DNA of 63,691 nucleotides, the filler included, from Pelomyxa schiedti (taxonomy: Eukaryota > Protista > Evosea), in assembly GCA_020536535.1 (NCBI GenBank). It is 10 parts of 10 records of this genome, joined end to end, with 100 filler letters (N's around TTAATTAATTAA, not from the genome) between each part and the next. Parts side by side here need not be neighbours in the genome. Positions count along the whole stretch, not along the records: positions 19,644 to 25,885 come from JAHLWZ010000706.1; 9 more parts are not named here. One strand, written 5' to 3'. The translations under genes were made by a program, and so were the position numbers. Within the stretch, counting starts at the first letter, position 1. The number at the start of each line of letters is the position of its first letter. Of this stretch, positions 1-63,691 are shown piece after piece. The notes beneath the pieces were generated by a model, which made no database searches, had not been told where the DNA came from, and was given only the letters and a program-made list of their open reading frames with translations.

Positions 1-765
1 AAACGCAATGCCGAACAGATATCTGTTAAAGTAACGAGACCTTCGTGCGTATTTCGCCAGTTTGTGCAGAGTTACGCGGCGTAATCTGAGGACAATCGGG
101 CGAAATCTAGTGCAATTGCCCGGGGAGGAAGGGAGAGCTTCGAACAATTCGCCATTTATGCTTCGCAGTACAGGACATTATGATTCAACTAATTAGGAAG
201 AAGCACAATTTAAGTTTGTGCACTCCGGCAGCAAGAAAGCACAAATAAAAAGAAAAAACAGGCAGACAACACCGGTCACGCACAACGCTTTGACACACGA
301 AAGTGAACCGAAGCCATGGAAAAGGCCGCAGCGTTTTTATTGTTCTCGCAGATACAAGACGAAGAGGAGTCGGTAGGCGGCGGCGGTTGTTGCTACCGGC
401 AGCAGCGCGGGCACCAGCAGTACGACGCGGACAGGATTATGGGACTGATAGCCACCGAGGCCGCGACCCGGCAACAAAACGTAGACATCACGTCGTCGGT
501 GGCGATCACTGGTAGTCTGCCTTTGACAGCCGTTTTTTCACGGTTCGTGCTTTATACGCTTTGATTATGGGTGGTTTTTGGTTGGTTATAGATTCTGTTT
601 GTTGTTTTGAACCTATATTATTGTTTTTCTTTTCCTTTTTATGACATAGTACTGACTTCTCTTCAGGCTATTGAACCAAGTGGGGGTACCGCAGTCGGCA
701 TTTGTTGTTGCTTGTATTCTGGCAAAGCGGTGCCTTGGACGAATAAAGTGCACTACACAAAATAT
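1..765 (+). repeat. Direct duplicate of 7655-8405 (upstream region and 5' part of the cyclin gene), cut by a 100-N gap
   Basis: Near-identical to 7655-8405 with scattered substitutions and small indels (e.g. an extra ~10 nt before the ATG; QIQDE vs QIPDE). Confidence 0.9.
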
Positions 766-1579
766 NNNNNNNNNNNNNNNNNNNNNNNNNNNNNNNNNNN
801 NNNNNNNNNNNNNNNNNNNNNNNNNNNNNNNNNNNNNNNNNNNNNNNNNNNNNNNNNNNNNNNNNCCCAACAAGGAGAACAGGCACCTCCATTTCTATGC
901 ATTAGAAATAGGTGAGAGTTTTATTCAGGAAAGGCATACATTGGGGCTTTTTTCTTTGAATGTGGAATAGAATGTTCCAAGTTTTGAAAAAGAATCTCTG
1001 TCAACAATAGAAAAGCACAACAATACAACATCTCCACCTCTGTACCTGCATCTTCATGTAAGGCAACAAGGGGTGGGCCCTCTGAAATTACGGCTACATA
1101 AGTGCCGAAAAAGTATATTCCTCATCGCACCTTGATTTGAATGCAAATTGGTATTTAATAGAGATAAATGACTTAGGAATTCATACGCATCCCACAAGCC
1201 AGTCGCGTACTCACAACCATCCACATTATAAAACTTCAAGTACTACATGCAAGAATTAATAATAATCAAAGATAGCGGTTTTGGAAACGACACACACATC
1301 CGGCGACAATGTGCTATCAGACATCTGGTAGTCCCTCCAATTTTTAATGGAGCCCCAATAGGTACTAAAAACATTGTTTGTTTCGGGGGGAAAGAAAAAC
1401 AAAAACCAAAAACCACAAATGTACAGACATATTAACAAGAGAGGTCTTCCCAACTCCCGGCGGTCCCACAATTGCGATGTTGATCGCTCTCCGCTTCGCG
1501 CTCATCTCCTACGAGGTAAGCCGTTATTTTGAAATTCAATAACAACGAAGTTCTACAGATTAATCTGAACTAAAAAATG

Positions 1580-2866
1580 TTAATAGATGTTCCACAATGG
1601 AAAGTGGGAGGGATCAAAGGGCACAGAGAAGTCACCAACATGGAACCCTGTTGAGCAATCATGCACTGCCAGCTTGATTTCTGTGATGCCAGTCTCTGAA
1701 CTGTGTGTTGTTGAGACAATCAGCTGTGACTTAACCCCCCGGGAAGTAGCTGCCCAAGTGCAAGGTACACTGAGTGTAGGGGCTGAAGTAATGCTTCCAT
1801 TGTGGTACACCTCAAAGTTGGGAGCATCTTCCTTCGTCACGAAGATGTGGCTGGTCCCAATCGGAACTACAGTTGCATACTTTGGAAACTGCGCCATGGA
1901 CTTGCCAGTGGAATTATCCACAATGATACATGGCTCGCGATGCAATGTGCACACAGAACCATCAGGTCGCTGGATGAAGCCATACGGATGGCTCTCTCCA
2001 CAGAGTACCTTTCTTTTCGCCACAAATTTCCCTTCGTTTACACTGGCTTGCAAGTCACAAAATGTCACACAGCCTCCTGCAGCTCCAGCCTCACTATCAA
2101 ACAACATCAAAACGTCATCACTGAATGGTGAAAAAATCGCGCACATAGCCTCAATCCCTCCAAAGTTACAGTAGGCCACCCCCGATGACGATGACGATGA
2201 TGATGATGCATGATCACCTCCAACACCAGAAACCTGCCACACGTGAAAATTCTCGTCTTGGATCCCCACAATCCACTTCCTGTTGCAAAACAATGAACAG
2301 CACGAGGTCTCGAGCGACCAAACCCTCTTCGGCGCCTCCCCATCACCACCCAGCTCTTCTATAGCATATTCGCGCATATGAGAAACACTGTTGAAGCGCA
2401 GCTTGCGCAGTATCATCGCCCTGCTGCTGTCGTTCCCGACAGAGCCGCGCACCTCGCCTGGGACGTGGAACCAAGAGTGCCTGACGAGCCCCATGGTCGG
2501 CGACACGCTCACAAACAGGTAGTGCTCCTTGATTGGGATTCTGAACAGAGCGTCTTCAGACGGCCTGAGGACCCAGTCCTCAGCCCACGCCCTGAACATC
2601 GCAGTCGATTGTATCCACTTCACCATGGTCGACGGCGGCACGGAACTGGAAGTGTCCTCACCACGATGGTGGATGATGGGAGTGACCTGGCCGCCAGAGG
2701 AGATGCTCTTGACGCCATGCACTGAAAGTTGTGATTCCTGAGGCTCCAGTTCTCCTTCTCTGTCGTCACCAATTTTGTTGTTGGTGCTGCTTGTTCTTCC
2801 TCTTAATTCGGTGATTGGTGCGCAAAGGATGGCCATCACCTGTGATTTTGCCGTTGTTGCCATCAT
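1580..2866 (-). CDS. Intronless hypothetical protein of a lineage-expanded family (probable beta-propeller-like C-terminal region)
   Basis: Long ORF 1580-3046, likely start MMATTAK at 2866. Motifs (FVSVSPTMGLV, CNRKWIV, terminal 'D..TG' strand) resemble the ORFs at 28823 and 61906. Confidence 0.7.
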   Translation of the reverse strand: MMATTAKSQVMAILCAPITELRGRTSSTNNKIGDDREGELEPQESQLSVHGVKSISSGGQVTPIIHHRGEDTSSSVPPSTMVKWIQSTAMFRAWAEDWVLRPSEDALFRIPIKEHYLFVSVSPTMGLVRHSWFHVPGEVRGSVGNDSSRAMILRKLRFNSVSHMREYAIEELGGDGEAPKRVWSLETSCCSLFCNRKWIVGIQDENFHVWQVSGVGGDHASSSSSSSSGVAYCNFGGIEAMCAIFSPFSDDVLMLFDSEAGAAGGCVTFCDLQASVNEGKFVAKRKVLCGESHPYGFIQRPDGSVCTLHREPCIIVDNSTGKSMAQFPKYATVVPIGTSHIFVTKEDAPNFEVYHNGSITSAPTLSVPCTWAATSRGVKSQLIVSTTHSSETGITEIKLAVHDCSTGFHVGDFSVPFDPSHFPLWNIY

Positions 2867-3477
2867 TTTGTTGTTGTTGTCGGCCTTGTTGGTTGTTGTT
2901 TGCTGCTCTTGTTTTCTGAGGTCGTTGCCTAGTCGTCGTTGACTTGCTAACTGGTGTTTGATTCCTTGTCTGCAAAATCGAAATCTAGGTTGCAACCGAC
3001 GAGGGCTGCACAACTGGCACGGTTTTGCCGACCACTCAGTGCCCAAAAACCGAACTGAACTGGCTGAATAAAATATTCAACAGACCGGAACGCTGTCGTT
3101 TTCGTGTCTTCGCCCAGTCTCGGCGGTCTGGTGTTTTTTTATTCAGCCAAGTGGTCAATGACCATCAGGTTACCGATCACGAAAAAGGTTCAGGAAGGGA
3201 GTACTGATTGCGTTCAAACACAAATTTGAGGTCTTCTTATGTTCTCGTCCTTAAGCCAGTTAGTGCGCTCCGTGAACTCCTTTTTTTTTTTCTTCCTCCG
3301 TGCTACTTTCAAAGCACTCAACCCACAATTCCCAAATAACCACACTCGCACAGGGCACAACAACAACTACTTCTCGGTCGGTACATACATGATCGCAGCC
3401 AACGCCATCAACAACAACATCAACAACCGTCGGCTACCACTGGCAACGCACCCACGCCGCCGTTAACATTATGGGAC

Positions 3478-5870
3478 GTGTACAACTACAACTTCTACCA
3501 TGGCGGGTGTGGGCCTGGCACAATTATGGGTTCTCGTTCTATGCCTGATGGTAATACTCCTAGTATGACTGATGATGATTCTGATACTACAACTTCTACT
3601 ACCTCAAGTACAACTACAATTGCTTCCTTTACAAATACTACTGGTAGTAGTTCAATTTATAGTTGTATCAACAGTGGCTCTGTTACTCACACCAACACCC
3701 AACACAACAACCAAAACAACAATCACAGTCATAAGCACAAACTCAAAAACAAGAGCAAACGCAATCACAATCACTGCCTTCCGGCTTCTGCAGTACCCTC
3801 CTCAATAGCCTCTGAAACTTCTACACCATCGCAATCACCACAACTCTTGTCTTGTACAGAATCACCACAACCATCAGCGGAAAAGGCCACACCATCACGC
3901 ACAGCACTGTTACAAGCCGTAGTTAAATCATCATCTCTGGATTCAAGTGCCAAAACAGCAACAACTCTCACGGATACACTTACCGTAATCCCGGAAACCC
4001 AGCAAGAGCAAATCCAACACTTGCATGGGCATGTAAATGCGCATGCTCACAAACCTCTAACACCCAATCCACTGGGTCCTTCTGTCAGCGTTGATGTTAG
4101 AATGTATAACAGCATTCATATCTCTCCGGATCCAAAGATATACCGAAGTGCCATCAGCAACACCACTCAACCCACCCTTACACCTCCATCCACAACATCA
4201 TCGGACAGCAACACTTCCGTTTGGACAGGTTCACTTGTTAAAACCGGAAGTCTATCACTGCCCGCTCGTTTACTCAAGCAGAACTTACCGCTTCTGCTTC
4301 TACTGCAGCAACAGATGCATTTAAGGCAATTGCAGCAGCCCCAAACCCAGCAATTACACACAGATGAGAACACCACAGCAGTTGAATGCGCACCCTCAGC
4401 CATAGCACCCATAAAAGAGGTTACCTATTCTTTTTCCCAACTGCGTTCTAAATACTATAGATCACGCCACTGCAAGAACCTGTCACACCCCAGAACTTAC
4501 TGCTGAATGTGATTGAAAACTTTCCGTGGTGTCGTTTCATTGAAGAGGTGAACAGAGCTTTTGGAAAATGCACCTACAGTGCTGAAAGAAGCAAGGGAGG
4601 TGTGGTAAATAGCTTTGCAATCGAAAAAAGCCACGGTATTCCTCTGTCAAGCATCAACTTGGTTCCCCAGATGACACAAAATCAAATTGCTGCCTGCTTG
4701 CGGCACTTGGTTGAGTATGTGTATTGTACCTAAGGTTTGCTTCTCACCTTCTACGTGAAGGAAAGGATATTTGACTGTTGAGGCTGAGGAATTCAGGAGA
4801 ACTCCGAACTGGGAAATGTTGTACACTCAGAACAGCCAGGCCTGGAAGACACTTAAACATAGATGTACGCTGATAATTATTTCTTGGTTTTCCATCATTT
4901 ATGTATGAAGATCGTGAAGATCGCATTGGCTTTATGGAACCCGAGATCACAAAAGGAGAGGAAACTGTTGGCCCACTTAAGAAAACCGGGGAACAAGATC
5001 CCGTTAAACAAACCATGGAACAGGTGCTCCCCTTTCCTTCCACTTTCATTGTAACATTTTTCAGACATTCTATAATGTGGTGTATTCTGGAAGTGCTAAT
5101 GCTGTGAAAGCTGACGCGGGACAAGACCCACAGCAGCAACAACCGCAACCACAAGCACAACCACAGCCACAGACACAACCGGAACCTCCATTGCATGTGC
5201 AATCGGAAGTGCATCAACAAACCCCACCCACAACCCACTCTGCGGACGATATTGAAGAAGTACGTGCAATAAATAAGATACCAAAGAGAAATGCCGGAAC
5301 CAAACCAGTAGTGCAAGAAGGTGACCGCCACAGAAAGTCAGAAAAGTTCACACCACAGGTTTGTTTCTACTCAGATTTTCCTGTTACTATTAGTATTAAC
5401 TAATGGCAATATCCGATATACTATACTTCCCACAGCAGCAAGTGAAGTTTGGTACCGGTGCCAAACTCAATACCTACACTTTGCCGGAAATTCTCAGCCT
5501 TCCAGGTTCCGCTCAGTTCTTCCCTTTTATCAACTTGTTCTCCCCTCTGCTCCCATCATCACGACCGGCACCAACATCTACCACCTCTACTTCAACAACA
5601 CCGGCAGCAAAATCCCGGCAATATCCTCCCGTATTTTCCGCAACGGTTCCATCACAAAACGCAATTCCAAACAGAGTCGATGTAAGGACAACTACACCCG
5701 GCAACATCACAACATCGCACAGGCGTAAAACCACCACACACAGAACTCACTACTCCAACAACACAAACCCACAGCAACAACAGCAACAACCCGCACCAAC
5801 AAAAAGGCACAGAACGAACTGCCCCTTGAAAGACACTAACACTAGAAACTCATTTCAATCACAGGAATAG
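3478..5870 (+). CDS. Multi-exon low-complexity (T/S/Q/P-rich) protein with a central globular, possibly winged-helix, segment
   Basis: Consecutive ORFs joined by GT-AG introns. The spliced core reads ...PQMTQNQIAACLRHLVEKGYLTVE...; start uncertain. Confidence 0.5.
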
Positions 5871-6329
5871 GACTAGGAATAGCCTCACAGCTTGACTGTC
5901 AGGCTACATCAGTAACATCAACACCAGCAATATCAACAATAGCACCCACTGGCTTCTATTAATACGTACCATAATTCGGAATCCACACACCAACTTCATG
6001 AGAGTGGGGAATGGCAAACTTTTGATGTGATCGGAAGAGGATGAGAACCGTTCTTCTCTGTATTCAGAGCCAAAGGCACTGTTGACTGCAAGAAAAAGTT
6101 CCAATTTCTGATTCCACACCATTTTTCTTGACTGGCACTAGTTGCCGGACTTCAAGGTGTCACTTTGGGGTTTTTGATTGATGGGCACTTTTTGATCTGG
6201 GGAAAAAAACAAAGAAGACAGGACCAAGACACAGGGGGATCTAGTGTGCGTAGCGGTTTTTGCGGTGTTCATTTACTGATATTGGAGTGTAGCGCTGAAG
6301 TAGGTGCTTTTTTTTCTGGTTTTTTTGAG

Positions 6330-7575
6330 ATGTCGTTTGACCCTTGCGCGAATGGAACTGCTGTCACAAGTGAAAGTTTTGAGGACGTACTCCCCTATGT
6401 CTCTCCTATGGGAATCGCTCTCGGCGTGATACTCACTGTGGCTATTGTAATTTCCATCCTTCCGCAGGTATCTCCTGTTGCGTTTTATCACTTCAACGTT
6501 TAACGATTACACCAACAGCACGTAAAAATACTCCGGAAACGCACGCACGTCGGTCTCAGCTTCCTGGCTTTATTTTTACAGAATGTAAACCAGTTTAGCT
6601 GCGCAATGAATTCAGTTTTACTGAAAGAACCACAGTTTAAAGCTTGCGTTGTTCTAGTACGACCTTTTCCCAAACTATTTCCATTTCCAACGCATTCACA
6701 GTCCTTCGGACAATGCTTGCCTTCACTTCTTTCATTTATTCAACTATTTGCCACTTGGCTATTTACAGCCCCCATGTGCGCATTCATATAAGTTGATGCT
6801 CTATCTAATCTTCCCTAGTTATGTATATTACTTGATATTTTTTCAGCACGACAAATCAAAAGCTAATATCCTCTTGTGGAGACTCTCTCTACTCTTTTTC
6901 GGACTCTGGCTTTTATATTTTGCCACTCTTGTAGGAATGATAATTGGAATCAGGTTTAATGCTTCATAGCGTTCATGTGTAACGTTTTTCTTACAGTTAT
7001 GCGGATGGTATGTGTGGTGATGTCACTGTAACGTTTGGCAAAGTGCTTGGAATTCTGTCACTCGTCCTTACTATTGTGCAATGGAGTCCGCAGATTTGGA
7101 CAACCTGGAGGGCCAAAGTATATCTTTAACAGTCCGGTTCTTACTTACATTCATTCAGTCCGCCGGTTCAATGTCGACTTTGATGGTCGCACTCCAAGCT
7201 CCCGGGTCAGCGGTAATTGTGGTCTTCATGGCGTGCATCACCAAAGACAATGTAACCACCTGGGCCAGTTATCTCGCAAGCGCCATACAGTTATTCATAC
7301 TGCTGTTTATCCTCGTGTACTACGAGATTCGTGACTACCGGGCCAAGAAAGCCAAGGGCTACGCACCCATCAACACCGAGTCTGAGGATGTTGTCAAAGT
7401 GGGTGATTCTCTTACCGCAAGTGACAGAGATGGAGAGAATGTAAGCATAAACTCAGAACCAACATCCACCACAACATACAATTCCACCGCCGCATCAACA
7501 TCAACGCCGCAGGACGTGACAAACAACTCCACGTACGGACAAAGCGGTGCCTCAAGTGACACCACGAACGAATAA
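6330..7575 (+). CDS. PQ-loop repeat membrane transporter (multi-exon)
   Basis: TM helix followed by SILPQ|HVKILRKRTHVGLSFLAL, a second repeat ending AGSMSTLMVALQAPG, about 7 hydrophobic segments, GT-AG introns. Confidence 0.85.
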
Positions 7576-7955
7576 GGACTGTAAGTGAACCATTTGTCAT
7601 GTTCATTTCACAGGTGATACATTGATCACTTAGAGGAAAGGCCACAGAACGGCAAAACGCAATGCCGAACAGATATCTGTTAAAGTAACGAGACCTTCGT
7701 GCGTATTTCGCCAGTTTGTGCAGAGTTACGCGGCGTAATCTGAGGACAATCGGGCGAAATCTAGTGCAATTGCCCCGGGGAGGAAGGGAGAGCTTCGAAC
7801 AATTCGCCATTTATGCTTCGCAGTACAGGACATTATGATTCTACTAATTAGGAAGAAGCACAATTTAAGTTTGTGCACGACCGGCAGCAAGAAAGCACAA
7901 ATAAAAAGAAAAAAAAGACAACACCCGTCACGCACAACGCTTTGACACACGAAGC

Positions 7956-9248
7956 ATGGAAAAAGCCGCAGCGTTTTTATTGTTCTCGCAGATACCAGAC
8001 GAAGAGGAGTCGGTAGGCGGCGGCGGCTGTTGCTACCGGCAGCAGCGCGGGCACCAGCAGTACGACGCGGACAAGATTATGGGACTGATAGCCACCGAGG
8101 CCGCGACCCGGCAACAAAACGTCGACATCACGTCGTCGGTGGCGATCACTGGTAGTCTGCCTTTGACAGCCGTTTTTTCACGGTTCGTGCTTTAAACGCT
8201 TTGATTATGGGTGGTTTTTGGTTGGTTACAGATTCTGTTTGTTGTTTTGAACCTATATTATTGTTTTTCTTTTCCTTTTTATGGCATAGTACTGACTTCT
8301 CTTCAGGCTATTGAACCAAGTGGGGGTACCGCAGTCGGCATTTGTTGTTGCTTGTATTCTGGCAAAGCGGTGCCTTGGACGAATAAAGTGCACTACACAA
8401 AATATCAGGGAAATAGCCTGTTCTTGCGTACTTGTAGCTTCCAAGTATTTATCCTATGAGTTTGTTTTTCCTAAAACTAATTTCATTTCCTTAGGCTACT
8501 CATGGACGACTATCTGATACCACAACTTTTTCCGACCTATTCCCTGTTCCAAAAGGTCGCTAGTATCGGCAAGGCGGCACTTGCTGAAACCGAACTTCTG
8601 GTTCTTCAGGGAGTGGACTTTAATCTGCACATCGAAACAGACGAATACTCAGTTTATTCCTCTGAGCTGGATCATATCGCGCGAGTTTTCTTCCCGGACA
8701 CCATTTCGCAGCCTAGAGAACCTGCCAGCAGGTCACAGCAAGCGGAACCAATTTCGGCTACTCACGGGCCTTCTTCCCGCTCCAGAGCCTCACCACAAAC
8801 TCTATCTCTACCATCGATTCCTTCCGGCCGGAATTCCGCTACACTCACCTCATCACAAATGAGCCGACAACAAACACACCAAAAAATCCAACCCCTTCAT
8901 CACAGTACAACAACCCCCATGGTTTCAGTCCCTCCACAGACCGGCATGAAACGGTCCTCCACATACCCGTACTCCGCCGCATTCCCCAGTTGCACCGCAC
9001 CTACTCTACCCTCACTCTCATCCCAACACACCAGCCGGTCCACACACCGGCCCACTTCTCCCACCAACACCAGCATTACCAAAAGCCACACCAACAATAA
9101 CAGCAATTCCTATCTCGAACTTCCACGCATTCCGCACAACAGCTGCTCTACCAGAATAGCAGTAGAACCGGTCAAACAAGCACACCACCACAGCAGCAAC
9201 AGCCCACCAAGGCACCTACTCCCACGGCTTATGGCCAAAAGCTCATAG
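7956..9248 (+). CDS. Cyclin (PHO80/cyclin U/P-like) with S/T/P-rich C-tail
   Basis: Spliced cyclin box: SAFVVACILAKRC...ACSCVLVASK|LLMDD...LAETELLVLQGVDFNLHIETDEY. Confidence 0.8.
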
Positions 9249-9708
9249 CCCGAGAGGGACTTTCCCTTTCTTTGTACTGTGTACTTCTAGCCATAACACC
9301 CCACCTCCCCACTGTAACAGTACCAAACACTGAGAATAAATTATGTGTATCCACCACCAAAATTTTTTCCCCTTTCATCATTTTTTCATCTGGAAAAGGT
9401 GCAACAAAATGTCATCGAAGACTTCGACGTTCTTCGGCTTTGTTTTTTCTTTTGGTTTGGCCGTGAAGCGTCGTCGCCGAAAAATAACAACAAACACGCA
9501 CTGTTGGGGACACTAAAACAATAAAAAACCAACCCCAACAACACCAACTATTATCATATCATTATAGATCATACACTGTGAAACAAACATAGTTACTATT
9601 GGCCCAACATACAAAACTGCAACACACTAGACACAGTGAGTATCACACATAGAGTAAGTATTAGATAGGCGCGAGTGTGTGAGTGAGAGAGTAAAAAAAC
9701 AAACACAA

Positions 9709-10254
9709 ATGAGTGGGACAGGGTACGTGAGGACCAACATCAACACCAAGTCTACCACAGCCAAGACACTCCTTGACATACACTACAACCCATTCGGCGA
9801 GCGTCCACCAACCCCCCCACCACCTGCCCCTCCTGCCGTTGTGTACTCCCCTCCTCAGCCACAGCCCACATCATATGACCCACTCTTGGCCCCTCAGTCC
9901 CAATCTGCATCAGTCACTCCAATGCCACAACAACAACCTTATGGTACTAACACTGCTGCTACTAATTCAGTGCAACCTATTCAGCAGACTCAACAAATAA
10001 ACCAACAACAAGTGGCACAACAACCACAACCACAACAACAGCAGCAGTCACATTCTGCACCACCTCCTTTGGTGTTCGCTTCTGGTGGTGGTGTCAGTGC
10101 GGTTCCATCACAGCAGTCATCTGTCAGTTCTAACCCTGGTCCCAATCCTACTCCTGGTCCTACGCCGGCTCCTGCTGTTACTAGTAGTGTACCCCCTTCT
10201 GGTGCCACGGGTGTCACTCCTGCTCCAAATGTTCCGGCAGCTACAAGTATGTAG
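9709..10254 (+). CDS. Hypothetical P/Q/S-rich protein
   Basis: Single ORF from MSGTGYVRTN with biased low-complexity composition; no recognisable domain. Confidence 0.5.
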   Translation: MSGTGYVRTNINTKSTTAKTLLDIHYNPFGERPPTPPPPAPPAVVYSPPQPQPTSYDPLLAPQSQSASVTPMPQQQPYGTNTAATNSVQPIQQTQQINQQQVAQQPQPQQQQQSHSAPPPLVFASGGGVSAVPSQQSSVSSNPGPNPTPGPTPAPAVTSSVPPSGATGVTPAPNVPAATSM

Positions 10255-10460
10255 TACAAACATAGTAGACTTACTTAGTATTAAACTTATCTACCGAAAA
10301 TATTATGATCAAGTTTTATTCTTATAGTTTAAATCTTGCGAAAATTTGATTATTCCAATGCCGAGTGTGACACTTCATAGAGCCTGCTATGTATGCTAAT
10401 GCGAATCGAGTATTATCTGATGCAGAACGCGATAATGCGTTTGCGGATATCAAGAAAGCG

Positions 10461-10560
10461 NNNNNNNNNNNNNNNNNNNNNNNNNNNNNNNNNNNNNNNN
10501 NNNNTTAATTAATTAANNNNNNNNNNNNNNNNNNNNNNNNNNNNNNNNNNNNNNNNNNNN
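10461..10560. other. Artificial contig linker N44-TTAATTAATTAA-N44 (also 15666-15765, 16926-17025, 18263-18362, 19544-19643, 25886-25985, 28536-28635, 35672-35771, 56969-57068)
   Basis: Identical 100-nt spacer with stops in all six frames, present nine times. Confidence 0.97.
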
Positions 10561-10670
10561 ATGAAAGGAATACCTCAAGTTGTCCATCACCATCAAGGTC
10601 TCCGAGGGTTGGTGCCGCGGGAGCCCCATTCCCGTTTCCTGAGGGAAAAAGATTAGGAACTATCCAGAGT
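10561..10670 (-). CDS. FG-GAP/VCBS-repeat protein fragment
   Basis: GNGNGAPAAPTLGDLDGDGQLEVFL matches the GDxDGDGxxD/E motif; truncated by the contig end. Confidence 0.5.
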
Positions 10671-10696
10671 TTAGTTGTGGTTTTGTATGTTATCAG

Positions 10697-13448
10697 GGGC
10701 ATTACATCAACAAGGAAATAGAAGCCCTACAGACTTTTCAGGGTGACCAGTTGGCACAAGGGATTCTTACCAAGGTTTTACAGGGTGGTGCTGTTCACTT
10801 TTGAAACTGAAATTGTCTTAGGTTGATGACTTGAGAAAGTATTCAAATGAAATAGAAAAGGAATTGTGGCAACTAGAGCTCGATTCTATCCCAGATTGTA
10901 TTTTCCCTGATTAGTTATACGGTACTGTAACGTGGTGTACTTTTAGATATGAATGAAGCTGAAAACTTTGGTTCATTGTACTACCAGATCGAGACCTGCA
11001 TCCAGCTTCTTCAGAAATTTGAGGATCTTTTCATCACATTCCAAAAGGAACTTGTTGGAATCACTGCAGATATTAAACTCCTGCAAGACGCTTCTGTGTT
11101 AAACAATACCAGAATTGGAAACAGACAGGTTACTTTCCTGTGCTTGAGTTGTGGCATTCTTAAAAGAACAGGCAGTAGGCGAATTACTTAACCGATTTGT
11201 CAACGACCTGTCTATTCCCAAAGAGTTGCACAAGTACCCTTTTTTCCCTCCGTTTTCATTTTTACTGGGAAAAGGGGTATAACAAGCAACGATGTAAATG
11301 AATTCTATGTACGATACCTTCAGGCACTGAATCGCAAGATTTCGTTTTGCGAAGTGCATCTTGAGGGAGGCACTATAGCTTGTGCTGATGTGTCCCCCAA
11401 ATTAAAATCACTTGAATCTGTAGTATGCTTCCTTTTTACCATTTTACCACCTTCTGCCAGACCTTATTTTTTCCATATTCAAGGCATTGAACAAAGTGTC
11501 CCAGTATATATCTAAGCAAATTGAAACAATCAAGGATCTTGAAAGTCTGCGGCGCATGCAAGCAGAAGTGAGCAATGTTTCTTACTGTTACCAGGTCCTG
11601 TTCACAAGAAAAAAAACTTTTATGCTGAAGTGACTTCAGTTCCTCTTCAAGCATGGACCAACAAAAGCTAAAACTGTTGTTGCACTTTACGTTGATGCAG
11701 CATCCCGCATATATACAGTTTATTGCAAGAGTTATCTTACCAGTCTGCTCAAGTGCCAATACGAACTCGCTGCAAAGACAGACACCCTTGGGTCTCCCGT
11801 AACACGACAGAGGATTATTTCACCATTCAAATCTGACCCGAAGAAGAGTAAACTTTACCTCATTCCTTTTCCTGCACATTTTTGAATTGTAGGCCCAAGT
11901 ACGAACATCTTCTCCATTGCTGATAGATTCAATGTACTACAGAATATGGAATCGCCTCCAATGACACCCCCAAATGTAACACTTTGCACCCTTTTTCGTT
12001 CTTCTAAAGAACATGATTTTAGCCCAAAACAGAACAACACCTGTTTGAATCCCTATTCCGATCCATTGTTTACCTTCTTATGGAGTTCGCCACTGCCGAA
12101 ACAATGTTTTGCAACGACTTCTTTTTAATTAATTCAGATGTAGCAAATCTTGTATTCTACAAACTGATTGGACTGTATATAGTTAACCTTTTTGTGCTTT
12201 TAACGACAATTTACTGGCAATTAGGAAACATTACACAATTATCTTGAAAATTCCTTCGATGCGATAGGCATTGCCATTGTGATGTGCATTGTGGAGAAGT
12301 ATTTTGAAGTTTGTAGTTTACCCTTTTTTTTTCTTTAAGTTATTATTGTACCAATCCATATTTACATTCCATATCCCGTAGCACTATTAAGGACATTTCT
12401 AAATAGATGATGGGCAGAAGAAGAGCACCTTGCTTGAACAAATTTTCCGAAACTGCAATGACAAAACTTATCACTCGCTTTAAATTTGTCGTGGAAAACC
12501 ATCTAGAATCAGTCAGACAAGCCTCGGCACGCACCTTTGCAGTGAACACTGTTGCAGTGCACTTGGTAAGTGAAGGTATAACGGTTTTCTCCTCACCCAA
12601 AAAAGGTGACCCGGCGATATGCCGAGTTCCTTGGGTCCTTGCTTTCTCTTTCTGGCAATTCTAGTGCTGATTCCGGTCAGCCAAGAGCTCTTGAAACAGT
12701 TCACAGGGTATGAATATCTGGAAGTAAACCAATTAATAGTTGTGTTAGGTAGTTGTAGAGGTTTTATTACCTCTCCGTAAAGAAATGGAGGCATTTCTCC
12801 TGAGGATGACAGAATGCTTTCCAGAACCAACTAAGAAGACCCTTTTCCTGATAAATAACTATGACTTGGTTCTACAAGTACTGGAGGTATGCCAAAAACG
12901 GAATTCTGGGTAGACTCTCATTACTTGTACAGAAACGGAAAGTTGTCTCTGATGATGTTACGCGTTTCAACCAACTTCGGGAGGATGCCATAATGCGTCA
13001 CTCTGCTGATCTTATACAATCCATGCCGTACTTTGCAAATCTAATTTCTTTTGTGGACAGAACCAGGCCACACAAAAATGATCCCACGAAATTAATGGCT
13101 CTTCCCGATTTCAACAATGGTAAGAAATTCCTCATAACGAACATAGCTCTTCTAAGACAATCTTCCACAACAGAGTATGTAGAAACACTGCTACAAGATT
13201 TTGTTCTTCACTGGAAAGGAGGCCTGGAGGCACTCAAGCACACTGTCACATCTAGTTTCACAAACTTCGAAGTTGGAAATAGTATTTTCCAGAACACTAT
13301 TGAGCGCGTTCTGGCCTATTACCAAGAGCTGGTGCAAATCATACTTACATATATGAAGGATTTGAGGAGGAACCAGTATTTTGTAGGTGAGACTGAAATC
13401 GCCTATGAAATGAAGAAGCTTGGGGGATTCTTTGACTCCCATGTGTAA
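10697..13448 (+). CDS. VPS52: Vacuolar protein sorting-associated protein 52 (GARP subunit), multi-exon, 5' end uncertain
   Basis: DLRKYSNEIEKELWQLELDSIPDY|MNEAENFGSLYYQIETC...FQKELVGITADIKLLQDAS...NRQ and C-terminal FTNFEVGNSIFQ...IAYEMKK are typical Vps52 segments. Confidence 0.88.
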
Positions 13449-13514
13449 AAAAAATGCAAAAAACTTGAAACAAAATTTTTGCGGGCCTCACAGTATTATT
13501 TTCTTTCTTTTTTT

Positions 13515-13741
13515 GGCCACCTCCGTAGTTCGTTGGAAGGTTGCCCAATGTGGCTGGGGCAGCCCTGTAGGCGCCGAAAGACGCCACAGCAGGACTCCAA
13601 AGTACGGGGAGAGCCGAGCCTGAGAAGGCTCCCCCTGAGGAGTGACACCCTCCAAAACCAAACCTCAACGACCACCCCACCAGCAGCCTCTCCCACGAGA
13701 GAGGCTTGGCAAAATGGCTGAGAGGCAGGGCTTTGGCAATT
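13515..13741. ncRNA. Candidate structured RNA (family unassigned)
   Basis: GC-rich intergenic island with several hairpins (GAAA and GAGA tetraloops on +) and a long-range closing stem; see findings. Confidence 0.35.
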
Positions 13742-14426
13742 GCATCAATCCGATCACGATCACGACGATCACCCCCCAATTCGGCAATCAACGGTCGTCA
13801 CAAATAGCAGAGCAGAGGGCCAAGGAGGAACAACAGCAAGAGTTAGTTCCTTCTTCCTCTCGGCTGTTGGCACAGGAACAAAAAAAAAAAAAAAAAAAAA
13901 ATTTGTGTGTTTTGTTTTTAATTGGATGTTGACAGGGATCGAACACAGCCAGGGACAACTATAGGTCACTACCAGCCTCACTCCATCCCCACCAACTCCA
14001 ATTGTCCCACCGCCGGCTGCGACTTAAATTGTCTCCGTTTTTCCGGAAGTCGAAATTGTGGGTCGTCGATTATTTCATAATTTCTCGTTGTGCTGAGTTC
14101 GATTGGCTTGGCAGATCTTACTTGGTTTTTTTCGTTTGAAGCGGGTTTACGTGCCGCGATGAACACTAGTGCGTCGGCCGCGGACAGGCGCAATAATCAA
14201 CCGCAAGTGGTTGGGTCTATTCTTCTTCTTTTTTTTTTTTTTTTTCACCCGACACCAACCAACCAACCACACAACAAAGAAAAAACAGCGATGGTAGTCG
14301 CCCAACAAAAACGCTTTCCAAGATCTTGAAACTACTCTCGGAGTACCACCTTCCGACGTTCTATGTTTTGTATCAGATCGTATACCCCCACCACATTGGC
14401 ACCACCATCACAAAGAATCCGCCACC

Positions 14427-15237
14427 GTGGCCATGGCCTTTTGTTCGTGCAAAAGGCACAATGGCTCTTGTAAATGGAGTACGTCGACCACTATACACCA
14501 CCTGCAGCACTATGATGAAAAGGAAACGCGCTTTCTTGTTGTTGTTGCTGAAGCCTTTTACCCCATGTTCTGCGATGTCACATTGAAGCGGCTCCAACTC
14601 AAACTAGGAAGCTTCACCAACATTATCAATGCTTGTGCCGCTCATGGGGCACTTAAAGTAGGCCGCCACTATCTTAAAAAGTATTGGAACCAGTTTCAGT
14701 CTTACCCTGTTACAACTCCAGGTTTGTTTTTTTTCGCTTTTTCAAAAGCCCTCACTGTTCTCACATTTATTTATTCCCAATCAATTCGAAGGTGTTTTGC
14801 ATTATGGCGTATCACATGAGCAGTTCCAGTTTCTTGAAGTATGGCTTAATGAAGTTTCCCCTTCATCAAGGACAGATCGCGGGCACACCAGAGTGCTGGC
14901 ACAACTTCATGCTGAACTACAACAACGAAACCACTACTACAACCTGCAAGTTGCAATCTGCATGGGTATTGCTCTGGCATGGCGCTCCAGTTTGTCACTA
15001 GTGGAAGAAGGAAAAAGTGAAAGAGCCGAAGTGTCCAAATCTCACATGAAACAGCTGGCGTTGTGTCAAAAACCAAGAAATTGGAGTTATATGACCCCCA
15101 ATATTTTAAAACCCTTTGGAACCACCGTTTATTTTTTAGAGTCTTCCTATCTCCTTCCCAGTGTTTGTCACTTGGAACTGCAGAAGAAAAAGAAAACAAA
15201 AAAAAAGCCATTTGGTGGTGAACCAGCAAACTCTTAA
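14427..15237 (+). CDS. Hypothetical two-exon protein (possibly divergent helical repeats)
   Basis: ORFs 14427-14819 and 14797-15237 can be joined by a GT-AG intron at about 14722-14791. Confidence 0.35.
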
Positions 15238-15665
15238 TGGCACAAAGGGACGAGGAGGAGGACGAGGAGCGGGCAATAATGCGGCAAACGGAGGAGGACG
15301 AGGCGAACAAGTTCGTAACGAGGTTATTAAACAACAACATGATGGATGGGTTTCTACAGCGTCCCGATTGCTCAGACGCCATGCGCCTCTCCCAATGGTA
15401 CGAGAGTAGCTCCTACGGGTTTATCCCAGATGGCATCATGGTTGCGGCAATGCTAGAAGAGGCTGCTTTTCACAACAACGTAGATGCCATGTCACGGCTT
15501 GCTCGCGAGTACCTGTTCGTTGGAAGCGCAGATTGGATGGATCATCCTATGCCTTACGATATAGATAGGGCACGGCACTGGTTCAAGATGCTACGTGATG
15601 GATCAGGCCTGTCTGACGTTGCAGCAGAATTCTACAAACTCGGTGCAATCGACAAAGCTATTTCA
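15237..15665 (+). CDS. Sel1-like repeat protein, 3' truncated
   Basis: EEAAFHNNVDAMSRLAREYL...DIDRARHWF resembles a Sel1 repeat; the ORF runs into the linker. Confidence 0.5.
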
Positions 15666-16003
15666 NNNNNNNNNNNNNNNNNNNNNNNNNNNNNNNNNNN
15701 NNNNNNNNNTTAATTAATTAANNNNNNNNNNNNNNNNNNNNNNNNNNNNNNNNNNNNNNNNNNNNAGGTAGATTCAGCAATGGAGTACATCCCAAAACAC
15801 ATAACCACCCAACCAACAACCCCTAGGTGCCCAGCCATGATTTTTTTTTAAAGTTTCGTTGTGTAAACGGCCGGTGGTGCCTCTTAGCAGAAAGCTGGAT
15901 GGACTTCGAAGACCAGAAACTGATGAATGGGTGGTTTTGGATTTGGCATCAGGAGGGAAGAATTCGACCTGCTGGTGAATGTCGGTAAAACGGAAAGCAA
16001 TTT

Positions 16004-16311
16004 TTGGCCTTGGGCTTGAATAAAAGTGGGAAAAAGTGCTTGGCCTTGGGCTTGAATAAAAGTGGGAAAAAGTGCTTGGCCTTGGGCTTGAGACTTGAGA
16101 GGAGTGTAAGGCGGAAGTAACAAAATCGTGGCACCTAATTACAAAGGTGAAAATTAGGCACAAGATTAGAACTGGAAATTACCTTGGACTTCTTGCTTGA
16201 CCTCTTGAAATCGAGACAAAGTTGTAAAAGTGGGAAAAAGTGGGAAAAAGTGGGAAAAAGTGCTTGGCCTTGGGCTTGAATAAAAGTGGGAAAAAGTGCT
16301 TGGCCTTGGGC
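16004..16311. repeat. Two clusters of a 36-bp unit (TTGGCCTTGGGCTTGAATAAAAGTGGGAAAAAGTGC) with a 10-bp AAAAGTGGGA sub-repeat
   Basis: Exact copies at 16004-16090 and 16226-16311. Confidence 0.85.
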
Positions 16312-17989
16312 TCGAAAGTTGTAATTACACAAATGCTAGATCAAGCAGGGTATGCAGTTTCCAGCGGTGGTAGAAACGATACTAGGTAGCTCCATTCAGT
16401 TGGCAGAAAACAGCTACGAGATTAGTTATTAGTGCATTGCCATGAGCGATTAATTGCAAAACGAAATACTATGAAAAAAACCCACAACAAAAAACAAGTG
16501 GTAAGTACGGCTGTAATACCTGTGTTTTGTTGCCGGTACCGGTGGCTGGTTTTTGATTTTCTGACTCGATTTGTTTGTTTTACTAAATAATGCGGATCTG
16601 GATCCCAGAGATTTAAAAGGCGCGAAACAGTAATTAAAAAGCAACTGTGCAGTTGGAGCTATTTTAGTTTTTGGTACTAATACGATGGTGCGTACTCAAT
16701 GCCGTGCTGACGTACAACGAAATAAACCTGATGTTGCGCACATTGTTGGTGCCGGCGAATTCGAAGTAGTTGGATCTTGTGCCAATATTCACAGTCGCAG
16801 TGTCGAGGAGGTTCAGAAGTTTGGTCGAAGGCTGGAGAACTGGGGAGCCTTTTTGGTTTTTTTTGGGAGGATCACGCTCGACCTGTTCCTCAGTACTTAT
16901 TTTTTGCACCTCGTCTCTACTGCCCNNNNNNNNNNNNNNNNNNNNNNNNNNNNNNNNNNNNNNNNNNNNTTAATTAATTAANNNNNNNNNNNNNNNNNNN
17001 NNNNNNNNNNNNNNNNNNNNNNNNNTGACTGATTGATTCTCTGAAACTCATTACACTGAATTCACGGCGAGTCAAATGAGAAAAACAGAATTTTTTAGTG
17101 AGCAAGGCAGCGTGAAGCGCGGTTGGCGCGGCGCCGCGGCGGCAGCGCGGTGTGTGTGTTCGTTGAATTGTGTCTTTTGATTATCGCAAGAACCACAAAA
17201 AAAATCGACGAGGGGAGGCCATGCCACCAGTGGTGAAGAGGAACAAGCAGTGGACAAGCAGTACCCTTTTTGTTGTCTTCTTCGCCACAACAACCTGTAT
17301 TAGAAGTCTCCGCATTACACCAGTATTTACGGCAGCTTTCCACCAGTATGTGGCTTCTTCTTTCTTCGTTTTCTCACGTAGGATGATTTAGGTGCCGGAC
17401 GTGGTGTCTGTAATCCCAGCTGGCTAGGTAACTTCCTTCTGTATTTTATTTTTCTGGCACGGTGGTATGTATCTTTTTTTTACAGATGCACCAGCTGCCG
17501 AGATGGCAACCGCCAACGTACATCCCACCCCCCTTGTCACCCCACTCAACGTACTAGGTAACAGAATGGGCACCAGGCCGAATTCACTCCCCATCCTCAC
17601 CGAAATCGACTTCATACAAAAAAAAAAAAGTTTTCCGCGTTTTGGAGAGAAGCGGGCGTTGTGGGTACGCATGAGAGTCAAAGAGTAAGAAGAAGGGAAA
17701 TTTGGGCCTGGTTGTGCACCCGTCACGGTAAAGTGTGGTAGTTGGAAAGCGGAAAAGCGGGAGAGTGGGTTAGGAGAGTTGGGGTTGGTCAGTCCGGTAC
17801 CTACAACTGTTCAGCAATGACAAAAAAGGAGATGGATGTACGTCAGTGGTTGTCATGTCAGCAGCGGCAGGCAAGTTGACCACCTAAGTGTAAAAAAAAA
17901 CCAGTGCTGAAAGAACAGATGGAATTACCTTGCCCACTGGAATGATAGTTATCTACTATGGGCCTTATTACAAGGCGTAAATGCGTAAA

Positions 17990-18125
17990 AAATTACTTTT
18001 AATTAAATTAATAAATTATTAATTATTAATTAAATAAATAAATTAAATAATAAATAATTAATAAATAAAACATAAATATATATAAATTAATTTAATTGAT
18101 TCAGAAACAAAACAATTAATATTAG
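17990..18125. other. Extremely AT-rich tract
   Basis: About 110 nt composed almost entirely of A/T, in an otherwise mixed-composition contig. Confidence 0.8.
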
Positions 18126-19643
18126 ATGGCACGATGTGATGGAAGAGACAAGGCGGGTACCGCTTGTTCCTCTTCACCCCAGAGCGGCATGGTCTCCCCT
18201 AGTAGCAGCGATTTTTTTGATGGTGTGGAGATAAACAAAGAGACAAGTCACTGCACAGTCTCNNNNNNNNNNNNNNNNNNNNNNNNNNNNNNNNNNNNNN
18301 NNNNNNTTAATTAATTAANNNNNNNNNNNNNNNNNNNNNNNNNNNNNNNNNNNNNNNNNNNNTGTTTGAAACCAGGGAAAACCTTTGCGTCACATGTTGT
18401 TGTGTCTTTGAGTAAACCGGGATCACTATTACTATCCAGAATTCATGCTTATGCTGGTTTTAAATCTGATAGAAGTATGAAAAGATTATATCCATCCAAA
18501 TCAGCACTCCACATAGAGTTACACTACGGCGTTGTTCCATTTGAAAGTCTGAAGGAAATCAATTTGTCAAAACTTTTGCAACTAAGAACGAGTTTTGTCA
18601 AGATGAGTGCTGATGCAAATGAAGATCCAGTTCACTTTGTCACACTGGCCAAAAATGGTACAACTTCAGGTCACAGTGATTTATCTAAAAATTTGCATAA
18701 GACACAAGCGATGAAACTGTTCCACACTATCTTTTGCGTAAACTTCCACCTACTGTGTCCTTTTTTTGTCTCAACTATTCAAAGACCACATCGAAATTAC
18801 TGCTCAAAGAACGGGATTGGGCAATGGTGCCTGCTCTTCTTCACTTCTGCCCTCAAACAGAGTGAACCTGGTCTGTGTAATCCCTTTGTTTTTGCACTCA
18901 CTTTGACAAAGGACTGTACACCTTCATTTCTGCCACTCCGTTTCAGCAATCAGCACAGCTCAACCAATTTCTGAATGGCACAATAATTGGAGCCACAGGA
19001 ACTTGGAAGAAATTCCAAGTCATCTTGGGTCCCATATTGGCGCCTCTATGCCCCGCTGCTTACTATTACGCAGTACATCCTGCCGAAAAACCTCATACTT
19101 TTGGTTAGAGTCCCTATCTGGAGCTATCTAACCCACTTTAGTGGCACCACACCGGCTCTAAGGCAGGGTACCCACAATGTTGTTGACCAGACAGGAATTC
19201 CATGAGTATTTGGCATAATAAGAAAAACCACCAGACCACGTTTTCGCCATCGCCTCCAATGAAAATTCCGATCATTTTTACTCTCACTTGTTGTTGTCCG
19301 GCAAGTAGTGCTATTACAGGGACAGCACTTAATGTTCCCCGTAGCCAATGCATCCTGTTTTATTTTCGTATGATGGCAACAACAGGCGTAGTCACAACTG
19401 GGAGTGGCGGAGATCTGCGTGATGGTGGTGTTGATACTACGAGTACGAGAGATAATGCACAGCCGTCCAGTGTCGAGAGATCTGTGGTTGGTTGTGTAGG
19501 AGTTGGTGACGTCGATGTGGAACCAGAAACTGGCACCCCGAGGNNNNNNNNNNNNNNNNNNNNNNNNNNNNNNNNNNNNNNNNNNNNTTAATTAATTAAN
19601 NNNNNNNNNNNNNNNNNNNNNNNNNNNNNNNNNNNNNNNNNNN

Positions 19644-19840
19644 TTCAGAAGGCTGCCGATGATGATAAAAACCAAGAAGCCATGCACAACCTGGCTGTTT
19701 ATTATTATGGTGGAACAGGTGTCAAGCAAGACTTCAGCAAGGCTGCAGCTCTCTTCCAGCAGGCCCTTGATTTCGGACACACAGGTTCAGCTTATGGACT
19801 TGGGCTCTGCTACTTCGATGGGGTCTCTGAATCACAGGTC
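19644..19840 (+). CDS. Sel1-repeat protein fragment
   Basis: KAADDDKNQEAMHNLAVYYYGGTGVKQDFSKAAALFQQALDFGHTGSAYGLGLCYFDG is a canonical Sel1 repeat pair. Confidence 0.8.
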
Positions 19841-20212
19841 AGTGGTTTGGAAAATGAGAGGAGACATGTGGAGAAACAAGCAACAACGGGTTGCAGGGAC
19901 TGTAGGCTTGTTTCTGATTGTTGATGTTTTGTGCCGTGGGGGGGTTGCTGCGGCGACGACGAATCAGGTCCCACCTCGGCACCGTGGTCCTGACATGAAA
20001 CACAGAGTTCGAATTATTCGATGAGTACAACGAGGGAAGACCATGCCACTAGTGGTGAAGTGATAGTTGAAATAAAAATTAATAATGTAGAAAGGTCTTT
20101 TCCAACCCATACGAAAAGTCCCGCCATGACACCATCCCTTTGTTGTATTTGCAGCAGCTTTCCACTGATGAAGACAGTTGTGGCTGTCATCCCATAGAAA
20201 AAAAAAACTGAG

Positions 20213-20795
20213 ATGGAAGGCGCAACAGAGTTCGACGACGATGCGGCCCGTTTGGAAGCAAAGACAGGAGCGCAGAGGGTACATTCTCAGTGTGTCGTTG
20301 ACGGTCTGGCGTGAAATCGTTCCCCTGGCGGTGCCTGCAAAGCAGTTATGGGTGCTGGTGCAGTCGAGGAGGACATGAAACGACGAAGAGGAAGGTGGTT
20401 GTGGTGCACCACGGTATTTTTTGGGCTGGGGTGCGCGGGTCTTGCAAGGAGCGAGAGGTGCGCTGAATGGGTTGTGGGACACGCCGTCGGAACGGGGAAT
20501 AACAACAAGGAGTGCCTCACTGTGCTCAAAGGACTCTGTGCTGGTATTACCTCTGATATGATTATTGGAGGACTTGTGTGTGGCTGTTTGATCCACTTGG
20601 CATGTGTATGTAAATGTGTATGATGAAGAAGCTTATCACACACGACATGAAGGAGTCCACTTGGAGGTGGCACACGAACTTGTTGTTTGTATGTATGGGC
20701 TGCCTGAAGACACACATAGAGTCAGAGCACCATTGGTCATTCTCCCACACACCCCCTTCGGACCACTCTTGGCGTTATATCGAGCCGGAGGGTAA
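20213..20795 (+). pseudogene. Degenerate member of an expanded divergent ankyrin-like family
   Basis: LARSERCAEWVVG...NNKECLTVLKGLCAG|VHLEVAHELV with an in-frame stop upstream and early termination. Confidence 0.4.
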
Positions 20796-21016
20796 ATCAG
20801 CACCCACTACAACAACAAGCCTCTCTAACATTGGTGGGGGAGCCACGTGTGTGTTTTCGCAACAGTCAACCCTCCACACCTCCCCAGCGTCGGGGGTCGT
20901 CGCACCGCTCAACCTCACTAGTGATGTTTTCTGTTGTGTTGGTTTTTTGATCAAGCAAGCTTTCATGGAACGTTGGCAAAACGGAAATAGATTTTGCTGT
21001 AGTAGCCGGCACAACC

Positions 21017-24000
21017 ATGTTTCAGTGGTTCAAGTCACACAAGGGGCCACGTGTGGGACCCGATGAGTGGTTCCGTGCCGCGTTTGCTGGCGACACCGAC
21101 ACACTGCGGAGTCTGCTGGCCCGCGACCACTACCTACTAAACTCTGTATCCGACGAACTACAACGAGTGGTGTGAAATGCGTATAAACGCCTTTTTTTTT
21201 TTTTGTTCACACGATAATGATTCGTTTTGCGCGGGCGCACGCGCACACACAGACAGCGTTGCATGCGGCCACGTGGGCGGGGAAACCACAATGCGTTGAG
21301 TTCCTGTTGTCAATGAATATTGATGTCAATTCTCAGGTTTAAGGGCCCTTATTTTGGGGTACTCACTCACAAACTTGTATCTCTCACTTCACAGACTGTG
21401 TGCTCTACTATCCTGATTATGTTTTCACTCTCTTTCCTCTAAAAACGTAAATTACAGGGGGTGCCTGTACGTCTTATTGCGTTTAATTATTAATTTTCTG
21501 ACTTGCTTCAATTTCTCTCTCTTTGCTTCACTCTGATAAACTCAGCGAGTGTGTAACTGCTCCCAACCCTATTTATTCATCAATTTCTGACTTCCTTCAA
21601 TTTCTCTCTCTTTTCTTCACTCTGTGATAAACTCAGCAAGTGTGTAACGACTTCCAACCCTTTTTATTGCGTTTATTCATCAATTTCTGACTTGCTTCAA
21701 TTTCTCTCTCTTTCCTTCTCTCTGTGGAATGTTTAGTTTGTGTGTAACTGCTCCCCAACCCTGTTTATTCATCAAATTCTGACTTGCTCCAATTTCTCTC
21801 TCCTTGCTTCACTCTGTGATAAACTCAGGAAGTATGTAACTGCTCCCAACCCTTTTTATTGCGTTTATTCATCAATTTCTGACTTGTTTCAATTTCTCTC
21901 TCTTTTCTTCACTCTGTGATAAACTCAGTCAGTGTGTAACTGCTCCAAACCCTTTTTATGGTGTTTATTCATCAATTTCTGACTTGCTTCAATTTCTCTC
22001 TCTTTTCTTCACTCTGTGGCATGTTTAGTGTGTGTGTAACTGCTCCCAACCCTTTTTCATCAATTTCTGACTTGCTTCAATTTCTCTCTCTTTTCTTCAC
22101 TCTGTGGAATGTTTAGTATGTATGTAATCGCTCCCAACCATTTTTATTGCCGTTATTCATCTAATTCTGACTTGCTTCAATTTCTCTCTCTTTTCTTCAC
22201 TCTGTGATAAACTCAGCCAGTGTGTAACTGCTCCCAACCCTGTTTATTCATCGAATTCTGACTTGCTTCAATTTCTCTCTCTTTTCTTCGCTCTGTGATA
22301 AACTCAGCGAGTGTGTAACTGCTCCCACCCCTTTTTATTGCGGTTATTCATCAAATTCTGACTTGCTTCAATTTCTCTCTCTTTTCTTCGCCCTGTGATA
22401 AACTCAGCAAGTGTGCAACTGCTCCCCATCCCTTTTTATTGTGTTTATTCATCAATTTCTGACTTGCTTCAATTTCTCTCTCTTTGCTTCACTCTGTGAC
22501 ATGTTTAGTTTGTGTGTAACTGCTCCCAACCCTTTTTATTGCGTTTATTCATCAATTTCTGACTTGCTTCAATTTCTCTCTCTTTTCTTCTCTCTGTGGC
22601 ATGTTTAGTTTGTGTGTAACTGCTCCGAACCCTTTTTATTGCCTTTATCCATCCATTTCTGACTTGCTTCAATTTCTCTCTCTTTTCTTCGCTCTGTGAT
22701 AAACTCAGTCGGTGTGTAACTGCTCCCAACCCTTTTTATTTCGTTTATTCATCAATTTCTGACTTGTTTCAATTTCTCTCTCTTTTCTTCTCTCTGTGGC
22801 ATGCTTAGTTTGTGTGTAACTGCTCCCAACCCTTTTTATTGCGTTTATTCATCAAATTCTGACTTGCTCCAATTTCTCTCTCTTTTCTTCACTCTGTGAT
22901 AAACTCAGTCAGTGTGTAACTGCTCCCAACCCGTTCTATTGCGGTTATTCATCAATTTCTGACTTGCTTCAATTTCTCTCTCTTTTCTTCTCTCCGTGGA
23001 ATGTTTAGTATGTGTGTAATGTGTGTAACTGCTCCGAACCCTTTTTATTGCGTTTATTCATTGATTTCTGACTTGCTTCAATTTTCTTCACTCTGTTATA
23101 AACTCAGGAAGTATGTAACTGCTTCTAACCTTTTTTATTGCGTTTATTCATCAATTTCTGACTTGCTTCAATTTCTCTCTCTTTCCCTCTCTCTGTGGAA
23201 TGTTTAGTATGTGTGTAACTGCTCCCAACCCTTTTTTATTGACTTGCTTCAATGTCTCTCTCTTTCCTTCTCTCTGTGGAATGTTTAGTATGTGTGTAAC
23301 CGCTCCCCAACCCTTTTTCAAATTCTGACTTGCTCCAATTTCTCTCTGTGACACTTTTTTTCATTTTTCTACCTGTTGTTGGATAATTGGATCCTTTTAT
23401 TACCATAAAGGGAGTAAGTACACTCCCTGCCAGCTTTTTGTTCTAACTTTCCACGATTTTTATGCTCACTGCTGCAGATTGTATGAACTCCACTCCTTGA
23501 ATCTTTCCTGTGCTTACCTTCTTATTTTTCAGGAAGTATGACTTTTTTCTTGTTCTTGTTGTTCCTCACATATCTTTTGGGGTCTCTTTATAATTGGAAG
23601 GGTGATGTATGTACCCTTTGGTTGATGCTTGACACAAAACTTAATTTTCGTCTCCTTCTCTCCCAGACCACGCTTCATCTTGCCTGCAGAGAAGGAAACG
23701 TTGCGATTGCGAAACAACTTCTATCTTGTGTGGCTATCAGCACTCACATCAAGGTTGTTTCCCCCTATTTGATATGTGTTGTAATTTTCCTGTTGGCACA
23801 GAACAAGGAGGGAAAAACAGCACTTGATAGCTCGAAAAATGATCAAGTGCGTCAAGCCGTGTGTCCAGTGACAACATCAGCAATAACGCAGGCAGTCACC
23901 TCTCCCAAAACATCCCAACAACAACCACATCCCAGACCGCCCTCTACTACGAACGATCCATCACCATCATCATTCACCCCACCAAAACCACAGCCACAAA

Positions 24001-25885
24001 CAGCGACTGTAGAGGCAACAGCGAGACCAACCACAACAATGGCGACCAGCAAAGTGCTCCCCAAAGCTCTTGACGAAGGTGATGACAGAGACTGCTCAGA
24101 AATCGAGGTGAAGCAGCTGAAGAGTTTAGTGAAAAACCCCTTCCTCAAATGAAAATGCAAACGCACTTTGTGACAGATGATATCACAGAACTGAAGGCAA
24201 GAATCACGCAATTGGAGGAAGAAAACACAAATAACCTGAATCTTCTCCATGAAGAAAGAAAACAACATGCGACCACCCAACAAAGAATTAAAGAAATGAA
24301 ACGAATCTATGAAGAAAGAGAAACAGATAACCAACAAAGATTTCGTGAGCTTCAACAACAATGTTTGTGCTCCCCTTTCTTCCTTCCTTCTCCTTTCAGA
24401 TCTTCTTTTTTGCGTTTCTCATCAGCTCATGTGCACATCATCAAGGGAAACATAATTCAGATGTGTGTTTTGTTGTTTGCCTTGACAATAGGAATCTCTT
24501 AACAACATGCATCCACACACAGATGGAGCTCCAAAGCTTGCAAGAAAAAACTGTGTCCGACATGACTGCAAAGAACAAGGGTTTGAATACACCTGCCTCC
24601 TCCAGTTGAACTCATCATTGGCTCCCTCCTCACTGGGGTTTTTTTTTCCCCTTTTTCCAAAAACAGAACTCATGGAACTGGAGGCACACATAACAACATT
24701 GGAGGAAGAAAGTGCCATGAACCTGAAAAGGTTTTGTGACGAGAGAGCATCTGACCAACAAAGATTTCGTGATCTCCAACACTGTTTGTGCTTGCTACCC
24801 ACTCAACACACATCCCCTTTTTTCTCAACCCTAAGCCACACCAACACATACATGCAGCATATAATAACACGGCACCACACTAACAATTCTAATTCTGTCA
24901 ATACAGACACAAATCATGTTATGTCACATGTTGAACAAGGAGAAGGCACGTGGCGCAACATTCTCCCTGAAAACAATAAGACCAACGGCTGCAAGCAATC
25001 GCAACTCAGGGTCACGTTTGAGGACCTTCCCTCATTTGATGAAATTGTGTGTGGATCCTGTCCCCTTCAAATGGTGCTTTCCTCTCTTGAAGCTCCGCCC
25101 TTTTCTTTTTGAAGCTTTCCCCACCTCCCTTTTTTTCTCGTTGTTTGCGATGTTTCTAACTGGTTGTTTTGTTCAAAAAAGATTGTGAAGCTTATCGTTT
25201 CAAGGAAGTTTGGAGTTGAACCAACACAACAAGTGATTTNNNNNNNNNNNNNNNNNNNNNNNNNNNNNNNNNNNNNNNNNNNNNNNNNNNNNNNNNNNNN
25301 NNNNNNNNNNNNNNNNNNNNNNNNNNNNNNNNNNNNNNNAAACAATAAGACCAACGGCTGCAAGCAATCGCAACTCAGGATCACGTTTGAGGACCTTCCC
25401 TCATTTGATGAAATTGTGTGTGGATCCTGTCCCCTTCAAATGGTGCTTTCCTCTCTTGAAGCTCCGCCCTTTTCTTTTTGAAGCTTTCCACACCTCCCTT
25501 TTTGTCTCGTTGTTTGCGATGTTTCTAATTGGTTGTTTTGTTCAAAAAAGATTGTGAAGCTTATCGTTTCAAGGAAGTTTGGAGTTGAACCAACACAACA
25601 AGTGATTTTCACTGTCGGTTCAGAAAACAACAACTCCGAGGAACTGCTGCCGACCGATTCTTTCATTACCTTGGGTGACATTCAACAGCGACAACAAGAC
25701 AGTGGCAGCAGCAACAGAAACAGAGGTGTTGTTCAAATCAAGGTTCGAATCAAATCAACCATGCCAATCCAAGAGAAAGACCTGAAAGTTGTTTCCCCAC
25801 TTGGAGTCGGATCGTATGGAACTGTTTTCAAGTGCACCTTCCATGATCACAACGTGATGACCACTTCCTCCTCATCATCATCCTC
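21017..25885 (+). CDS. Ankyrin-repeat / coiled-coil / ubiquitin-like / protein kinase gene with a micro-exon array; 3' truncated
   Basis: Exons 21017-21166 (WFRAAFAGD), 21253-21336 (TALHAATWAGKPQCVEFLL...DVNSQ), 23667-23753 (TTLHLACREGNVAIAKQLL), 23802- (NKEGKTALD), coiled-coil exons, then the kinase Gly-loop LGVGSYGTVFKC. Confidence 0.85.
21475..23350 (+). repeat. Tandem array of 19 units of ~100 bp (some shortened); each unit looks like an intron plus a 3-nt micro-exon
   Basis: Exact 100-bp period at 22520/22620/22720/22820/22920. Unit structure GT(G/A)TGT...CTGAC...polypyrimidine...(C/T)AG-NNN. Confidence 0.92.
24970..25607 (+). repeat. ~270-bp direct duplication flanking a 100-N gap (probable scaffolding overlap or allele)
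   Basis: About 24971-25239 is near-identical to 25340-25607. Confidence 0.85.
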
Positions 25886-26983
25886 NNNNNNNNNNNNNNN
25901 NNNNNNNNNNNNNNNNNNNNNNNNNNNNNTTAATTAATTAANNNNNNNNNNNNNNNNNNNNNNNNNNNNNNNNNNNNNNNNNNNNTTCAGATGCCACAAT
26001 GGCATGTCCCTTCCAGACCACAGTGACGCTGACGCCATGCTCAAGGGCTGTGGTTCTCAGAGAGCTGGTGCCTGCCAAGGTGCATTACGAGTGCCTAGTT
26101 GGGGGATAGAGGTTTATATTTCCGGGTAACCTGGAATTACTTTCATTACAGTAACAATAATAGTGGTGTGAATAGTAGTGGTAGTAGTAATCTCTTGCCG
26201 GTATACGAGGGGTGTATGTTCGCCCTGCCTGTGCACCTCATGGAGGGGTGTAGGCTCACCTTGCATGTGCACCCTTTGGAAGGATGCACATGTGGGGGTG
26301 GGGATACACTCTGTGGAAGGGTGTATCATTCACACGCACCTGGCACCCTGTTTATAGAACCGCACACACGCACTTGCACTTACTTACTTGTACTATACAT
26401 TAGTTTTGTTGAGTTGTTCCAACTCACAACGAATTTTCTTCTCTGTGTCACAGATGTCACACATATCTGTCTTGTCTTCCACTGTGTTTGTAAATGTGAG
26501 GTATCATGTTTAAAAGTGTTGTTGTGACTGAGAGGTGTTCTTGTGGTGGCAGTGTTGTGCTGACCTCAAGGCATTTTGTCCTTGAATGTCTCCCCCTGGT
26601 GTTTTGGGTAGACAAAAGACGTTGCAGACACTAAACAGTGTTGTTCGTTTGTTGGGTATGCTGCAGCGAAAAAGATGTGTGAAAACGTTCCATGTCCGCG
26701 CTGAGTTGTTGCTGTTACGTCCGTAATCGATTCGATCACCTCTTATTCTTTGAATTCGATGTGCAACGATCGAATCGAATCTGTTGTTGATTAGCAACAA
26801 AACCTAAACTTTAGAAACGCTCTGGTCTGGTGTTTTTTTTATTTACCCAAAGTGGTTCTTTCTGTGAGGTGTGAAGGATTAAGGGCATCTTGGTGTGATG
26901 ATTGGCGCCAAGTTGGCCAACTAATTATGGGGCGGAGCTTGCTGCTTCTGTGCAGCTGAAGTTTTGTACTAAAAACCAAAAAC

Positions 26984-27830
26984 TTGCGTAGCAATGTCTA
27001 CATCTGTGGTAGATATGTAGAAAAAGGTACTCACAGTCCCTCATAGGTTTGGGTTGTTCTCACACCATTAAACATCATTTTCAGAGCCCCTTCGCTTGCT
27101 TCAGCGTGTGCTTCAGGTAAAACACTTACTCGGTGAACACTTCCATTGTTTCCCATCCCAAGATAGAACGCTGCTGAGATTTCAAGCCCCTTTTGTCCTA
27201 CGATTCCAAGTGCTCCCTTTCTGATAACACAAAGTCGATCTTGAAGAATTTTTCCCTTAAGTTTGGTGTTCTCATTGATGAGAGCCCTTTTTCGTTCATC
27301 CTCTTTATACATGTCAAACAAAAGCTTCTAATGCTAATTAAGCCTTACCACGCATTATCTGCTGTGAAAGCTTCTTGAGCTGTTCCTCCCGTGTTTGGAG
27401 CCTCCTTTTTAGTGGGCAGTAACCTTGGCCTGTGAACCGCAGGGGAAAAAATGCTAAGATAAGACTACACACTGTCATCATCGCTTTCCTCGTCAGTGTC
27501 TGAATCTGAATCTACATCGGCAAACCAGTCACAGAGTGAATCCCACAATGACTGAGGTTCCTGATGGGTGTTCCCTTGCAGTGAAGATGAAGTTGCAGAG
27601 CAGGAAGTGGTTCCAGCAGCAGAGTTTGGTGGAACAACTGGGTCGTTTTCGCAGCTCATTTGTGGGGTGGTTCCGGGTTGTGGTGGAGGGGTGTGCCAAG
27701 GAGAGAGTGAGGGGAGGGAAGGGGAGGCAGTGGTCTGTGCTCCCTGCATGGCGGAGGAGAAGCAGGGGCGTCTATTTGGCTTCTTGGGATTGCTTCACAA
27801 TGCCGTCTTGGCCGTACTCTTAGGTTTGTG
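26984..27830 (-). CDS. Protein kinase-like gene fragment (N-lobe only), possibly a pseudogene
   Basis: FYLGMGNNGSVHRV...GALKMMFN gives the Gly-loop and beta3 Lys; no downstream HRD/DFG was seen. Confidence 0.45.
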
Positions 27831-28822
27831 CTTGTGCTTGTGCTAGTACTGGTGTTTGGTGGTGTTGCTTCGTTCTGCGGTTTTATTACTATAATTTGCA
27901 GTTGTGATACCAACGCTATGTTACCGTTGCATGACGCTTTTTTTGTTCTTCAATCTTCCCCGACATGTGGCAGGGGAGACAGCTTTTTTTTTTTTTAGTG
28001 TTCCCTCACTTTGCAAAGTTGGTTTTTTTGATAAGTTGGTGGCAAACCAACCTTTACTTAGAACCAAAGGGCGAATATACGTAAAGATATAGGGAAAAGT
28101 ACTGGCTAGATGTAGCTGTTCGTTTAAACCATTGTTTGTTCACCGTCTTTTCCCTGCACGTTCTTACCATTTTCCCATCATCACAGAGGGGCAAACGACC
28201 GATCAAACACTGTTTTTCTTTGAAAAAAAATACGAAAAGCTGCGAGTGCCGATGATTGGATTTGGTTACACGCGGCTGTCTGGTGCCCGTTATGTAGAAC
28301 GCAACGGGTGATATGTACACCGTCGTGCATTCTCGGGGCGGTTGGGAGGCTCATGAAAACTCGACCAAAATCCACCCCTGCATTGCTGTTGTTGGGTCGT
28401 TGGACTGGTTTGTTCAGAATGTTGTATCTGTGTGTAGCGCAGCCGCAGTTGCGATTGTGATTGTGATTGTGGTTGCGGTTGCGGTTGTTGCAGCTGTGGT
28501 GTTGTGGTTGCAGTCAGGGACTGTTATAGTGACACNNNNNNNNNNNNNNNNNNNNNNNNNNNNNNNNNNNNNNNNNNNNTTAATTAATTAANNNNNNNNN
28601 NNNNNNNNNNNNNNNNNNNNNNNNNNNNNNNNNNNACTGTTAAATATTGAGTTAGATTAAGAGCAACATAAAAAAAAGTTTTTTTCTTGTGGTTAACCCA
28701 GGGCGGTGATTTTACTGACTGGCTTATGTGCTCAACCACCGCCCAGGGCGGTGATCTGATTTGACTGCAAAAAGTGCATCATCACCGCCCAAAATCACCG
28801 CCCGCCATACTTCAACGCGATA

Positions 28823-30089
28823 GTGTGGTTTGGGCACGGTGGCGCCGTGGTGAATGACTGCGAGACCAACAGGGCCCTCGGTTCTGGCAGCTGCAGCGCG
28901 CTTGCGATCGCGAATCTGCTGGCTGGTGGGGCTGTTGCGAGGAACGTGGCGGAGATTCCGACGAGCTCGCAGCTGGGCTATTGCCCAGAGACGCGGGTGT
29001 GCAGGGGCACCAAGTGGGCGGTTCTCTGGCATCCTCTTCTGGGCGGCATTGTGATCCTGCGAATGGGTGGTGGGCTGGAGAGAGTCCGTTGTGGAGGTGG
29101 TGGAAAGGAGGACTTCTGTGTGGTTGGTTTGAGAGGCTATGTGACGTGCGCGTGCATGATAAACGACGACGAGGCTGCACTGGTGGCACCCTCTCCAGAT
29201 GTGGAAGGCAAGACTGACATGGTGTGCGTGGACCTTAAGACGTCGTTTGAGTCTCACAACCTGGCTGTGACTCAGGAATTTTTGGGACTCTCCTTCACAG
29301 TGGAGGAGGTGTTCCACTCAAAGAAGCACAAGGTCATTGTGGCGACGTGGGGATGCAACACGAGGGGTGACTGTGTGTGGAGCCTCAGGTCACTCCAGCA
29401 GCAGCCACCTCATCATCCGGTTCTTCTCCACACATCAGAAGTGTGTGCTTTTGTGTGTAACAAGAAAATTCAATAATGATAATGTTTTGGTTATCCTTGT
29501 GTAGTGTTGGTGTGTTCTTATTGCTTTTACTTTGTGTGTGTTGTCAGGTGGATTTGAGCCTGGCTTAAAAGGACACACTTGTTCTAGAAGGTTCCAACAG
29601 CCACATGGTCCAGAGTATTGGGGGGACCACTTTTCAACACAGCCGAGCCAACAGCTTGAGGATTATCACGGCAGCTGCTTGTGCTAGCCCCGCCATGTGA
29701 TATTTACTCTCGGCCTCCATTTCCAGTAACCATCACAAATCTGCAAGTCAAGATCAGATCTCTCACCCCCGAGATGATCAGATTCCTCCGACTCAGTGAG
29801 TTCGTGTACTTTATGGAAGTACACAGAAGACCAGCTGCCAGATAATCTGGCCAAGGTGGAGAACACTCACTTTGTGTGTTGCAACCGCAGGACCCACACT
29901 CTGAGTGTCTTCTCCACTGATGACTTTGATCACCCTCTGCGTGTTTTCCCACTCTCTCCGAACTTCCACTTTGAGAACGGGTTCATTGTGTTCAGTTCCA
30001 GTGACGATGAGTGCTTGGACCTTGTGGATGCTGTAACTGGCACTCAGTTGTTGTGCTTAACAAGCCCCTCAATTCACTGGATGAACTGA
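28823..30089 (+). CDS. Hypothetical protein of the lineage-expanded family, probably partial or degenerate
   Basis: NGTKWAV-like motif (RGTKWAV), VCVDLKTSFES and terminal LVDAVTGTQLL resemble the 1580-2866 protein. Confidence 0.5.
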
Positions 30090-33000
30090 AAGTGATGAAT
30101 CAGCCGAGAATTAAGGACAAGCAACAAGGAGGTCCATAGATGGATGTTCTAATTATTGATACACCACAGGACCAACTGCAGGTCGTGTCCCAGCTTTACA
30201 TTATGCTACGCAGACAACACCGGAAAGAATCAGATGCTGTAAGTGAATGGCAGGAGTTAGCTGTTACAGCGTCAGCACCACTGCTGTCAGAGCTGGTGGC
30301 TTCTTCTTTCTCCTCTTAGGAGAAACAAGAAAAAGAGAAAGTAAGAGTTTTTCTTGTGCTTCACTGTGTTGAAGTGATCTTTGTCCTTGATGAAGGTGCT
30401 GCACACTGTGTCTGTTGTTTGTTGTGTTGTGTGGTTGTTGGTTGTGGGGGCATCAACAAGGAACGACATTTTTTTTTTTTACAATTTGTGTTGATCGTTT
30501 TTGGAGAAAACACAGCCAAAGATGTGGTCTTACATCATTTCAATGCAATGTTCCTTGCAACCTTTGTTGGGGGTATCCCATGATTTCTTCTATGTGTTTT
30601 TCTTAACCGGAAATGGTTAATAAGTATTACTTGTGCTCAAACAGAAGATCTCAGCTGGAAATTCCAAACCTAATTAAAGTCTGTGATGTTTCCTTTGGTG
30701 GGAAACTGCACCAAAAGAGAATAAAGAGGCACAAAGTATTTTATTCATCTTGGAATGGATGGATACATTTGGGTGTGTTTGTGTTGAGGTTTTTTTGTAT
30801 ATTTGTATTGGGATTCTTGGTATTTTTTGTATAGAAATGAGGTGAACTCGGTGTGCGTTTATAAAGGATTCCAAAGTCAAAGGAGTATCTCGATGATCTT
30901 TCCGTGAACTTGATTTCCGAACTTGGTAAGTGATGACTCAGCCTCCGAGTCTCCAGTCTCGAGTCTTGCGAGTGCGCCTTGCGCACAGTTTGCCTGTGTG
31001 TTCGCAGAATCACACAGTGAGGTAAATAAATAATAAAAAGGAAAAAAGCCACACAGCAGTGCCACAAGGTGCCAGAAATGCAGAAACGATGTGGTGTATG
31101 CTGGCACTTTTCAGTTTGAAGCACACATTTCCGACAATGCACCTTACAAAAGGATTAGTGCGGAAATATGATGGGAAGCCTGCATATGACATCTGGAAAT
31201 GGTTCTGACAAACCTAGGAATGCCAGATATGCGAATTTAAATCATCCAAAGGCAACGTTTTATTATTCCAACTCTGCTTATCCATTTCGCTTGTATTTAT
31301 TTGTTTTATTGGTTTGTATTTGTGTTTTATTAAGCAGTTAATGCTGGTTGTATGCAACATAGGTGAAAATGCAAGAATGGGGGAAACCAGGATTTACCAT
31401 AAGTTCACCAAGAGCAAGGAAATGGCTCAACTTTTCAAATCGGACCTATTTCTTGAGCCAGAGGAGGAACTGAACTGGAAAAGCAAAGAGGGCCGATTCG
31501 GAAAAAAAGAAGAGTGCAGAAAATATGTGGAGTGGTGAAAGAGCAAAACCTGACTTCCATTTGATGGAATGGGCATTGAGGCCTCTGGAGGAAGCAGGAT
31601 GAGTCCAACCAGCTGCGCCAACATATACCGCAATTGCAGAGAGCAGTATGATGGACCTGTAGTAAGAGAGCTGGTCCAATTAGTGCGGAAATGGAGAGGA
31701 CCATGTGTGCAACGCTCAGCAAGTGTCATTACAACTGCGGAGGTGCTAAATATGTGCATTTAAAGCTCACTGTAAAGACCAGAACTGAAACCAAAAGGAA
31801 ATCACAAAAACCAAATCGTAGCTGAACTTCCCCTTTCACCCTTCAAACCCAAATGAGTAACAGCAATAAATTAACACACTTGCCACTCAAATCAGCGCCA
31901 CCAGCACTCTCTCAGTGAGCTGTGTAATGTAAGGAATTATCTTACAGCAAGTGGAGCCATATACCAAGAAGAACAGGATGATGTGGTTCAAGTATGGTAT
32001 TCACTCAAGCTGGAGAACACACATACTAATTGGTTGCCGTAATGAGGAGACAGTTTACAATCATTCTGAATGAATTTGGGAGCACAGCACACAAAAGTCA
32101 CTTTATATCCTAGGATCTCTGTTGGTCAGGGATTGATTACATCTAGCCAAGAGTTGATTCCTATTGGGCAAAGTCAGACATAGGAATTGGTAACAATCCT
32201 GGACATACCACAAGGCTTTCTGACAAGAAAGCATAGGGATGTGCAGGAGTACCCTGATACCGTCAGCACCAGTAGTTCTTCAGCAGATCTGGACATCTGA
32301 AAAAATTGAGTCCACATGCTGGATTTCATCTCATCATCATATGAAATGAACCTGGAGTAATTTCTCCTCCAACCCAGCACAGTCCGAATATGATCCATTG
32401 GCATGCATGCATGCAGGCTGGTGGAATACAACAACTTTCAAGCACTTCTGTCAGCGAATCCCTCCATTAATTAGTCAGCTTTTAGATAAGAGGGGACTGC
32501 ATACCAACGCAAAGGAATCATCGCTACTTCTGCCAGGCTTTGGCACATAATTCCGAGGCTTCTACAATTGGATGAGTCCTTTGGAGATAGGGACCACAAA
32601 GGGCATACCTGGAATGCTGCAGAACAACCAGTAGCTGAACTCAGCAGAGTTGTCGCAAAGCTGGGAGTTGAGTCAGGAAAACCAAAGCCGATGTTCAGCA
32701 CCATGTTTATTGGGGCCAATGCGGAAGGAAGGAACACGTTTGTGGTTTTGAAACAAAAGCTCCACACCCATTGGACAAGCAATTACAAATTATTATCCCC
32801 CCCTCACATCAAAAAAGGGAAAAAAAAAAAAAAAGCCGTTCCTCCGCCACAACGTGATTCATCGGCGCTGCTATGACTAGTACATCACTCCATCAACACC
32901 TGTTAATAAATACACCACTTGCCGCATCATCCGCCGCCGGCGATCAGCACCTTAGTTAGTCTCTTAGCGGTTTGTTCTTTCTTCACCTTTGATTGTTTGT

Positions 33001-34099
33001 CAACTCACACTTGTATGTGGTGTCACGGTGACCGAAGCAACTCCTTTATCTTGTTTCTTCACCTCAGTGTAGTGAGTGTGGTGTGGACTCCAAGGAAAAT
33101 GGGAAAATAACACACAGCGGTTCCAGAGTAGACTTGATCGATGTTCGCGCCCTGCAGGCGTAGTAGCCCCCATGTTAATGTATTGGAGGTGTGGGGCTTG
33201 AGGTGCCATCAGAGGACGACGAGCTAACGGAGGAGGTAGAACGCGTGCGCGACACAAGATGCGTGGAGGAGGGAAAGAGATATCCAATGGGGAGTGCACT
33301 TCTAGACCCCCCCCTCACCTTCGAAAAATTCGAAGTTTTAGAATGGAAACGAAGGTAGCGGGTTAGGTTAGACTTTAGGGATCAGAGTTGATCAAACCGC
33401 GAAAAAAGCTGAGGATGTCTTGGTTTGCAGGATTCAGGCAATGTGTCTTATTGTGCTCATGAGGATGACAAATACACACTGACCCCTTTGGATGCAGCAC
33501 TGCCTGTCTTAGCCCCGAATAGAAAACCTACCAACACTCACCCTCTTGAAGGGATTTTTTTCAAAGGGAAAAAAAGAGCAGATTTCTGAGAACCTCCAAT
33601 CTCTGGAGGGTCAGCGCTTAGGGTGCATCCCAAGAGTAGGTTAGTTGTTTGAGACTGTGAGGGTACCCATTGGATATCCCTCCTCCACGCATCTTGTGTC
33701 GCACACACGTTCTACCTCCTCCGTGAGCTCGTTGTCCTCTGCGACGTCATCATCTCCTTCAGCCGCCTCATTAAACTGTTGCATGAGTGACGAGTTGGCT
33801 GCGTCGCGCGTTGTAACCTCGACTGTACGGTCCCCTTCCTTGTGGGTGGTTGGTGTGGCCCCCGGAGGATGTCGCACCTCCTTGGAAACACTGCTTGCAC
33901 TTGGTGTTTTCTCTCGTGTGGCCCTACTCGGTACGGGTGAATAAAAATAAAATAATCAACAGACCGGAACGCTGTACTTTTCGTTTTCGTCGCTCATGAT
34001 CGGCGGTCTGGTGGTTTTTTTTATTCAGCCAAATGCCGGCAACAGTCAACGCTGACTGTGGGAGGAGGAGGTGTGGTGGCGGTGGGCAACCACAACGTT

Positions 34100-34400
34100 A
34101 CGGCCAATGGCGTGTGTTGTACAACACTGGCCGCCTGCTAAACGGCGCACGCGAAACATACGACGGTCGTGGTGAGTTCCACAACAGCAAGCGGGGATGG
34201 GTGGGGCTGCGTGCACGCAACACTGGGCACAGGGAAACAGGTTCGAGGGTCTGTGGAGAGATGAGCGGTACCACGTGGTACGACGCAACCAGCGACACGG
34301 CGTCGTATGCCGCAAAGTGGGTGTGGAATGTAACGACAACGCTATGAGATGCAGGGATGGGGGTGTGCAAAGGAGAACCACCACCGGCAACAACACAGGA
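34100..34400 (+). pseudogene. Degenerate MORN-repeat gene fragment
   Basis: YDGRGEFHNSKRGW and GNRFEGLWRDE lie in different frames; homologous to the gene at 34961. Confidence 0.55.
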
Positions 34401-34960
34401 ACTGGCAACCCGTTCACTTGTTCTCTTGCTCTCTGAAAATGAAATTGGAAATGATGAACTTACCCTTGTGACCACATTGAAGTATCTTCAAACATCACAT
34501 CACCGACACTTTCAATGAAAGAAGTCAGCGCCATCACATTTTCCTTTTATATATTAAATTTGTCTTTTTACTCATTTGTTCCCTTTTGCTTTGTTTATAT
34601 TGATTTTTCCTGGAGCTTCAAATATGGGTTTGTAGTATTCCCGCGCCTTACGAGAGCGCTTGTTTGGTGTGTTGTGTGTATGATTCTCATGATTTCCATG
34701 CTAATGTCATTGCAGAGTGCGTGCATGGCTGGCCAGTGCCGGAAATGACCGCTTCAGTGCTGGAAATATACGGTTCTGTCCCGGCTGAGTATGGCATGCC
34801 ATTCCACTCAATCACTGCACGCACTAACTAATGTGGACTGCAGTGGTGATTGATCCCAGGCCAGGCGGTCTGGACTGAGAAGATGAGGCAGAGAGCATGA
34901 ATGAGTGTTCTTGTTGATGGTGTTTCTTGTTGCATCTTCAATCCATTTCATCACACCGTC

Positions 34961-35671
34961 ATGGCAGCTGCAACCAACGAACTAGTGGGTGCTGCGACCA
35001 TGGTTGTCGACGATACGTCAGCGGTGCCTGGTGTCGATGGCAAACCCGACGGCAGGGGCACCCTAAAATGGCCAGACGGCGGCACGTACGACGGTGTGTG
35101 GCTCAACGGCGACACGACGGGCCGAGGGGTGTACAAGTGGCCCGATGGCAGCACCTGCGAGGGAGAGTGGCTCAACGACAAGAGGGATGGGTGGGGTGTG
35201 CAACACCGGGCTGATGGCAGGTGGTTCGAAGGGCTGTGGAGGGACAGCAACTGGAAAAGGGGAACGTGGCACGACAGCAACGGTGTGGATGTGTGGGATG
35301 GCGAGTGGGTGTATAACGCAACCACAAATTTGCATGACATGCAGGGGTGGGGTGTGCAAAGGAGGGCAGTCAAGGGGGGGGGCCACAGGAGCAATGGTCA
35401 CGGTGTATGAGGGTGAGTGGGACAGGGGCAAGTGGCACGGTGTGGGAATGTGGAAGTCGCCTGATGGCTTGGGTGACATCTACCATGGTCAATTCGATCA
35501 CGGAATGAAATGTGGAACAGGGAGAATCCTGTTTGGCGGTGGTGGTGATTATGGAGGCAACAACAGCAAGGGTGGGAGTTATGTTGGTGAGTGGAAGGAT
35601 GATGCATTCCATGGTCAGGGTGTGAGGCTGTGGGCAAATGGTGACAGGTATGATGGCCAGTGGGTTGGTGG
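34961..35671 (+). CDS. MORN-repeat protein with an apparent frameshift near the G-run at ~35374-35382; 3' truncated
   Basis: Multiple MORN repeats (YDGVWLNGDTTGRGVYKWPDG; YEGEWDRGKWHGVG; YVGEWKDDAFHGQGVRLWANGDRY) split over two frames. Confidence 0.8.
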
Positions 35672-35782
35672 NNNNNNNNNNNNNNNNNNNNNNNNNNNNN
35701 NNNNNNNNNNNNNNNTTAATTAATTAANNNNNNNNNNNNNNNNNNNNNNNNNNNNNNNNNNNNNNNNNNNNTCCACAGGCCG

Positions 35783-36975
35783 TCAACCTGCGCACATCCG
35801 GCGACCTTCACACAACGTGCCTGCTTGAAGCTGTTTGGAGAAAAAAAGAAGTGTTGGCAATGAGGCTTCTTTCACTTGGTGCTGATCCCAATGTTGCGGG
35901 AAACCTTCCCAGCACCCTGAAGGATGGCCTTGATCTTCCAAAGAGAGCCTTGACTCCAATTGTTGTTGCAGTTGTGACTGAACAAAAGAATTTGGTGGAA
36001 GAAATGGCACGGCGCGATGGTGTGTTGCCTCCTGAGTTCTTCCAGGTATGGGCCAGAGGGGATCCCATGTTTTCAATCAAGACTTTCCTTGATGGTTTCT
36101 TCCCCCTCCATTTTTTTTTCCCCATTAATTCGTCCTTCAGGAACCTGGGAAAAGCATGTGAAGGCAAAGGAAGACTATGATGAGGCATTGCCTCCCAAAG
36201 ACGAGCACTGGGAGTTGCAAGGTTCAATGTCATTTGCCAAAGACAGACTGAGCACCACTGATATACCGTATTTCTGTGTCTTCTCTTTTTGATCAACATA
36301 TAGTGATTAACTCAAAGCGAAAAAACAAACAACAAAGGATTGATTCAACAATAACGTCTCTGATGGTTCGGTATAACGTTGAAATTAACGGCGTGCTGGA
36401 GTATCTTGATGTTCGAACTCTTGGAAGAATACAACAGACTTCAAAGTTTTGGTGATTTTGACCTGCTATCTCTCAAATCCTTTCCGACCCTAAAAAAAAA
36501 CCCAGGTATCACGTTGGCCGTTCGAATTCTCTGTGGAAGGTGTGTGCCACGTTCTTTTAATTTTTTCCCTCCTCTGAATGTGCAAAAACCTGTGGGGGAT
36601 TGACAAGTCTGTCTTGCTGAACACAAGCAGAGAATGGAAGGAGAAAGTTAAGTTCCGATTCCATGTCACGGCTCAAATCTTGGAGCAGGATGAAACAACA
36701 AAGGTCTCTGATATCCTCCTTTTTTTGAATTTTTTTTCCCTCTGGCATCCAACTGACTCTTTTCACACAAAGTGGAAGCATGTTGGGTTCTTCTGGTTGT
36801 CGAATAACTGGTGCGAGAGATGTCATCAATTTTACCAGAACTGTGAGGGACTCAAGTGTGTGGTCTGGCCTGACAAGCACCATCACCATGCAAAGAGGCC
36901 ATATCATCAACCTCGGGCTGACCACCCTCAACTTTCAAAAGTTGTCTCTGTGTTCAATTCCATTCCTTGACATGG
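35783..36975 (+). CDS. Partial multi-exon gene with an ankyrin-like segment; inverted paralog at 55835-56955
   Basis: LAMRLLSLGADPNVAG...LTPIVVAV; colinear nucleotide similarity to the reverse complement of 55835-56955. Confidence 0.55.
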
Positions 36976-37267
36976 GAGCGCGCTCATGATGGTTGATGGT
37001 TCCTATGTCTTCCATTGGTAATCCTTTCTGCCAAGCCATAATAGACCAATAGTAAAATTTCTGAAATGAGCTCCTGAGAAAAAAACACGAAATTTGATTG
37101 TCTTCTCTTGACTTGGGAATTGAACAGGAAGCAAGATTGTTTTTAAAAACTACGAGTGCACCTTGCTACGGAGTTGCCAGGCCTTCTGAAGTCTAATTTT
37201 ATTTTCCAGATCCAAAGAAAAACCTGCACAAACTTTAGAAGACGTTTCTTCTAAAAGTACAAAAAAA

Positions 37268-40079
37268 ATGGCCGACGCAGGAGACGGCTACACCGCCATG
37301 ACAGACGACGGCGACAACAGCACATTCAGACACCGACCAGCAGTGAGCACGGACCTGGACTACACCCTCGAGGGCGCCGGGGAGTCCCCGAGCGCAGGAG
37401 GAGACCAGTCGTCTATGATGATGATGAGCGCGATGATGGCGGAGGCAGGAGGGGGCTCGGGGGCGGGGGCGGGGGTGGGGGTCGGGGAGAGCGAGGTGTC
37501 GCGGGTGATGAGGCGCAGGCTGGAGCCCGAGGAGGAGACGCTGTGGACCAAGGTGAAGAAGCCCGTGGTCTTGTGGTTCAAGAACGAGGAGTACAAGACC
37601 CTGCTCACTTACAGGTCCGATAAAATAGGTTGGTTGGTTGGTGGGATTGTTGGTTGATTGGCTTGGGTGTTGAGCCGGTGCCTTGATTGCGGGATTGCGG
37701 TTAGACCAGAGTGTTATTGTCACTCACTTTTTTTCTTGTATTGGCTATGGTGTATTGTGGCAAATAGATTCAAATTTAACAACCTTTTTTTTTTTTCTTT
37801 CTTTCCTACTTTTTATGTGTAGTGAGGATTAAAGACTTCAGGCTGGGCATATTAAATTATATCCTCTTGCTAACTGCAGTGGTGGTTGTGGTGTACTTTA
37901 TGGTTTACGTAAATGAGGGATACAATGAATACGACAGTGCCACAGGATTATTTAAGTTGAGTTTACTGGAGGTCGAAACTTTGTTATTCCCACGTGATTT
38001 TTCTCAAGTAACAATATACCAAATCAAGCCAGATGCTGTCACTCCAGTAGATTCTCATTACTGTGACCCTTCTTGTGTTGACTTCGCAGGTTTCCTGCAA
38101 TAGCTCTTCCCTCTTGCACGGTCTTACTGACTCAGGTGAGAGCAACTGCAATTGTGTCTACTGGGATCCAGTCGATCTTGTTTATCCAGTTGACCAGGAG
38201 AAAATGATTTTTATAACCACGAAAGTCATTCAGCAATCGTATCAGCAACGGCAGGATCCCTGTGACGGTACTTGCAATTTCTTACTCTGATGCTATGCCT
38301 AAGTTGACATACAGAAGATACATGCCATACCCCTTGGACAACAGGTGTTACTGACTCTTGGTATACTGTTGATGTTGACCAGTATCTGGTGCGTTTTACT
38401 ACCTTGGGGCCCGCACTGATCTAAATGTTTTAACAAGTTGAGTATCTATCACCAAGCCGTAGCCCCATATTTTTTGCAACAAGACATCAAAGCCCATGAC
38501 GGTGTTGAACCTGGAACATCGTGGCACTCCCGATATGTTCAAACGTGTTGGGATCTATTTGGCCAACTGTTGGACACGGAAGGTAAGTATGCCCAATTGC
38601 GAGTGACAGGTTAAAACCAGTGTTTTACAGGACATCCTATCTACAATTCTGTTTCTGGACAATCAGATGCAATCCCTATTGGGTCACTCGTTGAGGTTAA
38701 GTCCTACCTGCCAGAGTTGAAACATTTTTCCCTAAGATACATAGGCTTCTGGTGAAAACTGGACAAGGGCTATGGATTTGGGTGGTATGTTCCGAGTAAT
38801 CATTGAGTATGGAGATTGCAAAGATCTTATTTGGTATGATGATGAAGGTACAATGTGGAGCACTCGTATTGACATTCAAACATTTTTTGTAGAGACCAAT
38901 AAGATATGCAATTCGGCATCGGGGGCTGTAAACTACTATCAGTACCGAGTTATTCACCTCCCTCAACAATTTTCGACGTGGCACACAATGGTGAGGTACC
39001 TTCACCTGCTTTCTGAAATTTCAGTAAAATAATTAGTGTGGACCAGCAAACTCGTGCTGTTAGAAATTCCACAGGTTATCTTTCTCTTTGCTTGTGGAAA
39101 AGACATATTAATACATAGGGATCAATTTCATTTTCACCATAACTGGGACATTCTCCAAGTTCTCCTTTAGTTCCCTTATGACTACCCTTGTGTCTATCTA
39201 CATTTTCATTAGGTAAATGTAATGGATTCAACGGCAACAACTAATGAAACACTTAGCCTTACATCCTTTGTTGTAGATTTTATTTTATTATTTGCAATGC
39301 CAGAAAGGAAGCTTTATGCCCTGGCCAAGTTCCCTAAAACCACTTAAATGAAACAATAACACTCAAAGGTATGAGATGACTGAGAATTTTTCTCAAATGC
39401 GGAAAGATATGATGCAACAATCAAGCATTAAACAAAAAATCGATAAACTGCGTCAAGTGGCCACATACAAGAACTTGAAAGATGTCATACAACTTCTCAA
39501 AGAGATGAATGTAGACCCCTTTTACCATTTGTGAGAGCTAAGGCCAAATCTTCCGCTAGACCATTCTTCCTCCAGCTCACGTGGATCAACTTGCACTAGC
39601 TTGCATGGAAGTCTATGTTGATGATAGGGACTTTGAGGCTGCAGCACAATGTTCTATATTTATTACTGGAGATAGTAGTAAATGTGCAGCTGAGGTTCTT
39701 ACTTGCCCCAACAACTTGTCCATACATAAACCTGCCTCAGATACTTTTGAATCATCTTAAGGAGGCATACCTGTTGGCTGTTCAGTTTGACTCGATTGAA
39801 GATGTCTACAAGGTCTCACCAAACAACCGGCAGGTTCTTACCATACTCAATCCAAACACAGGTCAAAGATGAAGCCAACCGGCAAAGGAACCATGTTGTC
39901 ATGTCCCTATGTGAGAAGTATCTTTCCTCCAGAGTGCACAATGTTGGGGAAGGTATTGTACAACAACATTGTTGGACACTGTGAAATTGACTTACATTTC
40001 ATTAGTTTTAGAGGACACAACACCAGGTGCTGAGGAGACCCCCGGAGCCATGCCCAGTGTCAATGTATTTGGCGACTAA
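37268..40079 (+). CDS. P2X receptor-like ATP-gated cation channel with an extended helical C-terminal domain
   Basis: TYRSDKI|VRIKDFRLGILNY+TM1, Cys-containing ectodomain with FITTKV, GINFIFTITGTFSKFSFSSLMTTLVS+TM2 (VVDFIL) and YALAK|YE (YxxxK motif), all typical of amoebozoan P2X. Confidence 0.88.
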
Positions 40080-40196
40080 AAAACACTATGTTCTTCTCTC
40101 TTGTGAGTGATAGAAAAGAAAGTTTTGTAGCATTTAACCCTCAGGCAAAAAGGGTCTTTCTAGGGTTTTTTTTTGTACAAAACTAGGACTTCGCTT

Positions 40197-40890
40197 TTTT
40201 TCAAGCCAAGGATTTGTAGCCGTGTGGGATGTGGGGTTTGATCCAGTAAGCCCAGATAACGAGGAAGAAGAGAGAGCAAATCACTGCTATGGAAATGAGA
40301 GCTCCTCTGGTTGAGATAGGAACTCCAGCCTTGGCCTATTTGAAAGTGGAATGGATAAGTGTGAAGTGAGGAGTAAATTACTACGGACCGTTGTTTGATG
40401 AGCACAGAGTACACATTCTTCACACTCTTCGAAGTCAGGTACATGGCAGGGCTCACAGAAATATGTGTGGTTGTATGCCTGCTGTTCAATAGTACGAGGA
40501 AAACTGGCTCCGCACTAAGGAAATAAAACGTAAGAACCGGCTGTGCAAGATAGCATTGAAATTGGTACCTGAAGCGTTGCCCCCTCGGATGCTCTTTTCT
40601 ATGTGATATTAGACATCATAACACAATGCGAAAGTAATTGTGTATCTAAGTAAGAGATACAGAGGGCTAAAACACCTTGCACGCCGGGCACCAAGCGCAA
40701 CCACGGCACTCGGGAACCGAACATGGAGAACAGATCTGGCCGAGATTTTCCGCGTTGTCGAGGAGGCAGTCCATGCTGCAGGGTCCTTTGGTGGGCCGGG
40801 TCAGGGTGACGAGCGTGGTCTCGCGGGACGAAGTTGCTACGATGAAGATCGCGGCAATGACTAATGCGGTGCTAAATACGATGTTCTCGG
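40197..40890 (-). CDS. Small Cys-rich membrane protein (start codon not identified)
   Basis: Hydrophobic N-segment, CSPCSVPECRGCAWCPACK and CEPCHVPDFEECEECVLC repeats, C-terminal TM (LISIAVICSLFLVIWAY), GT-AG introns. Confidence 0.45.
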
Positions 40891-41290
40891 CATGTTAACA
40901 GGCAGACGTCGATAGTGGTGGGCCCTTGTCCGGCTTCAAAGATCCCTTTATTACGTATTGGATTTAAATATTTTATGATTGTGAAACTTTTCGTTGCCCT
41001 TTTCTTTTCTTCTTGACAGGCAATTTCGCAGGTGCAACTCAGAAAACGCAGAAAAAATTTCCTCTTGCGAAAGCTCCTCGGAAATTGTTCCAAGATCTTT
41101 CCAGCACCTCCCGTGCATGAGATCCATCAACACCCCCACACCCCTTCCATTCCGCTCATTCCCCCCATGTCCAGGGGTGATGATGTCCAAGGTTCATTCC
41201 ATACACCCCCTCTCATACATTTACTTAGAGTTTGTTGTCTCAGAACGACGTTTCGTTGTGCCTCTGTGGGAAAATAGAAAAAAAAAACCA

Positions 41291-42873
41291 ATGCAAGTGG
41301 TGTATGCCAGGGAGGCGCTTCCACCGCAGCTCGCAAAGTCCATTTTTTTGGCAGGTCCCACACCGAGATCCAATGAAGTTGCGTCGTGGAGGCCGGAGGC
41401 AGTGCATGTGTTATCACAACTAGGTACGCTATGGCTTGGCGTTTGTTTGTTTGTTCCCATCACGATATTTGGTGAGATCTGGGGTCTCGGGGTTGTAACT
41501 TAGGTTTTTTGTTTTTTTTTAGGTTACGATGGGGTTGTGTTTGTGCCTGAGAACAGGTCTCGAGAAGCGGCTTATGATTATGTTTCCCAAGTGAGCTGGG
41601 AGGAAACGTGCTTAAATGCTGCTGGTTGGTTCCTTCTTTGCATACCTTCTCAGTTGTTTTTATGGGGTTCTCTCAATAAGATTGCATTGTATTTTGGCTG
41701 GCAAGAAATAATACTACTATGTTGGCACTTACCACCAATTCTGAGTGGGGAGTGTGGCATACCACTGGCAAAGCTGTCCTTGGCACCCCTGAGGGAGCTT
41801 TTCGGGTACTTTCATATAAAAGAGGGTGCACAACTTATATCTTCAGGTATCCTATCAAGAACACCAAGCTAGGGACCAAAATATTCCACTCTGCCACACA
41901 CTTGAAGAGACTCTAAGTGCGGCAATAAAATTAATTGGTGCAGGTTCCCTCCGCGTGAAAGGGGAAGTGAGGATTCCATTGATTGTATGGAATACACCAA
42001 TGTTCCAAAGTTGGTACAAATTTCAGAAAGCCAACTCAAACGAAATTTGTGATGCAAGAGTGGTTTGTCTTCCAGTAACGAGATTGCATTTTGTTGATGG
42101 TTAACCAGAGGTGGACGTTTAAAGCTAAGGAAATGGCCTTCTTTTGGGCTCTTTGGGTACGGTATTTTCATCTTTCCAGTCTCCACTTAACGTAAAAAAT
42201 ATTCCCTCACATAGGTCGATATACTAATTACCTCTGAGGGTCGCCACAAAACAAATGAACTGGTCATTTCACGGCCAGGTACATCAGAGTAGTAGGCGTG
42301 GCTAACTTTCTTGAGTAGATATTTCCATTACCGTTCTTTACTGCAAGAAGGGAGATAATATCATGTCCACAGAAGTTGTTCTTGTACGAGAGTATAGAGT
42401 CTGTGCAAGGTTGGATTTCATTGTGGATGTTTATTTTTAACATTTACTTGAAGGAACCCCGCATCTCTTGTTTGGGAACTTCCAGGTGGGTCTTCTTTTG
42501 ATTGCAGTCATACACCTCTAAAAGTTGCTGTTGATGAATGTGTTGAAGAGACCGGTACATTGCTGTCCAACATCAGTGTTCCACTCAACCCGAAACAGGT
42601 TTTTCTGTGGAATCCAGCCGATTGGTATATCATGGGTCTCGCCAACTCATGGCCACAATGTCAACACACCATGCACATGTTTTTAGTACTGCTCTCAATC
42701 AGACCGAGATGGACAGTATCAAACAAACAGCAACCACGACTACACATGGAGTGACCAGTGACACTGAGTGCACCACTGTTGTTGTGACAACACTAGGCGA
42801 AGTTATGAAGGGAACTTCAGTCCATGTGGACTGGTCAACCCTGGGTGTATTGACACAAGTACTTCTTTCATAA
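41291..42873 (+). CDS. Nucleoside 2-deoxyribosyltransferase-like (NDT) domain fused to a Nudix hydrolase; multi-exon
   Basis: SIFLAGPTPR...SWR...VFVPE...QVSWE...AADCIVFW...LTTNSEWG (NDT), and VVLVREYR...WELPGGS...AVDECVEETG (Nudix box). Confidence 0.85.
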
Positions 42874-42911
42874 GAACTTTCTTTTACATTTCACAAGTAA
42901 GGGTGGTTTTA

Positions 42912-45057
42912 TTACTTGATTTTGATGAAGGTGATGCCATAGTATAGGCCCGGAATGGTGAAACTGACAGCAACACCCGAGGCATCAGTCTCAAAGTAAA
43001 GCCAGTTGCCCATTCCCGCCGTCATTTCAATGAGCATGCACCCAGCAGAGGGGGATTCCTGTGCAAACAGCGTCACGTTCTATTATCATACCAAATGAAT
43101 GGGATGCATGAACATACAGCATATTCTATTGCCTGGAAGGTAAGGTCCCCATAATAGACCATAAGGAAGTCACTTGTAGATACTCCGGGAAACTTTGCAT
43201 GCAGCTGGCCGTTTGTTTCCTTGACTAGAACAAAAGAGGGACTGCCTTCCATCTGGTACACCCCAGCAAAATTATCAGGGTTAACTGCCAACTGCGGAGC
43301 TTGTTGCTTTGCAGAGATGTATGATGTGAATTCCGGCACAAAGAAGTCTGATGCAGTGACCTGATAGACTGTCTGATCAAGTTCTTTTGTGTTCTTGTTA
43401 GGGAAAAAAAAGAACCTTTCCAGTAGTTGATCGTTATTGTTGTAATATTATTGGTGGTGTTGTATAAGCATAAACATACGGCCAGGAGCATTCATAAGTA
43501 CAGCAATTCCTAGATGCAAGTCGGGGAATATTGTTACAATACAGCCATAGCCTTGAACGTCTCCGCTCTTGGTAATCAGGAGATGGTCGTCATAGTAGTA
43601 AGTCTCCCATGGCATTCCTGATTGATGCGTGGGTTGCGAATGAGAGGTTTGAAGTTGTGGGAGAGTTGTTTGTTATGTACCATAGCCACTTTTCCCTTCG
43701 GGATTCCATTGACCAGGGTGAAGCCATTCACGTATTGTGGTACCATCTAGTACTTGTCCAGAACTTGGTGAATATGGCTCATACCAATTCAGTAAGAATT
43801 TCATAAACTTGGACATATCAGCTGTAAAAACAGTTAATTTCAAAATTAAGATTCAGGTAAAAGCGCACATGCAGTAGAGTACATCTGACCACTAGGAGAA
43901 ACCCAATTCATGTTATTAATTGGTACCTCATAACCTCTCGCCATACGGGAAATCACATCCTTACAAAAGTTACTCATTTACCGGGAGAAATTATGCATAC
44001 AGAAGTGTAATCAAAGCCAGTTGAAGACATTCCAAGTGGTGATAGTATGGATTTTGAAACATAATCTTCATAGGTCTGGCCAAAAGTTGGTTCGAGAAGT
44101 CGACCTAAACCGGTATTAATGGTTGAAGAAATTACAAAATTAATATATGTACCAATAAGTCCATAGGCAAGATTGGAGTAGGTTGGACGAGAGCCGGGAG
44201 GAAGGATAAGTGGAATAGTTTTTAACCTGTGGAAAGACATGAAACAAAACACACGAATTGCATTGCCCACCTCTCAAGGATAGTAGCAGTGTCTTCTGTG
44301 CATTCCTCAGTAGAAGTAGGGGGCACGCAAGGGGGAGCTCGTGGTAAACCAGCAACTTGCGAGGCTGCTTGCCTATATTGATAAATTAAATGGAATAAGG
44401 AAGAGGCAGAAGGAAATACCTCCATGTTACACCGTCCCTTGTAGTTGCCCAAGGATTGGGCATGGAAAAGGATGGTACCAGTTTAGAAATGGGATCATCC
44501 AAGGAAACAATATTTCCAAGATCACGTTGTTGTAGCATAGCCAAAACCGCAAAGAGCTTGCTAACAGAGCCGATTCTATGTAAAATTAAGCACAGTTTGT
44601 CAGGGTTTTTGTGAAGGTGTACCGGAAAATTGTATCTGGTCCTGGAGCAACTCCTTCTTGGGTAGCTCCAAAGCCTCCAAACCACAAGTCCTTGTCCTGG
44701 TACACCACCTGCATGGCAACTGCAGTGTGGTTGTAAAGAATTCTAGTTGCCTCCACCTCAGCAGCCAGAGCCTCAAACATTAGAACGAGCTCAGGGTCAG
44801 TGGCACTCACATTGTCCACTGGGAAAAGTCTCCAAGGACACCTTGAAAAAAAGAACTATTAAACGTGCTTATGCCGACAATGAAAATACTGATTCAAACA
44901 AAGTTCACACAATTAGTGTAACACCAAATGCAACATACGTCCAGTAGTCCCCAAATAACAATGACTCAGCTGAAGTAGCTGCTCTTCCATTTGCACCAGA
45001 ACAAAAACTGGTTGTCACCACCAGTACTGCAATTGTCACCAAAAACCAACCAGACAT
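42912..45057 (-). CDS. Secreted beta-lactamase-family (class C-like) serine hydrolase; multi-exon
   Basis: Signal peptide, FR|IGSVSK (SxxK), SLDDP, PGSRPTYSNLAY (YxN), ILSPLGMSST, and TKSG as the third motif. Confidence 0.88.
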
Positions 45058-45320
45058 TTCAAACTTTGCTTGACTCTTGTTCCCAAATGTTTATTTGTTG
45101 CTGTGTTGTTGTTTTCCTCATCGTTTCTCTTTGATCGTATAAAAGCACGAATCACACCACAAAAAAAAGCTACCGCATGGGTGCTTTTGTTCGATACAAA
45201 AAAAACGAAGAGGAAAAAAAAAGTACAACTTTTTTTCTTTCTCCAAAAAACGACCAGATGGGTGCCTTTTTTTTTTTCCTCTACAACAAAATAAAAACGA
45301 ACAGAGTCGGTCTGAGAGTC

Positions 45321-48300
45321 TCAGGGTCTTTTTTGTTGGTACCGAGGAGCGTCCCACTGAGTGTCATACACAGAGTTCTGGAATATGACTCTCCAATGTC
45401 TGTTTGGAATTCCCTCCCATCTGATTGGATTCATAGTTGTCCTGTTGCACACCACGAACTTCCAGTAGAATGAGAACCCCACCATGAGGTTCAGAACCAC
45501 GGTCCACCATCCTCCCTCACAGCGGGTCATAGCCGTGCCCCGCGAGGGTGTCCATGTGCCTAATTCCGGAATGCTGCCGCATACAACAATGCACTGGTCA
45601 GCTGCTGCATGGTAGTGAATCGAGAATTGTAGCTTGGCCGGAATTCTGCCGCAGGGATCAACTAGGTCGCCGGTGAGCTTGCCGATGTATGGTAGCATGC
45701 AGAGCCAGCAGAATTGATGCTTGCAGTGAGAGCATGACATGTGGCTGCACCCTCCATCTTTTTGTATTAGGGTTCGGCATTTGGGACACGGCCGCGCATT
45801 AGTGGATAGCCACTGAAAGGGGAAAAAATCAGAATTGTTTGGTTGGAAAGAATTTTAGGGTGTATAATGCTTTTACCTGGGTTGATAGGTGAGTCTCCTC
45901 CCCAAGCCTTTTTTCTTTTCTTTTCTCTGCTTGATCGATAAAAATCATTTTTGAGATATCAGAACACCTAGTAATATGTTGGATCCTTTTGCTGATTGAA
46001 GGACTTACGATGTTGCTGGGTGATACTCAAGAAAACATTTCACACAAAAGTGAAATCCACACTCACTGCAGATAGCATCGTCGCACGTAGCAAAACCTCT
46101 GTAGTTGCACTTGGGACAACAGACAAAACCATCAATATTACTCAGTCCTTGTCGAAGCGTACTTTGCTCAAATGCTGCTTTGTCTTTAATAGAAGCTCTA
46201 AAAGTAGGATCAATGGAATGCTGGAGAAGGGAGGAAGTATACAGAACGTCATAGTACGAGGCAATACCAATACAGCCACGTTTAGGGCAACGAGGATGCC
46301 CAGAATCATTGTTTTTGAACCACTGATCCAAGCAGTCAAGGCAAAACCTTTGGAGATTAGAAATTCTCGAAGAGGGATCTTGCATACGCATGACCACAGC
46401 GGCTCAAAGAAAGAAGGTCAGTCTCTTCAAGGCATATCTCACATATTCCTTTGACTGGGGGTGAAGGAGTTGGTTCTGCAAGCTCGTTGAATGAAGTGAT
46501 TTTCGAGTCCACTTTCAAATTGACAAGAAGACCCTGAAGGGAACTGAAAGAATTGAGTTTTGAGGGAGAATGCATGTCAAAAAACATACCTTCGAAGGGG
46601 GTTTGTGAGGAAACGTACAAGCTGGAAGTTATTGTTTTTCCTGGCATAATCAATTGGGGTCATGGCGGGGAGGTCGTTATGAGGCTGGCATAAAATGTTA
46701 CTTTCCGCTCCGGAATCCATAAGCAATTTGCATATTGCGGGGTAATTCCCAGCACAAGCTGCATGCAGAGGTGTTTCACCAAATGGAGGAAGTACTGCAC
46801 GTGCATTTGCACCACGGCTCAAAAGAACAATGACTCCTTCAATGCACCCACGTGAACACAAGAGGTAGAGAACGCTTGGAGGAATTCTCGGAAAGAGAAC
46901 ACTCGGCCTTCCAACACCCGAAGGTATTGGCGGAAGTTGTGAGGGATCTATATCAGCTTGTGGGGCTGCCCGGGCAAAACGGATAAACTGTGTGGAGTTC
47001 AATTTTCCATTGCAGAGGCAGAGGGTGGCCCAGTCCAGGCAGGAAGGTTTACATTTGTAGGTTTTCAGAGTTCCTTGGTCATCACACATGCAGCCCCAAT
47101 CCTCTTTAAAATCCCGTGTGCAAAGTTGCTCTAGGGCATCATCTCGAGTGTTTTCAAGTAATAATTGCAGATATGGTGTCGTTTTGGTTCCTTTTATAAC
47201 CGCATCAGAAAGAACACGTACTAAGGCTGGCGAGTGTTGCCCAGAGCGGGATCGACTTGACGATAGCATTGATGCAGCAGCCTCTATTGTGGAAGACTTA
47301 AATCTGAGCAGTAAGTCCACAGTTGCAGGATAAGTGTCAACTGCCCAAGCGAGGGGACCACCCCTATTGGGGTCAACTCCAGAGCTGAGGAGAAGTTCCA
47401 CGGCCTCAGGATTCCAACTCAGGGCAAATACTATGGGTGGCAGCCCATTTATAACAGGAATAGGGATACCTCGCAAGTCCAAAGGAAGGGTGATGGGATC
47501 CAAAGTGGAAGGAAGGGGCACAGTCATCTGGATGGAATTATCAGTTTCTACCTTTGCTGTTGTTGCTGTACTGGCTGTAGGATCCGTAGGTGATGTGGAG
47601 ATAGGTTGACTGGGTGGTGATACAACAGGGGTAGTGCTCTTGAGGAGGGCCTTAAGTAATGTAATGTTGCGGTGTTGTAGGGCAGCTTCAAGTGCCACTA
47701 TTTGATAACAACCATTAGACTTAGAGAGATTCTCCCGGGGAATTGGTGGTAGTTTTTTAATTTCGTCTAGAACTTCCTGGACGTTGTTCTTTTTGACCTT
47801 AAGTAGGAGGGATGCTCTTTGACCTGGAGTCAAGATAAAAGTAGTCTTTTTCTGGGGCTTTTGGATCTCTGCGATACAAATTCGTGGGAGGGGGGATGGA
47901 AGTGGTTCAGGGTTCTCGATTACTTCTGGGAATGTTGGAAGTTTACTGGTTGGTATTACACTTTTTTGTTTGAAAAAGTCAGGAAAGCAGTGAAATAAAA
48001 GAAGTAAGCAAACGTTTTATTTGGAGCCGCATAAAATAGTCTAGCAAGCTGGGAAAGAGTCAAAATTCCTTTTGAGTAACATGTAGCTCCCAATTCCAGA
48101 CAAGAAACAGGACAGCTCCAACGAGAGAGGCTGTCAAAGTGCATAAACTGTTCCAGCTCCTTTGAATTTGTTGCAGAGAGCAGCCACTTGATGACATCAC
48201 TAATTGTGGGTTGTGGGTCTGGAGTTGAAGATGAAGGTGTAGGAGTAGAAGAAACCGATGACGAAGAGGCTGACGTGGAAGATGAATTGGTAGCAGCAGC

Positions 48301-49461
48301 AGTAGAAGAAGAAGCAGAAGAATTAGTAGCAGCAGCAGCAGCAGCAGAAGAAGAAGAAGAAGAAGAAGAAGAAAGGGGTGGAGGAGTTTTTGTGGAATCA
48401 CTTGTAGGAGAATTCGCATTAACTGCTGAAAAATCAGCACCAATCCTCAGGGCACGATGCAGCGCCGGGCAGTTACTTGTGGATAGATTCTGTTCCACAA
48501 CAGAACATTCCTCAACGGGACTGGCACCAGCATGCAACAGAGGCAGAACGCAAGCAGGGCTGATGTCTACTGCCCACGGCAGCGGCGTCCCATCATGGGG
48601 ATCGGCGCCCGCTTGCAAAAGCAAAGAAACGGCCCTCGGGCACCAGGACACCGCAACAACAAGAGGCCTCACGCCATTGATGCTGGGCAAAGGGACTCCG
48701 CGCAAGTCCAGGGGCAAAGGGATTACGGAAATCTTTGGGTGAGGCGTGGCCTTTGGTGCAGCCTTGCCCGGTGCCGACGACGAGGAAGCAGAAGCAGAAG
48801 CAGAAGCAGAAGCAGAAGCAGAAGCAGAAGCAGAAGCAGAAGCAGAAGCAGAAGCAGAAGCAGAAGCAGAAGCAGAAGCAGAAGCAGAAGTGGGCGAGGG
48901 AGGAGAAGCTGTTGATGTAGAATTGCCGGAAGTAGCCGTGTCGGGTTTTGTCTCTGATGTAGAAGCTGCCGTCGTGGGTGATGTTGTTGCCGTTGACGTC
49001 GCTGCTGGTGTTGGTGTTGGTGTTGGTGTTGGTGTTGGTGTTGGTGTTGGTGTTGGTGTTGGTGTTGGTGTTGGTGTTGGTGTTGGTGTTGGTGTTGATG
49101 ACGAGGCTGGTGGTGGTTGAGCTGGGGGAAGACGCTGGGCGAGGAGTGCCTCGAGGCAGGGCATGGAGCGGTGGACGAGGCAGAGCCTGAGGGCCAGGGT
49201 GTAGACCGAGCACGAGTCGGACTGCACGGGGTCCATGAACGCCGCGATGGACCAGTGGGGCCCGCGGCCCCCAGCCAGCACCCCCATCAGCCGCGACGCC
49301 TTGTTTTCCACTACGCAGTGCGTGAGGGACGAGGTCATTCGGGGCGTGAGCTTGGCGAATTGCGCGGGCTTCGTGGCCGCCTGCGCCGTGGAGGTGGACG
49401 CAGGGGCCGAGGCTGAGGTTGTGGTGGGAGGTGGAGAAGACACGGGCGGAGTGGTTGTCAT
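45321..49461 (-). CDS. Ankyrin-like repeats + RBR (RING1-IBR-RING2) E3 ubiquitin ligase + C-terminal CBM20
   Basis: GETPLHAAC ankyrin; CEIC..CGH..FCLDC..CPKRGC (RING1); CPKC..CSECGFHFCVKC..H (IBR); CPKCRTLIQKDGGCSHMSCSHCKHQFCWLC (RING2); VVCGSIPELGTW...GGWW...WKFV...RWEGIPNR (CBM20). Confidence 0.85.
48784..49097. repeat. Coding hexanucleotide microsatellites (GAAGCA)n and (GGTGTT)n encoding (SA)n and (TP)n on the minus strand
   Basis: Perfect arrays at about 48785-48889 and 49007-49097 within the RBR gene. Confidence 0.9.
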
Positions 49462-49843
49462 CTCCAAGAGGATGGGAGTGGGTGGATTCGAGGTTGTTGT
49501 GTTTTGTTGTTCCTGTTGTGGGCCGCCTTGGCTTTCTTTTGCTTTAATTTCCGGGATACAAAGTGGGAACGCGTGAGCGTTCTTGTTCTGTGAAAGTTTC
49601 TGAAAGGAGAAGATTTCGTTCTGGCTGATACACCCGAGCGAGAGAGGGAGAGCCTGGAACAGGTACCCCGTGACCCTGGATACGAGGACAACGAGGACTG
49701 CGAGGACGACGAATACGACGAATACGAAGAATACGATGATTACAGTTGGCTTTTCTCCAGTGCGTCGAGTTGAAGGCGTCAAACAATACACATATAACAT
49801 AAACTCCACCTTTTTCCTTTTTCCTTTTTCCCTTTTCTCACAG

Positions 49844-51369
49844 GTTTTTTTTTAGCAGCCTATGCCGGGATTTCACTCAAGAAAAACAAAGACTGGTTTT
49901 CCGAAAACGCGCTTTTCGCACTCCCCAGGCTCGCTCTGGATTACATCGTGGATCTTCTAAATCTTCCCGACTGCGCGTCCTTTTCGCAGACGTGCCACGC
50001 GGCCCTGTACCTTTGTGCACCTTCACTTCGAAAAGATGACATGATAGACGGCACCAACGACGGAATTCGCGCCTCGTGCGATGTGGAGCGGACCACGAAA
50101 TGCCGCGCCTTCATGGTGTTTAATCCGTTATGTGGGGTCGATCCTGAGGTCAAGAATAGCATCTGCGCCGACGCCATTGGAGATCTCGTGCGGGCGGCGC
50201 CAAATTTGGAGCACCTGAATCTGCTGGGATATGAGCCGGCGTGCTGGGTTTCGTGGACGGGAACTCACGTCAGCGCGATGTCCGCTTTGCATTTGCTGAA
50301 CGCCCCGAAGCTGAGAATCCTGAAACTTGACTTCGAGCCCGAGGGGGACCACCCGGCCAAACGAGAACTCGCGGCCGTGAAGAAGCTATTTTTGGAGAGA
50401 GGGAGACAGCTTAGTGCGATCAAAATGTATTGTGACGATTCCAGCTTTGCTTTTTCGAAGCCGGCAATCCAAGGTCTGATAGAAGCCGCAACCAAATATG
50501 GTCCTCTCATGAATTTGAAGGCGTTAGACTTTTCTATTTCGGCTTGTGACCTATATTCTCTGGCAAATGCTTGTGGATGTGGCATTGCGGTAGCTCCTCA
50601 TATAAAAACACTTCGGGTGTACAGAAGGGATGAAGAGACTCTCCCGCCACATTGGGCCGCAGTATTGCAAGTTGCTTTCCCATCTCTGACACATATTAAG
50701 TGCTATGGAAAACTGTGGGCTGAAATTGTTATTGATTGTCCTATACTAGAGGACACAGAGAATAGGGTTATGTACGACACAATTCCGATTTTGCTCTCTG
50801 CAACACATCCACTTGGGTTGAAGAAAATTTCCGTTAACAGGAGGAACTGCAAGCCGCGGCTGAAATTTCCTGACATCGCTAATCTTCTTACTCTGTGTCC
50901 ACTCACCACCGAGTTATTTTTTGGCTGTGAATGCCTATCCGTGGATGTGGCACAGGCACTTGCCTCTCTCAGGCACCTCAGGAAGATTTGTTGGGTCTTT
51001 CACTACCCAGATTCTTGCATTAATGGAGTGACTTCCATGGACAGCCTTCCTGAAAAGTCAATCGCAGCTCTGGAACACTCCACCGCAAGAGTTAAACAGT
51101 GGAATTCTGGAACAGGTGTACTCTCCAAACTTCTGCACCTACCTATGTTTTCTGAATTGGAAGAAGTGGACATTGTAATGTGGGGTCAATCGGGCTCAGG
51201 ACAAGCAGCACAAGACGACATCCGATTACTGATGAGGGTGTGTGCCAGCACCATCAAAAAGGTGACACTCCCTGGTGATCTCAGTACCCGTTTGCAGCCT
51301 ATCGTAGAGTCCCTCAGTGCACTGAAAGTAGTGGAGAACACTATGGGCAGTCTCACTATGAGCCTTTAA
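49844..51369 (+). CDS. F-box / leucine-rich-repeat (RNI-like) protein; first exon not identified
   Basis: LFALPRLALDYIVDLLNLPDCASFSQTC (F-box) lies in frame with the 473-aa ORF, which has APNLEHLNL, APKLRILKL and FPSLTHI repeats. Splice acceptor at about 49843. Confidence 0.7.
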
Positions 51370-51459
51370 CTTGTTACGGCAAAGATAAGCCTAAGCGCCA
51401 AAGCTTTTTCCATTTAAAAAACATTTTTTTTTTTTTTTGAAGCATGACAAATACTAAGT

Positions 51460-53353
51460 TCAGTAGAGGTGAGAGCTTGTAGCTGTGCATCCAGGTTCTG
51501 ATGTGAAGGAAGCAGCATTTGTACTGGTACATCCAGGTGCGGTGCTGGTGCATCCTGGTGCTGTGCTTGTACATCCTGGTGCTGAGGTGGGCGCCGACTG
51601 TTTGTGGAAGTATACAATGGCGTGCACCAAAACCTGAGAAGGCGTGAAGCACACTAGCTGATTATGGGTGGGTGTGGAATTCTCGCTGGCAGGAACCCAA
51701 GCTTGGCCTGTAACTCCACTTCCTGAGAAGGGAGCCAAAGGGATGAAGTGGGAATCATAGTTCTTGTAAGCCGAGTTTCCTTGTAGCTTGTGAGACTCCC
51801 AGTCGGTTGGGATGACAGGATAAACGCTCCCACATAGCACCCAGCAGAGTGCTACTGCGTCCTTCCCTTGGCAAGTGACTTCCACGGAATCCGTGAGATG
51901 AACTCCATTTCCAAATCCAATGTCAGAGAATTGTGCTGAGGAAAACCCTTGATTGCAAATAGTTTCCGCTTGTTCACAAGTTAAACCGTACCACATCAGA
52001 GATACCGGCACTGCCTTGGGTTGAGGCTGGTGTACCTGGGACAAAGTGTGAAATACATAACACAGAGAATGAATTTACCGCAACAAGAGACTTGAATCTA
52101 TCCATTATTGCTTTTCTATGTGCCAAGCCGGCTTCTGCTTCCCAAGATGCCTGAAACTCTGGCTTCCCATTCCGTATTTGAAGAAGCTCGAAATGGCTTT
52201 CAAAGGCCTTACGGAGCTGCGGATTTGAAACAAGTTTAATTTTGTCTATTTCATATCTAGTGCTCGTTGAGTGCTAGCTTCAAAAGGCAAAACACACCTC
52301 CCCTTTGATGTTAATTGGAACAAATCCACAATTTTCTTGTGCTCTGCTGGACCAATAGATTTCTCCGTGAGAGGGATTGTTGAATAATTTCCCATGGAAA
52401 ACCAGAAGTCCTTCAACTCATCGCCAAGCAGGTCCACAGCAAATGTCCATGGAAACTCTGTCCACATAGGATACAGTCAGAAAGATTTAATAGCATCAAG
52501 AGGAATGCATACTTTCAGGTACAAAAGTGCAAGTCGGAGGATTTGCCTGTGGTGTTGGGCCGCTGGATTGTTGTGGATTCCCTTGGGATTGCTGCTGTAT
52601 GTGCTGCTGCAATTGAAGAATCTGCTGCTGAGACTGCAATAGCAACTGTTCCAGCTGCCTCTGCCTCTCTCTGTCAGATACCATTAGTCCACATTGACCA
52701 CATAGAGAAAATCCACAGGCGCCACAGCGTGTGAATTGTCCCACAATATCCCTGCAGCATACGTCGCAGAGCGGGGAGAGTGCACCCCCGGGTGTTGGGG
52801 AAATTAAGGACGAGGTAAGAGCCGTCCCACAAGTACACTTGTTGGGAGTCAGGCCCGCAAGGGGAACCATTCTCGGCGGCGGGCGGCTATCAACGACCAC
52901 GGCAGGAGTCGGAGTCGGAGTCGGAGTCGGCGTAGGCGTAGGCGTAGGCGGCGAGGCAGGCGGCATAGACGCCGGGCCACTAGCGCTCAATGGAGGAGTC
53001 GACTCAGACGGAGGGAACTGAGGAGGGGGCTGATAAGACATGGAGGGGTCCCACCCCGGCCACGCGCCCCAGGGGGGCGGAGGGCCCGGGGGGCCGCCCC
53101 AGGGCGGATGGTGTGGGTGGGGCCCGTGGTGCGGGGGCGGGCCGCCGGGCCAGCCAGGGGGAGGGTGGCCGTGGTGGGGAGGCGGGCCGTGGTGCGGCCC
53201 GCAGTGGGGGTCGCCCCACGGCGGGGGGGGAGGCGGGCCGCCGGGCCAGGGCGGGCAGCCTGGGGGAGGCCCGTGGTGGCCGTGGTGGGGAGGCGGTCCC
53301 CCGCCGTGCCATGGTGGCCCGTGGTGATGCCCTCTCATGTCGTGGCTACACAA
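51460..53353 (-). CDS. PARP-like ADP-ribosyltransferase-fold protein with H/P/G/W-rich N-terminus and ZZ-like zinc finger
   Basis: LMWYG...ICNQGF...GFGNGVHLT...LCWVLCG...YDSH...NQLVCF..SQV follows the PARP catalytic core; CDVC..RCGACGFSLCGQC zinc finger. Confidence 0.75.
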
Positions 53354-53649
53354 TGTAGGTTAGGAAATAATTTGGGTTTCTGGTTGTGAGGTTTGCCTTG
53401 TGCCTCCTTTGTCACAAGTTCTCCACGATCAGTTCTTACACCCTGGGCACATCCAAGGTAGATGTCAGAGTCGGCAAACCCCCAAACCCTTCCCTTAGAC
53501 TGTTTCTTGTGCTTCGAATTATTGTGCCTGTTGCAGGGACAAAATTCTGGCTGTGATAGTGGTCCTCTAGGAATTGTGTCAGCACTTCCCTGCGTTGTTG
53601 CCAAGTAACTGTTGATCTAGAGAAACCCAAAAAGAAATAACAAAAGACC

Positions 53650-55507
53650 ATGGAGCACTGGTCGGTGTCGCAGTACCTTCAAAGAGGCCAACAACTTCTT
53701 TCTCAAGTGCGCTTCACGTTTCGCCCTTCATTTTGAGGTTCGCACTCATTTCGGCTTGTGCTGTCGAAACAGGGACAAGAGACTTAAGAACGATGCTGCC
53801 GTGTGTCAAAGAGGGTGGAGGATATGTTTGCCCAGGTTTACAGTCTCTCGCGCCTGGTTAATCACCAAGTACGCAGCCTGTGTACACTTTCAGAGTGGTT
53901 GTCAATCAGAGATGGCGTTCTCAAGACCCACGTTCTAAATGTGAAGCCCGAACTTTCTCTCTTACTTGCGTGATGTCCTAACTTCATTGTATGTGTAAAG
54001 ATGGAAGCCTTACTGGCAACTTCATTGTCTGGAATTGATTCGGCTCTAGTTCCCCTGAAAGAAAAAGTTCTGGTAGTTCCTTTACTGACATCAATTTCGT
54101 TTTAACTCTGTCAAAGGACAGAAGCTTGAAAGCAACATGCTCCCGCAATCCTGAGACACTTTTTGACTTTGTTGATTCTGATCACGTAAATGAACTGAAG
54201 CAAAAGGCACAAGACTCTTGTCAAGCAATCAAGGTTAGAACTCGTCTACTTGATTTTGTGCAAACAGAACATTAGGCATCCACAAATTCTTCCCAAATCG
54301 AGAAAGAATTTATGAACTCCAAGATATGTGTATTATCCCAGAAATACAAAGAATGCCACATTGATGAGTCTGCAATATCTCTTGCACGGTAAGAAATTCC
54401 CTCACTCATAAATTTGCTTATCAAGGCAAGAGAAAAGATTACTACTCAAGCCACAGAACTATCTATATTAAAAGATCTGTTCATATCCCTAGCAACAATC
54501 TACGATCAAGTGACCAAGTACATAAATTGTTTAATACAGTCTCCCCTTTAACACATGCCAGCTTGGTGATTGCCAGTTCTTCTAAAGGTCTGAGCATTTC
54601 TCGCCAAAACTCATTGAGCACTCAATCTTCTAGGTTTTATGGAATTGCTGGAAGCAATGACAACCTCAGAAAGTAAAATTGAATTGGCAGCATCTGAAGT
54701 TGACTCCCTACAAATAAAAGCTGACGATGCCTTCAAGTAAGGCGGCTGAGTGGCCTCCACCCTCATCTCGTGTAGGAAATTTGTCGATATTCTGTCAATG
54801 TTAGAAGAAATGAACATGGAAATACAGATTAAACTGAAAGTGTTAGATGATCTTGATGTACAATGCTTAGGCATGCTTTTTTTTTAACTGAAGAAATAGA
54901 TTCAACTAAAAATCCACACGGATAATGCACAGCAAAATTTTGAATGCCTCAATCAACTTGAATTTTCGTACCTTCCCATCTTCCATGGTTTTTCCATTTC
55001 CACATTTCTTTTATTTTTCCACTGCTGGGGGAAAAAACCATTAACGACCTATTAGTTACAAGGAGTACCTGAAATCTTACCTTGCCTTAATTGAAGAAAT
55101 AAGGAGACGCCATAATGAGCATGCCAGACACCAAGCAATAGCTGACCATTGTTCTGAGGTAAAAACTAACAAAAAAACCCCCTTGTCGATACATCTAACA
55201 TAGTCAAGAAACTCAACGCCTTATTTTCTGTGGAGGTTCAACTCAGAAAACTATTCGAGGAGAAGCACGGCGGCTTCCTGCCATCTACAATATGCCCTGC
55301 TATCACTGTACTTTCTCCTGACAAACGCCTCGAATTAAACTTGGAATTTAGGAAGAGCCGACCCACTATCTAATTTTACCCAAGACTTTTACTACCAATC
55401 TGCCAATGGTCGAGGCCCCAGTAGTGGTGGCAACATCACAACAACCACCCACAACCCCAAACACCACTCAGACTCAGACTCCTCAAATAACTGCTGAGAC
55501 GTCATGA
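53650..55507 (+). CDS. ATG17: Autophagy scaffold Atg17-like protein; multi-exon
   Basis: ETLFDFVDSDHVNELK and SYLALIEEIRRR...KLNALFSVEVQLRKLFEEKHGGFLPSTICP match conserved Atg17-family segments. Confidence 0.72.
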
Positions 55508-55834
55508 CGACCACAAAAAACGCCGCCACTAAACTGTATAAGTTGCATGGTTCTTGTCCAACCGGATCTAAAAGAGGAACAAAAAATTGTTTTTTCACCA
55601 ATTTCCGGAATTCTAAAGAAAAGAAAAGAAATGGTCACTGAGTGCACCATGGTGGTGAAGTGAGTGAGGGAAGAATCACAAACAGCCTGGCATTCATTAG
55701 GAATTGTACCCCTATGATTTCTGTGATGTGTATTACAGAATACTTGAACCATTAGAAGCAATCCAGCCGAATGACAGCCAAGCATCGCCACTAGAGAAGT
55801 GATATTCCACAAGAAAGATTGCCAACTTTACTTA

Positions 55835-56955
55835 GTTGCCATCTTGTCAAGAGAGGGAATTGTACACAGAGATAATCTTATGAAGTTGAGGGTGGTCAGC
55901 CCGAGGTTGATGATATGGCCTCTTTGCGTGGCGCTGGTGCTTGTGTGGCCAGACCTCACACTTGAGGCCAACCCAGTTCTTGTAAAATTGATGACACCTC
56001 TTGCACCAATTCCTTGAAAGCCAGAAGAAGCCAATATGCTTCCACTGTGTGTGAAAAAGAGTTAGTCGTGGAGGAAATGAGGAAGTTCAGAGACCTTGGT
56101 TGCATCATCCGCTCCAAGATTTCAACTGCAAGATGAAATTTGTTCTGAACTTCCTTCCCCCATTCCTTGCTTGTGTTCAGCAAAGCAGACTTGTCGACCC
56201 ACAGGTTTTTGGCACATTCAGAAGCAACCACAGAGAATTCGAGCTGCCAACGTGATACCTGTTTGCACTCGTTGGAAAGGATCCTACATATATGGTATAC
56301 GTAATAGGTATTTACCAAAATTTTGAAGTCTGTTGTATTCTTCCAAGATTTCGAACATCAAGATACTCCAGCACGCCAGTAATTTCAACGTTATACCGAA
56401 CCATCAGACCGAGTCAATCCTTTGCTGTGTATTTTTCGCCTTGAGTTAATGCATTATATGTTGATTGAAAGTGGAGATGAAGCAAAGAGAGAAGAAATAG
56501 AAATACGGTATCTAAGTGGTGTCTTTGGCAAACGGAATTGAACCTTGCAACTCCCAGTGCTCCTCTATGTCAGGCAATGTGGCTCTAACATGCTCTTCCC
56601 AGGTTCCTGAGGGTGAATTAAAGAAAAAAACCCATGAAAAGTTGTGCGGAATAAACCATCCAGAAAAATCTCAAGGGAAAACATGGAGTCCCCTCTGGCC
56701 CATAACTGGCAGAACTCAGGAGGAAACACACCACCATGCCGTGCCATTTCTTCCACCAAATCCCTTTGTCCAGTCGCAACTGCAACAACAATCGGAGTCA
56801 AGACTCTCTTGGGAAGCTCAAGGTTGTACCTCAGGATGCGGGGAAGGTTTCCCGCAACATTGGGATCAGCACCAAGTGAAAGAAGCCTCATTGCCAACAC
56901 TTCTTTTTTTCCCCGAACAGTTGTGTGAATTTTACCGGATGAGCGCAGGTTGACA
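55835..56955 (-). CDS. Inverted paralog of 35783-36975 (ankyrin-like, partial, likely degenerate)
   Basis: MLAMRLLSLGADPNVAGNLP...LTPIVVAV and downstream exons are colinear with the + copy. Confidence 0.55.
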
Positions 56956-57068
56956 GCCGATCCAGCTGNNNNNNNNNNNNNNNNNNNNNNNNNNNNNNNN
57001 NNNNNNNNNNNNTTAATTAATTAANNNNNNNNNNNNNNNNNNNNNNNNNNNNNNNNNNNNNNNNNNNN

Positions 57069-57390
57069 ACTCACATTGTGTGACCAGCTCTTGCCGGTGG
57101 TGGTTTCCCTGTTAAATCTGGCTGGGACCATTTTTTCGCCTCCAAGTCGAAGGCAAACCTGCATGCAAAAAAACAAAGGACTATTACGAGGGGAAAAAAA
57201 AAGTGCGGGACAGGCAGTGGCCATACAAGTCATTCATTGGATCTCCGTTCCAACCACCGAACACAAACATCGTGTTGGGTGATACGCAGGAGGAAGCCAA
57301 GGCAGCACTGTGAGCACATCTCGGCAGTCCCGGAACTACGACACCAGTCTCGCTCCTCCAGTGATGATTTTCTTCAACGATAGGCTGCAT
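57069..57390 (-). CDS. Kelch-repeat protein, 5' fragment
   Basis: PRCAHSA...MFVFGGWNGDPMNDLY| then FDLEAKKWSQ...GKPPPARAGHT; cut by the linker. Confidence 0.75.
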
Positions 57391-57557
57391 TTTTTTTTTT
57401 TCTGGCTTGTTTTTGCTTTCCCATTTTCTGTCGCACGCCGACAATTTGCTCCTACAAAAGGGTACCTATGTGCTGTTCTCATGTTGAGTGAGTTAGGGGA
57501 GTTGGTTTTTTTCTGATCGGGAAAAAATAAAGCTCTCGTTACCATTCCACTATTATC

Positions 57558-60500
57558 ATGAAAGGAAACCACCCCACCAAGGCAACACAAAGCAGGACTA
57601 GTCATGTGCCCCCCTCACCTGTGTCACCGCCAGTCACATCGACATCAACTACATCAAACCCAAAAAACTACAGGAAAAATGTGAGTTGCCGCAATAAGAC
57701 CATTCACAACAATGGGGGAGGTGACAATCCTGCAACAAACAAGCCAGCAGTACAAACACAACATAATCTTTCTACAAGAAAAACCCAAAGACAAGAAGGA
57801 GGTGGCAGCTCAGCAAAACCAATAAACACATTGTCAGTGGCAAATACTCATTTAAGAATAGCCCCTTCTCACGACAATGGCAAGAAAGCATCACCCCCCA
57901 GCAGAAAGAAATCACGTGTTTCTGTGGGATCCCCCCCTGTGAGGACAGAATATCTCACTGAAGAACAGAATAGAACTATAATGGACACATGGAACACCAT
58001 TACTAGGCTTCATTCAGGGGATGCATCACTGGGAACAATGCAAGTCTTGTGTGAAGTGACCCGCAAGCTGGGATCCACCTACTATGATGACATACACCCC
58101 TTTCTGTTGGGACTTGATGAGAGGAGTCAACAAAACCCACAAAGCTTTGAGCGAGTACTGAAGTTATTTGCCCTTCATAAGGTTCCACCCTCTTTGTACC
58201 CTATTTAACAACACTCAAAAAATAAATCTCTGAAGATGGAGGAGGCTCTAGAGGGCAATTTGGACACTACATACTTTGTGCAAAGCTTACCACTTCAAAC
58301 TCTTGTGCGTTTGCTCAAAGCTCTAGATACCTGTGATGGGAAAAGTGCTTATGCCATCACCTTGGCTGCATATAAAGTTAATTCCCATATTCTGATTGTC
58401 ACAAACAAACCACTAAAAGGTTCAGTTGTTTTTCAGTCAAAGTATTGATCTGAACTTTCTGGGCAGAAAGGAGCCGAGTATACTCCTTCCTTTTGTGCAA
58501 CAACTATTAAACTCAGAGACCCCCCAACAAGTTGCTGGGCAACTTGTTAAATTCAAGGTGAGACTTCATAAAAAACTGTTTCTTGGTTGACACCAAAAAC
58601 GAGGTGGATTTGTGTCTTGAACCCAAATTTTTGGCTCCAAATCTTCTTGAGAGTGAGGCAGAAAATTTACATTCTCTTTTTGTTTTTATGCAACTTCTTC
58701 TGGCGTCGCCAACTCCACATGAGTTAACTAAGGTTCTTGCAATTAATAAGGTCACAGAGTATTCTCTTATTTCACTTCTCATCCGTTTTTTCATAGATAC
58801 AAGCTTTGAAACGTGGTGACTTAGAAGTCACTGTAAGACAATTTTGGGGCCTCCATTTAGACGTGGATACCCTTGTCTCTTTTGTCGAAATTCTGCTCAC
58901 ATCACGTTCATCTACCGAATTTGTTGACCATCTCTTCAATGCAGAGGTTCTTTTCATTTGTAAATTAGTACTTGTTTATCCAGTAATAGCAAGACCGCTT
59001 ATGCACTCTCATTGGGAATGAAAACTCTTCAGACAAAAGGTTCCTTGAAACTCAAGTTTTGGACTTGAGGGCATCTGAAGAACTTCTGAAGAAGTTTATA
59101 CGGATAAAATCTTGTTCTGGCCTCCTTTCAATAATCAAACCTCAAGGTGCGCACTGTCTGCTTTCTGTTTTGAAAACAAAAAAAAAAAGATGTGACAGAA
59201 CAAACCCTTGAAGCCTTGATACAACCTTTTGACAAAGTCCCCACATTGTCTGAAGTTAAAACCTATGTTTTGGAGACTAAATTGACTGCAAAAATACCCG
59301 TTTCACATGACAACCACCAATTGGCGTGCGATCACCCAGACATTTTTGTCTATGACCCACTAAGGTGCTGTGAGGGTCTTGCTCTCCTTCTTCTTGGAGT
59401 ACAACACGCAAGAAAAAGCATCCAAAATAAGTATAAGCCATCTGAAAGTAGCCTTGGCTGCTGGGTTGAGACGCACTTTGGAGAAATATTTCATGTGTGG
59501 TGGAACTATGACCATGAGATCAATAAAAGAACTTCTGCACCCAGGAGAGATCAACACCCAAAATCTGGTATCGCTGGCATCAAACGTCCAGACTGGTTTT
59601 TTTCCTTGGATGGCCATGTCATGATAAGAGGTGTGTGCTTGTCATAACAAGGTTTAACCAACAAAAAAAATCAAAGGTGAAGAAAAATGTGGTGTCATAA
59701 AGTAAGTAAACCAAAAGAAGAACTAAGTGAAAAGACATCGGCGGATGCCTGGTTTCTATCATCTGTACAGTATCTTATAACATATGTGTCTGTTGGTCAG
59801 CATTTTCAACCTTGTGTGACTTACCAAGAGGAGACAGGCGAGTACCACACAGACCCCTTGGGTTCCCATCTTGACATACAGTGTGAGGAAGTGTGTTTTT
59901 TCCTACTTTTTTTTTTTTACAAATTATGTAGGATAAGGTGAAGATTTTTGTTTTTTCGGTGAATGTGTGCCGATTGATCAAAACATTTGATGTGTTTCAT
60001 AGGGTAACAAACACAAAACAAATGAAGGGGGTAGATTTCAATCATCTTCTTAGATCCCTTTGCTCCAACCGATTGAACTAAAGAATTCCCCAAATTGTGT
60101 GGTTACATTGACTGTAGATGGGCAGATACAAAAAACAATCAACACTGCTTGGTATAGCTCTCTTTTTATTAGTGGGACAGACTAATTTATTTTTCTTTCC
60201 TCTTTACAAGTGGTACGTTCTCTGTTGAAACCTTCTACTCAATATATGAGAAAGTGATGAATATTGAGGCAAACTTACAGCCCTTTATAATACATGCAGT
60301 TGAGTACCCAAGCAAACCTACAAGCACGAAACCAAAGGGTGCTTCTACAACAGTTGGAAGTGCTGCTGCCCCTGATGATGATTTTGTATGCCCAGAGTGG
60401 GTGACAGTCACTCTTGCTCCAGTTGGGGATCAGAGATATGCAACCAATGAGCTGGAACTTTTTGTGGCTGCTGTGAGCACCTTGTTCGCCCTTGCAGGAC

Positions 60501-61258
60501 TCCATGAACTTGGAATAGCCCACCGGGATGTGCGGTGGGCAAATGTTGTCTTTAACCCCCTAACAAATGCATGGCTACTCATTGATTTGGAGTTTGCAGC
60601 TGATTTTGGCACGCCTTACCCTCACGGCGTGGTTCTCAGTGAAGATCCTGTTGATGAGACGTGCAGTGCCAAGTCTGATGTGTTCATGGTTGGAACAATG
60701 CTGCTGAAGACCCCTTTCTGCCAAGACCACCCAGAAATGTTTCCCCGAATTTCAACGTGGGCCAGGCACCTCACAGAGAAAGACCTGGACAAGCGACCAG
60801 CGACAGAAAGAGCTCTTCAGGTCATCCTGGAGAACCCACCACCAAGTGCCAACAAGGAGTCCGTTCTTGATGAGAGACCCGTTTTGGCTGCTCTTCTCGA
60901 CTTTGATCCTGACAACGGTATCTTCTGCCTGAAGAGAAACCCAGAAGGAAATGACTACAATGGCGATGCCTCTGTGAACAGCATGCCTGAGGATGAAGAA
61001 GCCAGTGATGCAGGTGAAATCAGGAGTACAACTGATGATGTGGAAGAGGAAGCAGTTGAAAAAGGAAAAGATGAGGAAGCTGAGGAGAAAGTTTTATCAG
61101 CACCAAGAAAGGGTAACAAAAATCATACTGGCAAGCAAGCTCCCATATCCCCCTTGAAGAAGAAGAAATCTAGTTCCTCTTCTTCCTCTTCCTCTTGTTC
61201 CTCCCCCTTGTCTTCAGCATCCTCATTCAGACCCAAGAAGAGCAAGAAGGGGACTTGA
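57558..61258 (+). CDS. Crinkler-like protein: helical N-region + PD-(D/E)xK REase-like domain + kinase domain
   Basis: KRPDWFF...MIRG|EEK...PKEELSEK (REase-like); LAGLHELGIAHRDVRWANVV...LLIDLEFA...SDVFMVG (kinase). Apparent 1-nt frameshift at about 59687. Confidence 0.7.
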
Positions 61259-61905
61259 AAACAAAAACAAACCCGAAAAAATAGGAAATTTCCTCTTTCA
61301 TTTCATTGCCGTGTTGTATTGAGAAGGCCTCGGTCCTATGACTTGAAATTAGGAACAGAGACTGTACGTGGTAGTTTTGGTCCCAACAGGCTGTGATCGC
61401 CCACATAGCCTGGACTTCCACGTGCCGGCCTGGGAGGGAAGTAAGGATTGCAGATATGTGCCAAAGTCTATTCGATAGTGAGTTCGTTTTACAAAGAGAA
61501 ATAGGTTTGACCTTGGTTGCTTTGATCGACACTGTGATTTCAGATCACACCCAGAGGGTTCCATGCTGTTCCCAAAGGGTGGCCTCAAACACTAGCCAAG
61601 TGGAGAAAGTGGAGGTAAAATCACAACGGGGTCGATGTGGGAGCTCCAATAAATGGATACACAGTGGTACCTGTTCCAGCCCCCATGTACTTTCTGACTG
61701 CAAACATTTTTTTCTTTTGCCTGAAGTCGACCACCAACTTCAGGTCAGGGGAGAGGTGTAGGTTGGGAATGGAAGTGAGAGCGAGAGAGTGAGTGAGAGA
61801 GCGAGAGAACGAGAGTGATAGCGAGAGCAAGGGGTGTTAGTGCCGAGGTGGAGGCGGAAGTAAAGCCTGACATTGCACTCTGTTCGTCAGCCTCTTGAAT
61901 GTGTG

Positions 61906-63648
61906 TTAGAAAAAGTAAGCATCCTCAATACTGATTTGTTCTCCCCAACAGCAGCCAATCGAAATAGACATTACAAAAACGGCAGGTCTCCCGCCATAAA
62001 CATCCACTGTGTTGCCATGTGAACGGAACATAAGGCATCCCTTCAACAGAGCAGAAACTTCAGCAACTCCAGGTAACGTAGATAGCCTCCTTGTGAATTC
62101 CTGTGCTGTGGTGTTTCGTGGCGGCGAGTTGAGGTTCCAAACCTCCCAGGCAGTTCTGGGTTTTTTGTGGCAAATTGCAAAGCGTGAACCGCTTATCCAG
62201 GCTGATGACATAGGGTGGTCAGCAACGGCAATTGAGTTGATTGTTCCTTCTTGGCTATCCACTCTCCAGGTGTGCCACTCCGGCCAAACTTGTATGTCTC
62301 CTTCTGCGTCATAATAACTTCTGTTCCGCACAATGTCGATCACGAAAATCCCATTGTAGAGTAACGATGGCAAAAGAAGGGGAGACGAGGAAGGAAATAC
62401 AATACAGCACGTGAAAATAAGCCTCTGACTTGTGAAGGAACTTTTCGTGTCTATTACCATGAGATACTGTTCCTGCGAAACTTCTTCTTCCTCTTCTTCG
62501 TCAGGCTCGCCTATGGGTGAAACACACACAATGATTTGGTTTTGATCGGCGGGGTTGAAGATGGGAAGACTGGAAATTCTGAGTGTCGTCGCCGAGTACC
62601 CCTCACCCAGGCTGAGAAGGATGATTTCCCCTGTGACAGTACAACCAGCCATGGGCTTCAACAGGATCATGAGAGGTTTGTTGTAATCCGTCTCTTTGGA
62701 TACAATTCCAGCCACCCACGCATCACTTACGCACCAGCCATGGCATCTGAAAGATCCCATCTTAGAATGGACTTCTGTTGGCCATATCAGCTTCTCTGAG
62801 GCGGTGGCATGATTTTCCCATAGTTGCCACTGACCCTCTGGTGTGGTTTTATCATACAAGTATGTCCACTGATCAGCCCACGCTCCATCGTGGTGCCGAA
62901 CCTGTAACGTGGGTGTGCCCATGACCCCAAGTGTCTGTGGTGAAACTAAAAAGGAGATCCAAATGCAGTCCTCGGGGTTAGTAGTAAGTGGAGAATTTTC
63001 GGGCCTCAGCATAATCTTAACCAAGAGCTGGGTGGTGACTAGGTGCTCGTGCAGACGACGGATAAACCAGGGGATATGAGGGGCGAGCCATGGTGCACTA
63101 CAACGCTCAAGAAAGCACAATGCCAACAGTTGCTCACGCACCGTGAGTCCCGTCGGAAGAATGACGCAAGAGTCCAGATATTCGGGTGAAACAAGACGGT
63201 ATTCTCCAAATATGTTGTAATATGGATCTTGGTGCTTCTCGTAGGTTTTTTTCGCCATTGCGCACAGACGTTGTGCCATTTCTGCCTCTGTTTTGGCGGT
63301 ATCAGGTGGCAATTGGTGCTGTTGTTGCTGTTGGGGCTGAGGATGCGGATACGGTTGTACCTGTTCCTGCTGTTGGTCATGTTGGAGAGGAGGCGATGGT
63401 GGGACGCCGGGCATGTTGACGTCGGTTTGTATAGCAGCGCCATTACTATCTGCAGTGTTGTTGTCTGTGGGTGCTGCGGGGGCGGCAGCAGAACCAGTAG
63501 CCGCGTCCGGGTCGGCGCCCCCGTTCACAGGACCAATAGGCCGTTCAGCGGTGTTGCGGGGAGAAAGTGGAGCCAGGTGGTGTCCACGGGGCTGTGGGAT
63601 GTGCGGAGGGCGGGGCTGTTGCTGCGGGGTGTGCCTGGGGCGGGGCAT
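61906..63648 (-). CDS. Intronless hypothetical protein of the lineage-expanded family
   Basis: 580-aa ORF with VREQLLAL, ISFLVSPQTLGV and VIDTKSSFTSQRL motifs echoing the 1580 and 28823 proteins. Confidence 0.7.
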   Translation of the reverse strand: MPRPRHTPQQQPRPPHIPQPRGHHLAPLSPRNTAERPIGPVNGGADPDAATGSAAAPAAPTDNNTADSNGAAIQTDVNMPGVPPSPPLQHDQQQEQVQPYPHPQPQQQQQHQLPPDTAKTEAEMAQRLCAMAKKTYEKHQDPYYNIFGEYRLVSPEYLDSCVILPTGLTVREQLLALCFLERCSAPWLAPHIPWFIRRLHEHLVTTQLLVKIMLRPENSPLTTNPEDCIWISFLVSPQTLGVMGTPTLQVRHHDGAWADQWTYLYDKTTPEGQWQLWENHATASEKLIWPTEVHSKMGSFRCHGWCVSDAWVAGIVSKETDYNKPLMILLKPMAGCTVTGEIILLSLGEGYSATTLRISSLPIFNPADQNQIIVCVSPIGEPDEEEEEEVSQEQYLMVIDTKSSFTSQRLIFTCCIVFPSSSPLLLPSLLYNGIFVIDIVRNRSYYDAEGDIQVWPEWHTWRVDSQEGTINSIAVADHPMSSAWISGSRFAICHKKPRTAWEVWNLNSPPRNTTAQEFTRRLSTLPGVAEVSALLKGCLMFRSHGNTVDVYGGRPAVFVMSISIGCCWGEQISIEDAYFF

Positions 63649-63691
63649 CGGCGGCGGTGAGTCGTGTCGGGCTCCTGGAACCCCCTCTCGC

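Follow-up and report, generated by a model that had tools for sequence, protein, structure and literature searches.

Candidate single-codon micro-exons in the ankyrin hairpin of a kinase gene family of Pelomyxa schiedti

In a TKL-family gene of the amoeba Pelomyxa schiedti, the 2.3 kb separating ankyrin exons 2 and 3 contains 25 AG-micro-exon-GT units. Judging from the genomic sequence of this gene and its relatives, we consider it probable (about 0.7) that this chain consists of real micro-exons coding for an ankyrin hairpin loop and that its array grew by tandem duplication. The case for real micro-exons is built on a conserved framework, hypervariable stop-free triplets and splice sites that are kept in diverged arrays.

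Results

Gene structure and the missing hairpin

The window is the whole stretch of DNA analysed, 63,691 nucleotides long, and all positions count along it. The locus lies on a contig of 6,242 nt and is annotated with a truncated protein model, Pelo_9009; the exons and micro-exons are collected in Table 1. The boundary of exon 1 was identical in sister loci L002, L005 and L011. Exon 2 ends in ...GTCAATTCTCAG (last ~16 nt) and exon 3 begins with ACCACGCTTCATCTTG... (first ~16 nt). A Pfam search of the window exons, each taken singly, returned Ank only (PF00023, cut-off 21.1 bits): exon 2 scored 27.3 bits (E=4e-6) over model positions 4-30 of 33, exon 3 scored 21.6 bits over positions 4-23. Since exon 2 ends at Ank position 30 and exon 3 begins at 4, five hairpin residues are absent from the two exons, namely model positions 32, 33, 1, 2 and 3, the fourth being the conserved Gly. 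The original prediction had claimed a lack of about five hairpin residues between the flanking exons, and the Pfam gap is exactly five.

In its kinase part the window locus carries the start of the Gly-loop alone before the contig end truncates the gene, and this short piece gave no Pfam match. Paralogs 72-88% identical over the module preceding the kinase have complete Pkinase/PK_Tyr_Ser-Thr domains and TKL names; a NACHT/STAND NTPase domain was absent from the family members. An assembly gap at 25241-25339 interrupts the gene, and the flank of the N gap in the contig is duplicated. The donor of exon 4 (GTTTAG at 24124) was deduced from a paralogous contig in RNA run X2, and loose ends from the same run supported an intron at 24581-24666.

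Table 1. Positions of exons, candidate micro-exons and the tandem array in the window locus
Feature	Position	Strand	Details
Exon 1	21017..21166	+	Start codon to ...DELQR; N-terminal ankyrin-like helix pair; ORF; donor GTGGTG at 21167
Exon 2	21253..21336	+	TALHAATWAGKPQCVEFLLSMNIDVNSQ; ankyrin repeat that runs to model position ~31; phase 0; kept in 8 sister loci
Micro-exon ACT (Thr)	21395..21397	+	cacag/ACT/gtgtgc after a 58-nt intron; acceptor and donor conserved in 8 aligned loci
Micro-exon GGGGTGCCT (Gly-Val-Pro)	21458..21466	+	Donor GTACGT
Tandem array, 19 units	21474..23318	+	TRF, periods 100 and 200 nt; codon starts 21546, 21637, 21737, 21829, 21929, 22029, 22117, 22217, 22308, 22408, 22509, 22609, 22709, 22809, 22909, 23009, 23108, 23208, 23289
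Framework micro-exon GGA (Gly)	23411..23413	+	Donor GTAAGT; invariant in 7/7 aligned sister loci
Framework micro-exon ATT (Ile)	23478..23480	+	Invariant in 7/7 aligned sister loci
Framework micro-exon GAA (Glu)	23533..23535	+	CAA in L011
Framework micro-exon GGTGAT (Gly-Asp)	23601..23606	+	Invariant in 7/7 aligned sister loci
Exon 3	23667..23753	+	TTLHLACREGNVAIAKQLLSCVAISTHIK; second ankyrin repeat; Pfam Ank positions 4-23
Ordinary intron, 48 nt, GT..AG	23754..23801	+	RNA-confirmed
Exon 4	23802..24123	+	Ankyrin domain end and Pro/Thr/Gln-rich linker; matches annotated protein P0032
Downstream exons	24177..25885	+	Coiled-coil region, conserved ~100-aa module (VKLIVSRKFGVEPTQQ...), TKL kinase domain start (GVGSYGTV)

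Micro-exon units of the window locus

At the coordinates given by the original prediction, AG stood directly 5' and GT directly 3' of the micro-exon in 25/25 units, all of which were in frame, and the implied introns measured 52-119 nt. Positions and splice sites of the 25-unit parse thus stood, with one revision: the second unit, predicted as GGG, is better read as the 9-nt exon GGGGTGCCT. At this place AG, nine nucleotides and GTAYGT were found in 8/8 aligned loci (the window and seven sisters), and the 3-nt reading (GGG, 21458-21460), still possible in the window, was permitted in the window and L010 only. The inner six bases of the 9-nt exon vary among loci (GPA, GKR, VEP, GET, GEL, GVP, GEP), and the preceding ACT has ATT or ATG as its counterpart in sister loci.

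Each array unit consists of a ~97-nt intron (5' GTGTGTAAC, a CTGAC branch-like motif, a pyrimidine tract and YAG) and one codon, and two types were distinguished, A (...GATAAACTCAG/NNA) and B (...GGAATGTTTAG/TNT). Read in order, the array codons specify R Q F E S C Y P R Q F F S F S Y E Y Y. On the 3' side, the intron upstream of the ATT micro-exon contains a conserved TTCTAAC branch motif, and GGTGAT gives the conserved Gly two residues ahead of T-x-L-H; its donor is used by several annotated sister models (...KGD/TALH in P0027 and P0028). The non-repeat flanks, 491 nt in all, hold 12 AG dinucleotides, and NNN-GT stands after six of them (p 2e-5 in a binomial test, 2.5e-4 by Markov shuffling). 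We considered recursive splicing at zero-length exons and rejected it, as the flanks showed no zero-spacing AG/GT and the spacing was 3, 6 or 9 nt.

Sister loci and family

Eight sister loci of the same TKL-kinase family carry the array at the homologous place, giving nine loci with the window. The number of intron-plus-codon units ranges from 4 to 19 across the family, in line with the claim that the repertoire grows by tandem duplication. All follow a common plan: exon 2 (...VNSQ), ATT/ACT/ATG, the 9-nt exon, the array, GGA, ATT, GAA/CAA, GGTGAT and exon 3 (T[A/T]LH...). The window and six sister loci could be tiled end to end with introns of 52-138 nt and exons of 3, 6 or 9 nt; L010 and L009r showed matching units with some gaps in the tiling, and L003 holds a repeat fragment. 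Every annotated family member is truncated or split at the array.

In blastn searches with both unit types over 11 loci and the window (~152 kb of P. schiedti), the array repeat was found solely at the homologous position of family members. The family itself was restricted to P. schiedti among the matches traced (16 of 22 from a search of 1.84 billion proteins, 38 of 38 from a second search), and a metagenome scan returned no match to the unit-junction pattern. A search for homologous proteins with 23667-24050 gave no hits, in a collection free of transcript-derived P. schiedti proteins and under a length filter that the annotated relatives exceed. The P. schiedti genome paper treats intron density and makes no mention of micro-exons.

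In two relatives that lack introns, P0005 and P0006, the homologous hairpin bears a variable stretch of 14 residues, so that long loops are normal for the family. The ankyrin domain of P0005 (locus L001) lies in a single exon with no micro-exons, and this locus was used only for the comparison of loop length.

Conservation and variability

In the 3' flank of the array, 14/15 micro-exon positions were invariant among seven aligned sister loci vs 88/271 intron positions (Fisher p 3e-6), and the conservation of the framework micro-exons (G-I-E-GD) exceeded that of the first 30 nt of exon 3. The triplet had been described as the most variable spot in the repeat, and it was indeed the top 3-column window of 75 in the unit. 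In the window array, parsimony counted 5.7 steps per site in the triplet and 1.2 in the rest of the unit (p 4e-7). Five homogeneous arrays had 5-10 times more steps per site in the triplets than in the rest of the unit (p 4e-7, 1e-8, 1e-4, 5e-5 and 3e-3; tree-free allele counts, p 0.001-0.07), parsimony tests assuming a tree although array units recombine. This load on the triplet in five arrays does not match the even variation of a neutral intronic minisatellite.

The triplet changes sit at codon positions 1 and 2; at the third, splice-site requirements and not coding may be what holds the base constant. Old, diverged arrays contributed 34 units, in which AG and GTGTGTA were kept at 0.9-1.0, the other columns at 0.4-0.5 and the triplet at 0.3-0.5. 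Over the nine loci, the 92 array triplets comprised 22 distinct codons and no stop. The probability of finding no stop is ~0.002 under independent position frequencies, a figure inflated by duplicated units, and the argument from stop avoidance is weak alone because B-type units are NNT codons and never stops. Our data establish the anatomy of the chain and show that it is conserved in nine loci, that the framework micro-exons and splice sites are under purifying selection and that the array codons vary in excess.

RNA and DNA reads

Two single-cell RNA-seq runs (X1 and X2) and two DNA-like runs (X3 and X4) were all examined as assembled contigs. RNA contigs demonstrated expression of the gene and use of the acceptor at 23667. 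In X1 record 5, a contig of 275 nt, the match begins exactly at 23667 and is preceded by 37 letters without a counterpart anywhere in the locus, be it in the adjacent intron or at the end of exon 2. This record has two mismatches per piece and diverges from the window past 23889, and may therefore be a close-paralog or chimeric sequence. The intron at 23754-23801 was spliced in X1 record 5 and in X2 record 11, the latter an exact match, in agreement with the depth arithmetic; the aligner's joint at 23751/23800 is ambiguous by the two letters AG. Exons 1 and 2 had no RNA coverage in X1 or X2, the X1 depth being 0 across 20953-21513.

Unspliced array units were present in the RNA runs (X1 record 4, exact match to 22169-22289). 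One RNA-run contig reads through GGA/GTAAGT unspliced, and it may represent DNA carry-over because the same contig is present in a DNA run. The raw-contig sets X3 and X4 reproduced the exon-2/intron boundary exactly. Joints inside the array in these sets (e.g. 21341>22595 and 22569>23336) were rejected as splicing, since the same forms occur in DNA-like contigs; they are repeat-graph paths or paralog variants. The DNA depth over the array was ~100 times the unique depth, which is due to multiple paralogous arrays and summed contigs. This depth prompted us to consider an introner or dispersed-repeat origin, which was rejected because the unit, in the ~152 kb examined, stood only in loci of the family and in no unrelated gene.

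Discussion

A micro-exon chain building a hypervariable hairpin loop

According to the explanation that we favour, the 2.3 kb would not be one intron but an alternation of some 25 short introns (52-119 nt) with exons of 3, 6 or 9 nt, and the micro-exons would jointly encode the beta-hairpin loop joining two ankyrin repeats of a TKL-family kinase. The prediction that the units are codon-sized exons filling the ankyrin hairpin is supported by the conserved framework and splice sites and by the five-residue Pfam gap. The loop would have a fixed frame, with one codon (T or I), the 9-nt exon (G-x-x), the variable array and the conserved closing G-I-E-GD, and the array would result from tandem amplification of an intron-plus-one-codon unit. 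As splicing would remove the ~97 intronic bases, unequal crossing-over would then add or remove exactly one residue per unit and leave the frame intact, and residues would change via substitutions at codon positions 1 and 2. With all units included, the loop is expected to vary among paralogs from about 14 to 28 residues, to be rich in Tyr, Phe, Leu and Gly and to lie on the partner-binding face of the ankyrin domains. From the conservation of the units we infer that the array codons are included in mRNA and translated.

An unlikely alternative restricts usage to the micro-exons outside the repeat, either T, GVP and G-I-E-GD or just G-I-E-GD; the 19-unit array would be an intronic minisatellite, born by duplication of a single intron-plus-codon unit and removed with one long intron. 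G-I-E-G-D has on its own the canonical five-residue hairpin length, with Gly at the conserved place, and such a minisatellite would fit the unspliced units in the RNA runs. Duplicated units would also receive AG and GT automatically by copying, but a neutral repeat would not be expected to keep both throughout diverged arrays in which the remainder decays. Nor would it focus its variation on the three AG-to-GT bases in five independent arrays, and strong splice sites inside a long intron are expected to be deleterious, not conserved. The 37-letter overhang could be made up of 15 nt from micro-exons and 22 nt from exon 2, provided that the aligner failed on the 22 nt. Against the minisatellite reading stands the retention of the array at one position in nine loci, with 4-19 units.

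The original prediction went further and proposed combinatorial splicing that yields diversified hairpin sensors. A regulated system of this kind, picking a few array codons per transcript and giving a large repertoire of hairpin variants from one gene, we regard as quite improbable. Any subset of the exons would keep the frame, all being multiples of 3 in phase 0, and the near-identical splice sites of the units would make skipping mechanically easy; short introns, however, are recognised singly, and every codon would be included by default. The codon-sized exons of Tuber NACHT-ANK genes are described as alternatively spliced in passages of PMC4986451 and PMC13449251, yet in P. schiedti germline diversity across at least nine paralogs needs no splicing choice. 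The data do not support the predicted DVNSQ-T-x-x-GD-TTLH product, in which GGA, ATT and GAA would be interchangeable choices for x: GGA-ATT-GAA-GGTGAT forms a conserved framework in 7/7 aligned sister loci. A fixed-length T-x-x-GD disregards both the G-I-E framework and the 9-nt exon, and this model is unlikely. The broader notion of a transcript-level receptor repertoire, in which the spliceosome would skip units combinatorially and give many loop variants from each of ~10 genes, is a tentative one. An independent origin of such a repertoire in a free-living anaerobic unicellular amoeba, convergent with the truffle NACHT-ankyrin system, is equally tentative, and a role in non-self recognition is pure speculation.

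Decaying pseudogenes or artefacts of a repeat-rich single-cell assembly, with a functionless AG-NNN-GT pattern, are a very remote prospect: the N gap with its duplicated flank, the fragmentary gene models and the lack of RNA coverage over exons 1 and 2 would suit them, but exons 3 and 4 are expressed and spliced correctly, open reading frames are preserved, conservation across seven loci on different contigs is higher in the framework micro-exons than in the neighbouring exon, and the exon-2/intron boundary is exact in the independent sets X3 and X4.

On the micro-exon reading, the array looks like an unusual way to encode a hypervariable protein loop. If the array codons are translated, it would be a distinct genetic device, a loop that evolves by unequal crossing-over of introns at one residue per ~100-nt unit, with the frame never lost and variation concentrated at codon positions 1 and 2. 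Codon-sized exon arrays in ankyrin recognition domains would then be known from two cases, this being the first that is not fungal, which would point to convergent evolution of a diversification mechanism. It also offers a test of how 19 successive 3-nt exons are dealt with by the spliceosome. Current gene models break at the arrays, and similar systems may therefore hide in other intron-rich protist genomes.

Comparison with known systems

Introner-like elements and intronic minisatellites resemble the P. schiedti unit in being repeats with complete splice signals; the unit differs in being tandem, confined to one position of one gene family (in the ~152 kb examined) and not neutral in its variation. 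Animal and plant micro-exons (3-27 nt, e.g. those of the neural programme) are likewise very short, keep the frame, have strong splice sites on either side and modify surface loops, and annotation pipelines commonly overlook them (PMC4317164, PMC7821500, PMC8831610), but they are isolated cassettes between long introns, vs up to 19 consecutive single-codon exons with ~100-nt introns in P. schiedti. The repeats of high internal conservation in fungal NLRs (WD40, ANK, TPR) share near-identical tandem units with few hypervariable codon positions, a unit number altered by recombination or unequal crossing-over and a location in putative binding surfaces (PMC9815663, PMC4986451). Their unit is a whole exon-encoded protein repeat, whereas the P. 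schiedti unit is ~97% intron and contributes one residue.

The closest precedent is the set of NACHT-ankyrin mini-exons of Tuber melanosporum, known here via citing papers. The original prediction had invoked it, and it is indeed in the literature: PMC4986451, PMC9815663 and PMC13449251 contain passages that cite 2012 work on tens of 3-nt exons in the ankyrin-repeat region of NACHT genes. Both systems place 3-nt exons in the ankyrin region of an expanded lineage-specific paralogous family, and the passages of those papers cast the truffle mini-exons as a proposed means of diversifying a recognition surface. In Tuber they are documented as alternatively spliced (PMC4986451, PMC13449251), whereas micro-exon inclusion in P. 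schiedti rests on conservation. The truffle proteins have an N-terminal NACHT NTPase partner, in contrast to the C-terminal TKL kinase of the P. schiedti family, which has no NACHT. The P. schiedti micro-exons all lie in one hairpin, as a homogenised tandem intron-plus-codon array between framework micro-exons. Finally, Tuber is an ascomycete and P. schiedti an amoebozoan (Archamoebae), and the codon-sized exon array would therefore be a convergent invention.

Gene organisation

The gene was rebuilt manually from open reading frames, paralog alignments and RNA joints on the 6,242-nt contig of the archamoeba P. schiedti (assembly GCA_020536535.1) that occupies window positions 19644-25885, and its layout is reported in the table. 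The annotated protein P0032 (Pelo_9009, Pelomyxa schiedti) matches this gene from exon 3 onward. On the 33-position Pfam Ank model exon 2 covers positions 4-30 and exon 3 positions 4-23, and the hairpin between them is short by exactly five residues, the fourth of which is the conserved glycine.

Layout of the ankyrin-kinase gene and its array in the window
Feature	Position	Content
Exon 1	21017-21166	
Intron	21167-21252	
Exon 2	21253-21336	TALH…DVNSQ
Region in question	between exon 2 and exon 3	2,330 nt
Tandem array	21474-23318	19 units
A-type units (10 copies)	21546, 21637, 21829, 21929, 22217, 22308, 22408, 22709, 22909, 23108	codons CGA, CAA, GAA, TCA, CCA, TCG
Exon 3	23667-23753	TTLHLAC…HIK
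Intron	23754-23801	
Exon 4	23802-24123	
Intron	24124-24176	
Downstream part	after 24176	coiled-coil exons, then a conserved ~100-residue module, then the first kinase-domain residues at the contig end

The P0032 annotation stops at an assembly gap (N run 25241-25339), flanked by about 270 nt in near-identical duplicate (24970-25240 and 25344-25614), probably a scaffolding artefact. The pre-kinase module (VKLI[IV]SRKFGVEPTQQ…IKVRIKS; window 25548-25760 and paralogs) has no Pfam match, and its looked-up matches in a search of 1.84 billion protein representatives were all from P. schiedti. At the other end of the contig, 19646-19834 holds the final part of a Sel1-repeat coding exon (Pfam Sel1, E=1e-9), truncated where the contig starts. 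The sister loci in L009 and L011 have Sel1 genes upstream as well (273-2534 and 6197-7480, respectively), which may reflect a conserved neighbourhood or a segmental duplication.

Micro-exon units in the window

The original prediction had divided the gap into 25 micro-exons, and every one of them (25/25) was indeed found to be preceded by AG and followed by GT, with implied introns of 52-119 nt. The array units, for which the repeat periods are 100 and 200 nt, are of two types, A (…GATAAACTCAG / NNA / GTGTGTAAC) and B (…GGAATGTTTAG / TNT / GTGTGTAAC). The triplet had been described as the most variable spot of the repeat, and it ranked 1 of 75 for variability among the 3-column windows of the unit. 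The non-repeat flanks (491 nt) contain just 12 AG dinucleotides; NNN-GT follows six of these and N6-GT another two. This enrichment (binomial p 2e-5, Markov shuffles p 2.5e-4) lies in unique sequence, so copying does not account for the flank pattern. One unit required revision: since the second position reads AG, 9 nt and GTAYGT in 8/8 aligned loci, the GGG taken as a 3-nt unit is better read as GGGGTGCCT.

In the sister loci, GGA is nearly always the codon of the A-type unit (…ATAAACTCAG), whereas in the window alone the unit has expanded to 10 copies with diversified codons, all of them within one or two steps of GGA. Unit 23009 (23009-23030) has its donor duplicated over 9 nt (GTGTGTAAT GTGTGTAAC), giving two possible 5' splice sites.

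A family of arrays

A full HMMER search with the pre-kinase module as query returned 22 relatives; P. schiedti was the source of all 16 that were looked up, and likewise of 38/38 in a second search with protein P0002. The window architecture is repeated at eight more places in this genome, namely L002, L005 (two loci), L008, L009 (both strands), L010 and L011, and a repeat fragment at L003 416-732, upstream of kinase gene P0003 and near a contig end, is probably a tenth array. A dynamic-programming parse tiled the entire gap with 52-138-nt introns and 3/6/9-nt exons in the window and six sister loci, while in L010 and the minus-strand L009 locus these units were present but a few gaps were longer. 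The common plan consists of exon 2 (…VNSQ), ATT/ACT/ATG, a 9-nt exon, n array units, GGA, ATT, GAA/CAA, GGTGAT and exon 3 (T[A/T]LH…). Units of one array and its nearest relatives share 0.77-0.88 identity, those of different array groups about 0.4; no array unit was found elsewhere in the ~152 kb of the P. schiedti genome examined. Isolated YAG-NNN-GTRHGY sites on the plus strand of L006 (605, 1151, 2717, 2929, 3575 and 4724), inside other kinase genes, may be single micro-exons elsewhere in the genome.

Annotated family members all begin at exon 3 or slightly upstream, with 'MY/TTLH' in P0032 and '…KGD/TALH' in P0027 and P0028, while P0025 opens with a translated repeat unit (MTCFNFHSLL…), and the N-terminal ankyrin exons are carried as separate small genes. 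Gene models throughout the family are split or truncated at the arrays (L002 6335-7621, L010 8250-8775, L011 7705-9002; proteins P0024-P0028, P0032, P0037 and P0040).

Selection signatures

Across seven aligned loci, 14/15 bases of GGA-ATT-GAA-GGTGAT are invariant, compared with 88/271 intron positions (Fisher p 3e-6), and column identity is 99% for these framework bases, higher than the 89% of the opening 30 nt of exon 3. The encoded G-I-E-G-D has the canonical five-residue hairpin length with the glycine correctly placed. In the five homogeneous arrays, triplet sites showed 5-10x the parsimony steps per site of the rest of the unit (tree-based p 4e-7 in the window, 1e-8 in L002, 1e-4 in L005b, 5e-5 in L008 and 3e-3 in L011; tree-free allele counts, p 0.001-0.07), the changes falling on codon positions 1 and 2 and seldom on 3. 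In old, diverged arrays (34 units) AG and GTGTGTA kept majority frequencies of 0.9-1.0, other columns 0.4-0.5 and the triplet 0.3-0.5. The 92 array triplets of nine loci (22 distinct codons) include no stop, which is weak evidence because NNT codons form the majority; Tyr (15), Phe (11), Leu (11) and Gly (10) predominate among the encoded residues. Taken together, these patterns indicate that each unit is maintained as a working intron, that framework codons are under purifying selection and that selection on the array codons is diversifying or, at the least, relaxed, a combination explicable only if the codons end up in the protein.

Transcript evidence

Assembled contigs from two single-cell RNA-seq runs, X1 and X2, were compared with the window; runs X3 and X4 behave as DNA, giving exact unspliced contigs over 20817-21521. 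The gene is expressed and the acceptor at 23667 is used. X2 record 11 matches exactly with 23754-23801 spliced out, and depth arithmetic is consistent with it (4.5×60/187 = 1.44; 4.5×138/187 = 3.32); the intron 24581-24666 was confirmed by X2 loose ends. X1 record 5 (275 nt) opens with 37 letters that were left unplaced, then follows exon 3, starting exactly at 23667, and continues into exon 4; it has a few mismatches to the window and diverges from it past 23889. X1 depth is zero across 20953-21513, so the overhang of 37 letters is not a match to the adjacent intron, nor to the end of exon 2 as an aligner-placeable block. Such an overhang would be expected of sequence derived from micro-exons. 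Exons 1 and 2 had zero coverage in the RNA runs. Unspliced array units also occur in these runs, and one contig reads straight through GGA/GTAAGT; as a DNA-like run has the same contig, it may represent DNA carry-over or pre-mRNA.

Proposed mechanism

Comparison of the loci gives strong support to the micro-exon reading, with a probability of about 0.85 for the framework exons; inclusion of the array codons is likely, with somewhat less assurance. Each ~100-nt unit carries full intron signals (strong donor GTGTGT/GTATGT, CTGAC branch-like motif, long pyrimidine tract, YAG) and, in a short-intron genome, would probably be recognised as a separate intron with one codon left over. Tandem duplication or unequal crossing-over would then shift loop length by single residues, and arrays contain 4-19 units. 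With all units included, the window loop would read T-GVP-RQFESCYPRQFFSFSYEYY-GIEGD, 28 residues. An enlarged variable loop is a family trait, because the homologous hairpin of the intron-less relatives P0005 and P0006 also contains a variable stretch, 14 residues long. Omitting any combination of units would leave the frame intact, and alternative skipping is therefore possible. The observation behind the original prediction is confirmed and widened to a gene family, while its specific model of diversification by combinatorial splicing is unproven and wrong in part.

Comparison with known systems

The P. schiedti genome paper gives a figure of 7.4 introns per gene and does not mention micro-exons. 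The NACHT-ankyrin genes of Tuber melanosporum, as described in later papers, share with the Pelomyxa genes codon-sized exons in ankyrin regions and an expanded family. However, Tuber is an ascomycete and Pelomyxa an amoebozoan, and the partner domain is NACHT in the former and a kinase in the latter; as NACHT is absent from the Pelomyxa array family, this is not a member of the Tuber family. Set against that description, the Pelomyxa micro-exons all lie in one hairpin, in a homogenised tandem array with conserved frame, and their joining in mRNA is predicted from gene sequence. The array also resembles the high-internal-conservation repeats of fungal NLRs, but its unit is 97% intron. Codon-sized exons are a kind already known, though very rare, of which the Pelomyxa array represents a new form.

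Follow-up and report, generated by a model that had tools for sequence, protein, structure and literature searches.

A Pelomyxa schiedti gene joining ankyrin modules, an RBR ubiquitin ligase core and a CBM20 domain in one predicted polypeptide

An expressed gene of the archamoeba Pelomyxa schiedti encodes, on a single spliced transcript, ankyrin modules, a complete predicted RBR core and a CBM20 domain; its product is probably an E3 ubiquitin ligase acting on glycogen or another α-glucan. The window analysed is a stretch of 63,691 nucleotides, filler included, in which ten parts of ten records of this genome are joined end to end; positions count along the whole stretch. An earlier sequence-only reading had proposed that RBR ligase and CBM20 are fused in one polypeptide, and several lines of evidence bear this out: HMM scores, the predicted fold, conserved residues, spliced RNA and the presence of conserved paralogues or orthologues. 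The protein order is: two ankyrin-repeat modules, RING1-IBR-RING2, CBM20.

Gene structure and transcript

The gene, like all features described below, is encoded on the minus strand. It comprises about 1278 codons in 7 exons, as reconstructed from translation, RNA contigs and alignment with relatives. RNA contigs were compared over positions 45100-48500 of the window, and no cover of exon 1 was found in that comparison. This exon (48014..49461) is an open frame with an ATG at 49461-49459, the start codon and the donor being putative. It encodes low-complexity Thr/Pro/Ser/Ala runs, followed by a first ankyrin-like module (PLDLRG...SW...LLLQAGADP...WAVD), and aligns with the N-terminus and first module of three related proteins, indicated as P0001, P0003 and P0151 and described below. 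A simple repeat is located at 48785-48890. The putative intron 1 (47946..48013; 68 nt), read off the sequence without RNA support, is the sole phase-compatible GT..AG linking frame 0 to frame 2.

Exon 2 (46590..47945) contains the second ankyrin-repeat module, including canonical repeats, as indicated by Pfam, alignment and fold; RNA contigs span 46590-47465, piecewise. The introns that follow are GT..AG and all feature joints in RNA contigs. Intron 2 (46544..46589; 46 nt) is joined in contig X3 record 6, and the spliced form is likewise matched by a loose end of run X5, which belongs to a second study. Exon 3 (46388..46543), supported by translation and X3 record 6, encodes a linker and the first half of RING1 (CEIC...CGH); after intron 3 (46348..46387; 40 nt), located within RING1, the second half (FCLDCLDQW...CPKRGC) is found in exon 4a (46243..46347), supported by translation and by contigs X3 record 6 and X4 record 11. 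Intron 4 (46198..46242; 45 nt) is in frame and not predictable from the ORF alone: it is revealed by RNA joints in both X3 and X4, and its removal generates DVLASIKDK, matching DVLAALKNT of P0001. Exon 4b (46009..46197) contains the IBR domain, identified by Pfam and covered by X4 record 11. Intron 5 (45968..46008; 41 nt) separates it from exon 5 (45877..45967), a charged IBR-RING2 linker, known from translation and X4 record 11, which aligns with P0001 1015-1048. Intron 6 (45813..45876; 64 nt) precedes the last exon (45321..45812), where RING2, CBM20 and the stop codon (TGA at 45323-45321) are found in an uninterrupted frame.

The coding part of the last exon (45324-45812) is stop-free and yields 163 aa, so that RING2 runs into CBM20 as originally described; the motifs then quoted (GGCSHMSC, GSIPELGTW, GGWW, WKFV, WEGIPNR) are all present in the translation. 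The range 45321-46460, to which the fusion had been assigned, is correct, with the stop codon at one end and the start of RING1 at the other. Its description as one exon holds for RING2 and CBM20, but not for the range as a whole, which contains four RNA-supported introns.

In an 882-nt spliced RNA contig (X4 record 11; blocks 46335-46243, 46197-46007, 45965-45877 and 45812-45304), a single transcript comprises everything from the second half of RING1 through IBR, linker, RING2 and CBM20 to the stop codon and part of the 3'UTR. Since spliced RNA contigs link the exons of RING1, IBR, linker and RING2 plus CBM20 past the stop codon, the CBM20 belongs to the RBR transcript, as had been supposed. 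The 3'UTR reaches at least 45279, RNA contigs spanning 45304-45812 and 45279-45664. An 11.5 kb DNA contig spans the locus with zero differences. Bacterial contamination was ruled out by the GT..AG introns and the spliced RNA.

The CBM20 domain

Domain and fold searches were run exon by exon, with P0001 as a full-length proxy. The CBM20 (45369..45632; aa 61-148 of the last-exon product) was delimited by Pfam, AF2, Foldseek and alignment with 1AC0. The C-terminal segment of about 100 aa, taken in the sequence-only reading for a CBM20, does score and fold as such. Pfam CBM_20 (PF00686) matches it with an E-value of 6.6e-15 (55.1 bits against a cut-off of 23.3; profile positions 4-93 of 97). The AF2 model of the last exon reaches a pLDDT of 88.8 overall and of 96-98 in the CBM20, whose top Foldseek match is the STBD1 CBM20 with maltotetraose, 8x8k (TMt 0.89, rmsd 1.5 Å). 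All 50 Foldseek matches listed are CBM20 domains or CBM20-bearing amylolytic enzymes; after STBD1, the fold matches among them are exclusively CBM20s of glucoamylases, CGTases, β-amylase and GPCPD1.

Predicted binding site 1 is fully conserved: in a pairwise alignment with the 1AC0 glucoamylase domain, the equivalents of W543, K578, W590, E591 and N595, which we take from established literature to form site 1 of the A. niger glucoamylase CBM20, are identical (5/5). Site 2, presumably formed by Y527, Y556 and W563, is partly kept in the same alignment: of the three, W563 alone has an equivalent, with an Ala opposite Y527 and a deletion at the place of Y556. Site 2 is not needed for membership in the CBM20 family. 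Comparison with the closest relative yields, for the CBM20 part, a pN of 0.28 versus a pS of 0.74, indicating purifying selection on the domain.

The RBR core and the ankyrin region

The RBR core is complete as far as its sequence can tell, with RING1, IBR and an Ariadne-like, putatively catalytic RING2. The RING1 ligands follow a C3HC4 pattern across an RNA-verified splice (C-x2-C ... C-x-H-x2-C-x2-C ... C-P-x3-C). Pfam matches this domain in fragments only, because intron 3 splits it; the equivalent region of P0001 scores as zf-RING_2 with an E-value of 4.9e-8. The IBR between the RINGs is matched by Pfam IBR at 1.6e-5 (25.3 bits against a cut-off of 24.3).

RING2 (Rcat; 45651..45788, bounded by its first Cys and its last zinc-ligand Cys) was defined by Pfam IBR_1 and by alignment with ARIH1 and ARIH2. 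Pfam IBR_1/IBR matches aa 5-43 of the last-exon product with an E-value of 1.9e-13, while alignment with RING2 of ARIH1 and ARIH2 gives 8e-12 and 8e-11, respectively, with GGC(N/S)HM in register. The predicted catalytic Cys-x-His appears intact: GGCSHM in the window is opposite GGCNHM of ARIH1/ARIH2, the Cys codon being located at 45749-45747 and that of the subsequent His at 45743-45741. In the second zinc site the usual His ligand (7th ligand; His in ARIH1) is absent and presumably replaced by an Asp; a relative found on an environmental (Logan) contig features a Cys at this position. Comparison with RING2 of HOIL-1 gives a marginal E-value of 0.0098: by sequence comparison, this RING2 is far more similar to that of ARIH1/2 than to that of HOIL-1.

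Assignment to established RBR subfamilies was considered. Membership in the Ariadne subfamily was rejected, the C-terminal autoinhibitory Ariadne domain being missing after RING2: a Pfam search of the window exons gives zero PF19422 matches, and the protein stops 15 aa past the CBM20, whereas true Ariadne matches in the same search (P0027, P0054) do possess the domain. A HOIL-1-type protein was also rejected: neither a UBL nor a RanBP-type finger (NZF) was found by Pfam in the window exons, and the RING2 match is marginal.

The N-terminal region is predicted, by its model, to fold as an ankyrin solenoid. The exon 2 product matches Pfam Ank_2 at 2e-14 and Ank at 2.7e-13, and is 54% identical to P0001 447-867; its AF2 model (pLDDT 75) consists of helix pairs, and every Foldseek match of this model is an ankyrin or DARPin structure.

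Relatives and spread of the fusion

The closest relatives are three P. schiedti proteins, annotated as "hypothetical" or "RNF14": Pelo_8059 (P0001), Pelo_6410 (P0151) and KAH3766962.1 'RNF14' (P0003). All of them are uncharacterised database entries, and all share the full architecture of the window protein: two ankyrin modules, RBR and C-terminal CBM20. At the loci of P0001 and P0003 (L001, L002), RING2 and CBM20 are again contained in a single exon. P0001 shares 54-66% identity with the window copy, and both GGCSHM and the site-1 residues are retained in it. P0003 and P0151, unlike the window copy, feature GGCNLV, with loss of the catalytic His, and lack the second site-1 Trp; P0003 also has an insertion within the CBM20. 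Because of these losses, the family, which includes at least four divergent copies, two with a remodelled CBM20, cannot be regarded as uniformly constrained.

The same architecture is found in one environmental (Logan) contig and in one Rhizamoeba saxonica transcript; the Rhizamoeba relative has a RanBP2-type finger. Among the best 150 matches from 1.84 billion protein representatives, both domains were present only in the P. schiedti, environmental and Rhizamoeba relatives. A local phmmer scan of 162 proteins found the two domains together only in P0001, P0003, P0151 and P0009. The RING2-CBM20 junction is kept in five other genes. Relatives devoid of CBM20 simply end at DPCGK, so that a C-terminal domain is dispensable for the parent family.

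Other candidates were discarded: in P0027, P0092, P0073 and P0054 the alignment extends past RING2, yet no CBM20 is present, and multi-stretch CBM20 matches are amylases, glucanotransferases or CBM20 arrays, without IBR. A feature search of the ESM Atlas returned CBM20 leads at sub-threshold level only (score 0.80).

No paper describing an RBR-CBM20 fusion was found in a literature search that included carbohydrate-binding module, RING-between-RING and glycogen. In this sense the suggestion that the architecture was undescribed stands; it needs amending in that the architecture is already present, unremarked, in public databases (three P. schiedti proteins, one R. saxonica transcript), and in that a ligase of another class, RNF213, has also been reported to contain a CBM20.

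Comparison with known systems

For RING2, the top matches are ARIH1 and ARIH2 (E 8e-12 to 8e-10), which share the RING1-IBR-RING2 order; the window protein differs in having no Ariadne or UBA-like domain, and a CBM20 after RING2 instead. N-terminal ankyrin repeats, like those of the window protein, are found in ANKIB1, an ankyrin-containing Ariadne RBR. In animals, laforin (CBM20 plus phosphatase) works with malin, a RING-NHL E3, and STBD1 is a CBM20 glycophagy receptor. The principle is shared, in that a CBM20 targets a regulatory activity to glycogen, but CBM20 and ligase reside in separate proteins, malin is not an RBR, and homology to the window protein is limited to the CBM20.

HOIL-1/RBCK1 is an RBR ligase tied to glycogen and polyglucosan, and ubiquitinates glucosaccharides (PMC12203941); its UBL and NZF are missing from the window protein, and sequence similarity is weak. 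ARIH1, together with the lectin F-box protein FBS2, ubiquitinates GlcNAc (PMC12203941). In an engineered system, induced proximity of FKBP-GFP-CBM20 and FRB-HOIL-1L leads to glycogen ubiquitination and lysosomal delivery (PMC13345935). Like the window gene, this system unites a CBM20 and an RBR ligase; it is, however, artificial, drug-induced and composed of two chains, whereas the window gene is natural, encodes a single chain and involves another RBR subtype.

RNF213 is the sole other described E3 found with a CBM20 in one polypeptide (PMC11549300). It is a giant AAA+/RING/RZ-finger ligase, whose CBM20 is recognised by structure only and lies far from the catalytic module. Mutation of its predicted sugar-binding residues had no effect, and the domain is located in a positively selected region (PMC11549300). 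As this case illustrates, a glucan role is not always proven for the CBM20s of non-CAZyme proteins (PMC11549300).

Proposed function and alternative explanations

The gene is best explained as coding for an E3 that would sit on glycogen or another α-glucan and may ubiquitinate proteins bound to the granule or, with lower probability, the polysaccharide. The CBM20 would dock the enzyme on particles of glycogen or other α-1,4-glucans; RING1 would receive ubiquitin from an E2 and hand it to the RING2 cysteine, and targets held at the granule would then be ubiquitinated. The likeliest targets would be proteins of the granule brought in by the ankyrin arrays, by analogy with the malin-laforin pair; a glucose hydroxyl of the glucan, as for HOIL-1, or for ARIH1 on GlcNAc, would be a less likely one. 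In this way, granule proteins may be turned over or glycogen delivered to lysosomes. The partial site 2, the atypical RING2 zinc ligand, the divergence of P0003 and P0151 and the case of the RNF213 CBM20 weigh against a glycogen ligase.

Direct ligation to glucan, with the RING2 Cys forming an oxyester on a glucose hydroxyl and thereby tagging glycogen or polyglucosan for glycophagy, is a sharper form of this explanation rather than a contradiction of it, and is rather unlikely. RING2 and CBM20 are only about 6 residues apart, counted from the last RING2 zinc ligand, across the conserved DPCGRIPA junction, so the catalytic site would adjoin the bound chain. HOIL-1 acts on glucosaccharides and ARIH1 on a sugar positioned by a lectin subunit (PMC12203941), and induced CBM20/HOIL-1L proximity is enough for glycogen ubiquitination in cells (PMC13345935). 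Yet RING2 is far closer to ARIH1/2 than to HOIL-1, nothing in the sequence predicts ester chemistry, and the large ankyrin arrays suggest protein substrates. The arrangement of the domains lends itself also to a different proposal, for which the odds are clearly poorer: the CBM20 might be mainly an intramolecular regulatory or protein-binding module, with glucan binding lost or secondary. The Ariadne domain, which is autoinhibitory, follows RING2 in ARIH1/2; here RING2 is Ariadne-like, the Ariadne domain is missing and the CBM20 occupies exactly its position, and P0003 and P0151 retain the CBM20 despite the loss of the site-1 Trp. Intact site-1 residues in the window copy, and a parent family able to end at DPCGK, speak against such a role.

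The protein might alternatively be a sensor or effector for foreign polysaccharides instead of endogenous glycogen: the CBM20 would recognise α-glucans on or in cytosolic prokaryotic symbionts, ingested prey or damaged phagosomes, which the ligase would then coat. P. schiedti harbours prokaryotic symbionts in its cytosol and feeds on starch and glycogen (PMC10579272), expansion has brought the family to at least four divergent copies, two with a remodelled CBM20, and a similar role has been proposed for the RNF213 CBM20, in its positively selected region (PMC11549300). This explanation is improbable: the window copy and its nearest relative retain a canonical site 1 and purifying selection, the RNF213 precedent is itself only a proposed role, and exposure of α-glucan by the symbionts is purely hypothetical. 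The genome was obtained from amplified single cells (PMC10579272), a possible source of chimeras; an artefact, whether an assembly chimera, read-through in the gene model or a pseudogene, is nonetheless effectively refuted already, by the location of RING2 and CBM20 in one exon and one frame, by spliced RNA contigs of two runs and a second study matching the locus, and by the DNA contig without differences and the junction kept in other genes.

Implications

An RBR with a built-in, apparently intact CBM20 represents a 'Rosetta-stone' fusion: the existence of a natural one argues that recruitment of an RBR to α-glucan is biologically useful. It would be the natural counterpart of the tool that researchers engineered for glycogen ubiquitination, and recent studies of HOIL-1, ARIH1 and the ubiquitination of glycogen add to its interest. 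In mammalian tissues, glycogen ubiquitination has been demonstrated only recently. Pelomyxa species feature prominent glycogen bodies, and the fusion would carry the glycogen-ubiquitin link beyond animals, into anaerobic amoebae with large glycogen stores of this kind. A natural single-chain glycogen ubiquitin ligase, where a CBM20-held, Ariadne-like RING2 esterifies ubiquitin onto glucose hydroxyls, is a doubtful proposition; if true, it would imply ubiquitin tagging of a storage polysaccharide for lysosomal turnover in Amoebozoa, by a system born by domain fusion, possibly twice (Pelomyxa, Rhizamoeba). A compact RBR-CBM20 construct, about 330 aa long, offers a testbed for proximity, glucan-binding site and RING2 chemistry.

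RING2 and CBM20 in the last exon

The minus-strand reading frame that ends with the TGA at 45323-45321 contains no stop back to 45812. Its translation reads WLSTNARPCPKC...GGCSHMSC...FCWLC...DPCGRIPAKLQF..., followed by GSIPELGTW, GGWW, WKFV and WEGIPNRHW. Within this 163-aa product, Pfam finds a RING2 (IBR_1/IBR) at aa 5–43 (E 1.9e-13) and a CBM_20 at aa 61–148 (E 6.6e-15, profile positions 4–93 of 97), the latter scoring 55.1 bits where the cut-off is 23.3; CBM20 starts six residues past the last RING2 zinc ligand. The sequence-only reading, which had placed an RBR E3 ligase fused to a CBM20 at 45321-46460, was thus right as to both description and coordinates of the feature.

The predicted fold of the C-terminal module, like its score, is that of a CBM20: modelled with AF2, the exon product reaches a mean pLDDT of 88.8, with values of 96–98 over this domain, and the top PDB match by Foldseek is the STBD1 CBM20-maltotetraose complex (TM 0.89 by target, rmsd 1.5 Å), followed by the corresponding domains of GPCPD1, glucoamylases, CGTases and β-amylase. 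To locate the binding residues, the domain was aligned with 1AC0, the glucoamylase domain of Aspergillus niger, whose site 1 and site 2 residues have glucan-binding roles established in the literature. All five site 1 residues (W543, K578, W590, E591, N595) are identical in the window CBM20; at site 2, the equivalent of W563 alone is kept. In the comparison with P0001, the nearest relative, pN over the CBM20 part (0.28) is lower than the saturated pS (0.74), which indicates purifying selection on the domain.

The window protein belongs to the RBR superfamily and has a bona fide CBM20. The closest solved relatives of its RING2 are ARIH1 (E 8e-12), the nearest in type, and ARIH2 (E 8e-11). Both have the catalytic Cys, and the His at the second position after it, in register with the window sequence. 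HOIL-1 gives only a marginal match (E 0.0098). Membership of the Ariadne subfamily was rejected, since the window protein has no Ariadne domain, and a HOIL-1-like identity was rejected too. The second RING2 zinc site is without the usual His ligand, a conserved D-P-C standing in its place; the Asp corresponds to a Cys in an environmental relative (Logan contig), from which we infer that it acts as the seventh zinc ligand.

Gene structure and transcript

The stretch is contained in public runs from one study, labelled 'protist metagenome': two DNA data sets and two single-cell RNA libraries. The DNA libraries date from 2021 and the RNA libraries from 2023, in agreement with the P. schiedti project PRJNA672820 (PMC10579272). 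RNA contigs, compared with the window over 45100-48500, show five GT..AG introns spliced out (45813-45876, 45968-46008, 46198-46242, 46348-46387 and 46544-46589). In a single contig of 882 nt, running from 46335 to 45304, four exons are joined; it covers part of RING1 (the second half), IBR and linker, then RING2+CBM20 with the stop and part of the 3'UTR. RBR exons are thereby joined to RING2+CBM20, so that absence of the CBM20 from the RBR transcript, which would have refuted the sequence-only reading, is ruled out. The 45-nt intron at 46198-46242 is in frame and not predictable from the ORF; the match to the closest relative improves once it is removed. In a run from a second study, a loose contig end fits the spliced junction 46544/46589.

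Upstream of the RBR exons, on the same strand, a 1356-nt exon, continuous in frame, encodes canonical ankyrin repeats (Pfam). The first intron (48013-47946) is predicted from sequence; no contig of the RNA comparison spans it. In the first exon, whose predicted start is the ATG at 49461, low-complexity stretches of Thr/Pro/Ser/Ala occur together with another copy of the ankyrin-like module; 1278 codons are counted from this ATG, summing exon lengths and phases with the first intron as inferred. For the second N-terminal module, in the 1356-nt exon, the predicted fold is an ankyrin solenoid into which disordered segments are inserted (pLDDT 75), and the structure search matches it only to ankyrin and DARPin structures. 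Exons were searched one by one, full-length P0001 standing proxy for the joined protein. A complete RBR core with catalytic Cys-x-His is found in one expressed polypeptide with an ankyrin array and a CBM20, and an artefact is effectively excluded. Intron density is in keeping with the P. schiedti genome (PMC8887013). Exon 1 also contains, at 48290-49200 (minus strand), long dinucleotide-type repeats that are coding and in frame, (Thr-Pro)n and (Ser-Ala)n, as well as Ser/Ala runs; a repetitive tract lies at 48785-48890, and no RNA contig falls in this region.

Related proteins and origin of the fusion

A full HMMER scan of the exon product against 1.84 billion cluster representatives returned 5201 matches. 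Of the best 150, only P0001, P0003 and P0009 combine the two domains, as checked by Pfam on the candidates and a local phmmer scan over 162 proteins. P0001 (Pelo_8059), P0003 (KAH3766962.1, named 'RNF14') and P0151 (Pelo_6410), all from P. schiedti, share an architecture of ankyrin modules, RBR and CBM20. Annotated P. schiedti proteins returned by the searches did not include the window protein; its gene, most likely from P. schiedti itself, would then be a fourth paralogue. It is nearest to P0001: the last exons are 66% identical and the ankyrin exons 54%. P0001 and P0003 were traced to contigs in GCA_020536535.1: RING2+CBM20 is a single exon in both, and at the P0001 locus the preceding intron has the same position as in the window gene. 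In P0003 and P0151, which have diverged, the motif reads GGCNLV: the His that follows the catalytic Cys has been lost, as has the second site 1 Trp (RWE); P0003 also has a ~30-aa insertion in its CBM20. Both may be pseudo-ligases or neofunctionalised copies.

The 117-aa CBM20 'protein' P0017 is the last exon of another such gene, which keeps GGCSHI and all site 1 residues. This gene, on Logan contig ERR12015700_595932 (L004:1-2810), is eukaryotic, has short introns and encodes Ank-RING1-IBR-RING2-CBM20. A prokaryote-style gene caller broke it into 94-aa IBR and 117-aa CBM20 'proteins', which means that metagenome protein sets count too few fusions of this kind.

In the Rhizamoeba saxonica (Tubulinea) protein P0009, a complete Trinity ORF from a EukProt transcriptome, a RanBP2-type finger and an RBR are followed by a ~40-aa linker and a partial CBM20. 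Two EukProt transcriptome proteins may be mentioned here: P0280, a relative of P0009, ends after the apparent first two CBM20 strands, while P0281 is an RBR protein with a match to NHL, the repeat type of malin. P0011 and similar environmental relatives are Ank-RBR proteins, P0011 having its stop immediately after DPCGK. By pairwise scores, Pelomyxa RBRs are closer to such CBM20-less proteins than to the Rhizamoeba one, and CBM20 was therefore probably appended onto an Ank-RBR ancestor; the Pelomyxa and Rhizamoeba fusions may be independent events.

Possible function

No paper describing an RBR-CBM20 protein was found in the literature search, and database relatives are unnamed or misnamed, in line with the initial view of the architecture as undescribed. 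A single described E3 that has a CBM20 was found, RNF213, whose ligase class is unrelated to the window RBR.

In the most likely mechanism, CBM20 would tie the enzyme to glycogen or α-glucan; RING1 would recruit E2~Ub, and ubiquitin would pass to the RING2 Cys, to be discharged onto targets at the granule. We favour protein targets, brought by the ankyrin arrays, in a one-chain counterpart of malin-laforin; ubiquitin esterified directly onto the glucan is a less likely variant. As for precedents, HOIL-1 ubiquitinates glucosaccharides, whether or not it possesses a sugar-binding site being unclear, and ARIH1 ubiquitinates GlcNAc when this is positioned by the lectin F-box FBS2 (PMC12203941); HOIL-1L brought near CBM20 by induced proximity leads to ubiquitination of glycogen and its routing to lysosomes (PMC13345935). 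Two other readings compete with a glycogen-targeted ligase: the protein may be a sensor of foreign glucans or symbionts, as proposed for the RNF213 CBM20 (PMC11549300), or its CBM20 may be mainly regulatory, in the place of the Ariadne domain. As a natural, compact object, the window protein is suited to testing the current question of glycogen ubiquitination.

Neighbourhood of the gene

A 473-aa ORF (49948-51369, plus strand) lies head-to-head with the ligase gene, and an ORF rich in Pro, His and Gly, with a Cys-rich tail, is found at 52496-53353 (minus strand); Pfam gave no match at E 0.01 for either. Exons at 43974-44819 (minus strand), adjoining the ligase gene on its downstream side, are from a gene of the serine-hydrolase or β-lactamase family (PF00144, E 1.6e-10 and 1.4e-6). 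ORF pieces at 40290-40894 (minus strand) share 50–52% identity with the 157-aa gene next after Pelo_8059 (L001:10202-11042, at the P0001 locus); this partial synteny suggests segmental duplication or orthology.
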